IMG/VR virus record: IMGVR_UViG_2681813236_000004
Source of the DNA: an uncultured virus (IMG/VR IMGVR_UViG_2681813236_000004)
Taxonomy: Duplodnaviria > Heunggongvirae > Uroviricota > Caudoviricetes
Reading direction: 5' to 3' (one strand)
DNA length: 64,000 nt
The notes under the pieces are model-generated. The model did not search any database, was not told the DNA's origin, and saw nothing but the letters and a program-made list of their open reading frames with translations. Positions 1-64,000 of this stretch are shown in pieces. Positions within the stretch are counted from its first letter, which is position 1. Each line of letters begins with the position of its first letter. The position numbers and the translations under genes were made by a program.

Positions 1-3
1 GAG

Positions 4-29
4 TTCTCTTAAACCAAGGTTTAGGATTG
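4..29. other. cixL: cix crossover site for Cin (C-segment inversion)
   Basis: TTCTCTTAAACCAAGGTTTAGGATTG overlapping the cin stop, as recalled for P1 cixL. Confidence 0.85.
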
Positions 30-581
30 AAATGACGACGCCGGAAACTTCTTATAAAGCGTGGAAACAGCCACATCATAGATGATTGCAACCTGCTTAC
101 GGGGGATGCCATTCTCCAGCAATCGCCGCATTTGCTGCCATGTTTCTTCTTGGTATTTAGGCCGACGCCCACCTATACGACCTTCTGCGCGAGCTGCATC
201 AAGTCCAGCGCGTGTACGTTCAACGATAAGCTCACGTTCCATTTCTGCCAGCGCTCCCATTACGTGAAAGAAAAAGCGCCCCATTGGTGTACTGGTGTCG
301 ATAGAGTCAGTGAGACTCCGGAAATTAATTCCTCTGTCACGCAGCTCTTCCACCAGCACAACCAAGTGACGCATGCTGCGCCCAAGACGATCTAACTTCC
401 ATACGACCAGGGTGTCACCTCTGGAAAGCATACGCAAAACCTTTTTTAGCCCAGGGCGTTCAGTCTGTTTGCCGCTCGCCTTATCCTCAAAAATTAGCTC
501 ACATCCTGCGCTTTCAAGGGCATTTCGTTGCAAAGCAGTGTTTTGTTCATTTGTTGATACGCGTACATAGCCGATCAGCAT
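21..581 (-). CDS. cin: Cin serine DNA invertase; the Fis enhancer (sis) is expected within its 5' part
   Basis: GYVRVST catalytic Ser motif, KLDRLGRS, C-terminal HTH; adjacent cix site. Confidence 0.97.
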   Translation of the reverse strand: MLIGYVRVSTNEQNTALQRNALESAGCELIFEDKASGKQTERPGLKKVLRMLSRGDTLVVWKLDRLGRSMRHLVVLVEELRDRGINFRSLTDSIDTSTPMGRFFFHVMGALAEMERELIVERTRAGLDAARAEGRIGGRRPKYQEETWQQMRRLLENGIPRKQVAIIYDVAVSTLYKKFPASSFQS

Positions 582-702
582 GATTTTTACTCTAATGCGT
601 TGTTCTTATGAGTCTGCGAATTTTAAAGAACAAAGCGTTATGCACAGAAATAACAATCTGAATAGGTTCCTGCTTGATTTTTGTTAGATCCGGGAGGAGC
701 TT

Positions 703-987
703 ATGCAGATTTTGATTTTTTTAATGTCCATTATTAGTGGAACCTATTTATTTCTTACTGGAGTTAGGCGTGGAGCTTATAAGCCATGTTTTTTACATTG
801 GCTTGAAGCATGGCTGCTTGCCATAAAAGGTGGTTTTGTTGGTTTTTGTCTTGCAGAAGTTCAGTGGGGAAACTCATTTTTGGATGTGGTTGCTTTTTTG
901 ATATGTAGTTGGAATAGCCATTTTGTATTAAGAATAACCAAAATATGGGTTTTTCACTTGATTTACGAATGTATTGGCAAATTATGA
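703..987 (+). CDS. lydC: small multi-TM protein, putative holin LydC
   Basis: 94 aa hydrophobic, SD GGAGG, position between cin and lydA. Confidence 0.6.
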   Translation: MQILIFLMSIISGTYLFLTGVRRGAYKPCFLHWLEAWLLAIKGGFVGFCLAEVQWGNSFLDVVAFLICSWNSHFVLRITKIWVFHLIYECIGKL

Positions 988-1000
988 ACAACCAGATGAG

Positions 1001-1019
1001 AAGTTACTTTGCATACCAT
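1001..1019 (+). promoter_or_regulatory. Lpa-dependent late promoter of the lyd-dar operon
   Basis: AAGTTACTT box, 4 nt, TACCAT -10. Confidence 0.85.
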
Positions 1020-1047
1020 TACCTCCTGACAACGTAGGAGGGAACTT

Positions 1048-1377
1048 GTGCTTGACACACAGGAATTAGCTCCAGTTGCTATTGCGCTCCTGCTTTCAGT
1101 AATTGGTGGGATAGGCACGTTCCTGATGGATGTCCGAGACGGTCGCCAGTCTGGCAATTTGTTGGGATTGGTTACGGAGATCTTTGTTGCAGTGACAGCT
1201 GGCGCGGTGGCGTACCTATTGGGGCAACACGAGGGCTGGGAGTTATCAATTACGTACTTAATGGTAACGATAGCCAGCAATAACGGTCATGAGGTGATTT
1301 CAGGGATGAAACGAGTGAATATCGATAGCATTCTGAATGTTCTTACAAGTTTGGTGAAAAAGGGAGGCGGGAAATGA
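1048..1377 (+). CDS. lydA: holin LydA
   Basis: 109 aa, several TM segments, basic C-terminus, P1 synteny. Confidence 0.9.
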   Translation: MLDTQELAPVAIALLLSVIGGIGTFLMDVRDGRQSGNLLGLVTEIFVAVTAGAVAYLLGQHEGWELSITYLMVTIASNNGHEVISGMKRVNIDSILNVLTSLVKKGGGK

Positions 1378-1817
1378 TTGGCTGGGGTGTATGCGTTCTT
1401 GCGTTAGCCTTAGCCGATCGCTATTTGCTAAAACGCAAGGACATCACGCATTTAGAACTTGGTGATGTGGAAATTAAACCGGGTTTCATCCGGGTGCCGT
1501 TCAAATACCGGTCTAAATTCCCGTTTTTGCGCGGCGCAACGGTCAGATATTGGATCCGCGATGTTCAGAAGCCAACGACAGTGATTGAAGGCGAACAACG
1601 TTGTCTGACGTCGGCTGAACAGGGCGAAAACAGTGAATGGTTGTACATACCCACTGAATATATGGGTAAAGGAGAACGGCTGTGGCATTTCAACGTCATG
1701 GTTACGCATGGCGACTCGTTCATTAACCCGTTGTATCGGATTTTCCCTGTTACTCAGCAAATCCGCAGAAGTTACGTAATAAATCTCGCACAGGATGTGT
1801 CAGATGACGAAAAATAA
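1374..1817 (+). CDS. lydB: antiholin LydB
   Basis: 147 aa, ATGA overlap with lydA, synteny. Confidence 0.9.
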   Translation: MIGWGVCVLALALADRYLLKRKDITHLELGDVEIKPGFIRVPFKYRSKFPFLRGATVRYWIRDVQKPTTVIEGEQRCLTSAEQGENSEWLYIPTEYMGKGERLWHFNVMVTHGDSFINPLYRIFPVTQQIRRSYVINLAQDVSDDEK

Positions 1818-2406
1818 GTATGCAACGGTCGATTTTGACCAGGTTAATGAAAAGGGGCTGAAATCCCTTATCGCGGCGATCAATAAAACCGGTGTTACGG
1901 TAATTGAGGTTGACTCCAGCAACCGCGCAACAACGAAAGATGGCGTTAAAGTTAAAACCGCAAAGCTGGTTCTTAACGACGGACAAATTCTTGCCATACA
2001 GGTAAACGATACTGGCGATATATCGTCTGTGAGGCTGAATGGAAAAGCTATTCCTAACGCTCAGTCGCCGGATATCAAGACGCTTGGTACCGTCATGGGG
2101 CAAGCGGCCCGCAAAAACTCCGCAAAATTCCAGAAATCACTGATCGCCAAAGCGAAACGTGTTGCCAATCCGGTAGACAAGAAACCGGCAGTAAAATCCA
2201 ACTTTCAGCGCCTGCAAGAGGCAAAACAGCGGAATGCTCAGGTGGTTGCCGCTTATAAATCAGCGCAGAACTCGGTGTCTTTCAATCAACAGCAGATCAC
2301 TGATTTGCGGGCGAAGCTGGATAAGGAGACAGGCCGACTCAATAACGAAAAGGCCCGAAATGGCGAACTCAAACGCCGTCTTAAGCAACTGAAAGCAGGA
2401 AATTAA
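1795..2406 (+). CDS. hdf: Hdf, homolog of DarA fragment
   Basis: shares LxDGQ and KNSAKFQ motifs with the DarA N-terminal region; synteny. Confidence 0.9.
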   Translation: MCQMTKNKYATVDFDQVNEKGLKSLIAAINKTGVTVIEVDSSNRATTKDGVKVKTAKLVLNDGQILAIQVNDTGDISSVRLNGKAIPNAQSPDIKTLGTVMGQAARKNSAKFQKSLIAKAKRVANPVDKKPAVKSNFQRLQEAKQRNAQVVAAYKSAQNSVSFNQQQITDLRAKLDKETGRLNNEKARNGELKRRLKQLKAGN

Positions 2407-2407
2407 C

Positions 2408-4327
2408 ATGGAACAGTTCAATATCAATAAAGGGGTGACGATCAAACCTGGGCTTGACGTGCTTCCCCCGCCAGTGACTGATGATGAATATCGCGCATTA
2501 ATGGCCGGTGAGGACCGCTATCTGATGACGGAATCCAACACCCTGGAGGAAATCGAGGCTACGTTCTTCTATGACACGCCGATCCACTGGTGTGCTACGG
2601 ATTTACTGGAGGCGATTAGTTCTACTCGTTTGCAGCTACACCGGACCATGCAGGCATTTGTCCGGGCATTGAACCAGAAGCTGAATGGTACCGGAATCTC
2701 TGCGGGGAGTGATAAAACGGGGGATGTGGCCCAGAACGGTGCACGCGCGATCGGCGGGGCTGAAATTGGCCGGGCACGTAACGTTAACGGGCTGCCGGTC
2801 CTGCCAGCCATTATTCCGCTCAGTGATGGTCAGACTATCAGCATTCTGTTTCATAGCCCGACAGCGGAAAACCGGATCACCAATAGCGATACGCTGATTG
2901 CTTTCCAGTTCTTACTGAATAAAAAAGACGTTACTCATACCGTTGCTCCGATGAGTGGACGTGATATGACGCTGGCGCAGGTCACCATGAAACTTGCCAA
3001 CCTTGCAGAGAAAAACTCGGCAAAATTCCAGCGTGCGCAGAAGAAGAAAAAAGCCCTGGTTGATGAAATAACCCAACTACAGGCTGACAGTGACCAGAAA
3101 GAGGATGCCATGAGCGACCTCGCGGATCAGGTGGCAGCGGTAGAAGGGCAGAAGGTAGATCTGGAGCAGAAAATTAACGCTGTTGCATCGGAAGCGGATT
3201 CTCTTTATGAAGAGAATGAGCGTTTGCAGACGGAGATTGATCAGCTCAATCGCACTGGTGGGCGCGATACCATTGCTCCTGCGGGGATGACTGGTGGACA
3301 CTCTCGCGCGATGACGGATCGCCTTGCCAGTATCAAAAATCGTATGCATATGAACGGGGAAGTGACGCTCAGTAATGGTGCATCAATGAAGCAATTCATT
3401 GAGGACGGTGAAGGGTATATCCATTTAACCGATTCGGATGGCAGCGTGTACATGATCAAGGCTAAATCCATACAGGGTGTGGATATGGCAGATGCGATCG
3501 GCAAGCTGTTTAAAGCCTATAAAGCGGGTAATGTATCGGAATACCTGGTCCAACCAGAAGAACATAAACCGGAAAACGTCGAACCTGAACCAGCGGAGGA
3601 TACCGGTAGCTCTTCGCCTGAACCAGAAGTCTCTGTAGGTGCATATCGATATGCCCTGCAAATGCGTCCGGCGGCCCCTGGCGCAATACCTGAAGGTAAC
3701 AAAGCAATTCTGCCGCGCCCTGATGAAGGTGACCCGTATTATGAATATGCACGCTACGGCATTGCTACTTACGATACCCCGCTTTCTGATCAGCAAATGA
3801 GTGAGTACGACCTGAAGTTATTGCCTCGCGAGGATTCTTTCGACTTCCTGGCGAAGACACTTACTAATGGTCCGTTTGGCAAATATGCACAAAAAGCTCT
3901 GGAGCTGGCCACCAGCTCACCAGACGAGTTCCGCGTAATGCTGAAAACTCAGTTTCAAAAAACTTTCCCCAATATTGCGTTTCCGGGTGGCGCTGGCACC
4001 GAGAAAATGGTGCAGAGCATGATCAATGCATTGCAGGCCGAAGTCGGTGAGATTACTCAGCCAGAACCGGCCTCGGCACAGCCTGATGAAACGGTTAGCG
4101 AAGCAGATGCAGAGGCTAATAAAGCCATTGAATATCTCAATAACGTGATGGATATGCAAAGCACTGACATGGCGGAGATCCGTAACGCCCGGGGCAATGT
4201 CCGGGAAGCGATTGCAGCCCTTCAGGCTGCCGGACGTTTTGAGGAAAACGAAGAGCTGGTTAATGGCGCTGCTCGCCACCTGGCTGATCTGCTGGTAGCA
4301 ATCCAGAAAGCGGGGGTAGCGGCATGA
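2408..4327 (+). CDS. darA: DarA antirestriction/head protein
   Basis: 639 aa, coiled coil, synteny. Confidence 0.93.
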   Translation: MEQFNINKGVTIKPGLDVLPPPVTDDEYRALMAGEDRYLMTESNTLEEIEATFFYDTPIHWCATDLLEAISSTRLQLHRTMQAFVRALNQKLNGTGISAGSDKTGDVAQNGARAIGGAEIGRARNVNGLPVLPAIIPLSDGQTISILFHSPTAENRITNSDTLIAFQFLLNKKDVTHTVAPMSGRDMTLAQVTMKLANLAEKNSAKFQRAQKKKKALVDEITQLQADSDQKEDAMSDLADQVAAVEGQKVDLEQKINAVASEADSLYEENERLQTEIDQLNRTGGRDTIAPAGMTGGHSRAMTDRLASIKNRMHMNGEVTLSNGASMKQFIEDGEGYIHLTDSDGSVYMIKAKSIQGVDMADAIGKLFKAYKAGNVSEYLVQPEEHKPENVEPEPAEDTGSSSPEPEVSVGAYRYALQMRPAAPGAIPEGNKAILPRPDEGDPYYEYARYGIATYDTPLSDQQMSEYDLKLLPREDSFDFLAKTLTNGPFGKYAQKALELATSSPDEFRVMLKTQFQKTFPNIAFPGGAGTEKMVQSMINALQAEVGEITQPEPASAQPDETVSEADAEANKAIEYLNNVMDMQSTDMAEIRNARGNVREAIAALQAAGRFEENEELVNGAARHLADLLVAIQKAGVAA

Positions 4328-4689
4328 CACTATCAGCTATTGAGTTAATGGATCTCAGCGATAAGTTGGATGCTCTGATGTCCAAAGCGGCTACCGCGAG
4401 TGGCATGGAGTTGCTGGATATCAGCGATGAAATTGACCAGATCATGCAACAGATGGGGTACGGCGCGTCCGGCGGTGGTAGTGGCGAGGAAAAACAACCT
4501 TCGGAACATGATGGTGTGCCAAAACTGGTTGCTGATTTCCTGGCTGATAAATTCGTCGATCAGAGCACAGATGCATTTATCGGTACCTTGCAGGACTTGA
4601 GTCAATATGTTGGCACATACATCGACCTGGACCAGGTTAAACAGCACACGGCGGCATGGATAGCCGCCAACATTGAAGAGGCAGCATAA
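4324..4689 (+). CDS. ddrA: DdrA antirestriction component
   Basis: 121 aa, coupled to darA. Confidence 0.85.
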   Translation: MTLSAIELMDLSDKLDALMSKAATASGMELLDISDEIDQIMQQMGYGASGGGSGEEKQPSEHDGVPKLVADFLADKFVDQSTDAFIGTLQDLSQYVGTYIDLDQVKQHTAAWIAANIEEAA

Positions 4690-4701
4690 GGCGTAACAGG
4701 G

Positions 4702-7689
4702 ATGAGCTTAAGCGATCAGGTGGTAATTGCCACCAGCATAGAAACGCTGATCGAGCTGCTTAAGAACCTGCCCGATTATGGGCGGGTTTCGTATGTGGTG
4801 ACAGCGAAGGGAAACGAGGTAAAAACAGCGTTTGATATCGTCGATGCCTCAGCTCTTTTGGTATCCAATACTCTGGATGGGAAAATTAATCCTGACTATC
4901 CCCAGGAACTTCAGCCGCGCGACCGGACCCGCGCATCCAGCCTTCTTCAGGTTAACCAGATATCCAAAGATTTGCGGCCTGCTCAGCTTACCGATTCCGG
5001 TTTATCCAGCCATGGCGCGCCGATAATTGGTGAGGACAATGCCGTTGAGTCAGGTAATGGACGGACCATGGGAATCATTAAAGCCTATCAGGACGGCAAT
5101 GCGGATCGGTATCGTGAGTACCTGATTGAACATGCGACCGAATTCGGCATACGACCTGAAAAGGTTGAATCAATGACGGCTCCTGTACTGGTGCGCCGCC
5201 GGTTAACTAAGGTTGACCGCGTTCAGTTTGCCAAGGACTCAAATATTTCTGATCTTCAGGAAATGGCAGCCAGTGAAAAGGCTTTTGTTGATGCCGACAG
5301 CATAACACCGGCGATGATGGCGCTTTTTAACCCGTCAGAAAGCGGAGATCTGCTTAGCCGCAGTAATGACGCGTTTATTCGCGGATTCATGACGCAAGTT
5401 GGTGCCACACAGGCTGCTGGCCTTGTAACGGAAGATGGGCGACCAACGCGGCAACTTGTTGACCGTATACAAAACGCGATCTTTGCCAAGGCATATAAGG
5501 ATGCGCGCCTGGTAAGGATGGTTGCAGAAGAACCTGATCCGGATATGCGTAATGTTCTGACGGCGCTTAATGCGGCAGCCAATGATTTTGTCCAGATGCA
5601 GGCTTTATCAGGAGAAGCGCACAAGCAGGCTGTGACAACTATTGTTGATGGCATTGAGGCAGCGGATAGCCTCGATAAAAAGGCGCTGGCGGCATTGAAA
5701 GATGCGGTAGACCTGGTAAGGCAATCGAAGGAGTCAGGCCAGCATATTACCGATGTTATTGCTCAGGGGGATATGTTCAGCGAAACGGCCCCGGAAGTGA
5801 AAGCACTCGCGTTGTTCATCGTCGCGAATAACCGTAGCGCGAAGCGTATGGCCACCGCCTTTAAGTTGATGGCGCAACGTATCAATGATGAGTTACAGCA
5901 CCAGGGCCAGGCGCTCGGGGATATGTTTGGCGGCGGCGATGTGTCGTTACAGGATATCCTTCGCCAAGTATCTCAGGAACTGGAAAACGAAGGTATGCAA
6001 GGGATATCTGGCGGTCTTTTCGAGTCAGCTTCTGGCGGTAGTTACAACGGTGTTGCTCCATATACCAGCTTGCTATTACATCGGGCATCCGGCATCAAAG
6101 ACATTATTCATCTGATCAGGCTGCTTTCCCGTGCAGATCCCCAGGATGAACAGCTTGTTCAAGTGCTTGCGCATTTTGTTCGAATGCCTGTTGCCGACGT
6201 GAAAAAATGGTGCCGATTATTCGGTATCAGCAATTCGTTACTTCGCGGATTGTTAAATCACGCATCCTCCCTTGGGCGCGACGGCTTTGATGAGATAGCG
6301 CAGGCGATAAAAAACGGAGATATGCCACCAGCTATTGACTGGTTTTCCATTCGCCCAACCAGGGTGAAAGCATTCCTTAGCGCGGCGCATTCGGCATCAC
6401 CATTGGCAGAAATGATTCAGAGGTTGTCGCTCATATTCACAGACCATACCGCGTTGGGTGATCTGACTCTGGACGAGATGAAAGAAGCCTCCATTCAGTG
6501 GGCCGATCAACAAAATGAGGTTAACTCAGACTTCTTGCCAGCATTCAGGAAGGCCGTTAGTAAAGCGGATGATGCCCGTGGAATTCTGAAGGCATTTAAG
6601 GCATTGCAAAGTCGGGTTAATAAACATGTCGGTGATATCGATGGGGTAACGGCGGAAGGCAGGGATATCCTTAAAGAGCACGGCATAACGCCAGAGTTTA
6701 TTGATGAGATCAGGACGGATATGCAGCGTGATGTCGTATCGTCCCTGCAAATTGTAGCCAGAGCGTTGGCGGATGCTAATCCGAAGAGTGCGGCCATTGT
6801 TAACCGGGTTATTGGTGATATTGAAGCATCGGAGGGCATGGGGGCGCTGAAACTCTTCCTTTCGCGAGCGTTTAATCCTAACGGCAATATTCTCCCTGGC
6901 ATTATTGGTGAGGCTAAAAAGTATGTCAGTGAAGAAGAACTTGAGCATCTTGACCAACTACTTAAGCGATTCTCATATAACCCGCAGACACGCTGGCAAA
7001 TGAATCAGCGAAGTATGGGTTCGGTCCACGAGAAAGTGTTATCTGCCATGAACAGTGCGATCGCCAACTCATCCGTATCTGAAGAAAAAGCTCTTGAGTG
7101 GGCCGACTCTTTTATCACGGAAGAAGTGGAAGAAGCCCGCGCTGGACAGAATGGTGGGATAGACCTGCGCAAGGAACTTGCTGATATTTATCGCCTGACC
7201 GGCGGTAAAATTTCGACCTTATCAAAGGTGGTTCACCACCAGGGAAGGGCATATGCAAATCTTAATGGTGTTGTTGCTGTCAATTTGAACGATGAAAATG
7301 CAAGTGCACTGTGGCACGAGCTGGGTCATCATCTTGAGTACAGTAACCCTGGTTTGTTAGAGAAAGCCCGGTCATTCCTGAAGGCCAATGTTGAAGGGGA
7401 TAAACCATCTTTCGTTAATATCGGTGGGCGTGGCAAGCCTGAATGGTGCTTCAGATCTCGATTGAGTAATATTTATATGGCGAAGGTATACCCGCCAGCC
7501 TCAGTAAGTAACACCGGGAAAATTCGGCAGAAATCCCCGACTATTTCCAAAACGTCAGCAACGGAAGTATTCTCTATGGCTCTTCAGTTGTATCATGACA
7601 AAGAGGCCGCTGCCGCATCACTGATGAATGGTGACGGATTGCTGGAACTGTTATTAGGTGTGGCAAAGGAGCTAAATAATGCAGATTAA
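4702..7689 (+). CDS. ddrB: DdrB polyvalent virion protein (ParB-like N-terminus, HExxH C-terminus)
   Basis: 995 aa; SGNGRT motif; HELGH motif; synteny. Confidence 0.88.
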   Translation: MSLSDQVVIATSIETLIELLKNLPDYGRVSYVVTAKGNEVKTAFDIVDASALLVSNTLDGKINPDYPQELQPRDRTRASSLLQVNQISKDLRPAQLTDSGLSSHGAPIIGEDNAVESGNGRTMGIIKAYQDGNADRYREYLIEHATEFGIRPEKVESMTAPVLVRRRLTKVDRVQFAKDSNISDLQEMAASEKAFVDADSITPAMMALFNPSESGDLLSRSNDAFIRGFMTQVGATQAAGLVTEDGRPTRQLVDRIQNAIFAKAYKDARLVRMVAEEPDPDMRNVLTALNAAANDFVQMQALSGEAHKQAVTTIVDGIEAADSLDKKALAALKDAVDLVRQSKESGQHITDVIAQGDMFSETAPEVKALALFIVANNRSAKRMATAFKLMAQRINDELQHQGQALGDMFGGGDVSLQDILRQVSQELENEGMQGISGGLFESASGGSYNGVAPYTSLLLHRASGIKDIIHLIRLLSRADPQDEQLVQVLAHFVRMPVADVKKWCRLFGISNSLLRGLLNHASSLGRDGFDEIAQAIKNGDMPPAIDWFSIRPTRVKAFLSAAHSASPLAEMIQRLSLIFTDHTALGDLTLDEMKEASIQWADQQNEVNSDFLPAFRKAVSKADDARGILKAFKALQSRVNKHVGDIDGVTAEGRDILKEHGITPEFIDEIRTDMQRDVVSSLQIVARALADANPKSAAIVNRVIGDIEASEGMGALKLFLSRAFNPNGNILPGIIGEAKKYVSEEELEHLDQLLKRFSYNPQTRWQMNQRSMGSVHEKVLSAMNSAIANSSVSEEKALEWADSFITEEVEEARAGQNGGIDLRKELADIYRLTGGKISTLSKVVHHQGRAYANLNGVVAVNLNDENASALWHELGHHLEYSNPGLLEKARSFLKANVEGDKPSFVNIGGRGKPEWCFRSRLSNIYMAKVYPPASVSNTGKIRQKSPTISKTSATEVFSMALQLYHDKEAAAASLMNGDGLLELLLGVAKELNNAD

Positions 7690-7993
7690 AATCGCAGCGC
7701 CATTAGGCGGAGATGCCATTATCGAATTTGATGATAATGAAGAAGTTTCCGGGCGTTTAAGCATTATCTCCGGTGACATTACCGAGGACATGATCGCTGA
7801 AGCCATAGCTGGGGCAAATCCCAATAGCTATATGGGATTCGTTAACACCCTTGATGCTCCCGCAAGTGATGTTCTCCGAACGCTGCATCTTTACGCTGGC
7901 TGGTTTGTTGATTGGCCAGCAGTAGAGGGTGGCGATGAGGACGACGATGACGACGATGATTTTGGGGATCATGTAGACCAGATCGTATATTGA
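7679..7993 (+). CDS. hxr: Hxr, acidic protein
   Basis: 104 aa with poly-Asp tail, last gene of the dar operon. Confidence 0.75.
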   Translation: MQIKIAAPLGGDAIIEFDDNEEVSGRLSIISGDITEDMIAEAIAGANPNSYMGFVNTLDAPASDVLRTLHLYAGWFVDWPAVEGGDEDDDDDDDFGDHVDQIVY

Positions 7994-7995
7994 AG

Positions 7996-8024
7996 AAATC
8001 CCGCCAATCGGCGGGATTTTTTTT
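7996..8024. terminator. intrinsic terminator between convergent genes
   Basis: AAATCCCGCC-aatc-GGCGGGATTT followed by T run. Confidence 0.9.
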
Positions 8025-8817
8025 AATCGCTTTCCACTTCTTCCGTGGTGTTTTCTTGCAGTTCTGTTAATGCAGCACGACATAGGTTCCGGGCATTGGA
8101 TATAGCCACACTTTTGACTTCATCCGTCATCGTGCAGGTAATGTACTGATCGAGTTCTTCAGCGCGGATGATGCTTTTGCCAATCAGAAACTGTATTTGC
8201 CAGAGCAGATCGGCATCCATAATCAGAATTTCTGCCGGGCCTTCAGGGCCAGCCGGGAAGGAAACATAAGACTGTTTGCCCAGGCCGATAACTCGACAAC
8301 TTGCTTCAAGAATTGCGCGCTTGAGGTCTGACTTTGTAACGGAAACAGGTTGGTTTTCACCAGTGATTATGCCGTTGACATGGAAATGGAAGGGCATGTA
8401 GCTTGAAATACGCTCTACTTTCCACACGCCAGCAAGCGATCCTTCATGCAGCACAATGGGGGTAACCGCGAGTTTCATCTCACCATATAACTGCTGGCAG
8501 ATAGCTGGATTGCTGAATACATCCAAAGGTTCACACTCAAACAGCGGCGCAATCTGCATGAGGTCCATCATGGTCATACCAGGGGTACGAGCAGTAATGA
8601 ATCTGCGCATGCCAGTATCCATTGTGCGCCAGATAGCTACACCATGCTTTTTGCTCACTTCTTCAGTAAAGCCAAGGTGGCACATGATGGTTTTTTCGAT
8701 AGCCAGATCAGAGATAGAAACCTTTTCGCCTGGCACTCCATCATTATTGATGGTCACTTCGACACTCTGGCCATTACGTAGGCGGTATTGAATGGTTTTA
8801 GTATTTTGTGCTGTCAT
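8023..8817 (-). CDS. isaB: IsaB-like protein, unknown function
   Basis: 264 aa ORF downstream of ssb, synteny. Confidence 0.7.
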   Translation of the reverse strand: MTAQNTKTIQYRLRNGQSVEVTINNDGVPGEKVSISDLAIEKTIMCHLGFTEEVSKKHGVAIWRTMDTGMRRFITARTPGMTMMDLMQIAPLFECEPLDVFSNPAICQQLYGEMKLAVTPIVLHEGSLAGVWKVERISSYMPFHFHVNGIITGENQPVSVTKSDLKRAILEASCRVIGLGKQSYVSFPAGPEGPAEILIMDADLLWQIQFLIGKSIIRAEELDQYITCTMTDEVKSVAISNARNLCRAALTELQENTTEEVESD

Positions 8818-8831
8818 AGTCTTTTCTCTGC

Positions 8832-9014
8832 TTAAAAACTGATGTATTGCGCCTTCAGGTTGGTTAGGAATGTTTTCCCACCAGCGAAAGCAATATCTCG
8901 GGGTGTTCTATTCGTTAAAAGCGCGTGCCATTGCCAACTTTGGCGTTTTTGAGCGAGTTCGTGCTTTTGTCGGCGTCTGGACCACCGCTTTTTTTTCAGT
9001 CGTTTTTTACACAT
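8832..9014 (-). CDS. isaA: small basic protein (IsaA-like)
   Basis: 60 aa directly after ssb stop. Confidence 0.55.
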   Translation of the reverse strand: MCKKRLKKKRWSRRRQKHELAQKRQSWQWHALLTNRTPRDIAFAGGKTFLTNLKAQYISF

Positions 9015-9503
9015 TCAAAACGGAATATCGTCGTCAAAGTCCATTGGAGGTTCGTTATTAGCGTTGCTCTGAGGTTTACCGCCACCACTGTATTGCTGGT
9101 GGTTTTGAGGTTGGTTTGATTGCCCCCAGCCATTTGTGGACTGTGAATCGTCGCGGCGAGCGCCGATCATTTGCATGGTGCCGCCCTGGCTGACGATAAT
9201 TTCCGTCGTGTAACGTTCTACACCGGCGTCATCTGCCCACTTACGGGTTTTAAGTTTCCCTTCGATGTAGACCTGAGAACCTTTTCGTAAATACTCACTC
9301 GCAATTTCAGCAAGTTTTCCGAACAAAACGACTTTATGCCATTCTGTTTGCTCTTTCTGTTGGCCCGTTTGCTTGTCGCGCCATGATTCATTCGTTGCGA
9401 TGCTGAGTCTTCCGACCGCGCCGCCATTTGGTATATACCTGATCTCCGGGTCTTGCCCCAGGGTGCCAATCAGGATGACTTTGTTTACACCGCGTTGTGC
9501 CAC
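9015..9503 (-). CDS. ssb: single-stranded DNA-binding protein
   Basis: NKVILIG OB fold, DFDDDIPF tail. Confidence 0.98.
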
Positions 9504-9522
9504 TTATCTTACCTAATAAAAT

Positions 9523-9539
9523 AAATTAATTAGAGCAAT
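9523..9539 (-). promoter_or_regulatory. C1 operator upstream of ssb
   Basis: ATTGCTCTAATTAATTT vs consensus ATTGCTCTAATAAATTT. Confidence 0.9.
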
Positions 9540-9566
9540 AATGTATATCTTTGGAACGTAGCTAAC

Positions 9567-9585
9567 AAGTGATTTGCATTATCCT
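9567..9585 (+). promoter_or_regulatory. late promoter of lyz
   Basis: AAGTGATTT, 4 nt, TATCCT. Confidence 0.7.
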
Positions 9586-9672
9586 GTGCCTTCTAAAGGG
9601 ATCGAGTCAGTCGGTATTGGCTGTGAATGGGTGTTTGTCCTGGAGCGTAAAAAATTCGCTTATGAGGTCTTT

Positions 9673-10230
9673 ATGAAGGGAAAAACAGCCGCAGGAGGCG
9701 GTGCAATTTGCGCTATCGCGGTGATGATTACCATCGTGATGGGTAATGGCAATGTGCGAACCAACCAGGCGGGGCTTGAGCTGATTGGTAACGCTGAAGG
9801 TTGCCGACGTGATCCATACATGTGCCCGGCGGGGGTATGGACTGACGGGATCGGTAATACACACGGGGTAACGCCGGGTGTGCGAAAAACCGACCAGCAA
9901 ATCGCCGCTGATTGGGAAAAGAATATCCTGATCGCTGAACGCTGTATTAATCAGCACTTCCGGGGCAAAGACATGCCCGATAATGCCTTCAGCGCAATGA
10001 CAAGCGCGGCATTCAATATGGGATGCAATAGCTTACGGACCTACTACAGCAAAGCGCGAGGCATGCGAGTCGAAACGTCCATCCACAAGTGGGCGCAGAA
10101 AGGGGAATGGGTGAATATGTGTAACCATCTCCCTGATTTTGTGAACAGTAACGGCGTGCCCCTGCGAGGTTTAAAGATTCGCCGTGAAAAAGAACGCCAG
10201 CTTTGCCTGACGGGGCTGATCAATGAATAA
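9673..10230 (+). CDS. lyz: SAR endolysin Lyz
   Basis: N-terminal SAR helix, EGCRRDPY-C-AGVWTDGIGNT lysozyme motif, 185 aa. Confidence 0.96.
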   Translation: MKGKTAAGGGAICAIAVMITIVMGNGNVRTNQAGLELIGNAEGCRRDPYMCPAGVWTDGIGNTHGVTPGVRKTDQQIAADWEKNILIAERCINQHFRGKDMPDNAFSAMTSAAFNMGCNSLRTYYSKARGMRVETSIHKWAQKGEWVNMCNHLPDFVNSNGVPLRGLKIRREKERQLCLTGLINE

Positions 10231-10477
10231 ACTCCGGCAGCTCCGCCGACTTTCGACAATGAAGTTATCGCTGGCGGCGATAGTTTTCGACTCGATTTTC
10301 ATGGCGGTATATGTGCTCAATGAGACGTGGCCACTGGAACCGCTATTATATGCCGGGCTTCGGCTGTGCCTGACATTTTTGAGCATGGCTGCAAGATTGA
10401 TGCAGCAGAAAGAAACCGCTTCAGATTGCCCACGTCGCGCGGTGCGCAAATATATGGCACGCAGACGAAGGCGATAA
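10223..10477 (+). CDS. lydD: putative holin LydD
   Basis: 84 aa, two TM, basic termini, overlaps lyz. Confidence 0.75.
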   Translation: MNKLRQLRRLSTMKLSLAAIVFDSIFMAVYVLNETWPLEPLLYAGLRLCLTFLSMAARLMQQKETASDCPRRAVRKYMARRRRR

Positions 10478-10488
10478 TAGTTAACGAG

Positions 10489-10517
10489 AACCCCGGCAGC
10501 CGCCGGGGTTATTTTTG
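10489..10517. terminator. intrinsic terminator
   Basis: AACCCCGGC-agcc-GCCGGGGTT then ATTTTT. Confidence 0.85.
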
Positions 10518-10521
10518 ATGG

Positions 10522-13252
<2,731 letters not shown>

Positions 13253-13285
13253 TTAATTAGAATAATTCGCATCGTGTTTGAACGG

Positions 13286-13314
13286 AATTTAACACTAGTC
13301 ACTTGTTAAGGATT
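13286..13314. promoter_or_regulatory. divergent late promoters for prt and darB sharing one Lpa box
   Basis: TAGTCACTT / AAGTGACTA at 13296-13304 between divergent starts. Confidence 0.7.
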
Positions 13315-13318
13315 ACCA

Positions 13319-16300
13319 ATGAAAAAGCTATCTATGGGGGTGTTTCGCTGTTCAAGTGTCAGCGAAATATTGAAATACATTAGGGCAATAACATCTCACC
13401 GAGCGCCGATTAAATACGGCGTGGAAAAGGTGGAAGGCAAAAGCTATGACCGACTACGCCGGGAGGCGAATCAGAAGGCGATAGATTTGCTTAATTCGCT
13501 GGTGGACGGCGCGACACTGACAGATGAACAGCGCCAGATCCTGGCTGGGTACACCGGTGAAGGCGGCATTGGCGGGTCCGTCTCCGAATATTACACACCA
13601 AAGCCGATCGCTGAAGGTGTCTGGGAGATCATGAAGCTCTACGGCGCGGACGTAGGTAACACTCTGGAACCATCGGCGGGCACCGGCGTTTTTAATGAGA
13701 CAAAACCGGTTGGTACGGTGATGACCGCGACTGAGATCAGCAGTGTTTCCGGTCGTATAAACCAGCTGTTACATCCGGAAGACAGCGTACAGATTTCCCC
13801 GTTCGAACAACTGGCTGTAAGCACGCCTAACGATTCATTCGACCATGTTGTGGGTAACGTTCCGTTCGGCGGTCGTGATAACACACGCAACATCGATAAG
13901 CCTTACGCAGAAGAAACGGACATGGGGTCTTACTTCATGCTCCGCATGCTGGACAAGATAAAGCCAGGCGGATTCATGTGTGTGATTGTGCCGCCGTCCA
14001 TTGTTTCAGGTTCAAACATGAAGCGGTTGCGCCTGCGCCTATCCCGTAAAGCTGAATTTCTTGGCGCTCACCGCTTGCCTACCGGTACTTTTGACGCAAA
14101 CGGGACCAGTACGGTCGTAGATGTGGTGCTGATGCGCAAACATCCGGCAGAGATGGCTGAGAAAATCCCCCTGGTGGATGAAAGCACTCTTGAATCGGCA
14201 AATGTGCTTTGGCCAACGTTTATTTCTGGCAAGTGGTTTGAAAAGGACGGCCGCCGGTTTGTTCATGGTACCCAGGAAAAGGGCTTCCAGGGGCGTATTG
14301 AGGTTCGTGCCGACGGGCAGATTGATAACCAGGCTCTTAAAGCGAAGCTGATTCATCGTTTCGAAAGTCGTATCGACTGGTCTTTGCTCGATATGGCTGA
14401 ACCGTCACCGACCGCAGATGTTGTTGATGAAGGGGAAATGCGCCTGATTAATGGCGTATGGCAAAAATATGCTGGTGGTCGCTGGATTGAAGCTGATGCT
14501 GGTAAGGAGCTTAAAATTGATGCTGCCAGTTATGGCGCGGATAGCTGGGAGGCTCTTCAGCGTAACCTGACTACAACAGAAGGCCGTCTCGGTATGACAT
14601 TTACCCAGATGGCAAATGTCCGCGATAAGTACACCACATCAATCAGCGACGATATGGTGCAGCTGGTGGACTGGATTAACAGCCAGCCTGAAAAATACCG
14701 TGAACGCTTGTATCGCGGGGCGATGATTGGCTGGATGTTAATTGAATATCAGGACATGAAGGCCGCCGGGCATAGTGCTGAACAAATCGAACAGCAGCGC
14801 CTTTCTCTGGTATCCCGTTTGCAGGCAGAGATTGACCGTTTTGGTAACCCCGGTCGCGGTCCGATAGCGAAATTATCGGGGAGCGGTGCGCGCGCCTGGT
14901 TTGCTTTCCGTGGTGCAATTAAGCTGGATGGCACTATTTCTGACGAGCTGACAGGAAAACTGGTTACGCATGATTCCAGCGCCAGTTATGACTCCACCAG
15001 CTATCAGGACACCCTGCGTTATCTCTACAGTGATCTCACTCGCGATCCAATCCAGCTCGATGATTTCCGCCTTGCGTTTACCGGCGAACTGCCAGCCAGT
15101 GATGATGAGTTGCTTAATTTATTGGCCAGCACCCCTGGCATTGCGGTTTCACCGTATGGCGGGATTGTTCCGTTCGCCCGCGCCACCAGCGGCGACATTA
15201 ACGAGATAGTGGCTCCAAAACAGGAATTCCTCGCCACGCTCCCCGACGGTCCAGTAAAGAACAACGTCCTTAATCAGCTGGCAGCGATCGAAGAGAAGCG
15301 CATCAAGACGCCAGCAGAGAATATCCGCTTTAAGCTCAATAGCCGTTGGTTCGACCGTTCCGTCATTCTGGAGTTTTTGCAGGAAAACGGCTATCCGGAT
15401 CTGCGCTATGTGCAGTCAGTGCAGTTGGAAGGCGACGAAATGGTTTCTGACACCTATCACGGTGGTGATGGTTTGTTCGTCGGGCACCGATACGGTGTCG
15501 TCCAGCGCAAGGATAAAGAAACAGGCGAGATCCGCTACGAGTGGGACCGTAAATCAGGTGAAAACGCGACCGGGTTCCCGGCACAGCTGGAAAAGTATCT
15601 CAATGGTGCGCGTATCGGTGGCAAAGATAGCGCGACGGCGAACGGCTACCGCGAGCAGGTGGCACTGCTTGAGGACCAGTTCAATAAGTGGATCAAGACG
15701 CACGATCGCTACGATGAGCTGGTTGCCAAATACAACGATGTTTTCAATAGCAATATCCCGTATGAACACTCTGGCGATCCGCTTGGGTTGAAGGGATTAA
15801 GCGGTAAGCGACAGCCATTTGATTACCAGAATAGCGAGGTGCGCCGACTGTCCGAAGATGGGCGCGGCATCCTGGGCTTCGGTACCGGGCTGGGTAAAAC
15901 CACGACCGCGCTGGCGCTTGAGGCGTTCAACTATGAGAACGGTCGCTCCACCCGTACTGCTTATGTAGTACCTAAATCAGTGCTGGAAAACTGGTATTAC
16001 GAAGCAAAAGAGTTCCTGAGTGAAGAAGCCTTCAGTAACTACCTGTTCGTCGGTCTGGATGTACTGATGGACGGCGATCAGATTCGCCAGGTGCCGGTGC
16101 TCAATGAGAACGGTAAACCTGTACTTGATGCTGATGGCACTCCACTTATGCGCGATGCCCTTAAGCTGGCAGATGAAGCCACTATCACGGCGCGGATGAA
16201 CGCGATCCCGCACTCAAACTACCGTGCAGTCGTGTTTACCAAAGAACAATACGCCCGCATTCCGCTACGTGATGACACCGTAGATGAGCATGCACAAGAC

Positions 16301-19300
16301 ATGCTTTATGACTTCGTTGCTGCCGGGCGTGTGGCCAGCGCAATGGACTCCGATTCCCATCGCAAAGAGGCGGCGCGTCGCCGGGTATTGTCGGAGTATT
16401 CAGATACCGGTACCGAAAAAGCAGAGAAGTATCCGTACTTTGAGGATATGGGCTTCGACAGTGTGATCGCCGACGAAGGCCACAACTACCGCAATAGCTA
16501 TAAAAATGGTCGCGAAGCGTCACAGCTGGCCTATCTGCCCACCAGCGCGGTGGCGCAATCGGCGCGAGATATGGCAATCAAAAACGCGTACCTGATGAAA
16601 AAGAATGGTGGGCGTGGACCGGTTCTCCTGACTGCAACGCCAGTCGTTAACACCCCGATCGATGCATACAACATGCTTTCTCATGTTCTGCCGAAGGAAT
16701 ACTGGCAGAAGATGGGGATCTACGGTCCTGATGACTTCGTTAAATTCTTCGGCAAGACCAGGCTGGAAACGGTACAGAAAATCAGCGGTGAAGTTGAAGA
16801 AAAAATGGCGCTGGTGGGCTTTGAAAACCTTGATGCGCTGCGCGGCATATTCCATCGCTGGACAACGCTTAAAACGGCGGAAGACGTTAAGGATACCGTG
16901 GAGATCCCGGAACTGGACGAACACCAGCAGGATGCACCTCTTACTGAAGAACAACTGGCGGCGTATGAAGAATTGCGTCAGCAGGCGGAAGCGGCGGCCA
17001 AAGCCAACAATGGCGTAACGACCTCGGTCAATGAAGACGGCGTGATTGAGCACGAGAAAGCCCGTCCGATCTTCTCAATAATCAGGGATATGGACCGCGT
17101 ATGTACTGACATGGACCTGTACTATCGTCGGATCACCTATCGTTTCCTGCCGGAGTACGCCGATGCGGTGCAGCAGCTGGCGGACAGTTTGCCTAAACAA
17201 GCCACCAGCGAAGACGACGACAGTGATGATTCAATCACGCAGCAATCGCAATACTCCCTGATAGATAAGGGCGAGTTTATTCAGTTGCAGGTTCCGGAAG
17301 CGTTCGAGCAGGAAGTGAATAAGCGCCTGGCCAGGTTTGGCATTGACGAACAGACCGTAACTCACCCCGTTACGCCCAAATACGCGAAGCTGATTGCCAC
17401 GCTGAAGGAGTTTTTCCCGGAAGGTAAGCAAATCATCTTCACCGATGAAAAAACGCAGCACCAGAAGCTCAAGCGCATTATCTGCAATGCTCTTAACCTT
17501 GAACCTTCAAAGGTGGGGATCCTGAATGCTCAGACGGTTGCCGAGGCAGGTAAAACCGGTCAGAAACTGAAAGCTGTTAAACCGCCGAAAGAGCTACCGG
17601 ATGAACCAACAGATGCGCAGATAGCGAAATACAACGAGCAAATGGCTCTGTATGACGCCTATATCGCGCAGCAAAATGAAATGTCGCTGGGCGGGCTGGA
17701 AAAGATTGCTGCCGACTTCCAGGAGGGCCGGACTCCGATCATCATCTGCAACAAAAAGGCCGAGGTCGGTATCAACCTGCATCGAGGAACGACTGACATC
17801 CATCATCTGACGTTGCCATGGACACCAGCCAGTATCGCACAGCGTAACGGTCGCGGTGCCCGAGTTGGCTCCAACCGTGCAAGCGTTCGCGTTCACTACT
17901 ACTGCGGCAAGGGTTCTTTCGATGAATACCGACTGAAGACGCTGAAGCGTAAAGCAGGCTGGATCTCCGATATCCTCCGTTCAGATAAGTCAGAAATGGA
18001 GAACGCCGACGCCAATGATATGATCGAAATGCAGATGTATACCGCGAAGGATGACGGTGAACGTCTGGCAATGATGCAGGTTCAAATGGATAAGGCGAAA
18101 GCCGCGCAACGCGCTCGCCAGAAAGAACAGGCTACTATCGACCTTCAGAACTACATCAAGGCGCAGCACGCAGCTGGTGAGGATGTGGAGGTGCTTACCG
18201 CTGAATTAGAGCGAAGCAAAGCGGAACTTGAAAAGACCACCACCGAGGTCGCCAAATTCAAACAGGCGGTAATGGCCAAAGCAGCTGATAACGCAGACTG
18301 GAAGGCCCGCTGGGGTAGCGTCCATCACACAGACCGTACGTTGTTAGCACAGTATCGCGCGTCGTTGAAAAGCGCCATTCAGCGCAAGGCTAATATCTCT
18401 CAAGCCATCTCCCGCTATGAGAAATTATTGAACCGTACTCAGAAGGCCGCGACGGATATCAAACGCCTGCGCCCGCTGGTGGAGGATGCAATAAATAAAG
18501 GCATTCTGGATGTTGATCCTGATCTGGTTAACCATGCGAATAAGTTCCTTGTTATCGGCGATCGCTCATGGCGTGTAGGCCAATACTACGATTGTGCCGG
18601 TGATATCGTTCGCATTAAGTCGCTGGACTTCGACAGCCAGCGCGCAGACGTGGAGATCATCTTTACCTTCAAAGGCACCAAATCGGGTAACTGGGATGTG
18701 AAGACGCTGGATAAACAGGTGGATGTAACTCCCGATGAAGATGCTGTTATGCAGAAAATCAGTGGTGGCGTCTCCATCGCCGGGATTAACGACATCATTT
18801 CCTGTGACGATTTCTACCGTTTCCAGCAGCGCGGCATGATCAAAATAACTGACTCGTACGGCGTTCAGACTACAGAGTCAGGCTATAGCATTGATTTTGT
18901 TGGTACCTATACGGACCCACTGAAGCATGCGGTTTACCCGGATCGCCGTGACGGCGCGCTGAAGTCGTCAATTGCAAAATGGGTGCTTGGTATGATGTCG
19001 GAAGGGAATAACCGCCAGGTCCGTTTGGCAGAAGTATTCCTGACTGAACTGTTTGGCTCCAATTATGGCGATGTAATCGCGTCATACGGAGATACGCTAT
19101 CTCCTGAAGCAATTCAGGAGAAAATAGCGGATGCGATCGCCAGAATGCCGGAGAAAACAAGCCAGGGGGCTACTCGTAACGGTGATTCTGAACTTGAGGT
19201 CACCAATGCCATTTTCGGTACCCATGAGTTCCGGGCGTCAGATTATGAGATCACCACAGCACAGTTTGGCACCATTGGCATTTACAGCAATAAAGACGAG

Positions 19301-20086
19301 ATCAAGCAGGCAATGGACGCAGCAAGTGCGCGCATTGCAGCAGAACGGAAAGCCAATCTGAATCATGCAGTCGCCGCGCTGACTCAATCGTGGGTAACAG
19401 CAATCAGGGAGGCCGCCACCACAGGGAAAATCACACCGGCAATTGCGGATGTCGTAAACGACGGCTCTAAATTTATGGATGCCTATAAAATGGATGCGGT
19501 GCAGTTGCCATCAGCCTATGGGCAACTCAGCTATCGCATGACCTACAACCTGGTATCGATGTTTACCGACCTTGCCATCCTTGGGCTGGTGGACCTTAAC
19601 GAGGTTACGCCGGAATTGCTCAGCATGCGCAAGAATCATGTGGAGATATTGCAGAGTATTAACACGGTTCTTGCCGGGCGCACCGATGAAGAGAAACAGG
19701 CCGACGCTGATCGGATAAACCTGGCCCTTGGCAACATCACGGAGGAAGAAATTGCCGCCAGAAACGAGAAACAAGAAGAGTTATCATCAATACAGGGTGA
19801 TGCCACCAGCATAGCTCAGTCTCTTGGTCTGAATTATCGCGTATCCACCGCCGACCTGAAGATGATGTACGCACCAAAATTCGCCGCTGGCGAGGTATTT
19901 GGGCTTCAGGAAGCCTCAGGCATGAAAGGCGTTCTTTTCCGTGCGAAAGACGCAATCAAGGCGAAATTCGGCGCTCGCTGGCTGCCAGCGAAGGCGAAGA
20001 ACAGCGATTTCCTGGGTAACTGGTGGATTATCGAGACAAAACACAACGTGGCGGACGTTCTGGCCGTCATCCAACAATACGCATAA
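13319..20086 (+). CDS. darB: DarB antirestriction protein (N6-MTase plus SF2 helicase)
   Basis: LEPSAGTG and NVPF MTase motifs; GTGLGKT, DEGH, QRNGRGAR helicase motifs; 2255 aa. Confidence 0.97.
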   Translation: MKKLSMGVFRCSSVSEILKYIRAITSHRAPIKYGVEKVEGKSYDRLRREANQKAIDLLNSLVDGATLTDEQRQILAGYTGEGGIGGSVSEYYTPKPIAEGVWEIMKLYGADVGNTLEPSAGTGVFNETKPVGTVMTATEISSVSGRINQLLHPEDSVQISPFEQLAVSTPNDSFDHVVGNVPFGGRDNTRNIDKPYAEETDMGSYFMLRMLDKIKPGGFMCVIVPPSIVSGSNMKRLRLRLSRKAEFLGAHRLPTGTFDANGTSTVVDVVLMRKHPAEMAEKIPLVDESTLESANVLWPTFISGKWFEKDGRRFVHGTQEKGFQGRIEVRADGQIDNQALKAKLIHRFESRIDWSLLDMAEPSPTADVVDEGEMRLINGVWQKYAGGRWIEADAGKELKIDAASYGADSWEALQRNLTTTEGRLGMTFTQMANVRDKYTTSISDDMVQLVDWINSQPEKYRERLYRGAMIGWMLIEYQDMKAAGHSAEQIEQQRLSLVSRLQAEIDRFGNPGRGPIAKLSGSGARAWFAFRGAIKLDGTISDELTGKLVTHDSSASYDSTSYQDTLRYLYSDLTRDPIQLDDFRLAFTGELPASDDELLNLLASTPGIAVSPYGGIVPFARATSGDINEIVAPKQEFLATLPDGPVKNNVLNQLAAIEEKRIKTPAENIRFKLNSRWFDRSVILEFLQENGYPDLRYVQSVQLEGDEMVSDTYHGGDGLFVGHRYGVVQRKDKETGEIRYEWDRKSGENATGFPAQLEKYLNGARIGGKDSATANGYREQVALLEDQFNKWIKTHDRYDELVAKYNDVFNSNIPYEHSGDPLGLKGLSGKRQPFDYQNSEVRRLSEDGRGILGFGTGLGKTTTALALEAFNYENGRSTRTAYVVPKSVLENWYYEAKEFLSEEAFSNYLFVGLDVLMDGDQIRQVPVLNENGKPVLDADGTPLMRDALKLADEATITARMNAIPHSNYRAVVFTKEQYARIPLRDDTVDEHAQDMLYDFVAAGRVASAMDSDSHRKEAARRRVLSEYSDTGTEKAEKYPYFEDMGFDSVIADEGHNYRNSYKNGREASQLAYLPTSAVAQSARDMAIKNAYLMKKNGGRGPVLLTATPVVNTPIDAYNMLSHVLPKEYWQKMGIYGPDDFVKFFGKTRLETVQKISGEVEEKMALVGFENLDALRGIFHRWTTLKTAEDVKDTVEIPELDEHQQDAPLTEEQLAAYEELRQQAEAAAKANNGVTTSVNEDGVIEHEKARPIFSIIRDMDRVCTDMDLYYRRITYRFLPEYADAVQQLADSLPKQATSEDDDSDDSITQQSQYSLIDKGEFIQLQVPEAFEQEVNKRLARFGIDEQTVTHPVTPKYAKLIATLKEFFPEGKQIIFTDEKTQHQKLKRIICNALNLEPSKVGILNAQTVAEAGKTGQKLKAVKPPKELPDEPTDAQIAKYNEQMALYDAYIAQQNEMSLGGLEKIAADFQEGRTPIIICNKKAEVGINLHRGTTDIHHLTLPWTPASIAQRNGRGARVGSNRASVRVHYYCGKGSFDEYRLKTLKRKAGWISDILRSDKSEMENADANDMIEMQMYTAKDDGERLAMMQVQMDKAKAAQRARQKEQATIDLQNYIKAQHAAGEDVEVLTAELERSKAELEKTTTEVAKFKQAVMAKAADNADWKARWGSVHHTDRTLLAQYRASLKSAIQRKANISQAISRYEKLLNRTQKAATDIKRLRPLVEDAINKGILDVDPDLVNHANKFLVIGDRSWRVGQYYDCAGDIVRIKSLDFDSQRADVEIIFTFKGTKSGNWDVKTLDKQVDVTPDEDAVMQKISGGVSIAGINDIISCDDFYRFQQRGMIKITDSYGVQTTESGYSIDFVGTYTDPLKHAVYPDRRDGALKSSIAKWVLGMMSEGNNRQVRLAEVFLTELFGSNYGDVIASYGDTLSPEAIQEKIADAIARMPEKTSQGATRNGDSELEVTNAIFGTHEFRASDYEITTAQFGTIGIYSNKDEIKQAMDAASARIAAERKANLNHAVAALTQSWVTAIREAATTGKITPAIADVVNDGSKFMDAYKMDAVQLPSAYGQLSYRMTYNLVSMFTDLAILGLVDLNEVTPELLSMRKNHVEILQSINTVLAGRTDEEKQADADRINLALGNITEEEIAARNEKQEELSSIQGDATSIAQSLGLNYRVSTADLKMMYAPKFAAGEVFGLQEASGMKGVLFRAKDAIKAKFGARWLPAKAKNSDFLGNWWIIETKHNVADVLAVIQQYA

Positions 20087-20119
20087 CAGGAGCGCCCGGT
20101 TCGCCGGGCGTCGCATAAT

Positions 20120-20560
20120 ATGGCCACACTATCTGATACAATAAAACCGAATAAAACATATCTTGAGGCGGTACTGCGTACGGCGTTGTTAGGAAAGACA
20201 GAAGACGAATACGTTGATTTCTTCCTGTCAGGGCTACGCGGGCGATTACTGAAAAATCCCCGCCTGTACCGCAGCTATGGTCCATACTGGCCGGAAATTA
20301 AAAAATTATTACTGGAGCGCGGTTATGGTAATTTCGGTCGTCTCGTTGACCGTGACGTTCGCAAAATTTACCGTTATGACCGCCCGGCGCTGACACTCAT
20401 AGCCGCGACGCTCTACAGCCAGGAGCGTTTTGATAATGGTCAGATATACTCAGCCTGGCATTTACTGCCAGTGCCTGAAGAAGTTGACGATCAGGACTAT
20501 GAGTTTGAGTCTTACGATTTGGAAGTTGAAGCCTTGGCACAGGCTGGAGAGAAAACTTGA
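20120..20560 (+). CDS. ulx: Ulx, Dar system accessory
   Basis: 146 aa between darB and lxc. Confidence 0.88.
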   Translation: MATLSDTIKPNKTYLEAVLRTALLGKTEDEYVDFFLSGLRGRLLKNPRLYRSYGPYWPEIKKLLLERGYGNFGRLVDRDVRKIYRYDRPALTLIAATLYSQERFDNGQIYSAWHLLPVPEEVDDQDYEFESYDLEVEALAQAGEKT

Positions 20561-20805
20561 AAAAGCGATACTACACAGTAAAGCACGGGACGCTACGAGC
20601 ATTACAAGAGTTTGCTGACAAGCATAACGTTGAGGTGCGCAGGGAAGGGGGAAGTAAAGCTCTGCGCATGTACCGTCCGGACGGGAAATGGCGGACGGTC
20701 GTCGATTTCAAAACAAACAGTGTCCCCCAGGGCGTCCGCGACCGGGCATTCGAAGAATGGGAGCAGATCATCATAGATAATGCGTTGCTTCTGAATGCTG
20801 ATTAA
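20557..20805 (+). CDS. lxc: Lxc (Bof) corepressor
   Basis: 82 aa MKKRYYTVKHG, TTG start. Confidence 0.92.
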   Translation: MKKRYYTVKHGTLRALQEFADKHNVEVRREGGSKALRMYRPDGKWRTVVDFKTNSVPQGVRDRAFEEWEQIIIDNALLLNAD

Positions 20806-20820
20806 ACTTTCCGAGTTTAT

Positions 20821-20839
20821 GCCCGGCACTCGACCGGGC
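20821..20839. terminator. hairpin between convergent lxc and GNAT genes
   Basis: GCCCGG-cactcga-CCGGGC. Confidence 0.6.
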
Positions 20840-20925
20840 TGAAAAAGTTTTATGCAGAAGTAATCATGTTTAACATTTGGAGATTAAACCATTTGTGATC
20901 TTTTCAGCATTTTGGAGCTGTAGGG

Positions 20926-21531
20926 TTATTTTTTTGCCGATACCATAGCTTGTATAATGGTATCAATATCGCGATTATTTAACATGAAGATGGGGATATC
21001 ATTAATCTTGTCCGTCTTATTGGTACTCATCACGCAAAGCCCCTCATACATCCCTCGGGTTTTTGTGAAATTAGCGACTGGTGGAGTAGTGTAATTCCCT
21101 TTAAAGTGCATCCCCGCTGATTCATAAAAAGGAACTAAAGCAGACTGGCAAATCAATCCGACTTCATTTGGAAATGCAAGTATTTCTGCCAGTATCTTAC
21201 TTCCAAGTCCATTACCACGATATTGCTCATATACATAAATTTTATGACAGTACAATGGTAAGTTTCCTGATGGATGCCCAAAAATTAAGGCGTACCCGAA
21301 CAACTGTCCTTCATTAGTAAAGCCCATAATGCGTAAATGTCCGGCTCGGTAACACTCTTCAAATACGTCTATTATGTGGCTTCGTGCCGCTTTCAGTTCC
21401 TCTTCTGTCGCAAACATCATCATCCCCATCAGCGATGGGGTACAGGCCAGATCCTGAAGAATCCCATTAGCTTCATTTTCGAAGATTAATGGTAGGTGTG
21501 GTACAATTTCGTTTGTCGAAGTGTCAGACAT
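20926..21531 (-). CDS. GNAT-family acetyltransferase (accessory gene at the res-mod locus)
   Basis: IYVYEQYRGNGLG acetyl-CoA motif A, FYESAG motif B; SD AAGGAG. Confidence 0.85.
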   Translation of the reverse strand: MSDTSTNEIVPHLPLIFENEANGILQDLACTPSLMGMMMFATEEELKAARSHIIDVFEECYRAGHLRIMGFTNEGQLFGYALIFGHPSGNLPLYCHKIYVYEQYRGNGLGSKILAEILAFPNEVGLICQSALVPFYESAGMHFKGNYTTPPVANFTKTRGMYEGLCVMSTNKTDKINDIPIFMLNNRDIDTIIQAMVSAKK

Positions 21532-21677
21532 AGAAAAACTCCTTCGTTTTTTGAGCTGATGTTATCAGCGATAGCGATGAAGGAGAAACAATTTTGACTC
21601 TCTTAAAGAGGTTGCCCCTCTTGATAGAAAACGGAGAAATGGTAAACAACGATCTCCGTTTTTAAACAAATAGTCGG

Positions 21678-22319
21678 TTAAAAAAAATTTCCTTTTCCTG
21701 TTAACAATCCTTGCGGAACTTGCTTTTGTGTCAGCGCATGGGTACCGCGAATTATATTAATCAGGGGGCTTAGTAACGATGGTTCCTGATGGGTATCAAT
21801 TTCCCCAGCCATTGCCCTTATGTAGTCTGCGCTGGCAACGTTGTTGTATTCCGTCGCAAAGCAACATAGTAACGTCAGAACATGCTCTGTCGTTATTTCG
21901 CTCCAGTTGATGTTGAAAAATTCATCGCCTTTTTTATCGTGTTCGGAATCGAAGATGCTTTGGTGGAGGATGTATTTGCCGGATTCTTTGCGCGGTAACT
22001 TGATCGCTTTCTGGCGTTCCAGCGCCTTGTAAATCTGCATTGCTTCAATTAGTACCGGCCTGCTGTTCATGAAGGGATCGCGCAACCTTACACGCTGGCC
22101 AACTCGACCGGTAATAAAGCTGTTTTCCTCTTCCACCAGCACGATAAAACCCTTTTCCTCTTTTTCTCGCAATTCGCGCAGCAGCTGGAGTTCCATATCG
22201 CGGCGGCGTTCAGGGTAGCTGGTCCGCTCAGCCATTATCAGCTCGTTGTTGATCCATGCAGCAGTCATTGACGCCGGTTTGCCGACGCTCATTGAAACAA
22301 CGCATATTTTCTTATCCAT
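21678..22319 (-). CDS. mat: particle maturation protein Mat
   Basis: synteny, late promoter upstream; start may be at 22346. Confidence 0.82.
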   Translation of the reverse strand: MDKKICVVSMSVGKPASMTAAWINNELIMAERTSYPERRRDMELQLLRELREKEEKGFIVLVEEENSFITGRVGQRVRLRDPFMNSRPVLIEAMQIYKALERQKAIKLPRKESGKYILHQSIFDSEHDKKGDEFFNINWSEITTEHVLTLLCCFATEYNNVASADYIRAMAGEIDTHQEPSLLSPLINIIRGTHALTQKQVPQGLLTGKGNFF

Positions 22320-22448
22320 AGCCCCCCTACAAAAAAGAAAAGCCACCAGCGGCGGCTTAGCAATACAACAGAAGGTAGCGCCCGGTACTCAGACTGTGCC
22401 GTCCATGGAATATTTGAAAAGGGATCCATCCGTACCGGGCGTGTTGCA

Positions 22449-22467
22449 ATTTTGACAGAAGTAATTT
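22449..22467 (-). promoter_or_regulatory. late promoter of mat
   Basis: minus strand AAATTACTT, 4 nt, CAAAAT. Confidence 0.65.
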
Positions 22468-22492
22468 GTCAAATGTCAATTTTTTTTGCATT

Positions 22493-23215
22493 TTAAGTGC
22501 GAAATTTTACGTCCAAACTGTTAGCTAACTCTTGGACCATTTCTCGACCACCTGAATATATATCATTTAAGATGAAATCCATTATCTCGTAAGAACACTC
22601 TAAGTCTTCTGAGGTGACTTTTTCATAGCTATGACTCCCTGCATTTCCCAGAAATTTAATCGGCATTAAGAGATCTTTAAAGCGAGAATAATTATCAGGG
22701 ATTGCTTTAATTCTATTGTGAAGTTTGTCACCTTTTTTGTTAGGGACGTCGATAGCTGTAAGTAACTCTTCAATAGAAATCCTTATCAGATTTGCCGCAG
22801 CTCCTGGGCAGATCTTACTTAGGGTAAACGATGCCTCCAGTGGGGCAGAAATTTTTACAGGGCATTTTTCCGGAAGAGTGAAAAGTTTTAACCCCGGTAT
22901 AAAGCTCAAAGGTTCATACCAAGGTTTATATTGGATTCCGTTGTGTTCATCCCAGTCAGGTTCTAAGCCGCTTCTTCCTGAGCATGCAACAACTTCATTA
23001 CATTCTTGTCTTATACACTGGGACATACAGCTAAAGATTGAAGAAACATACTCCAGATCAAGCCATTCGTCTGATAGCATTTTTGTTGTACTAGCCGTTT
23101 CCTTACAAACAAAGGAATCTTCTAATATTCTCAGCGTCTTTTGCCCACAAGTTGGGCATGGCCACTCTACGGATTTAACATCCGAAAAGAATTTAGGAAT
23201 TCTGTGGATTGCCAT
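22493..23215 (-). CDS. Zn-ribbon plus DUF4145 (HEPN-like) protein
   Basis: CPTC and CxxCxxxxC N-terminus; AAANLIRISIE and KFLGNAGSH C-terminus; AT-rich. Confidence 0.75.
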   Translation of the reverse strand: MAIHRIPKFFSDVKSVEWPCPTCGQKTLRILEDSFVCKETASTTKMLSDEWLDLEYVSSIFSCMSQCIRQECNEVVACSGRSGLEPDWDEHNGIQYKPWYEPLSFIPGLKLFTLPEKCPVKISAPLEASFTLSKICPGAAANLIRISIEELLTAIDVPNKKGDKLHNRIKAIPDNYSRFKDLLMPIKFLGNAGSHSYEKVTSEDLECSYEIMDFILNDIYSGGREMVQELANSLDVKFRT

Positions 23216-23306
23216 TTTTTCATTTATCTCCTCCGATATAGGTAAGTCCGATGTTAGCAATGTGTTAATGATAATGCAAAGCAATGATTATAAAATAATA
23301 AATATA

Positions 23307-23867
23307 TTAGTGCATGATATTTGCCATCTCATAAGCGTCAGCCAGCAACTCCATTTCTGATTTGTTCAGCAGAGTGAATTCTTTCTTGCCTCCTACCACG
23401 CCATCGGCATGAACAGGGACCAGCCAGGGGTATTTTTCTCTTACTTCAGCCGGTGCTGCATGCTGGTGGTGCCATCTACAAAGTGGCAATTGTTTTTTGT
23501 GACAACCCGGCGCGGTACGACCGGAGATATGGTGCAGAGACACCTCTTCAGATATTACTCCATGCATATAGCAGGCAATGCAGGGGAGAGCGCCAAGAGC
23601 ATTGGCGATGCGACGTTCCTCCGCCGTCGGTGTTCGCCCCTTCAAGCCCCGAGATTTTATTTTTACCGCGCTTTTCAGCGCTTTGCTGGCTGGCGGGCGT
23701 TCTTTCTGTTTAGCGATACGGCGATCGATAGCATCCCGGATTTTCTGATATTGCGATTCGCGCCAGGCCGGATCAGCCAACTTTTCCCGTTGCCGGGCGA
23801 TCGCTCGTTCTCTGGCTGCCTTCTGCCAATTACGGCGCTGTTCAATTTTTTGTTCGATTGTTTTCAT
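23307..23867 (-). CDS. ref: Ref, RecA-dependent HNH nuclease
   Basis: 186 aa, CIAC, HH, LCRWHH. Confidence 0.95.
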   Translation of the reverse strand: MKTIEQKIEQRRNWQKAARERAIARQREKLADPAWRESQYQKIRDAIDRRIAKQKERPPASKALKSAVKIKSRGLKGRTPTAEERRIANALGALPCIACYMHGVISEEVSLHHISGRTAPGCHKKQLPLCRWHHQHAAPAEVREKYPWLVPVHADGVVGGKKEFTLLNKSEMELLADAYEMANIMH

Positions 23868-23872
23868 AAGGT

Positions 23873-23898
23873 AAAAAAAAGGCGGCCTTTAGGCCGCC
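23873..23898 (-). terminator. attenuator terminator in the ref leader
   Basis: GGCGGCCT-a-AGGCCGCC plus T8 on minus strand just before ref ATG. Confidence 0.8.
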
Positions 23899-23965
23899 AA
23901 TGATTTCAAAGGAGTAGATAATGGCCATGTCTTCGTAGTTGACTAACGCCACGGCTTAATTATAA

Positions 23966-23982
23966 CAATCAATTAGAGCAAT
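23966..23982 (-). promoter_or_regulatory. C1 operator upstream of ref
   Basis: ATTGCTCTAATTGATTG. Confidence 0.85.
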
Positions 23983-24110
23983 GTCATGTTTTTTATCGTC
24001 AGTCGCATTTTTTCACTTTAGTATCTATGTGCTATACTCCTTTCTGATTGATTGGATGCGGAATACAATCTCCGCTATTTTGTGCAGCCTGGCCTCTTGC
24101 CAGGCTTTTT

Positions 24111-24422
24111 TTATTTCATCATGGAAGCTGTTAACGCTTTGGACTTTGCTGAACTGATTGAGAGGGCTTTGTCAACGTGCCCCAAAAATTCTCCAAACTC
24201 AGACATCACTTTAGCAAAACCGCGCCGTGCTTCTTCCTCGGTGGCATTCATCACGAAATGTTCAGCACTACGCATACTTCTGACAGGGAACGCAACGGAT
24301 ATTGAGTCAATATCAGGCATTCTATCGCTCAGCTTTACAGTGACAATGACGGCTGGCGACTGAATATTAGTGCTCACAGACAGCACTACATATTTTCCGT
24401 CGATGTTGAAATCCTTTCTCAT
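24111..24422 (-). CDS. c8: C8 lysogeny establishment protein
   Basis: 103 aa between cre and ref. Confidence 0.8.
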   Translation of the reverse strand: MRKDFNIDGKYVVLSVSTNIQSPAVIVTVKLSDRMPDIDSISVAFPVRSMRSAEHFVMNATEEEARRGFAKVMSEFGEFLGHVDKALSISSAKSKALTASMMK

Positions 24423-24438
24423 ATGTCGCCATAAATAT

Positions 24439-24455
24439 CAAAGAATTAGAGCAAT
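24439..24455 (-). promoter_or_regulatory. C1 operator upstream of c8
   Basis: ATTGCTCTAATTCTTTG. Confidence 0.8.
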
Positions 24456-24472
24456 CATTTACGCGTTAATGG

Positions 24473-25504
24473 CTAATCGCCACCTTCCAGCAGGCGCACC
24501 ATTGCCCCTGTTTCACTATCCAGGTTACGGATATAGTTCATGACAATATTTACGTTGGTCCAGCCACCAGCTTGCATGATCTCCGGTATTGAAACTCCGG
24601 CGCGGGCCATATCTCGCGCGGCTCCGACACGGGCACTGTGTCCAGACCAGGCCAGGTATCTCTGACCAGAGTCATCCTTAGCGCCGTAAATCAATCGATG
24701 AGTTGCTTCAAAAATCCCTTCCAGGGCGCGAGTTGATAGCTGGCTTGTGGCAGATGGCGCAGCTACGCCATTTTTTCTGACACGGCAAAACAAGTAGTTA
24801 TTCGGATCATCAGCCACACCAGAGACAGAAATCCATCGCTCGACCAGTTTAGTTACCCCCAGGCTAAGTGCCTTCTCTACACCCGCGGTACTAACCAGCG
24901 TTTTCGTTCTGCCAATATGGATTAACATTCTCCCACCGTCTGTACGTGAGATATCTTTAACCCTGATCCTGGCAATTTCGGCTATACGTAACAGGGTGTT
25001 ATAAGCAATCCCCAGAAATGCCAGATTACGTATATCCTGGCAGCGATCGCTATTTTCCATGAGTGAACGAACCTGGTCGAAATCAGTGCGTTCGAACGCC
25101 AGTGCCTGTTTTGCACGTTCACCGGCATCAACGTTTTCTTTTCGGATCCGTCGCATGACCAGTGAAACAGCATTGCTGTCACTTGGTCGTGGCAGCCCGG
25201 ACCGACGATGAAGCATGTTTAGCTGGCCCAAATGTTGCTGGATAGTTTTTACTGCCAGACCACGCGCCTGAAGATATAGAAGGTAATCGCGAACATCTTC
25301 AGGTTCTGCGGGAAACCATTTCCGGTTATTCAACTTGCACCATGCCGCCCACGACCGGCAAACGGACAGAAGCATTTTCCAGGTATGCTCAGAAAACGCC
25401 TGGCGATCCCTGAACATGTCCATCAGGTTCTTGCGAACCTCATCACTCGTTGCATCGACCGGTAATGCAGGCAAATTTTGGTGTACGGTCAGTAAATTGG
25501 ACAT
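24473..25504 (-). CDS. cre: Cre tyrosine recombinase
   Basis: 343 aa MSNLLTVHQNLPALPVDATSDEV, HSAR and catalytic Tyr in MNYIR. Confidence 0.99.
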   Translation of the reverse strand: MSNLLTVHQNLPALPVDATSDEVRKNLMDMFRDRQAFSEHTWKMLLSVCRSWAAWCKLNNRKWFPAEPEDVRDYLLYLQARGLAVKTIQQHLGQLNMLHRRSGLPRPSDSNAVSLVMRRIRKENVDAGERAKQALAFERTDFDQVRSLMENSDRCQDIRNLAFLGIAYNTLLRIAEIARIRVKDISRTDGGRMLIHIGRTKTLVSTAGVEKALSLGVTKLVERWISVSGVADDPNNYLFCRVRKNGVAAPSATSQLSTRALEGIFEATHRLIYGAKDDSGQRYLAWSGHSARVGAARDMARAGVSIPEIMQAGGWTNVNIVMNYIRNLDSETGAMVRLLEGGD

Positions 25505-25511
25505 TTAACAC

Positions 25512-25733
25512 TCAGATAATGGTTTTAAGTAAAGTGTACAGGATCGGCTCTGCCTTTACCTGTTTATGGTTCTCGTCATAGAAACGCCAGCGACCGCGCG
25601 TGCGTTCTATTTTCTCTTCACCGCGCGATAATGACAGTTGACAACTATCACGATCAAACCCTTTTGCCCGCCAGTAACCACGGTTTTTCTCAAGCTCAAT
25701 ATGAGTGGACACTTTAGCAGCTGAATATCCCAT
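25512..25733 (-). CDS. cra: Cra, cre-associated protein
   Basis: 73 aa upstream of cre. Confidence 0.85.
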   Translation of the reverse strand: MGYSAAKVSTHIELEKNRGYWRAKGFDRDSCQLSLSRGEEKIERTRGRWRFYDENHKQVKAEPILYTLLKTII

Positions 25734-25874
25734 TTTTCACCTCTGATTGATTGGTGGTGCTAAGTGCGCTACGCGAAATCTGGAGCACTAACACTGCCAA
25801 CATTTCGCAGATTTTACGTAGCGCAACCTTGATCAAATGATCAAGTGATCACTATTTGACCTGATAAGGTATTG

Positions 25875-25894
25875 AACTGTATGGATTTACAGGT
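25875..25894. promoter_or_regulatory. candidate LexA box upstream of cra-cre
   Basis: CTG-TATGGATTTA-CAG (CTG-N10-CAG). Confidence 0.55.
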
Positions 25895-25922
25895 AAATTG
25901 ATCATGTTCAATAACCCTTAAG

Positions 25923-25956
25923 ATAACTTCGTATAATGTATGCTATACGAAGTTAT
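25923..25956. other. loxP: loxP site
   Basis: ATAACTTCGTATA-ATGTATGC-TATACGAAGTTAT exact. Confidence 0.99.
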
Positions 25957-25999
25957 TAGGTCCGAAGAGGAGTTTACGTCCAGCTGCGCATAAAAATCA

Positions 26000-26016
26000 A
26001 TAATTATTAGAGCAAT
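26000..26016 (-). promoter_or_regulatory. C1 operator (immC)
   Basis: ATTGCTCTAATAATTAT. Confidence 0.85.
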
Positions 26017-26076
26017 AAATTTTGAGAGAAAAATCCCACTCCACCAGCCAAAAACTGGATTGTTTTTCATAGTTGT

Positions 26077-26103
26077 TTGACAATTGCTCTAATAAATTAT
26101 AGT
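26077..26103 (+). promoter_or_regulatory. coi promoter with embedded C1 operator
   Basis: TTGACA then ATTGCTCTAATAAATTA and TATAGT. Confidence 0.85.
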
Positions 26104-26337
26104 TTTGCCGCCGTTTCGTAATACGACTTTGGATTCACTATTTAATGTGTCTTCAGCGTTGTAGAGCGGCTCAGAAGGAAATGAGCAAACAGGGAAACCT
26201 TATACAACGGCATTACAGCTATGCATTGCTCATCTTACACACAGCGCAATGTTGTTAGATTACCCCAGCATGGATCATGGGTGAAACAGTAGGTCAGAGC
26301 TTCAGGCTCTGTGTTGTCAATACAGTGAGGCATAATT

Positions 26338-26547
26338 ATGGCTTTCATTCCACCAACCATCGACGACGTTAGACATTGCTCTAACGCTTTATCTGTAGAC
26401 CCCGCCGAAACCGACGCTGCCCGCGCCATTGCTGAACACTACTCAAAGATATCCAATCAGGAGTACCGCATCACCCAAGACGACCTGGATGATCTCACTG
26501 ACACAATCGAATATCTCATGGCCACTAACCAGCCAGACTCACAATAA
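26338..26547 (+). CDS. coi: Coi, C1 inactivator; contains operator-like 26375-26391
   Basis: 69 aa acidic, upstream of c1. Confidence 0.93.
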   Translation: MAFIPPTIDDVRHCSNALSVDPAETDAARAIAEHYSKISNQEYRITQDDLDDLTDTIEYLMATNQPDSQ

Positions 26548-26563
26548 ATGCACTAATAAATCT
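26547..26563 (+). promoter_or_regulatory. C1 operator at the c1 promoter
   Basis: AATGCACTAATAAATCT; TATAAT at 26585; long hairpin 26593-26635 in the c1 leader. Confidence 0.75.
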
Positions 26564-26657
26564 ATTATTTTCGTTGGATCCTTCTATAATGGTGGCCAAC
26601 AACTCCCAGCGTAATCCGCTGTGAGTTGTTGGCCATGTCAATTCTGGAGGAGGATCA

Positions 26658-27509
26658 ATGATAAATTATGTCTACGGCGAACAACTGTACCAGGAGTTCG
26701 TCAGTTTCAGGGATCTCTTTCTAAAAAAAGCTGTTGCACGCGCCCAACACGTTGATGCCGCCAGCGACGGTCGTCCTGTTCGCCCGGTTGTCGTTCTGCC
26801 GTTCAAAGAAACGGACAGCATTCAAGCTGAAATTGATAAATGGACTTTAATGGCGCGGGAACTGGAACAGTACCCAGACCTCAATATCCCAAAGACTATT
26901 TTATATCCAGTGCCTAACATCCTTCGCGGTGTGCGTAAGGTTACAACTTATCAGACAGAAGCTGTGAACAGCGTCAACATGACCGCTGGCCGCATTATTC
27001 ATCTGATTGATAAGGACATTCGCATCCAGAAAAGCGCGGGGATCAATGAGCACAGTGCGAAATACATAGAGAACCTGGAAGCAACAAAAGAGCTAATGAA
27101 GCAGTACCCGGAGGATGAAAAATTCCGTATGCGTGTACACGGCTTTAGCGAAACAATGCTGCGCGTCCATTACATTTCCAGTAGCCCTAACTACAATGAT
27201 GGTAAATCAGTTAGTTACCATGTGCCGCTGTGTGGTGTGTTTATCTGCGATGAAACTCTCCGTGATGGAATCATCATCAACGGTGAATTCGAGAAAGCAA
27301 AATTTAGCCTTTATGACTCTATAGAACCGATCATCTGCGACCGCTGGCCGCAGGCAAAAATATATCGCCTGGCAGATATTGAAAATGTAAAAAAACAAAT
27401 TGCCATCACTCGCGAAGAGAAAAAGGTCAAATCAGCCGCATCAGTTACGCGCAGCCGTAAAACTAAGAAGGGGCAGCCAGTAAACGACAACCCCGAAAGC
27501 GCGCAATAG
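26658..27509 (+). CDS. c1: C1 primary repressor
   Basis: 283 aa MINYVYGEQLYQEF. Confidence 0.96.
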   Translation: MINYVYGEQLYQEFVSFRDLFLKKAVARAQHVDAASDGRPVRPVVVLPFKETDSIQAEIDKWTLMARELEQYPDLNIPKTILYPVPNILRGVRKVTTYQTEAVNSVNMTAGRIIHLIDKDIRIQKSAGINEHSAKYIENLEATKELMKQYPEDEKFRMRVHGFSETMLRVHYISSSPNYNDGKSVSYHVPLCGVFICDETLRDGIIINGEFEKAKFSLYDSIEPIICDRWPQAKIYRLADIENVKKQIAITREEKKVKSAASVTRSRKTKKGQPVNDNPESAQ

Positions 27510-27533
27510 TTTCTATCCGGCATGGTCAATGAG

Positions 27534-29018
27534 TTATTCATTAAGCCATGCCAGAGCTTCATCAACCTGCGCTTCGTCTTCGACGCTAAGCACTTCATCC
27601 TGGGGAACATAATCCGCCAGCATAGCGAAACAATATGTATCCCAATGGTCTGGTGAGTGCAGGTTGAGTTTTTTCTTCATATCCTCCTTACTCATCACCT
27701 TCCATTGACCTGCGGAGTTAATCCCTACAGGGATTTTCGACGCTTCCTCAATAGTTTCATTACCCTTATCCAGTCTCATACGACCAGATTTTACGGCCTC
27801 TGCGGCTTGAACGTTGGCATAAGCACGTTTATCAAAGTACAGGCTCTTATCTTCACGGCTATGCATCTTTTTACCCCAGCGTATACGCTGTACGGTAATA
27901 CCATAATACTCGTACATCAGATCCGCCGTTGCTTTACCCAGGCCATCGCCGTCTATCGCTATGGTGATATTTGGGAATCGCTCAGGATTACATTCTGCGA
28001 AAATTTTGGCGGCAAGCTGCGTTTCTGTAACGTCTGTGTATTCCAGCATTCGATAGTTGATTACACGGCGTTTATTTCGCTGGCCGGACACCATCATGAT
28101 ATTGATAACGGACTTATCCCGTCCCGTACCACCAGCAACGTCCACACATGCAAGCCAGCCCCATCCCTTTGCAATCTTGACTTTCCGCCTCGTTGCACGT
28201 TCAACCTCATCACGTCCAAGAAGGAAGCCATCCTGTGATTTAGGGAATAGGCCGCGTACCTTAATCATGTACATAGGGTTATCACGCCCGCCGTACTCCG
28301 CCAGCTTCATTTTGATAAATGCTGGCGTTACCAGCGGTGATTCCTCACTGTTAAGCGTGATCGCCGTATAAACGCCATCAGGGTTACCAGGACGCTTGGC
28401 CAGTTTATGGTGAGTATCGTAGAAATAGCCGCTTGGGCGTGTAGGCTGTGACAGTAATAAGATGCGGTTATCCTGTCCGGTAAGAGCACCGGTGATGATA
28501 CCGAAAGCTCTATCACTGACACCGGAGGCTTCATCGATAATATACAGAAGATGATCTGCGTGTTCACCGGCGAGAGCTTCTTCACTTCCCAGACGAAAGC
28601 CCTTCGGTACTACAGTCCATACACCTTTACCAGTAACCTCATAGAAAGCGGTTTCTGTCAGAACAAAATAATCAGCAAGCCATGGAAAACGGCTGGTGGC
28701 AGTAGCCCAGTTTATCTTGATGTACTTGAAAATACCGGTCATTACCTGCTGAATTTTGTTCGCAACGATAATGGCGCGGGCACCGGGATACATGATTATG
28801 AACAACATGATCATGATAGAAGTCATGTCTGATTTCCCGGTACCGTGACCAGACGAAACAGATGTCTTGCTACCCTGTTCCTGCACAGACTCAATAATCA
28901 GATCCTGCTGCCAGGTAGGTGTTTTGCCGAACAAAACATCAGCGGCCGCAATCCAGTCATAACGATATAGCGCCACCAGCTCGCGCCAACGTGGATCCGT
29001 TACGCAACTTCTGGCCAT
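27534..29018 (-). CDS. pacB: pacase large subunit
   Basis: GHGTGKS Walker A, IIDEAS Walker B, DVAG nuclease motif. Confidence 0.96.
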
Positions 29019-30211
29019 TAATCATCATCCCCGTATAGCTTGCGGGTAACTTCTTCGTCTTCCTCCTCGTCTTCGTCCAGGTCTTGTTCCAGCCATGGGT
29101 CGTTTGATACACCTTCAGTATCAACATCTCCATAACCGCCTGTATCAACGATATCGGCGATTTCTTCCCTACGCTGCTCAATCCACAATGCGGCATCGGC
29201 GCGGCGGTTGGCGGCCCGTTCTCGCGCAACTTTATCCAGATCTTCAAGAGAAGGGCCACCGACGGCTGTTTGCCTTTCCTCATCATCGGTATTGGTCTTA
29301 GGAGCACGCAGATCGGCTTTGATTTGCTCCAGCATCAGGGGTGGAACTTTCCCACCATGCGCCTCGATGAATTCAGCTGCTTCCAGCACTGACCAGTTAT
29401 TTTCACGCTTTCGTTCGTATGCCAGCTTAACAATGCCAGCTTGCCCCATAGACAAAGCGTGCTTTTCCGCCTCCCGGCTTTCTTTTCGATAGTTATTCCG
29501 GATGCTGTAAATGGTGTTGATCAGGCTGCTTATCTGCGCGGAACAGCTGTTTAGCATGCTCGCGATACGGTATTCAGGCGGAGTACCTTCATCATCGTCT
29601 TTTTGCTGATCGCGCATTTCCTGCACCAGGCGAATACACGTATCCCTGGCGTTCTCCAGCATAAGGAGATGAGAAAGAGACTTTTCAAGAAGAGTGGTTT
29701 CCAGAACATCGGCCCCGGACCGACGCAACATAGCGCGCGCGGCCTTCCGCGCTTCAACGTTATCTATCAGGTAATCGCCAGCTTCGAATTCAAAGCGTTC
29801 ACCATCATCATCCAGGGTGTCGCGTTCCAGGCGATCACGTAAGGTCCGGTGGGCGCGGGTGATCACGTCATGATCATCTGAACGATCATTTATGCGCTTA
29901 TTTTGGCGCTTCGCATTCTCGACTGCGGCACTGATAACGGCATTAACTCTCTGTTTTTCCGCTATTTCAGCCGCAATATGATCACCTGCATGTTGATCAT
30001 TAGAGTGATCAATGATCATGCTTTTTAGTGGCTTCCTGACTGGCTTATTTGGCTTGCGGCTGTCCGCAGTCCTGGAGTCTTCTTTGAAGGCACGGAGATA
30101 ACGACGTGCGGTATTAGGGTTAAGATTAAACTCGGCGGCATACTGTGCGATGGTGTAACCACCATCTCGCGCCAGGCGAGCAAAATTCTTCTTGTGATCG
30201 TCCCAGGTCAC
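29018..30211 (-). CDS. pacA: pacase small subunit
   Basis: 397 aa, N-terminal HTH, contains pac. Confidence 0.95.
29860..30018. other. pac: pac site (clusters of three and four GATC hexamers)
   Basis: TGATCA/CGATCA at 29860, 29871, 29883 and 29979, 29994, 30006, 30013. Confidence 0.92.
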
Positions 30212-30246
30212 TTATGCTTCCTTTCGTAAAAACTCTTTTTGACGCG

Positions 30247-30265
30247 AGGGTAACGAAAGTCACAT
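30247..30265 (-). promoter_or_regulatory. late promoter of pacAB
   Basis: minus strand ATGTGACTT, 4 nt, TACCCT. Confidence 0.7.
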
Positions 30266-30296
30266 GTCAAAAGGCCCGGAACGGGCAAGCAATCAA

Positions 30297-30749
30297 TCAG
30301 ATACGTGCGGATGTGGCATTACCGTAATGACGGTGCTGACGGGCCACCTTATTGAAAAGTTGACGCGCCATTACCCAAGGCTGGTGCTCCCGGCGTTCCT
30401 TTTCGTCCTGCGTCATATAGAGTTCGTTCTGGAGTTTTTCATCAAACCGGCGCGGAGCGCGGCTACGGCGAAAGAATTCAGGATTCAGAGAGTGGATCTG
30501 AAATCTACGTGGGCGTGTACTGTCATCAATCAAAACAGACGAATACTTAGACACAGCGATAGCCTTTAAGCGCAGATAAACATCGCGCTTATCGACATCC
30601 AGATGCGGGTATTCCTTTTCAAGGATTGCTGCGAGTTCTTTCGCTGATAGAAGAGACTTAGTGCGGATCATGTAATCCGCAATCTCATACGATGTTATTC
30701 GTGAGTGATTTATTTCCATGAAGTGGCGTCCCTGCCAGTTAAGTAACAT
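30297..30749 (-). CDS. lpa: late promoter activator Lpa
   Basis: 150 aa upstream of pacA with C1 operator. Confidence 0.9.
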   Translation of the reverse strand: MLLNWQGRHFMEINHSRITSYEIADYMIRTKSLLSAKELAAILEKEYPHLDVDKRDVYLRLKAIAVSKYSSVLIDDSTRPRRFQIHSLNPEFFRRSRAPRRFDEKLQNELYMTQDEKERREHQPWVMARQLFNKVARQHRHYGNATSARI

Positions 30750-30819
30750 CCTGTCACCTACTGATTAGCCCATGTCAACTAATCAACGTGGAATATAATA
30801 CCCTCTATTAAAGAAATAG

Positions 30820-30836
30820 CAATACATTAGAGCAAT
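30820..30836 (-). promoter_or_regulatory. C1 operator upstream of lpa
   Basis: ATTGCTCTAATGTATTG. Confidence 0.85.
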
Positions 30837-30837
30837 T

Positions 30838-31881
30838 TTATCTAACGCTCGACGAGTGACTTGTGATAGCGCCGACTCCAAGCGCGTAATCAAAGAACAA
30901 TCGTTGATGCATCGCCAGCCTACCGTGCGTCTTCTCCCAATTATCGCGGTCACGCTCAATATCACGCTGGCATGACTGGCACAGAGGAATTGCGTAAATG
31001 TCATGCGCGCATAATCGACTATGACGAACGATATAAGGCGTAATGTGAGCGCCAGCTCCCGCCGCTCCACACCCACAGCATGGACGGGAAGCAACAAAGT
31101 CCATGTACTCAGGTAATTTTAGCGATTGCAGTTTTGGTATTTTGAAATGCGCCATGCCAGGGTCGGAGTCAACATCCACAGGGCATACTTTTGCACGCAT
31201 CGGCGCGGCGCGTTCTTCCATCATCTGAACATATGCTGTAGCGCGATCGTCATACGGGCGAATATCCGCCTCTTTCAGAGGTCCGCTAACCTGCGTTGCG
31301 GCTTTCATCTTATTTATTGATATACGGCAAACTTCTTCCGGCATCAGGTGCATCATGTTGCGCATGAAAGCCCACCAGCACAGTTCCTGAATACTTAAAT
31401 CATGGCCATCTGAAAGCCCCATTTCCTGACGGGCGACATCCAGTATCCAGTTAACGCGATTATTATGCAGCGTTTCTTTCAGCTCATTAAAACCACGCAT
31501 CCGGTAATGGTTATCGTGATGCCAGCACAACAACACCGCGCTATTGTCTCGTTCTGCGTGGACAATATGGTTGTCACACCAGCTACGATCTGCGGCCTGG
31601 CATTGCCCCTCTTTCCTGCGCAACCACGCCACCAGCGCGTCAATTCCACCAATACGGCGAAACAGTTCATCGCTGTTAAAAAACGGCTGCAACGCCTCAT
31701 TTGTTGCCATGGTTTGCTCGGTAACAACGAGGCCGTCTTCCATGTGCTCGATTAACTCACGCGGCACCGGCTCCATAATAAATTTACGGCCAGCCTCCAC
31801 CAGCTTTCTGACCTCCTGATCCACTTTGAACGTGGCGAGGCCAAGCTCTTTCTGTACAAAGGGAGTAATTACGGCTTTCAC
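30838..31881 (-). CDS. pdcB: PdcB, DUF968-like Zn-binding protein
   Basis: LCWHHDN, PCCGC, IPLCQSC; synteny. Confidence 0.8.
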
Positions 31882-31908
31882 ATCACACCTTTAATCACTG
31901 ATTGGGCT

Positions 31909-32088
31909 TTATCTGCTGCCCGGCATTCTCTGTTTAAGCACTACCATTTCCTGACGGCATAACACAGCAATAGCGGTCCTAGCACCAATTTGCTTACCAA
32001 CCAGGTATTGCTTTACCTCGCGGCGACTCACGCCATCAAGAAGCATCTTTAACGCTTCACGGGACAATTTGTTGTATTTACGTGCCAT
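31909..32088 (-). CDS. pdcA: PdcA
   Basis: 59 aa after doc. Confidence 0.7.
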   Translation of the reverse strand: MARKYNKLSREALKMLLDGVSRREVKQYLVGKQIGARTAIAVLCRQEMVVLKQRMPGSR

Positions 32089-32092
32089 TAAT

Positions 32093-32473
32093 CTACTCCG
32101 CGGAACCATACAATCTACGTAACGTGTCGGCGACAGAAGATACAGATATCTCTCCGGTCGCAGCCCCTACGGTAAGGTCTGCCAGTTCAGGTGAATCAAA
32201 TACCTGCACCCCGTTACGGCGTAGAAATAACAGCGCACTGTTTAGCGCGGTACGCTTATTGGCATCATTGAATATATGCCCTCTCGCTGTAGCCACCAGG
32301 TAGGTGGCGGAGACTTCGAAAAGGTCGGTGATCTCTTCGTAGGCAACTCTGGCCTGAACTCTCCCGATAATGGCCTCTGCCCTACCCGGATCTGACATTC
32401 CCGGCAGGCCGCCGTAGCGGTTTATATTCGCATCATGAAGCGCAATAAGTTCTTCCGGTGATATATGCCTCAT
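32093..32473 (-). CDS. doc: Doc toxin (Fic family)
   Basis: HIFNDANKR motif, 126 aa. Confidence 0.98.
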
Positions 32474-32694
32474 TATCGGTTAACCAGTTCCTTGTTGGTG
32501 GAGTCCAGGGTGTCAAACAGGGATGCAAATTCAGCATCCAGCGCCGCTTTTTTGTAGGCTTCGAAAGTAGCCTTGCTGACAATTACTGCTGGCTCACGGC
32601 CTCTGCGGGTGATTTCAACCTCTTCCCCGGCTTCAACATTGTTGAGCACTTCAGAAAGGTTGCCGCGCGCGGTACGGAAGTTAATGGATTGCAT
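32473..32694 (-). CDS. phd: Phd antitoxin
   Basis: [17 protein letters not shown], 73 aa. Confidence 0.98.
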
Positions 32695-32702
32695 AAACAC
32701 CT

Positions 32703-32725
32703 CGTGTACTCGTTATGTGTACACA
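32703..32725. promoter_or_regulatory. phd-doc operator palindromes
   Basis: CGTGTACTCG and TGTGTACACA. Confidence 0.85.
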
Positions 32726-32766
32726 ATTATAAACTTCACAGGCATAAAGCACCAGCACTTTGCAGC

Positions 32767-33156
32767 TTAAATGACCGGACAATCATCAAACTCCCCACTC
32801 CGGGCATCATTGATGACATGAGTGATCACACCAAAAACAGCATTACTACCCGTGTAACCATCGTCATCTACTGGTAACGCCTCTTTCTTCCCGGTGCTTA
32901 AATCCTCCAGGTGCTGGCGCGGATACTTTCGGTATCTCTTTATGCGATATTCACCCTCCATAGCGCACACAAGCAGAGAACCATCAACCGGAGTAAGCGA
33001 GGAATCAACCACCAGCAAAGCACCCTGCAATATTCCCTCACGGTGATGGCTATCAGCTGCCCGCATGAAGTAGGTTGCTGATGGATGCCTGATTAGTTGC
33101 TGATCAAGAGAAATTCGGCTTTCAACATAATCCGCCGCAGGAGAAGGGAAGCCCAT
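32767..33156 (-). CDS. humD: HumD, UmuD'-like protein
   Basis: MGFPSPAADYVE S24-like fold lacking the N-terminal arm. Confidence 0.93.
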   Translation of the reverse strand: MGFPSPAADYVESRISLDQQLIRHPSATYFMRAADSHHREGILQGALLVVDSSLTPVDGSLLVCAMEGEYRIKRYRKYPRQHLEDLSTGKKEALPVDDDGYTGSNAVFGVITHVINDARSGEFDDCPVI

Positions 33157-33175
33157 AGCGTTTTCACCTCAATAA

Positions 33176-33195
33176 TACTGTTCATTTATACAGTA
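33176..33195. promoter_or_regulatory. LexA SOS box
   Basis: TACTGTTCATTTATACAGTA upstream of humD. Confidence 0.92.
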
Positions 33196-33324
33196 TACAT
33201 TAAAGAGACACCTTTGGTGCAAACGCGTTACGTACATCAACCACCGCTGATGATTTTGTGCTCTTTGCTACTATTCATCACCAACGGATCAGCGTAACCT
33301 CGTTGCCAATCAGTTAATAAGGAG

Positions 33325-33603
33325 ATGCCGCAGCGACCGGATCATCAACAAGAAATTGTTGCTGAATTTTCCTCAAGGGATGAGATGAATCTCTTCTCAT
33401 TAAAGCAGGAAGAAAGGGATCGCGTCGAAGTGTCTCCAACTCTCGACCACAACCGGATGAACCTGGCCCAACTCGCCTAGCACAGCAAAGAATTAGAGAT
33501 GTCTATTGCCCGACTTGAAAACGAAAAAGCCGCTATCCAAGTCCAGCACGAAGTAGTTCTGAACCGGATTAGAGAAATGCAAAACGATAACAGGGGATTT
33601 TGA
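33325..33603 (+). pseudogene. amber-interrupted coiled-coil ORF, possible lxr remnant
   Basis: frame open 33325-33603 except TAG at 33478-33480; divergent from humD. Confidence 0.5.
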
Positions 33604-33960
33604 ATGGCTAAAGTCGAGTACCATCGCGATCGCGGTAATTACCTGGAAATATACGATCATGAATCTCTTAACGATATCAACGATGCGTTATATGAATACT
33701 GTGAAAAAACGAGCATCACAGATGCACCTGATGCATTTGTCGAGCTGCCGGTATATCTCCGCGACATCTATGCAATACGAACACCGCCCGTATCGGTGAT
33801 TCACATTGGCTATGTCCGCCTGTCCATCGAAGAAGATGAAGATCGTTATATCGTGCGCCACTATACATTGGACAGAAAAGAACTTCCTAATGAATGGAAC
33901 ATGAGTAATTTCTACAACGGTGAATATGGCTTAAAATCCGCTAATAATTTACGGTCATAA
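33604..33960 (+). CDS. hypothetical protein
   Basis: 118 aa, starts right after the previous stop. Confidence 0.7.
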   Translation: MAKVEYHRDRGNYLEIYDHESLNDINDALYEYCEKTSITDAPDAFVELPVYLRDIYAIRTPPVSVIHIGYVRLSIEEDEDRYIVRHYTLDRKELPNEWNMSNFYNGEYGLKSANNLRS

Positions 33961-34086
33961 TCTATACAGGCATGTATAACAACAACGAGCCTATTAGCTG
34001 TCAACAACATTATTTTCTCAAATAAGAAAAAGCAGAAAACAAATTGTTTAAGGTCACAAATTGTGGCCTTGATGGAGGAGGGAGGC

Positions 34087-34317
34087 TTATTGGCTATGGC
34101 TAAAAATCAAATTAGACACTTCATGTTGCTGTAGCTCATCAAGATCCGAGGCCACAAAACCTTTTCCGAAAAACTTCACAAGTAACTCACTAGCCGCATC
34201 ATTGTCACCTATTACACGAAAGTCATACGGCAACGTCGCAAGTTGACGATGTAATCCTGCTGAGAAAGTCGAATCTAACAGCGCCCAGAATTCCCACCGC
34301 AGGATAATACTCGCCTC
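34087..34317 (-). pseudogene. gene remnant with TOPRIM-like VIGDND motif
   Basis: startless open frame WALLDS...FRVIGDNDAAS...HSQ-stop. Confidence 0.35.
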
Positions 34318-34423
34318 TTAATACTGTATATATGTTGTTACGATATGTTTTTCTGTCTCTAAAAAAAGATGTTAATAGAATGCTAACCATTGAAGGGGAT
34401 AAAAATATACAATTCCAACAAAC

Positions 34424-34564
34424 GTTATTTTTAACAATTTTTTTCTTTGCGTTGACTTTCCCGGACACCTTGTCTGACCGAAGGTGCGCGAAAGCCACTT
34501 TTTCCTTCCTGAGTTATCCACAAAGTTATGCACTTGCAAGAGGGCCATTTTCTACATATTGTGG
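34424..34564 (+). promoter_or_regulatory. nrdA-promoter-like block with DnaA boxes and NrdR-like box
   Basis: TTATCCACA at 34514, TTGCAA-17-TATTGT, CTACATATTGTG; matches recalled E. coli nrdA upstream sequence. Confidence 0.75.
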
Positions 34565-34822
34565 TGGCTAACAGATGAAATGAATGTAAATTAATTGAAG
34601 ATAAGGAGAAAATTTGAGATGCAATCATGACGTTAATAGATAGGGTCTGCATTACAGACCCCACCCGCATCAAGGAATTAGCCGTTCCCTGATGTTTTTC
34701 CGAAAACATGTGCCGTAAGCTCACGTTAACGACCTTCATTCACCGAATCCAACTATATAGGGGTTGGGTTTCTACGTCAACGTGAGCAAGTGCACCTTTA
34801 CATTTGACAAGGAACCACCTGA

Positions 34823-34960
34823 ATGAACGCTTTTTTTCAGTTCCTGAGTGCATTTTTAGATGCGCCTGTTATTAGCCAGATTCTGGCTATTATCCTCATC
34901 ATCGTTTTGATTTTGCTTTTAAGGTCAGTAAAAAATGGAATTATGCACTGGCTTACTTAA
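34823..34960 (+). CDS. 45-aa single-TM peptide (type I toxin-like)
   Basis: MNAFFQFLSAFLDAPVISQILAIILIIVLILLLRSVKNGIMHWLT, SD AAGGA. Confidence 0.65.
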   Translation: MNAFFQFLSAFLDAPVISQILAIILIIVLILLLRSVKNGIMHWLT

Positions 34961-35035
34961 TGTTTCAGTGAAACATTAAAATATCCTTGATGAGGAAACA
35001 ATCATTTTCTGTATGTGCTGGTGGGCACCTGTAGT

Positions 35036-35398
35036 TCAGCTTTCGTTGGCATTTAACTTCGTCTTTGCTTTCTCCACCAGCAACTTCCAGATGCCTATTT
35101 CATTAGCAGCCGCCTTGATGGCGGCATAAAAAGCATCTTGCTGATCGTAACGCTGGATCTGTTTTTTCAGTTTTGCCTCCACCAATTTAATTTCATTACG
35201 TGCTTTCTGAAGCCACATCACCGCCCGGTTACATCTGTTCTTGTATAGCGTGTTAATCTCTGACAATTGCTTTAATTTACCAGCCTGACTGCGGATTATC
35301 GCCTCCCTGGCTTCTGCCGTGCGTCTCATCTGATCTCTTAAGAGTTCACCGTTTTCGATAATTCTTTCAAGGTGTTTGATGTGATCTGCAACTCTCAT
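35036..35398 (-). CDS. hypothetical coiled-coil protein
   Basis: 120 aa, ATGA-coupled. Confidence 0.75.
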   Translation of the reverse strand: MRVADHIKHLERIIENGELLRDQMRRTAEAREAIIRSQAGKLKQLSEINTLYKNRCNRAVMWLQKARNEIKLVEAKLKKQIQRYDQQDAFYAAIKAAANEIGIWKLLVEKAKTKLNANES

Positions 35399-36690
35399 AC
35401 TTCACCCTCGCTTGTATCACCAGCGTCCACCAACGACAATAAAGCCCTGGCCATCTTATGAACCAACAGTGCATCAATAATGCCAAGCGTATGCCCCGGC
35501 TTAATGTTTAATGCTGCCTCAAGATGACACCTTTCCAGACCGCTTTTCTCGGCTTGTTTATGATGATATGGCGTAATAACGTCGCCCAAAACACGGCTAA
35601 TTCTTTCTCGTAATTGCTGGGTGCCAGCACACTTGATCGCTGTATCGTGGAGACGGTTAACCAGTTCGCGATAAACATGCGGCTTAATGCGGATACGTTC
35701 ACCGGTGACGCCCTTTCCTGGCGCTGGCACCGAACTATCCGGAATATCCGGATAGTTGCCAGCCTCGTAAGCTACCCGCAGCCAGTGCATGAATGTTTCA
35801 GTGGACACACAACCACAGTCCACATCGATTTTCCCGCGTTGCTGTTCCAGCCATTGCCCAAAATCCAACCTGTAAGTCTTACTTTGGCTTACAGGTTGGC
35901 TACCCTGAAGCATGGCAGCGTGGCAGGCATACTCAACGCCCTTAACTGCATCTGCGCAGTAGTTATAGCGATTGCATTCCACTAACTTCTGCTTGAGATT
36001 TTCAATTGCTTGTGCGACATCAGCCTGTATTGGTGGAACGGCTGTCTGCTGCTCTCGAACGTCATTAGTCGCTATCGGTTCTGCTGCCAACTGACTGGCA
36101 TATTTGTTAATGGTAACGATAAGCTCTTGCTCAGCCTCATCCAGACAATCACCGATACCTCGTCTGTCGCCGTCAAAATCATCGAAATCAGCACGAACTC
36201 TGGCAAACTTCAGGATTGCGGACAACACCTCACCAGGAATTACCGGAGAGTTGGTTGACGTTTCCGCAATTTCCCGAAAATTATTGGTTGACGAATTCGC
36301 GTTTTTCCGAAAGTTTCCGGCATGAAGCATAGCCGCGCGGCAGGCGTTCCAGCCTCTCACCTCTGCAATAGCGGCAACAGCATCGACCGCGTACATGCTA
36401 AGAGGGTTAGGCATTGGTTTTTCTTCCGGTACTACTGGCGCTGGAGGGGCAGTGTAAAGCTGGTGCGTTCCATCAGGTAGCGAGTGACCCACATACTCAC
36501 CGAACCCGTCAATACACATGCCCCCATCTTCAACAATGCATTCCGCTACAGGCTCTGCTTCCAGTGATGCCAGCGCAATCCGTGCCAGCTCTTCCGCTTC
36601 TTCTGCTGGCAGTACAACGTTGCTACCAGGTCCGTATGTTTCGCGCCACTCCTTGATTGTCAGCAGTCGCTCTTTGGTAATAGTGATCAT
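35395..36690 (-). CDS. mosaic Eaa-like phage protein
   Basis: ITKERL...ELARIALASLEAEPVA and GWNACRAAML modules typical of lambdoid ea-region proteins. Confidence 0.75.
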   Translation of the reverse strand: MITITKERLLTIKEWRETYGPGSNVVLPAEEAEELARIALASLEAEPVAECIVEDGGMCIDGFGEYVGHSLPDGTHQLYTAPPAPVVPEEKPMPNPLSMYAVDAVAAIAEVRGWNACRAAMLHAGNFRKNANSSTNNFREIAETSTNSPVIPGEVLSAILKFARVRADFDDFDGDRRGIGDCLDEAEQELIVTINKYASQLAAEPIATNDVREQQTAVPPIQADVAQAIENLKQKLVECNRYNYCADAVKGVEYACHAAMLQGSQPVSQSKTYRLDFGQWLEQQRGKIDVDCGCVSTETFMHWLRVAYEAGNYPDIPDSSVPAPGKGVTGERIRIKPHVYRELVNRLHDTAIKCAGTQQLRERISRVLGDVITPYHHKQAEKSGLERCHLEAALNIKPGHTLGIIDALLVHKMARALLSLVDAGDTSEGEV

Positions 36691-37202
36691 GCCGCGTTTC
36701 CTTCTTTCTTATTAACAATTACACCGTCATATATTTCATTAAGGTGCCCTCTCAACTCCATGCGCCTTAATGCAGATAACATGTAATCGCATTCAACCTG
36801 CTTATTCCCAATAAAAGGTTTATCTTCAGGGTTACCCCAACAGCAATTCCCCTTGGGCCATCCATGTACTTTCCGTACTCTTCCGTTAACAACGTGAAGT
36901 AATCCCCAGCCAGGAGGTAAATCCTCAATTGAAATAATTCCCGGCTCACTAATAAAGAATCGCCAGTCGCCCATGCCAAGTGAGGGATTTTTACGGAAAC
37001 GCTTTTTTCTATCTGCCAACAAATCAGCACGAGAACACTTCGCCTCTATCAGGCATGATGCTGAATTTCTGAATCCCATAGCATCTGGCTGTTCTCCGGT
37101 ACTGGTTACAGCTATAAAGCGGTCATGAAAACAAACCTTGAACCCGTTGCGCTTAAGGAACTTGTACGCAATCTGACAGAGTTCGCGGTGTGTTAACGCC
37201 AT
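36687..37202 (-). CDS. PD-(D/E)xK nuclease-like protein (MmcB-like)
   Basis: EQPDA...IEAKCSRADLLAD. Confidence 0.7.
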   Translation of the reverse strand: MALTHRELCQIAYKFLKRNGFKVCFHDRFIAVTSTGEQPDAMGFRNSASCLIEAKCSRADLLADRKKRFRKNPSLGMGDWRFFISEPGIISIEDLPPGWGLLHVVNGRVRKVHGWPKGNCCWGNPEDKPFIGNKQVECDYMLSALRRMELRGHLNEIYDGVIVNKKEGNAA

Positions 37203-37203
37203 A

Positions 37204-37392
37204 TCACTCTCCTTTAGTGCGCAAGTGGTTTTTCCAGCGGTTTTGCGCCGCGCTGGGCTTTTTGCAAAAACCACAATCCATCATCCCGTAATATTTCATC
37301 AACCCCATCCGTCGGTTGCTGAGTCTCACCCACTGCCAGACGCCAGGAGCGTTTCTACGAACTAACAGAATCTTTGCTTTACGGTTTTTCAT
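37204..37392 (-). CDS. small basic protein (MKNRKAK paralog 2)
   Basis: 62 aa, coupled overlap. Confidence 0.65.
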   Translation of the reverse strand: MKNRKAKILLVRRNAPGVWQWVRLSNRRMGLMKYYGMMDCGFCKKPSAAQNRWKNHLRTKGE

Positions 37393-37565
37393 CTTACAGC
37401 GTACCCTTTCTTCCGCCTGTTCTGTGACGCAGTAGGCTTACGCTTTGCGGCAAAAGCCACCTGACCAAATGGATGGAGTACCGCTATCTTATGGTTGCTA
37501 ATAACCAGCTCCACCACACGCACAGGTCGCTGTAAAAAAAGTCGTTTTGCCTTACGGTTTTTCAT
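37389..37565 (-). CDS. small basic protein (MKNRKAK paralog 1)
   Basis: 58 aa read manually, ATGA overlaps at both ends. Confidence 0.65.
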   Translation of the reverse strand: MKNRKAKRLFLQRPVRVVELVISNHKIAVLHPFGQVAFAAKRKPTASQNRRKKGYAVR

Positions 37566-37738
37566 CGCTTTGCTCTCCTGCGTCTCTTTGCTGCTCGTCG
37601 TGCCGCTGCAATACCGGTATGGCGGCGCTTTGGTGCCGGGATGATGTTGTCAGCCATCAGGACATGTGGCTTTGCAATTAGCGCAGAAGCCCAAAAACGA
37701 GTCGGGTACGGTAACAAGCCGATACATGCCACACGCAC
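37562..37738 (-). CDS. small Arg-rich protein
   Basis: 58 aa, GTG start, ends AARRAAKRRRRAKR. Confidence 0.6.
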   Translation of the reverse strand: MRVACIGLLPYPTRFWASALIAKPHVLMADNIIPAPKRRHTGIAAARRAAKRRRRAKR

Positions 37739-38493
37739 TACTCACCTCCGTTGATGCGAATGCCAGCGGCACGGGAATCATTCCATCGCTTTACTTCTTC
37801 ACGAATTACGTCAATGCATTCTTTCGAATCCATTAGGTAATCTTCATCAAAAAGCCTTTCCTGTTCGTTTTCTATCGCAACAATGATTGCTTCAACTAAC
37901 TTTTGTGCCTGAGAACCACTTTCTAACTCTGCAATGCGCTTCTCTGCGGCTTCCAGCTTCTCGCGCATATCGTCAACGTACTCGACCAGAGATCCGCCAG
38001 CAGGAATTTCGCACTCCTCGACCAGTTGGAAGTAGATATCAGCTGCGGCCCGTGTGTTGCTATGCCTAGCGTCGCCCATCTCACCTTCACGAAGAGCATC
38101 GCGTTCGGCGGTAAGATTGGCTATTTTGCTGTCTTTGCCTTCCAGCTCAACGCGAAGCCTCCCTACCGTTAGCGCAATTTCCTCGTTCTCCTGGTCACGG
38201 CGTTTGATGTATTGCTGGTTTCTTTCCAGTTCATCCAGTAATGCCGTCACGGTAGCTGGATTGGCTGCGGCGATGAATTCAGCATTGGCCTGCTGTTCTA
38301 TTTGGAAATCTTCATCGAAACCGCTTTCAGGATGCGCTCCTTCAATTCTGCAAATGGGAATATATCCAGCAACTTCACGATGAATTAGCGCATCATCACC
38401 ATCAAATCGGCTCTTTCCATATTCGAGCGACCACTCGCCACACGTTGCTTTTTCTGCCTTAGCACGCAGTGCCTGATAATCAATCTTGCTCAC
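37738..38493 (-). CDS. Ead/Ea22-like protein
   Basis: IDYQALRAKAEKAT and ANAEFIAAANPATV motifs. Confidence 0.85.
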   Translation of the reverse strand: MSKIDYQALRAKAEKATCGEWSLEYGKSRFDGDDALIHREVAGYIPICRIEGAHPESGFDEDFQIEQQANAEFIAAANPATVTALLDELERNQQYIKRRDQENEEIALTVGRLRVELEGKDSKIANLTAERDALREGEMGDARHSNTRAAADIYFQLVEECEIPAGGSLVEYVDDMREKLEAAEKRIAELESGSQAQKLVEAIIVAIENEQERLFDEDYLMDSKECIDVIREEVKRWNDSRAAGIRINGGE

Positions 38494-39203
38494 TGGTTGC
38501 CTCCTTTGCGAAGCTGGGCAGCAAAGTCAACTAACCACTCAGTCATTTCAACCTTCCCTACCAGGTCTGAACCAGGGTGCATACAGCAATCACTCTGCGC
38601 CGCTTTGAAATCCTTATACTCATATTCTTGGGCCACCAGATTTTTTGCAGCTTCTATAGCAGCATCCACCCCCTGCGCCCGAACTTCAGCCAGGAAAGCG
38701 TCGGTGGCTGGAATTTGCGGCATCCCTCCGTCTGTTGCGCAGATATACGCATCAGATATTTCATCCTGCTGGCCATCAAACACGTAGCAACAGCCCCTGA
38801 TAAACAGCTTCATTGAGGCATTCTCCACTGCCAGCGCCGTGCGATTACCATCCAGCTCTGCAATGCGCTGTTTTGCGGCATCCAGTTCAATCGACAATTT
38901 TTCCAACTGCTCTTGATGCTTCTTGTATTCCTGATATGCGTGCCAAGACTGACCTTTGCGCACACTATCAGTGATATCAGTAATCTGTTCTGGTGTTAGC
39001 GTGGTCAGTGGCTGTGATGGGAAAATAAGCACTTTCCCGGAATCCCAATCAAAACCAGCGTGAATTGACTGAACCTCAACTGAAGGTGTTGAACCAATGC
39101 TGCCAGGCGAATGAACAACGATCGTTACATCCATATCGCGACGATGGCTGTGGTTGTTGGACAAAATACGATTCACCAACTCAGAAAATTTGGAAAATTT
39201 CAT
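38490..39203 (-). CDS. ea-region mosaic protein
   Basis: PATDAFLAEVRAQGV and FAAQLRKG modules. Confidence 0.75.
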   Translation of the reverse strand: MKFSKFSELVNRILSNNHSHRRDMDVTIVVHSPGSIGSTPSVEVQSIHAGFDWDSGKVLIFPSQPLTTLTPEQITDITDSVRKGQSWHAYQEYKKHQEQLEKLSIELDAAKQRIAELDGNRTALAVENASMKLFIRGCCYVFDGQQDEISDAYICATDGGMPQIPATDAFLAEVRAQGVDAAIEAAKNLVAQEYEYKDFKAAQSDCCMHPGSDLVGKVEMTEWLVDFAAQLRKGGNQ

Positions 39204-39490
39204 GCTGATTCCCCTTTCTCTGCTCTCTCCTGTCGGAACATCACTATCATCAGGTCGCCTTTTGTCGCTATCCTGGCTGTTGTACCTGGTTCAATGCGGC
39301 TAAGCTCAAATGCGTCATAGAACGCTTCTAATGCCTTCTGGCGTAGTTCCTGTTTGCGCCGTTTTTTCCACTGTTTTAGGAAAATGGAACCCAGCCATCG
39401 CCATGTACGGGACATGATGTAAAGCCAACCGAGAAGTGCCAGACCGGTATTTAGGAGCGTATCGATCGTTATTGTCGTGTCGATATTCAC
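39200..39490 (-). CDS. hypothetical protein with N-terminal TM
   Basis: 96 aa, GTGA overlap. Confidence 0.65.
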   Translation of the reverse strand: MNIDTTITIDTLLNTGLALLGWLYIMSRTWRWLGSIFLKQWKKRRKQELRQKALEAFYDAFELSRIEPGTTARIATKGDLMIVMFRQERAEKGESA

Positions 39491-40353
39491 TGGCTGCTTC
39501 CTTTGCGAATCTGTTCCGCCCATTCTTCAAGGGATTTCTCCGCATATTCACCAGACAGGCCATCAATCGGATGCGCTTCATTAGCCAACTCTTCTTTCGC
39601 TGACAAAATCATGCGTGTAACGTCGAAAACTTCACGCAAAGACTTATTGATAAATCCGTGATTGAACGCAGCAGCAAGACGGCTGGCGGTATAGTTAATC
39701 CCCTCGTTGCGTGCTTCCGCACGTACTTCAGCAAGGAAAGCATCGGTGGCTGGGGTTTCGACATTAGGTCGAAGCTCATAATCACAAACTCTTTCAATCC
39801 ATGGTGATACTCTGTCGCATTTCCTCTTCTTGCGTTCACCGACCTTGGTTGCCTGCTGAATAATTACCCCCCAGCAAATGCTTTCGACCTCTTCGCTCCA
39901 TCCATCGCAAGCATCGCCTCTATAGTCGTCAATTGCAGCCTCAGCAGCAGCGATAGCCTCCTCAGCAGTTTTGTGACACTCGAAACTAAATTCAGAGCCA
40001 TATGAGAAATACATAGCCCCGGCCTTAAGCCCCGCATTCTCCGCCACCAGCGCCGCGAGATTAGTCTCAAGCTCTGCAATTCGACACATAGCATCAATAT
40101 TTGTGTCCTCCAGGCGCTTAATTTCACCAAGCAGCTCCAGTGCAACCTTTGGGTTGAACGCGGCAACATAACGAGCGTTGTTCTCTGCATTTTTCTGTCC
40201 ATCAAAGCCGGTCCATTTGATAACGTCTTCACATCGTTCATCACCGGGCGTGTGCACCGCATAAGTACCAGTATCCGTCGAAATAAATGCGACCCATTCA
40301 TCTGGTGTTGCCTTTTCTGCCGCCTCACGCAGTACCTGATAGTCAATTGTCAT
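39487..40353 (-). CDS. Ead/Ea22-like protein
   Basis: IDYQVLREAAEKAT and NNARYVAAFNP motifs. Confidence 0.82.
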   Translation of the reverse strand: MTIDYQVLREAAEKATPDEWVAFISTDTGTYAVHTPGDERCEDVIKWTGFDGQKNAENNARYVAAFNPKVALELLGEIKRLEDTNIDAMCRIAELETNLAALVAENAGLKAGAMYFSYGSEFSFECHKTAEEAIAAAEAAIDDYRGDACDGWSEEVESICWGVIIQQATKVGERKKRKCDRVSPWIERVCDYELRPNVETPATDAFLAEVRAEARNEGINYTASRLAAAFNHGFINKSLREVFDVTRMILSAKEELANEAHPIDGLSGEYAEKSLEEWAEQIRKGSSQ

Positions 40354-40994
40354 TCTCGCCATCCTTCACAGTTGTAATCACTACAGCCTTCAAAATCATA
40401 TGGGCTGTACTGCCAAGTTATTTTTCCGCAATGCGGACAATTCCAACGCACCTTCCCGCTTCGCGACTTCTTTCTTCTGTTCTGCTCTTTCAACCAGTCA
40501 GGCATGACCAAACCTGCGCCCTGAACCATTGTTCTGCGGTTAAAGTTATTGATATTGAACGTCCGACGCTTTGCTGCATCAGCAATGGAAAATGGCAACC
40601 AAACTATTCCTGGTTCGTTTTTGTTGGCGACGCTAAAGATGGTCGCTTTACTGAAGTCATCTGTTGGCAATCCACCGTGTTGAAGCCAGTAAACATCGTT
40701 GCCGTTCCAGCTACCTTTTTTGTAGGCCACATACGCAGTGCAATCTGACTCAATCAGGCTTTCTGTGGGGATGTACTGGCAATCAACGTGCCACACAGCC
40801 ATTGCATCCACGCTATCAGCGCAAACAGGCTGATCGATATCTCGTCCACAATTCCAGGCTTTTTGGGCTTCTTCCAGCGTGTAAACATGAGCGCGATCGA
40901 TATCAGAACTGTAACCATTGCCGTTATGGCAATGGAATGAGGCGTTATTACCCACAGTTTCACGCAAGCACATCATGTAAAAGCGGTTATTCAC
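40350..40994 (-). CDS. hypothetical protein with C-terminal Zn ribbon
   Basis: 214 aa, CPHCG...CSDYNC. Confidence 0.75.
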   Translation of the reverse strand: MNNRFYMMCLRETVGNNASFHCHNGNGYSSDIDRAHVYTLEEAQKAWNCGRDIDQPVCADSVDAMAVWHVDCQYIPTESLIESDCTAYVAYKKGSWNGNDVYWLQHGGLPTDDFSKATIFSVANKNEPGIVWLPFSIADAAKRRTFNINNFNRRTMVQGAGLVMPDWLKEQNRRKKSRSGKVRWNCPHCGKITWQYSPYDFEGCSDYNCEGWRE

Positions 40995-41247
40995 TGGTTG
41001 CCTCCGCTTCCCACGTTTTCAGACTTTCACCACAGAACGGGCAAAATGAAACTCGAATAGGCGATTTAGAAAATTCACCAGACCGCAGCATGATCAGGTC
41101 TTGTGAATGAATTAATTCATGGTTATAGATTTTGTATTTCAGCAGACCTTTTCGCGTCGTGTATTCAGCGTCATGCTCCAGGGATTGTGCCAACGCCGCG
41201 CACGGTTCTATCTTGTTGCCATTAATTTGGCATTTTGACTCACTCAC
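40987..41247 (-). CDS. small Zn-ribbon protein
   Basis: 86 aa, FCPFCGE. Confidence 0.7.
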   Translation of the reverse strand: MSESKCQINGNKIEPCAALAQSLEHDAEYTTRKGLLKYKIYNHELIHSQDLIMLRSGEFSKSPIRVSFCPFCGESLKTWEAEATSE

Positions 41248-41980
41248 TGGTTGCCCCCTGAATACGCTCAAACTCGATTACCCACACCCAGGGATTAGCG
41301 TTCCAGCTTTCTTCACCATAGATGGATTCCCACAGGCGCTGGAACGCAACCTTGGCCATTGCGAAATCTCCCTTGGGAGTTAGGAATGTTCCCGGGTGAT
41401 CAGGAAGCAAACTTCCAGCAGGCGGAACGCCCTCAGCCCTTGCATCGCATTCGCTGATATCGTTCAACCGTTCAACGCGCACGTTGGTAATTTCCAACAG
41501 AATGCGTGATGCCCATCGCGGCATGTGAATTGATGGACGCCACCCACCATCAAACTTTTCATTCACAGTGTGAGGTTTCCAGTCGGCATCATCGGGTATC
41601 GACCATAAGCCGTAATCACCAGGTTTTTGCTCGCAACTGGCCCGATAAATCCTTGCTGCGTTCTTCTCATCGCCACGACAAAGGTTGTCGTTCCAGTCCA
41701 CACTGCAACCATCCTCATTGCCTAATATCGCCCATGTTTCACGAACCCAAATTCGATCGCCGACGATACCAAAGGGGCAATTGAAAACACTGCTTACACC
41801 ATCAGCCCCGTACCACTGAAAACCTGCACCAATTTCCCTAACCATCACTGGTGCTTCTGGACCAACTTCCGCAGGCTGATTTTTCATTATCCGCCGCGTC
41901 TGCGTTTTCCTTCCTTCGAGGATGGCTCGGACCATCTCATCGTTGAAAATCATGCCGCGCTCTTTCACTTCGCCTTTCAT
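41240..41980 (-). CDS. pmgT: PmgT-like ASCH/PUA-like protein
   Basis: AILEGRKTQTRR, GDRIWVRETW, PSIHMPRWASR, NPWVWVIEF. Confidence 0.75.
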   Translation of the reverse strand: MKGEVKERGMIFNDEMVRAILEGRKTQTRRIMKNQPAEVGPEAPVMVREIGAGFQWYGADGVSSVFNCPFGIVGDRIWVRETWAILGNEDGCSVDWNDNLCRGDEKNAARIYRASCEQKPGDYGLWSIPDDADWKPHTVNEKFDGGWRPSIHMPRWASRILLEITNVRVERLNDISECDARAEGVPPAGSLLPDHPGTFLTPKGDFAMAKVAFQRLWESIYGEESWNANPWVWVIEFERIQGATSE

Positions 41981-41989
41981 GCATCCCCC

Positions 41990-42076
41990 TTACCCATGCG
42001 CGACGATGCCGCCAAAAGTGATAGAGAACAGCCAGAAATAGATCGCGGCCATAATGATTTTGAATGCCGTGTTCAT
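41990..42076 (-). CDS. 28-aa hydrophobic peptide
   Basis: MNTAFKIIMAAIYFWLFSITFGGIVAHG, SD AGGAG. Confidence 0.6.
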   Translation of the reverse strand: MNTAFKIIMAAIYFWLFSITFGGIVAHG

Positions 42077-42158
42077 ATTTTCAGCTCCTGTGATTGATTG
42101 GATACATGCCGCGTCTTGCGGCATGTTTTTATTTTCACTTTCTCTGTTTTAAAAATCA

Positions 42159-42175
42159 AGATTTATTAGAGCAAT
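42159..42175 (-). promoter_or_regulatory. C1 operator
   Basis: ATTGCTCTAATAAATCT. Confidence 0.92.
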
Positions 42176-42681
42176 TATTGCTGATGGAGAAGCGCGTTTT
42201 CATACTCCCTGACCATTAACGTAAGTACGCCGTGTCTCCTGAAAACACGCGCCACTTCAATCTTATCTTCCAGCGCGAACGCAATTTTACTCAGACCAAT
42301 TTTCTTAAGGAGATCAATCTTTGCTGGGCCGTCATTTCTGTCATCGGTGGCAGGACGCATAGATAGCAAAGGCTCAGCCCCGTTTGTTACGTACTTCCGC
42401 AGCCAAGCTCGTGTTTTATCCCTTGCGATCTCACAGCGCCCGGTTACAAACCAGACCGTGTAAACGTTAAATAACTGGCGCACCATATCAATAACTGGAG
42501 TGATGGGAGTATCGGTGTCACAGGCGAGATTAAACTCGTTCCAGTCCTTTGTTAATGCACCTTTACCTGGTGGCGGAAGCAAATGCAGTCTGTCTTCCGT
42601 TGCCTCCGATATCGTCCCATCAATATCTACTATGACGATATACGGACGTTCCTGGTGTGCGTGTTTATTGAAAATACTCAA
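42175..42681 (-). CDS. pap: HAD acid phosphatase Pap
   Basis: DIDGT, VTGR, LEDK motifs. Confidence 0.88.
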   Translation of the reverse strand: MSIFNKHAHQERPYIVIVDIDGTISEATEDRLHLLPPPGKGALTKDWNEFNLACDTDTPITPVIDMVRQLFNVYTVWFVTGRCEIARDKTRAWLRKYVTNGAEPLLSMRPATDDRNDGPAKIDLLKKIGLSKIAFALEDKIEVARVFRRHGVLTLMVREYENALLHQQ

Positions 42682-42754
42682 ATGCCCTCCTCATTGGACG
42701 AAAAAAATGCTGGTGGGACGCACTCCACCAGCATTAAAAGTGACACTGTAACTA

Positions 42755-55563: not shown

Positions 55564-56391
55564 TTATTTCACCGGAACAAACGGAACAGCGGTATTACTG
55601 GTCATATACTGCGGTAATGTACCGTTCCATTTGTTGATCGCTTCCAACTCCATAACACCGGGGTTCTGGCGCAGAGCTTCACCACGTAAACGAATGGCAT
55701 CAGCTTCGGCCTGGGCTTTTGTGCGAATAGCATCAGCCTGTCCGGCAGCTTCCGCGCGCAGCATGTTGGCCTCTGCTTCACGTTGTTTGACCTCTTGCTC
55801 GCGTTGCAGAGTTTTTTGGTTTGCCGTGACTTTGGCGTTAATACTGTCAATAACTGTTGGCGGGTATTCTGGCTTACCTACATAAGAGAGGCTCATCACC
55901 TGAATGCCGATTGGCGTCATTTCTTCCTGAATGTCTTTAAGGGCTGCATCAAGCAATTCAGATTTGCCACCGTCGATAAATTTGTCGGTGGTCATTTTGC
56001 TGGCTAACCGGTTCAGAGCATCTGCAACCTTCTGGCGTAGATCGGTATCAGTAATATCATCTACACCTTTGCGATAGGTCTGAAATACCGTTGTGACTTT
56101 TGCTGGATCAACCTTGTAGGCTACGCCGATGTGGTAACCAATGGTTGTTCCGTCGCTCATCTGGAAGCTGAACGGCTCATCGTATGTCTTCATTTGCTTA
56201 AAGGTCGGGAAGATATAAACTTCAGTATTCAAGCCTGTCCAGTAGCGACCAACGCCAACTACTTCACCGATACCTTTATCATCCCCCAGCTTATTTACTT
56301 TGATCCCTACGTTACCTGGCTCTACCCGATCGCATCCGGTCAGACATAAAGAACCCAAAATAATCGCTGCACTAATCAACGTTTTTTTCAT
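55564..56391 (-). CDS. SPFH/band-7 domain lipoprotein
   Basis: LTGC lipobox, RVEPGNVGI, A/E-rich coiled coil, KWNGTLP. Confidence 0.88.
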   Translation of the reverse strand: MKKTLISAAIILGSLCLTGCDRVEPGNVGIKVNKLGDDKGIGEVVGVGRYWTGLNTEVYIFPTFKQMKTYDEPFSFQMSDGTTIGYHIGVAYKVDPAKVTTVFQTYRKGVDDITDTDLRQKVADALNRLASKMTTDKFIDGGKSELLDAALKDIQEEMTPIGIQVMSLSYVGKPEYPPTVIDSINAKVTANQKTLQREQEVKQREAEANMLRAEAAGQADAIRTKAQAEADAIRLRGEALRQNPGVMELEAINKWNGTLPQYMTSNTAVPFVPVK

Positions 56392-56608
56392 TAATTAATT
56401 TCCTGGTTTTTTCACGAAAAAAGACTACTGCGAAAGCCGGGTAAATGAGCGCGAGAAGGACTCCCAACAATACAAGTATTGTGCTGTTAGATGAGATCAT
56501 ATTTGGCAAAAGCCAAACATACAGAACCAGTGACACAATCAAACAGAGGACGGCATAAATATATAACCGCACCCATAGCGTTCGACATTTGTTCGGATTG
56601 TTCTGCAT
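56372..56608 (-). CDS. small two-TM membrane protein
   Basis: 78 aa overlapping the SPFH gene start. Confidence 0.75.
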   Translation of the reverse strand: MQNNPNKCRTLWVRLYIYAVLCLIVSLVLYVWLLPNMISSNSTILVLLGVLLALIYPAFAVVFFREKTRKLINEKNVD

Positions 56609-56641
56609 CCTCTCACTCCATTATTTAACGAATAAAAAAGC

Positions 56642-56761
56642 TGCGGTGCCGGGTGCCTCCCGGTATCCTTTGGCTGGTTATCTACCGTGGACGGGGAAAC
56701 AAGGAGAAATAATGGACAGATATAACCATTTCCCCGCGTGCGCTTAGCCGCATTCACCGCA
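56642..56761 (-). ncRNA. c4/CI-like tRNA-shaped RNA, unit A
   Basis: ends pair GCGGTG/CACCGC; GGTGAATGC head; CCGGG-aggca-CCCGG 3' hairpin. Confidence 0.6.
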
Positions 56762-56924
56762 ACGGAAAGAGCATTCTTGGTGGACCTGTAGATTGGGATA
56801 TGAACCCGTTACAGGAGAATGCTCTTACCTGTTACGTGCTCCGTTTCGTGGAGCTAACGGCGGGTGATCAGACCGCACCAGACTGGACTTATTTCAGCGT
56901 TATGCTCATGCCAGAGAATCAAAC

Positions 56925-57022
56925 TGTGATGGTCGGTGCTGAACTCCGACACAGGGTTGTAGCAAGCCCCGCAAAGCGCGCACTACTGTAGTTGCGGCAC
57001 ATCAGCCTGTGCATTCACCACA
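56925..57022 (-). ncRNA. c4/CI-like tRNA-shaped RNA, unit B
   Basis: ends pair TGTGGTG/CATCACA; GGTGAATGC head; GTCGG..CCGAC 3' hairpin. Confidence 0.6.
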
Positions 57023-57320
57023 ATGTTGAGAACACTGGTTGTCACGCTGCCTCGCGACATTTATTCATAGATTGGGATATGACCCCGTTACGCCAATGTT
57101 CTCAACGTTGTAGTGCCGGTTACGGTTCCGGCCAGGCCTCTTCCTCAACGGGGTGTTCTCCATACGGACTACCGTTTATTGGTCGTTCCTGCGGTTTATG
57201 TTGTGAAGCCAGATGCTTATCTTCTGGTTGCTTCAAAGAGCTGCACTTCATCACAACGGTAAGAGCACTCGATGCATTTAAGCCAAGCCCCATAAGGGAG
57301 AATGCCCTTACCTGTTGTGC

Positions 57321-57396
57321 TGGTGCCGGTTAACGGACTCGAACCGCTGACATCCTGCTTACAAGGCAGGCGCTCTACCAACTGAGCTAAACCGGC
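57321..57396 (-). tRNA. trnT: tRNA-Thr(TGT)
   Basis: 76-nt cloverleaf, CT-TGT-AA loop, CCA end. Confidence 0.96.
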
Positions 57397-57398
57397 AT

Positions 57399-57474
57399 TG
57401 GCGATGGTGGATGGATTTGAACCATCGACCCGTTGATTAACAGTCAACCGCTCTAACCGCTGAGCTACACCATC
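57399..57474 (-). tRNA. trnA: tRNA-Asn(GTT)
   Basis: 76-nt cloverleaf, CT-GTT-AA loop, CCA end. Confidence 0.96.
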
Positions 57475-57756
57475 ACTTGCCGGGTACGTCTCCGGCGAGG
57501 GCTTCCACCTCCGTATGCTTTTCGGCGCACCGCGCCCTGACTGCAATTCGGTAACAGGGGATGCATAATCCTGGCTTCCAGCGTGATTAGCGCCTTCAGC
57601 ATGACGGGATATACCCGTAAATTCGTGGAACTGTACCCAAAGTGCTGTTAAGCACCGCTGTTACGCTGAAAAGAAGACGCAACAGGAAAGGACGCTGACC
57701 AACAGATGGCCCCTTCTCGTTCATCTGGTTAATCACACCAGCGCCCTTACCTGTTG

Positions 57757-57950
57757 TGCCTCCCCGTTCCCTAATACACAGACGGGGACACTCTGTGGTC
57801 GATTTTTTGACGGGGGACGACTCATACCCCGTGGCGTCTGGCTTCTTAGGCCGCTACCATCATCAGATTATCGTTTGCATTTACTTTAATGGTCAGTTTC
57901 TAAACCGCCGCAAAGTCGCTAACCATGACGAAAACCCTGAAAAAAACGCC
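57757..57950 (-). ncRNA. tmRNA-like mRNA domain with tag frame ANDNLMMVAA
   Basis: AAAGTAAAT-GCA AAC GAT AAT CTG ATG ATG GTA GCG GCC TAA at 57878-57846 with flanking pseudoknot-like pairings. Confidence 0.6.
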
Positions 57951-57965
57951 CACCCGAAGATGGGC
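57940..57965 (-). terminator. intrinsic terminator in the leader of the tRNA-ban operon
   Basis: GCCCATC-ttcg-GGTGGGC then GTTTTTTT. Confidence 0.8.
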
Positions 57966-58128
57966 AAACTGGAAGCTCGTAACGCACTTCGGCGTTGCCA
58001 CTTAGGCGCATGGTCAACCTGGCAACTCGGTGGTTTGTCTGGGAGGACTAGGCCCAGCCATGCTTACCGCCGCGCCTGTCGCGGCTAACAGCTAAATCGC
58101 TCTATAAATCACGATTCATTGAGGCGAT

Positions 58129-58156
58129 ATTACACTAATAAATTTATTAGAGCAAT
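58129..58156. promoter_or_regulatory. bivalent C1 operator at the promoter of the tRNA-ban operon
   Basis: ATTACACTAATAAATTTATTAGAGCAAT, overlapping inverted operators. Confidence 0.93.
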
Positions 58157-60165
58157 ATACCTAAAACGTCATGAGCAACACCTCGAGTGTCCCCCTTACA
58201 AGACACAGAACGTCTGGCAAAAAGAGGTTCCACTCTGAAGCCATTGTCATGATAAAGCTCTCTGATGTTTGGCGCGCCACTGTTAGTAATGAGAACCTTT
58301 GCACCTCGGCGATGAGCATCCGTCAACAGAGACACCAGGCGTTTTTGCTCTTCAAACTTAAAGTCATGACCGGAATAGTTCGTGAATCCCTCTGTATTTG
58401 GAAGCGGTTCATATGGCGGATCGCAAAAAATGACATCTCCTTCTCCGGCAGCTTCAATCACCGCAGCAAAATCACCACATACAAACTCAGAACGCCCTTC
58501 CGCACCAAGGAAGGCTTCCATCTCCTGCAATGGGAAATACGGAGTTTTATACTTCCCATAACCGACATTGAACTCACCGGCCTGGTTGTAACGCGTCAAT
58601 CCGTTAAAACAATGTCGGTTCAGGAACAAAAACGCCGCTGCGCGATGTAAATCATCATAGACTTGTTTGTTAAACGCATTCCGTACTGCCAGGTATCCTT
58701 CCTGTGTGTTGTAGTCCTGGAAAAACCGATGCGCCAGAGTGATAAGTGAACGTTCCTCACGTTGCAAAGTCTTGTAAAAGTTAATCAGGTCAGCATTCAC
58801 ATCATTTAGCAGATTTTCCTTGTATCCGGCATTCATGAAGACAGCTCCGCCACCGACAAAAGGTTCAATCAGGCGCTTCCCTTCTGGCAAATAGCGAAAG
58901 ATTTGTTCCAGAACACCAAATTTTCCACCAGCCCATTTGAATATGGACCGTTCGAATTCTGCCGCTGGTTTAACTTTTCGCTCTTTTGTTTCATTCCCTT
59001 CATTCTGCCGACATGCAGCCTTGGTAATCCGATCGCCAATCCAGCGCATTACTGGTATCGCCATACTATTGCCGATCGCTTTGTAACGCGGTCCGTCAGC
59101 TGCAAGCATCGCGGCCTCTTCTTCGCTCAAATCAGGATAGTTTTTGCGAAGGTATGCCAGTTCATCTGAAGAAACTTTTTTACGCTTTTCCGTAGGGATC
59201 AATGTATGTCCATCAGGAAAACCTTGCAGCCTTTCACATTCGACAGGGGTAAGACGGCGCATTCTACCGTCGCCGAGCAATACAATTGGTGCTTCATGGT
59301 TACATGTCAAAGTTGGTGCCGAATTATCGGTTTTTATCTCAGCCCCTCCTTGCCCATGTGCCATGGCAATTATGTTTGTATCATCGCAAGTTCTGATAGC
59401 GATGTTTGAAGTATATCTGGTAGTTTCCTTCCCCTCGCCTCTGCTCGGCGCAATATTCCGGCGCACGCCTTCGAACTCAAAAAGTACCGTTGCGGGATCG
59501 AGGTCTGTTCGAGCACTTGCGACAACAAACACGCGTCGGCGTCGTTGTGCCACTCCGAAGTATTGGGCATCAAGGATTCTCCAGGCCACTTTTCGCTGCG
59601 GTCCATAAATACAACCACACTGCGGCCACTTTGGAGCATGGCAACCGGTTTTGACATCCCACCGCCAGAACGCGTTACTTTTTCCTGATTCAGGTCGATC
59701 ACCTGGTTCGAATGGCGCATCTTCTCCAGCCAATCCGGCAAGGAAACATCCGAAGGCGTTATCTGCCGATGACAAGACTCCTGGGACATTTTCCCAGACG
59801 ATAACTGCTGGTTTGAGAAATGACTCAGCCCGTTTGTCGTCAATTGCATTTGCAAGCTCCACATACTTTAAAGTTAGCGCGCCACGCTCATCATCAAGCC
59901 CACCACCTAATCCCGCGATACTGAATGCCTGACAAGGTGTTCCCCCGACGAGCACATCAGGGGATTCGATTTCCCCAGCCAGGACTTTTTTGGCAAGTTT
60001 TGTCATGTCGCCAAGGTTGGCGACATGGGGCCAGCGGTGCGCAAGAACGGCAGATGGAAAAGGCTCGATTTCAGCAAACCACGCCGGACGCATACCCAAC
60101 GGTTCCCAGGCAATACTCGCGGCTTCAATTCCACTGCAAACAGATCCATAGCACAGCTCTTTCAC
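58147..60165 (-). CDS. dmt: Dmt, fused C5-cytosine and Dam-type adenine methyltransferase
   Basis: PCQ, ENV, QRRRR, RLQGFP, GNS motifs then KWAGGK, EPFVGGG, DPPY. Confidence 0.96.
59370..59849 (-). CDS. nested alternative-frame ORF in dmt, EcoHK31I beta-subunit-like
   Basis: 159 aa, SD GGAG 7 nt upstream, [25 protein letters not shown] motif. Confidence 0.65.
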   Translation of the reverse strand: MQLTTNGLSHFSNQQLSSGKMSQESCHRQITPSDVSLPDWLEKMRHSNQVIDLNQEKVTRSGGGMSKPVAMLQSGRSVVVFMDRSEKWPGESLMPNTSEWHNDADACLLSQVLEQTSIPQRYFLSSKACAGILRRAEARGRKLPDILQTSLSELAMIQT

Positions 60166-61067
60166 TGCTTAGCCTCTCCACCAAGGGCATTTACCAGAGC
60201 ATCAACCAGGCACGAAATTTCACTGGTCAACAGGAAGAAATCTGCGTCCAGTCGCTGCGCAACATCTTCACTATCAATATCAGAGTTCTGCTCAAGCAAT
60301 TCATCCGCAAATTTGACGCTGGTAAGGCTGAAGTTATGGTCCAGTGTAAATTTAATGCGGTTCTGCCAGTCGAGTGCCAACTTAGTGACGAGCTTGCCAG
60401 CTTCCAGGTGTGTGGAAATTTCATCGCTTCCCAAATCCTGCTTTTTCACTCGGGCAATACCGCCATCCTCAAGCACTGCCTTAAGTTCTGCCGCATCCCC
60501 CATTTGAAATCCCTGTGGAGCACTACCATCACGTACCCAGTCGGTCAGCGTTAATTCAATGGGATTTTCAACACTCAGGGGAACAACAGGAAGAGAACCC
60601 AGAGACTTACGCATAAGCGCGAGCATATCTTCTGCCTGCCGCGCGCTGGCATTGATATAGATACGTTTAGTTGAACCGTCGTAGATCGCCTGGATAACAG
60701 AAAACTTTGAAAAAGCCCGTGGAAGAAGAGAATGCAGAACTTCGTCTTTCAGGGAGTCCTTCTCTGTTTTCTTCAGTTTACGCGCTTGTTCTTGCTCAAG
60801 TTTTTCAATTTTTTCTTGAATAGCTCGCTGGATAACCGGCGGGGGAAGAATTTTTGTTTCGCGCTTTGCTTCAACAAGGATAAAACCATTTCCATGCATA
60901 GCGATAACTTCGGAATTATCACCAAATGGCGATACAAAACCGAACTTGGCCATATCCTGACTACCGCATGGCGTGAAAAGGATCATTTTCTTTTTATCTT
61001 CTAAGTCGGTCAGATCCGCCTCACGAGAAAGTTTATAAATAGTAATGTTTTTCCAGTGCTTAAACAT
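60162..61067 (-). CDS. hrdC: RdgC homolog
   Basis: [26 protein letters not shown] motifs. Confidence 0.93.
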
Positions 61068-61344
61068 GTTGTAACCCTTGAATATCAACCACAGAAAGCT
61101 CGTCTTTGTAGAAAAAGGCCAGGTTGTGGCACCCCCTCGTTTGAGCGTATGAGCTGGGACCAATTTCGTTCTTCCAGACAAATGGCTTCAAATCCGTACG
61201 GCGAAGCATAAAAACGCGATTTGTTCCGCTCTGATTCCCAATGAGGCAAAAGCCTTCTTTCACCTTGATAGCCTGCAAGTTGTCGAGTTCACCGCTGGTT
61301 ACACGGCTATCGAACTCTTTGCGGCTTATTAGCTCCATCTGCAT
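61060..61344 (-). CDS. uhr: Uhr
   Basis: 94 aa upstream of hrdC, SD GGAG. Confidence 0.7.
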
Positions 61345-61415
61345 CTGACGACTCCAAACAAATGCCCATTGAAGGGCGATGGCTGAATGGTACCGAAAAT
61401 ACGACACAAAAAACA

Positions 61416-61432
61416 ATATTTATTAGAGCAAT
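61416..61432 (-). promoter_or_regulatory. C1 operator
   Basis: ATTGCTCTAATAAATAT. Confidence 0.92.
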
Positions 61433-61462
61433 TTTGTAATAAGTAAACGCCATACAGCCCAC

Positions 61463-61481
61463 AAATAACTTAAGTTAAAAT
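61463..61481 (+). promoter_or_regulatory. late promoter of the PAAR operon
   Basis: AAATAACTT, 4 nt, TAAAAT. Confidence 0.7.
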
Positions 61482-61513
61482 AACGAAAATCAGAGCAAAT
61501 AATTGGTGATGGC

Positions 61514-61798
61514 GTGGCAAGTATTGCAACAAAAGACAGCATTTGTTCGGGGCACGGAGGATTCCCATCCAGGCCTCCTGTAGAGAGTGAACCACTACTT
61601 AAAGTCAACGGAGTCGAAGTGTTAGTTGATGGTAAGCAATATGCACAGCATACCGATGGAAACAGTACGCACGGTGGGCAAGCTATATCAACCAGGGCAT
61701 GGTTTACCGTCAATGGTAAAGGGATCGTATGCGTTGGTGACCCTGTTTCATGCGGATCTACCGTAGCGTCCGGAGACGGCCTGGTTCAGGTAAGTTAG
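61514..61798 (+). CDS. upfC: PAAR-domain spike tip protein
   Basis: CSGHGGFP, VNG repeats, GDPVSCGS. Confidence 0.85.
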   Translation: MASIATKDSICSGHGGFPSRPPVESEPLLKVNGVEVLVDGKQYAQHTDGNSTHGGQAISTRAWFTVNGKGIVCVGDPVSCGSTVASGDGLVQVS

Positions 61799-61806
61799 GA
61801 GATATC

Positions 61807-62595
61807 ATGCTGGAAAAAGACTACCAGTTATCCGCATATAAAAAATTGGCCGCCGCCGGTGGGATGAAAACACCTGGTGCCATAACATCGGCACGAAACA
61901 GTGCTAACACAGCAAAACTGCTTGCAGAAGAATTGACCGGATTAATTCTGGATACAATTGTCTATCCTGACACTATTACCAGCTATGTTTCAACGATCAG
62001 AACAACCACAACCGGCTTAACGAACATTGGAGAACTGGCAACTAAGCACGCGGACCTGTTGGCTGGTTATGCCGATCTGTCAATGCTGCTTCAACTCGAT
62101 ATTGGTTGGGATGTTTACTGCCGTGCTAATGAGCGAGAAGTTTCAGAACTGCCGATCTCTATTGCCATTGGTGATGTGAATATTACTAAATCGCTTGAGG
62201 ACGCTGTTAACGCGCTTAATACATCAAGTTTAGTCGCTGCTATGGGGGAGATTAACCAGACCCTTAACACTGGCTCAGGAAGCTCGTCAGGCTCTGGTTC
62301 AGGCGGCGGCACTGCCACTCCCCCACCAGCACTAACAGAAGAGCAAATTGAATCTCTGAAAGTAGCAACTGAACAGTTTGGGGTTGTTTTCAACCAGACA
62401 ACAGCGCCCACAACTGCGTTACAACAGCAGTATGAACGAGCGAATGAAAGCGCCAACGTAGCCATAACTGCTTATAACCATGCTATCGGTACCGCGCTTG
62501 CGGAAGCATCAGCAAATAAGGCCAGCACAGCCAGCGCAGTTGCCGCTTTGGTTCCTGATTCTGTTCTTGATGAATTAAACAAAGCGGCACAGTAA
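61807..62595 (+). CDS. upfB: UpfB, probable virion protein
   Basis: 262 aa with G/S linker, synteny. Confidence 0.7.
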   Translation: MLEKDYQLSAYKKLAAAGGMKTPGAITSARNSANTAKLLAEELTGLILDTIVYPDTITSYVSTIRTTTTGLTNIGELATKHADLLAGYADLSMLLQLDIGWDVYCRANEREVSELPISIAIGDVNITKSLEDAVNALNTSSLVAAMGEINQTLNTGSGSSSGSGSGGGTATPPPALTEEQIESLKVATEQFGVVFNQTTAPTTALQQQYERANESANVAITAYNHAIGTALAEASANKASTASAVAALVPDSVLDELNKAAQ

Positions 62596-62634
62596 CAAAG
62601 GACTTCATTGATAATTTTTCTTCAGGAGGAAGAC

Positions 62635-63057
62635 ATGTCATTCTTTTCTACGTTAAAAACAGCTTTGTCTTTGAAGGAGAAACTTGCTGCTACTGGTGTT
62701 CTTGTTCTGATTTGCGCACTTGTTGGTGCTGGGTTTGCATGGGAACGTCATCAGCTAAAGCAAGCCATGGAGAAAATTGGCAGTCTTGATCAGGCTGTTA
62801 AGGAACGTGATAAGTCAATAATGGATCTTAACCAGACCATTGAGACGATGAACAAAGCAGAGCAACATTTTCACAGCCAGGAAGTGAAAAATGAATCAGA
62901 ACAAGCCAAATATGCTGACAGGCAAATGGAACGAAAAGCTGAAGTTCAGAAACAACTGGTTGCGGCGGGTAATGTTCGCCAGCGTATTCCTGCTGACACT
63001 CAGCGGTTGCTCCGGGAGTCGATCAGCGAATTTAACGCCGACGCCGACAAAGGTTAA
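62635..63057 (+). CDS. ppfA: PpfA, i-spanin (Rz)-like
   Basis: N-terminal TM then coiled coil. Confidence 0.75.
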   Translation: MSFFSTLKTALSLKEKLAATGVLVLICALVGAGFAWERHQLKQAMEKIGSLDQAVKERDKSIMDLNQTIETMNKAEQHFHSQEVKNESEQAKYADRQMERKAEVQKQLVAAGNVRQRIPADTQRLLRESISEFNADADKG

Positions 63058-63223
63058 CCACCCTGACCCAAAAAGTGCATTTATGTGCAGGATGCCAGAG
63101 TTTAGCAGTGAATATTTTGATGATCTGCCAGCGTATATCCTCGATACAGAAACGATGCTGATGGGGATTAACAGGAAGAATCGCAACGTTAATGATTACA
63201 ACCGAGCTATTAGCGGTAACTAA
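62912..63223 (+). CDS. mlp: Mlp lipoprotein, o-spanin (Rz1)-like
   Basis: LSGC lipobox, Pro-rich, overlaps ppfA in +1 frame; start uncertain. Confidence 0.72.
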   Translation: MLTGKWNEKLKFRNNWLRRVMFASVFLLTLSGCSGSRSANLTPTPTKVNHPDPKSAFMCRMPEFSSEYFDDLPAYILDTETMLMGINRKNRNVNDYNRAISGN

Positions 63224-63234
63224 AAGGGATTTTT

Positions 63235-63627
63235 ATGTCTGATAAAGTAACAGTAAAGCAAACTATCAACAAAGCGACTTCAATCTACAAAATTGAGCAA
63301 ATCACTGTTGGCAAGCCAGGATCTGAACAATACCGTCGTGCTTTCGAGCTTGCCGATCAGCTTGGTTTAAAACACCCGGATTGCATTGAGCATGTATTTC
63401 CGACCTATGCTGATGAGCAATGTACTCATGTTCTTACCGAAGAGGATTTTTTCAGCACTGAAGAACGAGAAGGCGTTGATCGCTGTATTGGTGTGATTTG
63501 CTCTTCAGTGAGTTATGAGTTATTCCCTAATGTCCATGAAGATGGTGGTATTGGATACCAATTCCTGTACGAAGGCGATGAGCTTAAATGTTATGAACAT
63601 GGTCTTCTCATCGAAAGCATAGAATAA
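63235..63627 (+). CDS. upfA: UpfA
   Basis: 130 aa before oriR. Confidence 0.75.
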   Translation: MSDKVTVKQTINKATSIYKIEQITVGKPGSEQYRRAFELADQLGLKHPDCIEHVFPTYADEQCTHVLTEEDFFSTEEREGVDRCIGVICSSVSYELFPNVHEDGGIGYQFLYEGDELKCYEHGLLIESIE

Positions 63628-63641
63628 TACAGCTTCCTTCC

Positions 63642-63665
63642 AACCGGCTTTGTTGGCCGGTTTTT
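63642..63665 (+). terminator. intrinsic terminator before oriR
   Basis: AACCGGC-tttgttg-GCCGGTT plus T run. Confidence 0.85.
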
Positions 63666-63668
63666 CAC

Positions 63669-63927
63669 TTATCCACATTATCCACTGGATAGATCCAATA
63701 ATTAGGTCCATACAGATCCCAATTAGATCCATATAGATCCCTGATCGTTGCAGGCCGCGCCACGTCTGGCCTAGAAGTGTATCGCGATGTGTGCTGGAGG
63801 GAAAACGATGTGTGCTGGCGGGATAAAAATGTGTGCTGACGGGTTGCTAATGTGTGCTGGCGGGATATAGGATGTGTGCTGACGGGAAAGCCTGGGTAGT
63901 TATCATCACTTATAAAAACTATCCACA
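63669..63927. other. oriR: plasmid origin oriR (DnaA boxes, AGATCC heptamers, GC spacer, iterons)
   Basis: TTATCCACA at 63669, TTATCCACT at 63678, AGATCC repeats, CTATCCACA at 63919. Confidence 0.96.
63786..63889 (+). repeat. five 19-bp RepA iterons (incC)
   Basis: RATGTGTGCTGRMGGGWWR at 63786, 63807, 63828, 63849, 63871. Confidence 0.97.
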
Positions 63928-63945
63928 TAATTCGGAAAAAGTAAT

Positions 63946-64000
63946 ATGAATCAATCATTTATCTCCGATATTCTTTACGCAGACATTGAAAGTAAGGCAA
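63946..64000 (+). CDS. repA: RepA initiator, 5' fragment truncated by the window edge
   Basis: MNQSFISDILYADIESKA after the iterons. Confidence 0.93.
   Translation, partial: MNQSFISDILYADIESKA

Follow-up and report, generated by a model that had tools for sequence, protein, structure and literature searches.

What use a phage makes of a long operon leader that holds tRNAs and repeated hairpins, and no evident protein gene, is the question raised by this locus. In the 64-kb stretch of DNA analyzed here (the window), the 1.55 kb at positions 58150-56600 matches P1, P7, D6, and related phage-plasmids at 90-99% identity by BLAST. The ban operon of P1 has this array as its untranslated leader, with the transcript on the minus strand (Table 1). 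The array begins at the P1ban promoter, some 370 nt upstream of the end it was given in the original prediction. In the P1 record, the C1-controlled ban promoter is followed by a “dicF-like region” and then by trnA and trnT, and the operon continues towards tciABC, trnI, and ban; in the window, the tciABC slot holds a membrane protein and a lipoprotein matching PHROG 200, the latter presumably of the SPFH type. Over ~95 nt, the DicF-like leader shares 77.6% identity with Qin DNA lying upstream of dicF (E 1e-14); DicF itself (RF00039) has no match in the window. At gathering cut-off, Rfam finds three tRNAs and nothing else, two of them (tRNA-Asn and tRNA-Thr) being those originally noticed among the stems. 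Contigs from four RNA studies span the array, with differing end points near the promoter (58143 vs. 58158), and carry no strand, end, or level information for it; the matches in raw RNA reads from four runs were all reads of host tRNA falling within the trnI region, with none on the array and no phage signal.

The original prediction saw no credible protein gene here. P1 has two genes, plp and upl, annotated on the opposite strand, and it could be as their coding sequence that the region is conserved; upl falls in two small PHROG families of unknown function. However, plp has no PHROG match and contains indels, intact frames are found in 51 (plp) and 60 (upl) of 81 relatives, and substitutions at codon positions 1/2/3 number 16/18/20 in plp and 5/4/3 in upl. 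With no third-position bias in either, the absence of a credible protein gene stands, and conservation as coding sequence, already largely refuted, is very improbable.

Table 1. Features of the ban operon leader, in order of transcription, with positions in the window.
Feature	Position	Strand	Description and basis
P1ban promoter and operator Op72ab	58127..58156	-	C1-controlled, drives array; P1 annotation mapped via BLAST match
-10 hexamer of P1ban promoter	58132-58127	-	
DicF-like leader	57938..58125	-	P1 annotation “dicF-like region,” Qin match, terminator scan
Terminator-like hairpin with U run	57966-57940	-	Closes DicF-like leader; terminator scan
Antisense domain	57890..57936	-	Complement of host tmRNA nt 56-106, which span PK1, the resume signal, and the first tag codons
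Resume signal U-A-A-A-U and tag frame ANDNLMMVAA-stop	57846..57889	-	Resume codon 57878; no in-frame start codon
Helix-5-like hairpin and two tandem H-type pseudoknots	57761..57845	-	Pseudoknots about 57832-57798 and 57797-57761; compensatory stems across family
Stem 1, RNase III-type	about 57672..57764	-	z -5.2; homology to lambda hairpin; predicted cuts after 57750 and 57684
Unit 1	57475..57668	-	Ends in T-arm-like hairpin 57496-57479; terminal hairpin, no established fold
tRNA-Asn(GUU), P1 trnA	57399..57474	-	ARAGORN, Rfam, P1 annotation
tRNA-Thr(UGU), P1 trnT	57321..57396	-	ARAGORN, Rfam, P1 annotation
Stem 2	57252..57320	-	z -5.0
Unit 2a	57202..57255	-	Minimal GGUGAAUGC cloverleaf family member; T-like arm 57227-57209
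Unit 2b	57113..57200	-	Ends in hairpin 57132-57115; terminal hairpin, no established fold
Stem 3	57016..57115	-	z -6.5; tip 57087-57074
Unit 3	56925..57022	-	Cloverleaf with a 7-bp acceptor-like stem, D-like and T-like arms, and a variable middle; CCA not encoded
Unit 3b	56838..56922	-	With stem 4 fills tRNA-Ser(UGA) slot of some relatives; no established fold
Stem 4	56757..56838	-	z -5.6; tip 56808-56795
Unit 4	56642..56761	-	STnc100-like cloverleaf; swappable insert with CUCCUU motif
5-bp CCGG-type hairpins	56664-56649, 56950-56932, 57132-57115, 57496-57479, 55288-55272	-	Pattern scan
Distal part of same operon, before ban	55262..55536	-	Includes trnI and a CCGG-type hairpin
tRNA with CAU anticodon, P1 trnI (tRNA-Ile2)	55536-55461	-	ARAGORN, P1 annotation

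The head module of the array (57936-57761, ~176 nt) lies just upstream of the region described in the original prediction, is the most informative part of the array, and resembles the message domain of tmRNA. A weak Rfam match to permuted tmRNA exposed the frame ANDNLMMVAA-stop at 57878-57846, and around it the module is made up of a 47-nt antisense domain, a resume signal, a 10-codon SsrA-type tag, and two pseudoknots, with its 3′ end at the foot of stem 1. With tmRNA (SsrA, RF00023) and the coding piece of two-piece permuted tmRNA (RF04321, RF01849) it shares the resume context, an AND...A(A) tag of 10 codons, a hairpin over the stop codon, and pseudoknots behind the tag. Unlike tmRNA, it has no acceptor strand, D-loop, or helix 2, and its 5′ end is antisense to host tmRNA; unlike two-piece tmRNA, it scores below all cut-offs and no tRNA-like partner was found in the phage record. 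RF00023 has no match in that record, and tmRNA models reach 25.3 bits (cut-off 47) and 15.7 bits (cut-off 50) in the window and up to 34.7 in relatives, again below cut-offs. ARAGORN at default settings finds no tRNA-like domain (acceptor G3-U70, D-loop, T arm, CCA), and the motif is absent near the module. It is the missing tRNA-like part that keeps the module out of the tmRNA families. A partner piece encoded elsewhere in the phage was also considered, and was not found in the record (74.6 kb, 73% complete).

Relatives of the module are widespread. A BLAST search with the 200-nt head region matched 410 phage records, 54 of them with at least 80% coverage, and the copies examined come from P1, N4-like Schitoviridae, Ackermannviridae, HK620, Drexlerviridae, Ounavirinae, and others; those fetched are unannotated and lie mostly within tRNA clusters or non-coding leaders. 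Among 5426 complete E. coli genomes, 670 have a match to the module, and in 547 of these the match covers at least 80% of it. A strict module pattern found only six stretches in GTDB. A metagenome scan gave ~1700 loci, of which 115 were examined; these held a single P1-type copy and several genuine tmRNA genes but added no member to the family. Looser patterns run on viral sequences gave mostly chance matches: 19 loci yielded two known members, one new one, and two tmRNA genes, and a further 58 yielded two members, one of them on a contig already found. The module is absent from lambda 27000-48502.

Across this family, in which many alignment columns are fixed by the search patterns, the elements of a tmRNA message are retained. 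All 36 unique tag sequences have 10 codons and a stop, and 35 end in Ala; single-base codon differences among tags number 514/101/965 at positions 1/2/3 (pairwise, hence non-independent). In 70 of 71 unique copies, the Ala codon is preceded by a pyrimidine at -5 and an A at -4, although in pattern-found loci only -5 was free, the pattern having dictated positions -4 to -1; these two are the frame-setting bases of tmRNA according to the available text of two reports (PMC8363625, PMC2481249). Two tandem pseudoknots are present in 27 of 37 representatives, as against 4 of 370 shuffles, and by the same strict rule the other ten show one; their stems change in compensatory fashion (CCGA/UCGG, CCAG/CUGG, CCAA/UUGG, GUCG/CGAC). 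Ordinary translation of the tag is ruled out for most copies: 42 of 48 lack a start codon and are preceded, 3-13 codons upstream, by a stop in the same frame.

The 47-nt antisense domain is complementary to nt 56-106 of host tmRNA, with a computed pairing energy of about -46 kcal/mol, and in the host molecule the computed duplex takes in PK1 stem 2 on both strands, the bases that contact SmpB, and the resume codon. In all 43 unique 5′ domains (228 of 229 elements) the best pairing begins at host nt 56, with a mean z of -4.8, and 37 of the 43 pair better than every one of 60 shuffles. For six domains tested at the true site, the mean was -43.5 kcal/mol, compared to a background over 1306 windows of -22.5 ± 3.4 (best, -33.9). 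For the window's domain alone the margin is modest: -45.9 vs. a best background value of -42.4 in 2000 windows, a scan that split the true tmRNA site across windows and so counts as background only. Changes at free positions mostly retain pairing through G-U (host position 87, 7/7; 88, 5/6; 60, 8/9); the poorly paired positions are those opposite host 74 (20/48) and host 61 (34/48). An intramolecular origin of the complementarity, by pairing of the domain with the RNA's own tag region, was considered and rejected: host tmRNA is favored by 43 of 43 domains. A stem arm (30 contexts), a terminator-like hairpin (20), or a promoter (12) places the 5′ end at the start of the antisense domain in 62 of the 83 contexts.

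The antisense domain also tracks the type of the host's tmRNA. Short forms of the RNA, in the Mooglevirus phages Sf16 and Moogle and in Erwinia phage phiEa21-4, are antisense to host nt 79/80-107 only. These Ounavirinae copies have a promoter-like site, a 10-codon tag, and pseudoknot-like stems, and in Sf16 and Moogle the RNA is followed on its 3′ side by the P1 stem-2 hairpin, with the same tip. All three favor enterobacterial tmRNA over 12 of 12 other gammaproteobacterial tmRNAs. Two distant copies, on IMG/VR contigs L435 and L397, favor the other gammaproteobacterial type, one in 12 of 12 comparisons and one in 10 of 12; L397 was found with a pattern fixing part of its antisense, and L435 (first seen as L380) was not. 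Of 201 sampled genomes, 61 have this other resume type. Because PK1 stays unpaired in the short forms (Ounavirinae, L397, and L435), any setting of register through PK1 is not general.

These features could serve inhibition alone: the head RNA would be an antisense inhibitor of trans-translation, its own tag either a relic or a means of titrating ribosomes, S1, or SmpB. The duplex does span host nt 85-92 in both long and short forms, and a phage tmRNA reduced to the tRNA domain is reported, in the accessible parts of two sources, to inhibit host tmRNA (PMC4131195, PMC11915505). That molecule, the tRNA-like-domain-only tmRNA of mycobacteriophage DS6A, is likewise a phage-borne half of tmRNA aimed at host rescue, but as far as those texts go the two halves are opposite ones: the module described here retains the message domain, lacks the tRNA-like domain, and carries a base-pairing tether in addition. 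However, inhibition alone would need none of what is kept across families, namely the tag length, stop, Ala end, resume context, and two pseudoknots, and at least one lambdoid hybrid phage, lambda-immP22, requires trans-translation according to the portion of the report available (PMC2862035). We consider pure inhibition rather unlikely.

The reading we prefer, at about even odds, is that the head RNA binds host tmRNA, hides its resume codon, and offers a tag template of its own. The free phage RNA is predicted to be self-folded, with its own resume codon hidden; host tmRNA would displace this fold in a switch, and by the computed pairing host nt 56-106, including the resume codon, would become paired. 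The antisense domain would thus be both a tether and a silencer of the host template. From the last pair (host G57) to the phage resume codon the spacer is 12-13 nt, compared to 13-14 nt from C76 in the host's own molecule, so the phage UAAAU-GCA signal would emerge at about the place of the host signal relative to PK1. The tRNA-like domain of the host, with SmpB, would enter the stalled ribosome, and translation would resume on the phage tag; for a tag that has no start and keeps every trans-translation signal, entry via the host tRNA-like domain is the best explanation. In the text available from PMC2481249, tmRNA keeps its activity when PK1 is substituted, and differences in spacer length are tolerated. 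For the full-length RNAs, folded without pseudoknots, the net computed gain on binding is only -8.3 kcal/mol.

The four related long stems described in the original prediction are confirmed, on the minus strand; their z-scores, -5.0 to -6.5, compare the minimum free energy of each stem with 100 dinucleotide shuffles. All share the arm motif CAAC.GG.AAG(A/G)GCAUU ... (A/G)UGCUCUU.CCGUUG, with compensatory differences between stems, and the arms match a lambda hairpin (44787-44863) directly behind the late-leader terminator. The in vivo RNase III cuts of lambda, which we take to lie 209 and 270 nt from the late RNA start, land on opposite arms of this hairpin in the geometry of a 2-nt 3′ overhang. 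RNase III sites in lambda late RNA were reportedly described by Daniels et al. in 1988. Stems 1-4 are each an imperfect helix of ~20 bp homologous to that mapped site, and by homology each P1-type stem would be cut by RNase III like the lambda hairpin; in stems 2, 3, and 4 the predicted cuts fall after 57311 and 57258, after 57104 and 57025, and at 56764, respectively. The lower arms are able to pair either within one stem or across a unit; the latter pairing would close released units with an acceptor-like helix.

Between the stems lie the two tRNAs and a set of structured units. The five 5-bp CCGG-type hairpins were all found where they had been placed, and the three patterns derived from them match no other site in 64 kb. 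Two units with a common GGUGAAUGC head and paired ends were likewise recovered (57022-56925 and 56761-56642). The description “tRNA-shaped” holds for the GGUGAAUGC units; for the others, only the terminal hairpin bears it out. ARAGORN and Rfam make no tRNA call on units 1-4, which lack the full set of anticodon arm, invariant bases, and CCA. Single-sequence folding does not single the units out (z -0.47 for unit 3, -2.14 for unit 4, and +0.13 to -1.48 for the other six pieces, with the fold of unit 2a not favored), so the support for them is comparative. The unit-3 family, estimated at ~310 stretches in IMG/VR, has fixed acceptor-, D-, and T-like arms around a hypervariable middle. In an alignment of 31 cloverleaf sequences (28 family members and three window units, with head and tail pattern-fixed and kinship uncontrolled), 97.1% of cells are paired, 8 of 17 pairs show two-sided change, and none of 500 shuffles is as good; covariation among homologs, one of the proposed checks, is thus found in the arms of this family. 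A stem arm lies upstream in 34 of 76 members, and a CCA end is encoded in 14, none of them window copies. Among 13 unit-3 family loci (20 sources scanned), no Rfam family covers the unit: this cloverleaf family is uncatalogued. A GGUGAAU-headed unit also lies directly upstream of the head module on contig L435.

The units behave as cassettes. P1-type loci number 93, of which 81 have the full 1.5 kb, in 36 different architectures. In several relatives, a 206-nt piece with tRNA-Ser(UGA) takes the place of unit 3b and stem 4; in others, a tRNA-Tyr is inserted between tRNA-Asn and tRNA-Thr; ~30 have an extra 216-nt block after tRNA-Thr; and some have an exchanged 5′ part of unit 1 or alternative unit-4 inserts, two of which both contain CUCCUU. 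Unit 2b has an 89% match in Citrobacter phage phiNP. These exchanges fall at stem borders. The array is thus a series of non-coding RNA modules that can be swapped, and four conserved hairpins are the likely places at which it is cut apart; the proposal of one precursor cut into small RNAs is well supported by the anatomy, the homology to lambda and Qin hairpins, and the swaps with real tRNAs. The Qin dicBF operon, besides its related leader, has a dicF-dicB spacer matching the head and tail of unit 4, but in contrast to Qin and lambda the window has four tandem stems with tRNAs and cassettes between them.

What the units do once released is a separate matter, for which the original prediction offered antisense regulators, tRNA mimics, and decoys. 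Unit 4, with its GGUGAAU head, terminal CCGGGAGGCACCCGGCACC arm, and closing stem, resembles STnc100 (RF02076)/PasD, but at only 33 bits (E 1e-4, cut-off 47) over model positions 31-147 of 206. Its head and tail are also homologous to the element that separates dicF from dicB in Qin, and CUCCUU is common to two alternative inserts. On these grounds, units 3 and 4 might be C4/CI-type or Hfq-type antisense regulators, each a processed cloverleaf displaying a variable seed against mRNAs of the phage or the host; in the part of the source available, STnc100 is reported to be related to PasD, for which there are RIL-seq targets (10.64898/2026.05.13.724894). P1 C4, P4 CI, and phage M3 RNA are also cloverleaf-like, with an acceptor-like stem and T-like arm as in the units, and the accessible text of PMC11143913 has C4 and M3 RNA cleaved by RNase P. 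However, the units lie outside the immI region, and C4-type Rfam models have no match in the window even at E ≤ 10 and none at cut-off in the 13 unit-3 family loci. Complementarity of the units within the 74.6-kb record, 73% complete, amounts to scattered exact 11-mers, with no striking cis target among them; shorter target boxes may be present. A 21-nt search for a host target of the unit-4 insert gave the phage copy itself and, in two genomes, one site with three mismatches, and a host mRNA target was not established by it. An antisense role for these units is possible but rather unlikely.

Alternatively, the cloverleaf units and stem tips could be decoys or mimics soaking up tRNA-targeting nucleases, which would be compatible with a tag swap. 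The tips are variable, but those of stems 3 and 4 have 12 of 14 bases of the host initiator-tRNA anticodon arm, as nothing else does in the window, and in other phage contigs the same tip is carried on a different stem. Since the search pattern itself fixed the tip motif, these matches give no measure of how well it is conserved, and loop bases 32 and 38 differ from those of the host. The exchange of units with real tRNAs and the covariation of the unit-3 family arms fit this idea, as does, in the text available, the countering of anticodon nucleases by phage tRNAs (PMC10264068). Against it, CCA is encoded in few family members, and the nuclease to be soaked up is hypothetical. The likeness to the initiator arm gives the decoy idea some support, and we regard that idea as possible but rather unlikely.

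The modules might also act in cis only, as scaffolds in the antitermination, stabilization, or processing of the ban transcript with its tRNAs and as recombination joints, the tRNAs being the only stable functional small RNAs. All the modules do lie within one operon leader and are swapped at stem borders, and several units fold no better than shuffles; but the host-tracking complementarity, and copies with their own promoters, would be unexplained in cis, and a cis-only role is improbable. The observation behind the original prediction is confirmed overall, and its interpretation is partly supported.

From the whole we infer processing of the array, binding of the head RNA in the cell, and translation of its tag. 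Transcription would start at the C1-repressed P1ban promoter, as known for P1, with partial readthrough of the terminator-like hairpin; RNase III would then cleave each stem, and judging by homology and geometry the lower arms would re-pair as acceptor-like ends, which RNase P or exonucleases may trim. The products would be two tRNAs, cloverleaf scaffolds with variable inserts, hairpin tips, and the ~176-nt anti-tmRNA RNA. The benefit is the weakest step of the tag swap: phage tags still resemble degradation tags, so that the gain from exchanging them is not obvious. The likeliest purpose would be to sustain ribosome rescue when the message part of host tmRNA is cut or disabled, much as phage tRNAs replace cleaved host tRNAs. 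Repair of the message domain would fit the company of tRNAs in which the module is found (PMC10264068) and the requirement of lambda-immP22 for trans-translation (PMC2862035). RelE and MazF cut tmRNA. Defenses targeting tmRNA have been predicted, to judge from the available part of the report (PMC10542128).

In its broadest form, the proposal is that a phage trans-acting template RNA clamps host tmRNA by antisense and redirects rescued ribosomes to a phage tag, making a chimeric tmRNA, in many enterobacterial and other gammaproteobacterial phages; and that it travels in RNase III-punctuated arrays with tRNAs and mimics of tRNA parts, as an RNA-only toolkit against translation-targeting defenses. 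We would give this a probability of roughly 0.45. The rest of the array is less surprising, as a variant of processed leaders already known from phages. The head RNA has no known counterpart in Rfam or in the literature searched: an antisense-tethered tag template is not described in the full texts covered, which included few subscription papers, and known phage tmRNAs are full-length or tRNA-domain-only in the sources accessible (PMC4131195, PMC11915505). Since the module is carried, unannotated, by P1, a classic laboratory phage, and matches so many E. coli genomes, the proposal is readily testable, and a guide redirecting trans-translation to a chosen template could be a useful tool. The two halves of tmRNA are normally joined in one gene or supplied as two matched pieces. 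If the proposal is true, a phage RNA that brings the message half alone and attaches to the host's molecule would represent a new form of control over ribosome rescue, and would imply either an unrecognized defense that attacks tmRNA or a benefit to the phage from rewriting the tag.

The region between unit 4, the STnc100-like cloverleaf with a swappable insert, and the CAU tRNA gene trnI is a cargo slot, with two protein genes (see table) in place of the P1 genes tciABC. The tRNA itself (window 55461-55536) is called tRNA-Met(CAU) by ARAGORN; its homologue is annotated in P1 as tRNA-Ile2 (trnI). Read on the plus strand, the unit-4 insert (window 56712-56747) has a predicted strong ribosome-binding site followed by an 11-codon ORF. 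Read as RNA, on an equal footing, it carries an anti-Shine-Dalgarno-like CUCCUU, also found in the different P7 insert.

Two 18-nt stretches of the array transcript, 2.2 kb apart (57575-57558 and 55320-55303, minus strand), are 83% complementary; this could possibly allow long-range pairing across the operon, or might be chance.

Features beside anti-tmRNA copies and between unit 4 and trnI
Feature	Location	Strand	Remarks
tRNA-like gene, long insertion in anticodon region	L397:1272-1386	-	Rfam 49 bits
Odd "tRNA-Cys" annotation, phiMAM1	L095:1280-1371		92 nt; adjoins anti-tmRNA module
Odd "tRNA-Cys" annotation, Bp4	L096:1674-1749		anticodon ACA; adjoins anti-tmRNA module
78-aa membrane protein (PHROG 1130); 275-aa lipoprotein (PHROG 200)	window 55564-56608	-	

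Anti-tmRNA modules, the array head RNAs antisense to host tmRNA, also have tRNA-like neighbors. The gene following the distant copy in IMG/VR contig L397 received no ARAGORN call despite its Rfam score. Neither "tRNA-Cys" matches the Rfam tRNA model at cut-off; both are probably further tRNA-like modules. One P1-type copy (L120:647-861) has its antisense domain swapped out and one pseudoknot deleted, with the tag frame kept, making it a candidate natural loss-of-function variant.

The unit-3 cloverleaf family also occurs immediately upstream of an apparent gene start in two lambdoid-like contigs (L250 and L265, about 401-500, minus strand), sites that resemble the N leader; this scaffold is therefore not restricted to tRNA clusters.

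Follow-up and report, generated by a model that had tools for sequence, protein, structure and literature searches.

The closest described relatives of the locus reported here are the tmRNAs, i.e. RNAs that combine a tRNA-like domain with a short message for a degradation tag, and they occur as a single molecule (SsrA; RF00023) or in a two-piece (permuted) form. In the natural two-piece form, the coding piece has the 5' strand of the tRNA-like domain at its beginning, and its acceptor piece is encoded in the same gene. In the one-piece form the adenosine at position 86, four nucleotides ahead of the resume codon, is read by SmpB to set the frame, as stated in the accessible parts of PMC2481249 and PMC8363625, and the former also indicates that rescue can persist when pseudoknot 1 (pk1) is altered. 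Complete tmRNAs are known from phages as well, namely from Bacillus phage G and the mycobacteriophage Bxz1 group (accessible part of PMC4131195). In a window of 64,000 nucleotides, i.e. the whole stretch of DNA that was analysed and which is a P1-like phage-plasmid, we find on the minus strand a module that, judged from its sequence, resembles the message half of a tmRNA in its workings and carries in addition an arm directed at the host molecule.

The whole module (57762..57936, minus strand; alignment A1) is about 175 nt long and consists, in the 5' to 3' direction, of an antisense arm, a resume spacer, a tag reading frame that runs into an H5-like hairpin, and two pseudoknots. The family model R1 detects it once in the window (57756-57944, 149.7 bits, the sequence being a training member of this model). 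The spacer is an A-rich stretch of 12 nt ending in UAAAU (57879..57890, minus strand, delimited from the alignment), whose positions -5 (U, 57883) and -4 (A, 57882) agree with the frame determinants U85 and A86 of E. coli. The A at -4 is invariant in 45/45 rows of the alignment, and the spacer ends in TAAAT in 59/63 arms and in CAAAT in 4/63, with the regular expression used for extraction demanding A or T at -4 to -2. It is followed by a frame of 10 codons (57846..57878, minus strand) that runs from GCA to GCC TAA, encodes ANDNLMMVAA-stop exactly as the sequence-only reading had it, and lacks a usable start codon, an in-frame TAG (57902-57900, minus strand) lying 8 codons upstream. Within the family a stop comes ahead of any start codon in 55/63 cases, a start comes first in 7 and neither is found in 1. 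The length of 10 codons is kept in 43/43 distinct sequences with the arm-only pattern (42 by regular expression, L033 by eye), all three stop codons being used, and the final residue is Ala in 40/41 distinct tag frames; ClpX prefers small hydrophobic residues at the terminus. A dN/dS-like ratio of 0.51 in frame, as opposed to 1.74 and 1.86 out of frame, gives the tag a coding signature across the family, which supports the earlier suggestion of a tmRNA-like message. As in tmRNA (RF00023), a tag of the type AN(D/E)...hydrophobic-Ala-stop is found under coding constraint, in a start-less frame behind the resume determinants U-5/A-4.

A conserved degron-like frame without a start codon could also be translated without the host tRNA-like domain, by internal entry or by ribosomes hopping from a non-stop mRNA, in which case the free degron would jam SspB/ClpXP and the arm would sequester the host tmRNA. 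We regard this as very improbable. No conserved upstream structure able to recruit a ribosome is present in the family, the small frame that could start from an ATG at -2 was rejected because neither its length nor its sequence is conserved, and an A at -4 is a determinant that SmpB reads (accessible part of PMC8363625).

The 3' part of the module is structured. An H5-like hairpin (57832..57859, minus strand, from folding) holds the stop codon inside its loop and is the weakest helix of the alignment, with 77% of the cells of its 3 upper pairs paired. It is followed by the H-type pseudoknot a (57798..57832, minus strand, from the alignment), formed by ACGGGG/CCCCGT and GTCG/CGAC as previously proposed, the stems of which are 98.6% and 94.3% paired with two-sided changes at 7/9 pairs. 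The second CCCCGT/ACGGGG stem, described before as a stem by itself, is present but belongs, together with CACAGA/TCTGTG, to a second H-type pseudoknot b (57762..57797, minus strand, from the alignment); its first stem is 88.3% paired with a two-sided change at 2/4 pairs, and its second stem, of variable length, was left out of the pairing counts. Over the 45 rows 90.9% of the cells pair, as against at most 47.9% in slid controls, and two-sided changes number 108 versus 30.9 in shuffles (0/500 shuffles as high), figures that are inflated by the relatedness of the sequences; the number of pairs with a two-sided change (10 versus 8.3) and the pair types are not above those in shuffles of the same 45 rows. 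The module thus shares with tmRNA an H5 with the stop in its loop and downstream pseudoknots, be it that the pseudoknots number two and the H5 is weaker.

These observations bear on the proposal that the module is simply a non-functional relic of a phage tmRNA gene. Some copies are in fact decayed or reduced: in L191, a decayed P1 type that was left out of alignment A1, the arm is replaced and pseudoknot a deleted, L483 lacks the pseudoknots, the tag of L053 ends in Pro and L111 lacks pseudoknot a. The excess of two-sided changes, the coding bias together with dedicated promoters, and retention in unrelated virulent as well as temperate phages nevertheless largely refute this proposal and leave it the slightest of chances.

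That retention is broad. In BLAST searches the 211-base module matches 439/50,697 phage records at E<=1 and 621/72,556 plasmids; a second family member used as query retrieves 801 phage records at E<=10, of which 398 match along more than 80% of its length and the last ones include chance matches, and a third has a match in 656/5,426 complete E. coli genomes. Carriers include the Ackermannviridae Erwinia phiEa2809, Det7 and Serratia KNP4, furthermore P1, ECBP1 (Schitoviridae), HK633, a Jedunavirus, STGO-35-1, pIS4-A, Felixouna-, Kolesnik-, Moogle- and Suspviruses, and one Klebsiella plasmid, which we take to be SSU5-like; the relatives span P1, lambdoid, Ackermannviridae, N4-like, Felix O1-like and SSU5-like groups. 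Most of the carriers examined have the module within a cluster of tRNA genes or in the leader of late genes. An odd 'pseudo' tRNA-Thr directly follows the element in ECBP1 (L003:2674-2749), an arrangement that is not general among carriers. Pattern scans of viral sequences yielded at least 120 and at least 119 loci, and a metagenome scan 71 loci with 48 distinct cores, 35 of them new and 5 of those due to chance. The distinct upstream 62-mers comprise 63 with an arm, 60 from complete phage tmRNAs and 3 others, two of which score like complete tmRNAs with model R1, the third being L191. The tag pattern has 8 matches in 401 Enterobacteriaceae genomes, namely 7 elements and 1 host tmRNA, and in a search beyond the enterobacteria it occurs in 1/401 order-wide genomes (G001 only). 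A scan of a broad genome collection was too loose, its 120 loci amounting to 1 element (L362), 2 ordinary tmRNAs and a remainder without tag. Model R1 has 0 matches in 121 genomes of family f24, a set without positive control, and an arm pattern devised for hosts with ANDDNY-type tags gave 1 viral match that was judged to be chance. Within the sequences searched, no element was found outside enterobacterial and Aeromonas phages.

The other half of a tmRNA is absent. ARAGORN finds 3 tRNAs and no tmRNA in the window, in agreement with the earlier remark that a T-arm/CCA 3' end is lacking, and neither a tRNA-like domain nor a tmRNA at the arm-bearing loci. When Rfam models were run over 721 bases, the resume/tag part matched tmRNA_permuted (25.3 bits, E 0.0039, cut-off 47) and alpha_tmRNA (15.7 bits, E 0.014, cut-off 50), i.e. 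there is a similarity above chance, yet one that stays below threshold. Neither RF00023 nor RF04321 exceeds its cut-off in any of 5 whole phage records (0/5), in which no acceptor piece was found and the T-arm matches of RF00023 fall within or near annotated tRNA clusters; RF00023 has no match in G002. An SmpB gene is likewise absent from 5/5 of these records. A phage-encoded acceptor piece or SmpB elsewhere in the phage was accordingly rejected, as was membership of the two-piece tmRNAs (RF04321, RF01849), for which scores remain below cut-off and the acceptor piece is missing; a split gene that carries its own acceptor piece is not supported by these records. At the 5' side, 16/69 distinct upstream contexts contain a consensus promoter whose end lies 7 or 12 nt ahead of the arm, as compared with 9 matches over all of the 163 other offsets, and a transcript from such a promoter would begin at the arm and have no room for a 5' domain. 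The arms upstream of the resume codon show no conserved fold (mean z -0.2), and an internal pk1 was rejected for that reason. Since the defining tRNA-like domain was tested for and is absent, the module is not a member of the tmRNA families. Neither host nor phage tmRNAs yielded a clear sequence ancestor for its 3' half (local scores at most 27). Environmental phage contigs contain about 60 distinct complete tmRNA genes (L133-L251) with the same UAAAU-GCA resume context as the element; these are possible ancestors of the module, their 3' halves being without clear alignment to it.

What replaces the missing half is indicated by the arm (57891..57936, minus strand; 46 nt, unstructured; defined by cofolding and family statistics), which is antisense to nt 57-105 of the host tmRNA and is the key feature that the sequence-only reading missed. 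With the tmRNA of E. coli K-12 as reference, supplemented by tmRNAs of further genomes, cofolding predicts 38 pairs (35 Watson-Crick, 3 G-U) in a duplex that covers both strands of pk1, A86, the resume codon and codons 2-5 of the host. The motif GGGTTTTCGTC, taken before for a remnant of a tmRNA 5' domain, is instead the reverse complement of host tag codons 2-5, and the stem ATGGTTAG/CTGACCAT does fold in the window but has both halves in only 5/63 distinct arms and is no feature of the family. The best site lies over the host resume codon (nt 90) for 62/63 distinct arms and for 1/60 upstream segments of complete phage tmRNAs, where it should be noted that the 'arm' class was defined partly via an arm motif and that the sequences are related, so that these counts are not independent. 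Against dinucleotide shuffles (host nt 45-112; duplex energies computed without pseudoknots) the mean z-score is -5.9 and 61/63 arms beat all 60 shuffles. Binding minus self-folding amounts to -19.1 kcal/mol on average (weakest -9.4), versus -6.1 for 63 control pieces, and the arms hardly fold on themselves, with a mean z of -0.2 and 0/63 below -2. All 63/63 have a stronger predicted binding to the host region than to the resume region of their own RNA, and sequence complementary to three blocks of the arm is confined, in 4/4 bacterial genomes, to ssrA and the element itself. It is these family statistics that are decisive for the predicted complementarity; the window arm alone is only moderately unusual, its energy with the whole tmRNA being modest (12/1000 shuffles as good; rank 8 of 4126 window segments), and in the lowest-energy fold of the window the arm pairs with its own tag. 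Taken together, the predicted pairing with host tmRNA is specific, conserved and accessible, as expected of a trans-acting antisense RNA. The host tmRNA is therefore the likely partner, and the earlier suggestion that the module acts in trans was right in spirit, though not as regards a neighbouring tRNA-like partner, none of which exceeds the cut-off in 5/5 phage records.

When the window arm was compared with 48 gammaproteobacterial tmRNAs, its best pairing energies (-45 to -38 kcal/mol) were those with 11/12 of the tmRNAs that share the enterobacterial target. Of 52 long arms, 40 have a common last block and 12 a variant one, and 12/12 variant forms retain pairing with one or the other of two observed host alleles. 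In the prophage copy of G720 the change in the arm matches the changed pk1 of its own host; this is one matching change among 5 host-prophage pairs, and searches by genus for further host-element pairs added one (L437). As the target is nearly invariant among hosts, host-element covariation rests on that one pair. The host G568 has a divergent pk1 and an element with a short arm that avoids pk1; short arms are also found with canonical hosts. Codon 3 of the tag is GAT in 33/41 elements versus 22/52 complete phage tmRNAs, a preference that fits selection against pairing between arm and tag. At codon 6, UAC is used in 1/41 element tags versus 14/52 tags of complete phage tmRNAs, the host using UAC as well, and its rarity in elements could reflect nuclease avoidance or ancestry.

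Two readings of the arm have to be weighed, and the geometry of the predicted hybrid bears on both. In E. coli pk1, G57 is taken to pair with C76, as is also visible in the sequence, and the distance from this partner of G57 to G90 is 13 nt. In the computed hybrid G57 pairs instead with the last base of the arm, 12 nt before the phage resume codon, which is thereby placed within 1 nt of the native distance. Most long arms have a spacer of 11-13 nt, whereas the short arms, which leave pk1 intact and end at host positions 77-81, have spacers of 14-18 nt because the RNA must turn back. Neither this spacing nor a coding-constrained tag is needed by a pure inhibitor.

We consider it probable that the module is a 'tethered message' of the phage that borrows the tRNA-like domain and SmpB of the host. 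The RNA would be made during lytic growth, and its arm would anneal to the host tmRNA from pk1 to codon 5, thereby hiding the host resume codon. The duplex would then take the place of pk1 stem 2 and bring the phage resume codon beside the host tRNA-like domain and SmpB, and after alanine transfer the ribosome would resume on the phage RNA, add a phage-encoded ssrA-type degron and stop in the H5-like loop. Several points count against this. Trans-translation is blocked in vitro by an oligonucleotide complementary to the tmRNA message (accessible part of PMC8012679), so that pairing alone is inhibitory; a long arm would, in the predicted duplex, melt pk1, for which a part in the tilting of the ribosome head has been proposed; and the mRNA entrance is already taken up by host H5/PK2, which would compete there with the phage H5 and pseudoknot (both in the accessible part of PMC8363625).

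The block by an oligonucleotide also speaks for the main rival, namely an antisense inhibitor or decoy, whose arm would silence the host tmRNA or mark it for RNase III and whose tag half would titrate SmpB, S1 or stalled ribosomes and not be read productively. All of the arm-host complementarity serves this reading, as do the destruction of pk1 by long arms and the inhibition of tmRNA by the tRNA-like-domain-only RNA of phage DS6A, which is its mirror case (accessible parts of PMC4131195 and PMC11915505). We still hold it to be unlikely, since it leaves unexplained the in-frame coding bias, the fixed length of 10 codons with three different stops, the hydrophobic-Ala ends and the spacer lengths that track the type of arm, and since some phages need tmRNA for growth (lambda-immP22; accessible part of PMC2481249).

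The setting of the module suggests how a tethered message could be expressed. From dmt to the tRNA-Asn/Thr genes the window is 98.7% identical to phage P1, the annotation of which (AF234172) has entries for the ban promoters, for the C1 operator Obanab and for a 'dicF-like region', and none for the module itself. Mapped by hand from that annotation, the C1 operator Op72ab/Obanab with the P1ban promoter lies at 58127..58156 on the minus strand (-35 box 58155-58150, -10 box 58132-58127), and a hairpin with U tract that resembles an intrinsic terminator (57939..57965, minus strand, from folding) directly precedes the module. The expectation of a C1-repressed, lytic-phase RNA is hence supported by a place within the C1-controlled ban operon but complicated by the terminator between promoter and module, and in P1 types expression would require terminator read-through and processing; a promoter within the P1 module itself was rejected, since 1 site was found versus 3.4 expected. 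Directly 3' of pseudoknot b a long hairpin (57674..57762, minus strand; -44.2 kcal/mol) is likely to be a processing site of the RNase III type that fixes the 3' end of the module, and its opening motif is present in 47/101 distinct downstream sequences of relatives. Hairpins of the ACAGGTAAG type open three times in the tRNA region (at about 57756, 57317 and 56833, minus strand) and are likely processing sites. In other phages, the promoter positions suggest that several lineages have an own promoter that starts transcription at the arm. As regards transcripts, the window stretch is present in 14 RNA runs of 7 studies, and one RNA-library contig covers 57390-58158 with a depth of 37, versus 13 over the end of dmt upstream of the operator. 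Such a contig, which shows neither strand nor level, is only suggestive of transcription of the module, and 3 RNA runs for which raw reads were inspected have no reads on it.

Several other features share this region. The genes for tRNA-Asn (57399-57474) and tRNA-Thr (57321-57396), both on the minus strand and called by ARAGORN, are in the same transcript region as the module. Between the ban promoter and the terminator lies a structured leader (57948-58120, minus strand) that overlaps the P1 'dicF-like region' and has no Rfam match above cut-off, and 56642-56761 (minus strand) has a sub-threshold match to STnc100 (33 bits versus a cut-off of 47). Frames of 78 aa and 275 aa (55564-56608, minus strand) take the place of P1 tciABC, the latter presumably resembling a band-7/SPFH lipoprotein, and a frame of 672 aa (58147-60165, minus strand) occupies the place of P1 dmt, a bifunctional methyltransferase.

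The neighbourhood also invites a cis-acting role, in which termination or processing of downstream phage genes would be controlled by tmRNA that binds to the nascent phage transcript, or by a rescued ribosome that reads its tag. The module often stands at the very start of its transcript, as judged from promoter positions, a terminator adjoins it in the window, it follows pR' in HK633, and folding predicts that the arm can pair alternately with its own tag or with the host RNA. Such a sensor is nonetheless quite improbable, given that what lies 3' of the module differs between carriers (tRNA clusters, lysis region, antisense to tail genes), that the P1 terminator lies upstream of the module and not downstream, and that a processing-type hairpin often follows at the 3' side.

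For the tethered message, the likeliest purpose would be to protect or mend the portion of tmRNA cut by host RNases, such that ribosome recycling continues during infection. Phage tRNAs have been proposed to offset tRNA-cutting defences (accessible part of PMC10264068), and by analogy the module might compensate for a damaged tmRNA; defence systems that may bind tmRNA have been predicted (accessible part of PMC11090510). As the phage tags are still degron-like, an advantage through evasion of proteolysis is unlikely. The complete proposal, i.e. that phages of at least six unrelated groups deploy a guide-plus-message RNA which turns host tmRNA into a hybrid two-molecule tmRNA with a phage-written tag and so counters host RNase defences aimed at tmRNA, seems to us slightly better than an even bet. 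If true, it would constitute a new kind of RNA, in which one molecule lends the tRNA-like domain and SmpB and another the message; phage and host would be shown to compete over ribosome rescue, a stretch left without annotation in well-studied phages (P1, Felix O1-like, Det7, HK633) would be accounted for, and the system would test how much of tmRNA needs covalent linkage and offer a simple means of rewriting ssrA tagging in trans. More generally, it suggests that phages of gut bacteria may patch or take over the rescue-and-tagging system of the host. Even as an inhibitor the module would be an undescribed natural antisense RNA against tmRNA, as far as the literature was searched.

That search covered the open full-text literature, in which we found no published description of such a module. 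The accessible parts of the tmRNA surveys PMC4131195 and PMC11915505 cover complete phage tmRNAs and the DS6A form and contain no such module, and PMC1168896 makes no mention of phage. As far as searched, the module appears new, and its function is a predicted one. An 'anti-ssrA' oligonucleotide table in PMC2373887 was considered as comparator and dropped, its entries being, by eye and in the accessible text, not complementary to tmRNA.

Compared with the one-piece tmRNA (RF00023), the module has the U-5/A-4 resume context, the 10-codon AN(D/E)...hydrophobic-Ala tag, the stop codon in an H5-like loop and downstream pseudoknots, and weak matches fall at model positions 82/84-140 in 4/5 phage records and 56-294 in the Felix-type record. 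It differs in the lack of acceptor stem, CCA, T arm, H2 and pk1, in having two downstream pseudoknots where tmRNA has three, in its 5' arm antisense to another molecule, and in scores of at most 15.9 bits versus a cut-off of 47. With the coding piece of two-piece tmRNA (RF04321, RF01849), the type that gives its best Rfam match (20-33 bits versus a cut-off of 47), it would share the principle of a tag-coding RNA that works only when paired to a second RNA, but it has neither the 5' strand of the tRNA-like domain nor an acceptor piece, and its predicted partner is an intact host tmRNA held via pk1 and the message. The DS6A RNA is likewise a phage-borne half tmRNA acting on the host system; according to the accessible parts of PMC4131195 and PMC11915505, however, it keeps the tRNA-like half and inhibits tmRNA, whereas the module is the mirror image that keeps the message half and adds a targeting arm. 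Finally, the synthetic anti-ssrA oligonucleotide (Hanes and Pluckthun 1997, as cited in the accessible part of PMC8012679) is similarly complementary to the tmRNA message, but in contrast to it and to the base-pairing small RNAs of phages, the module is natural, is predicted to target a housekeeping RNA instead of an mRNA, and brings along a replacement reading frame of its own.
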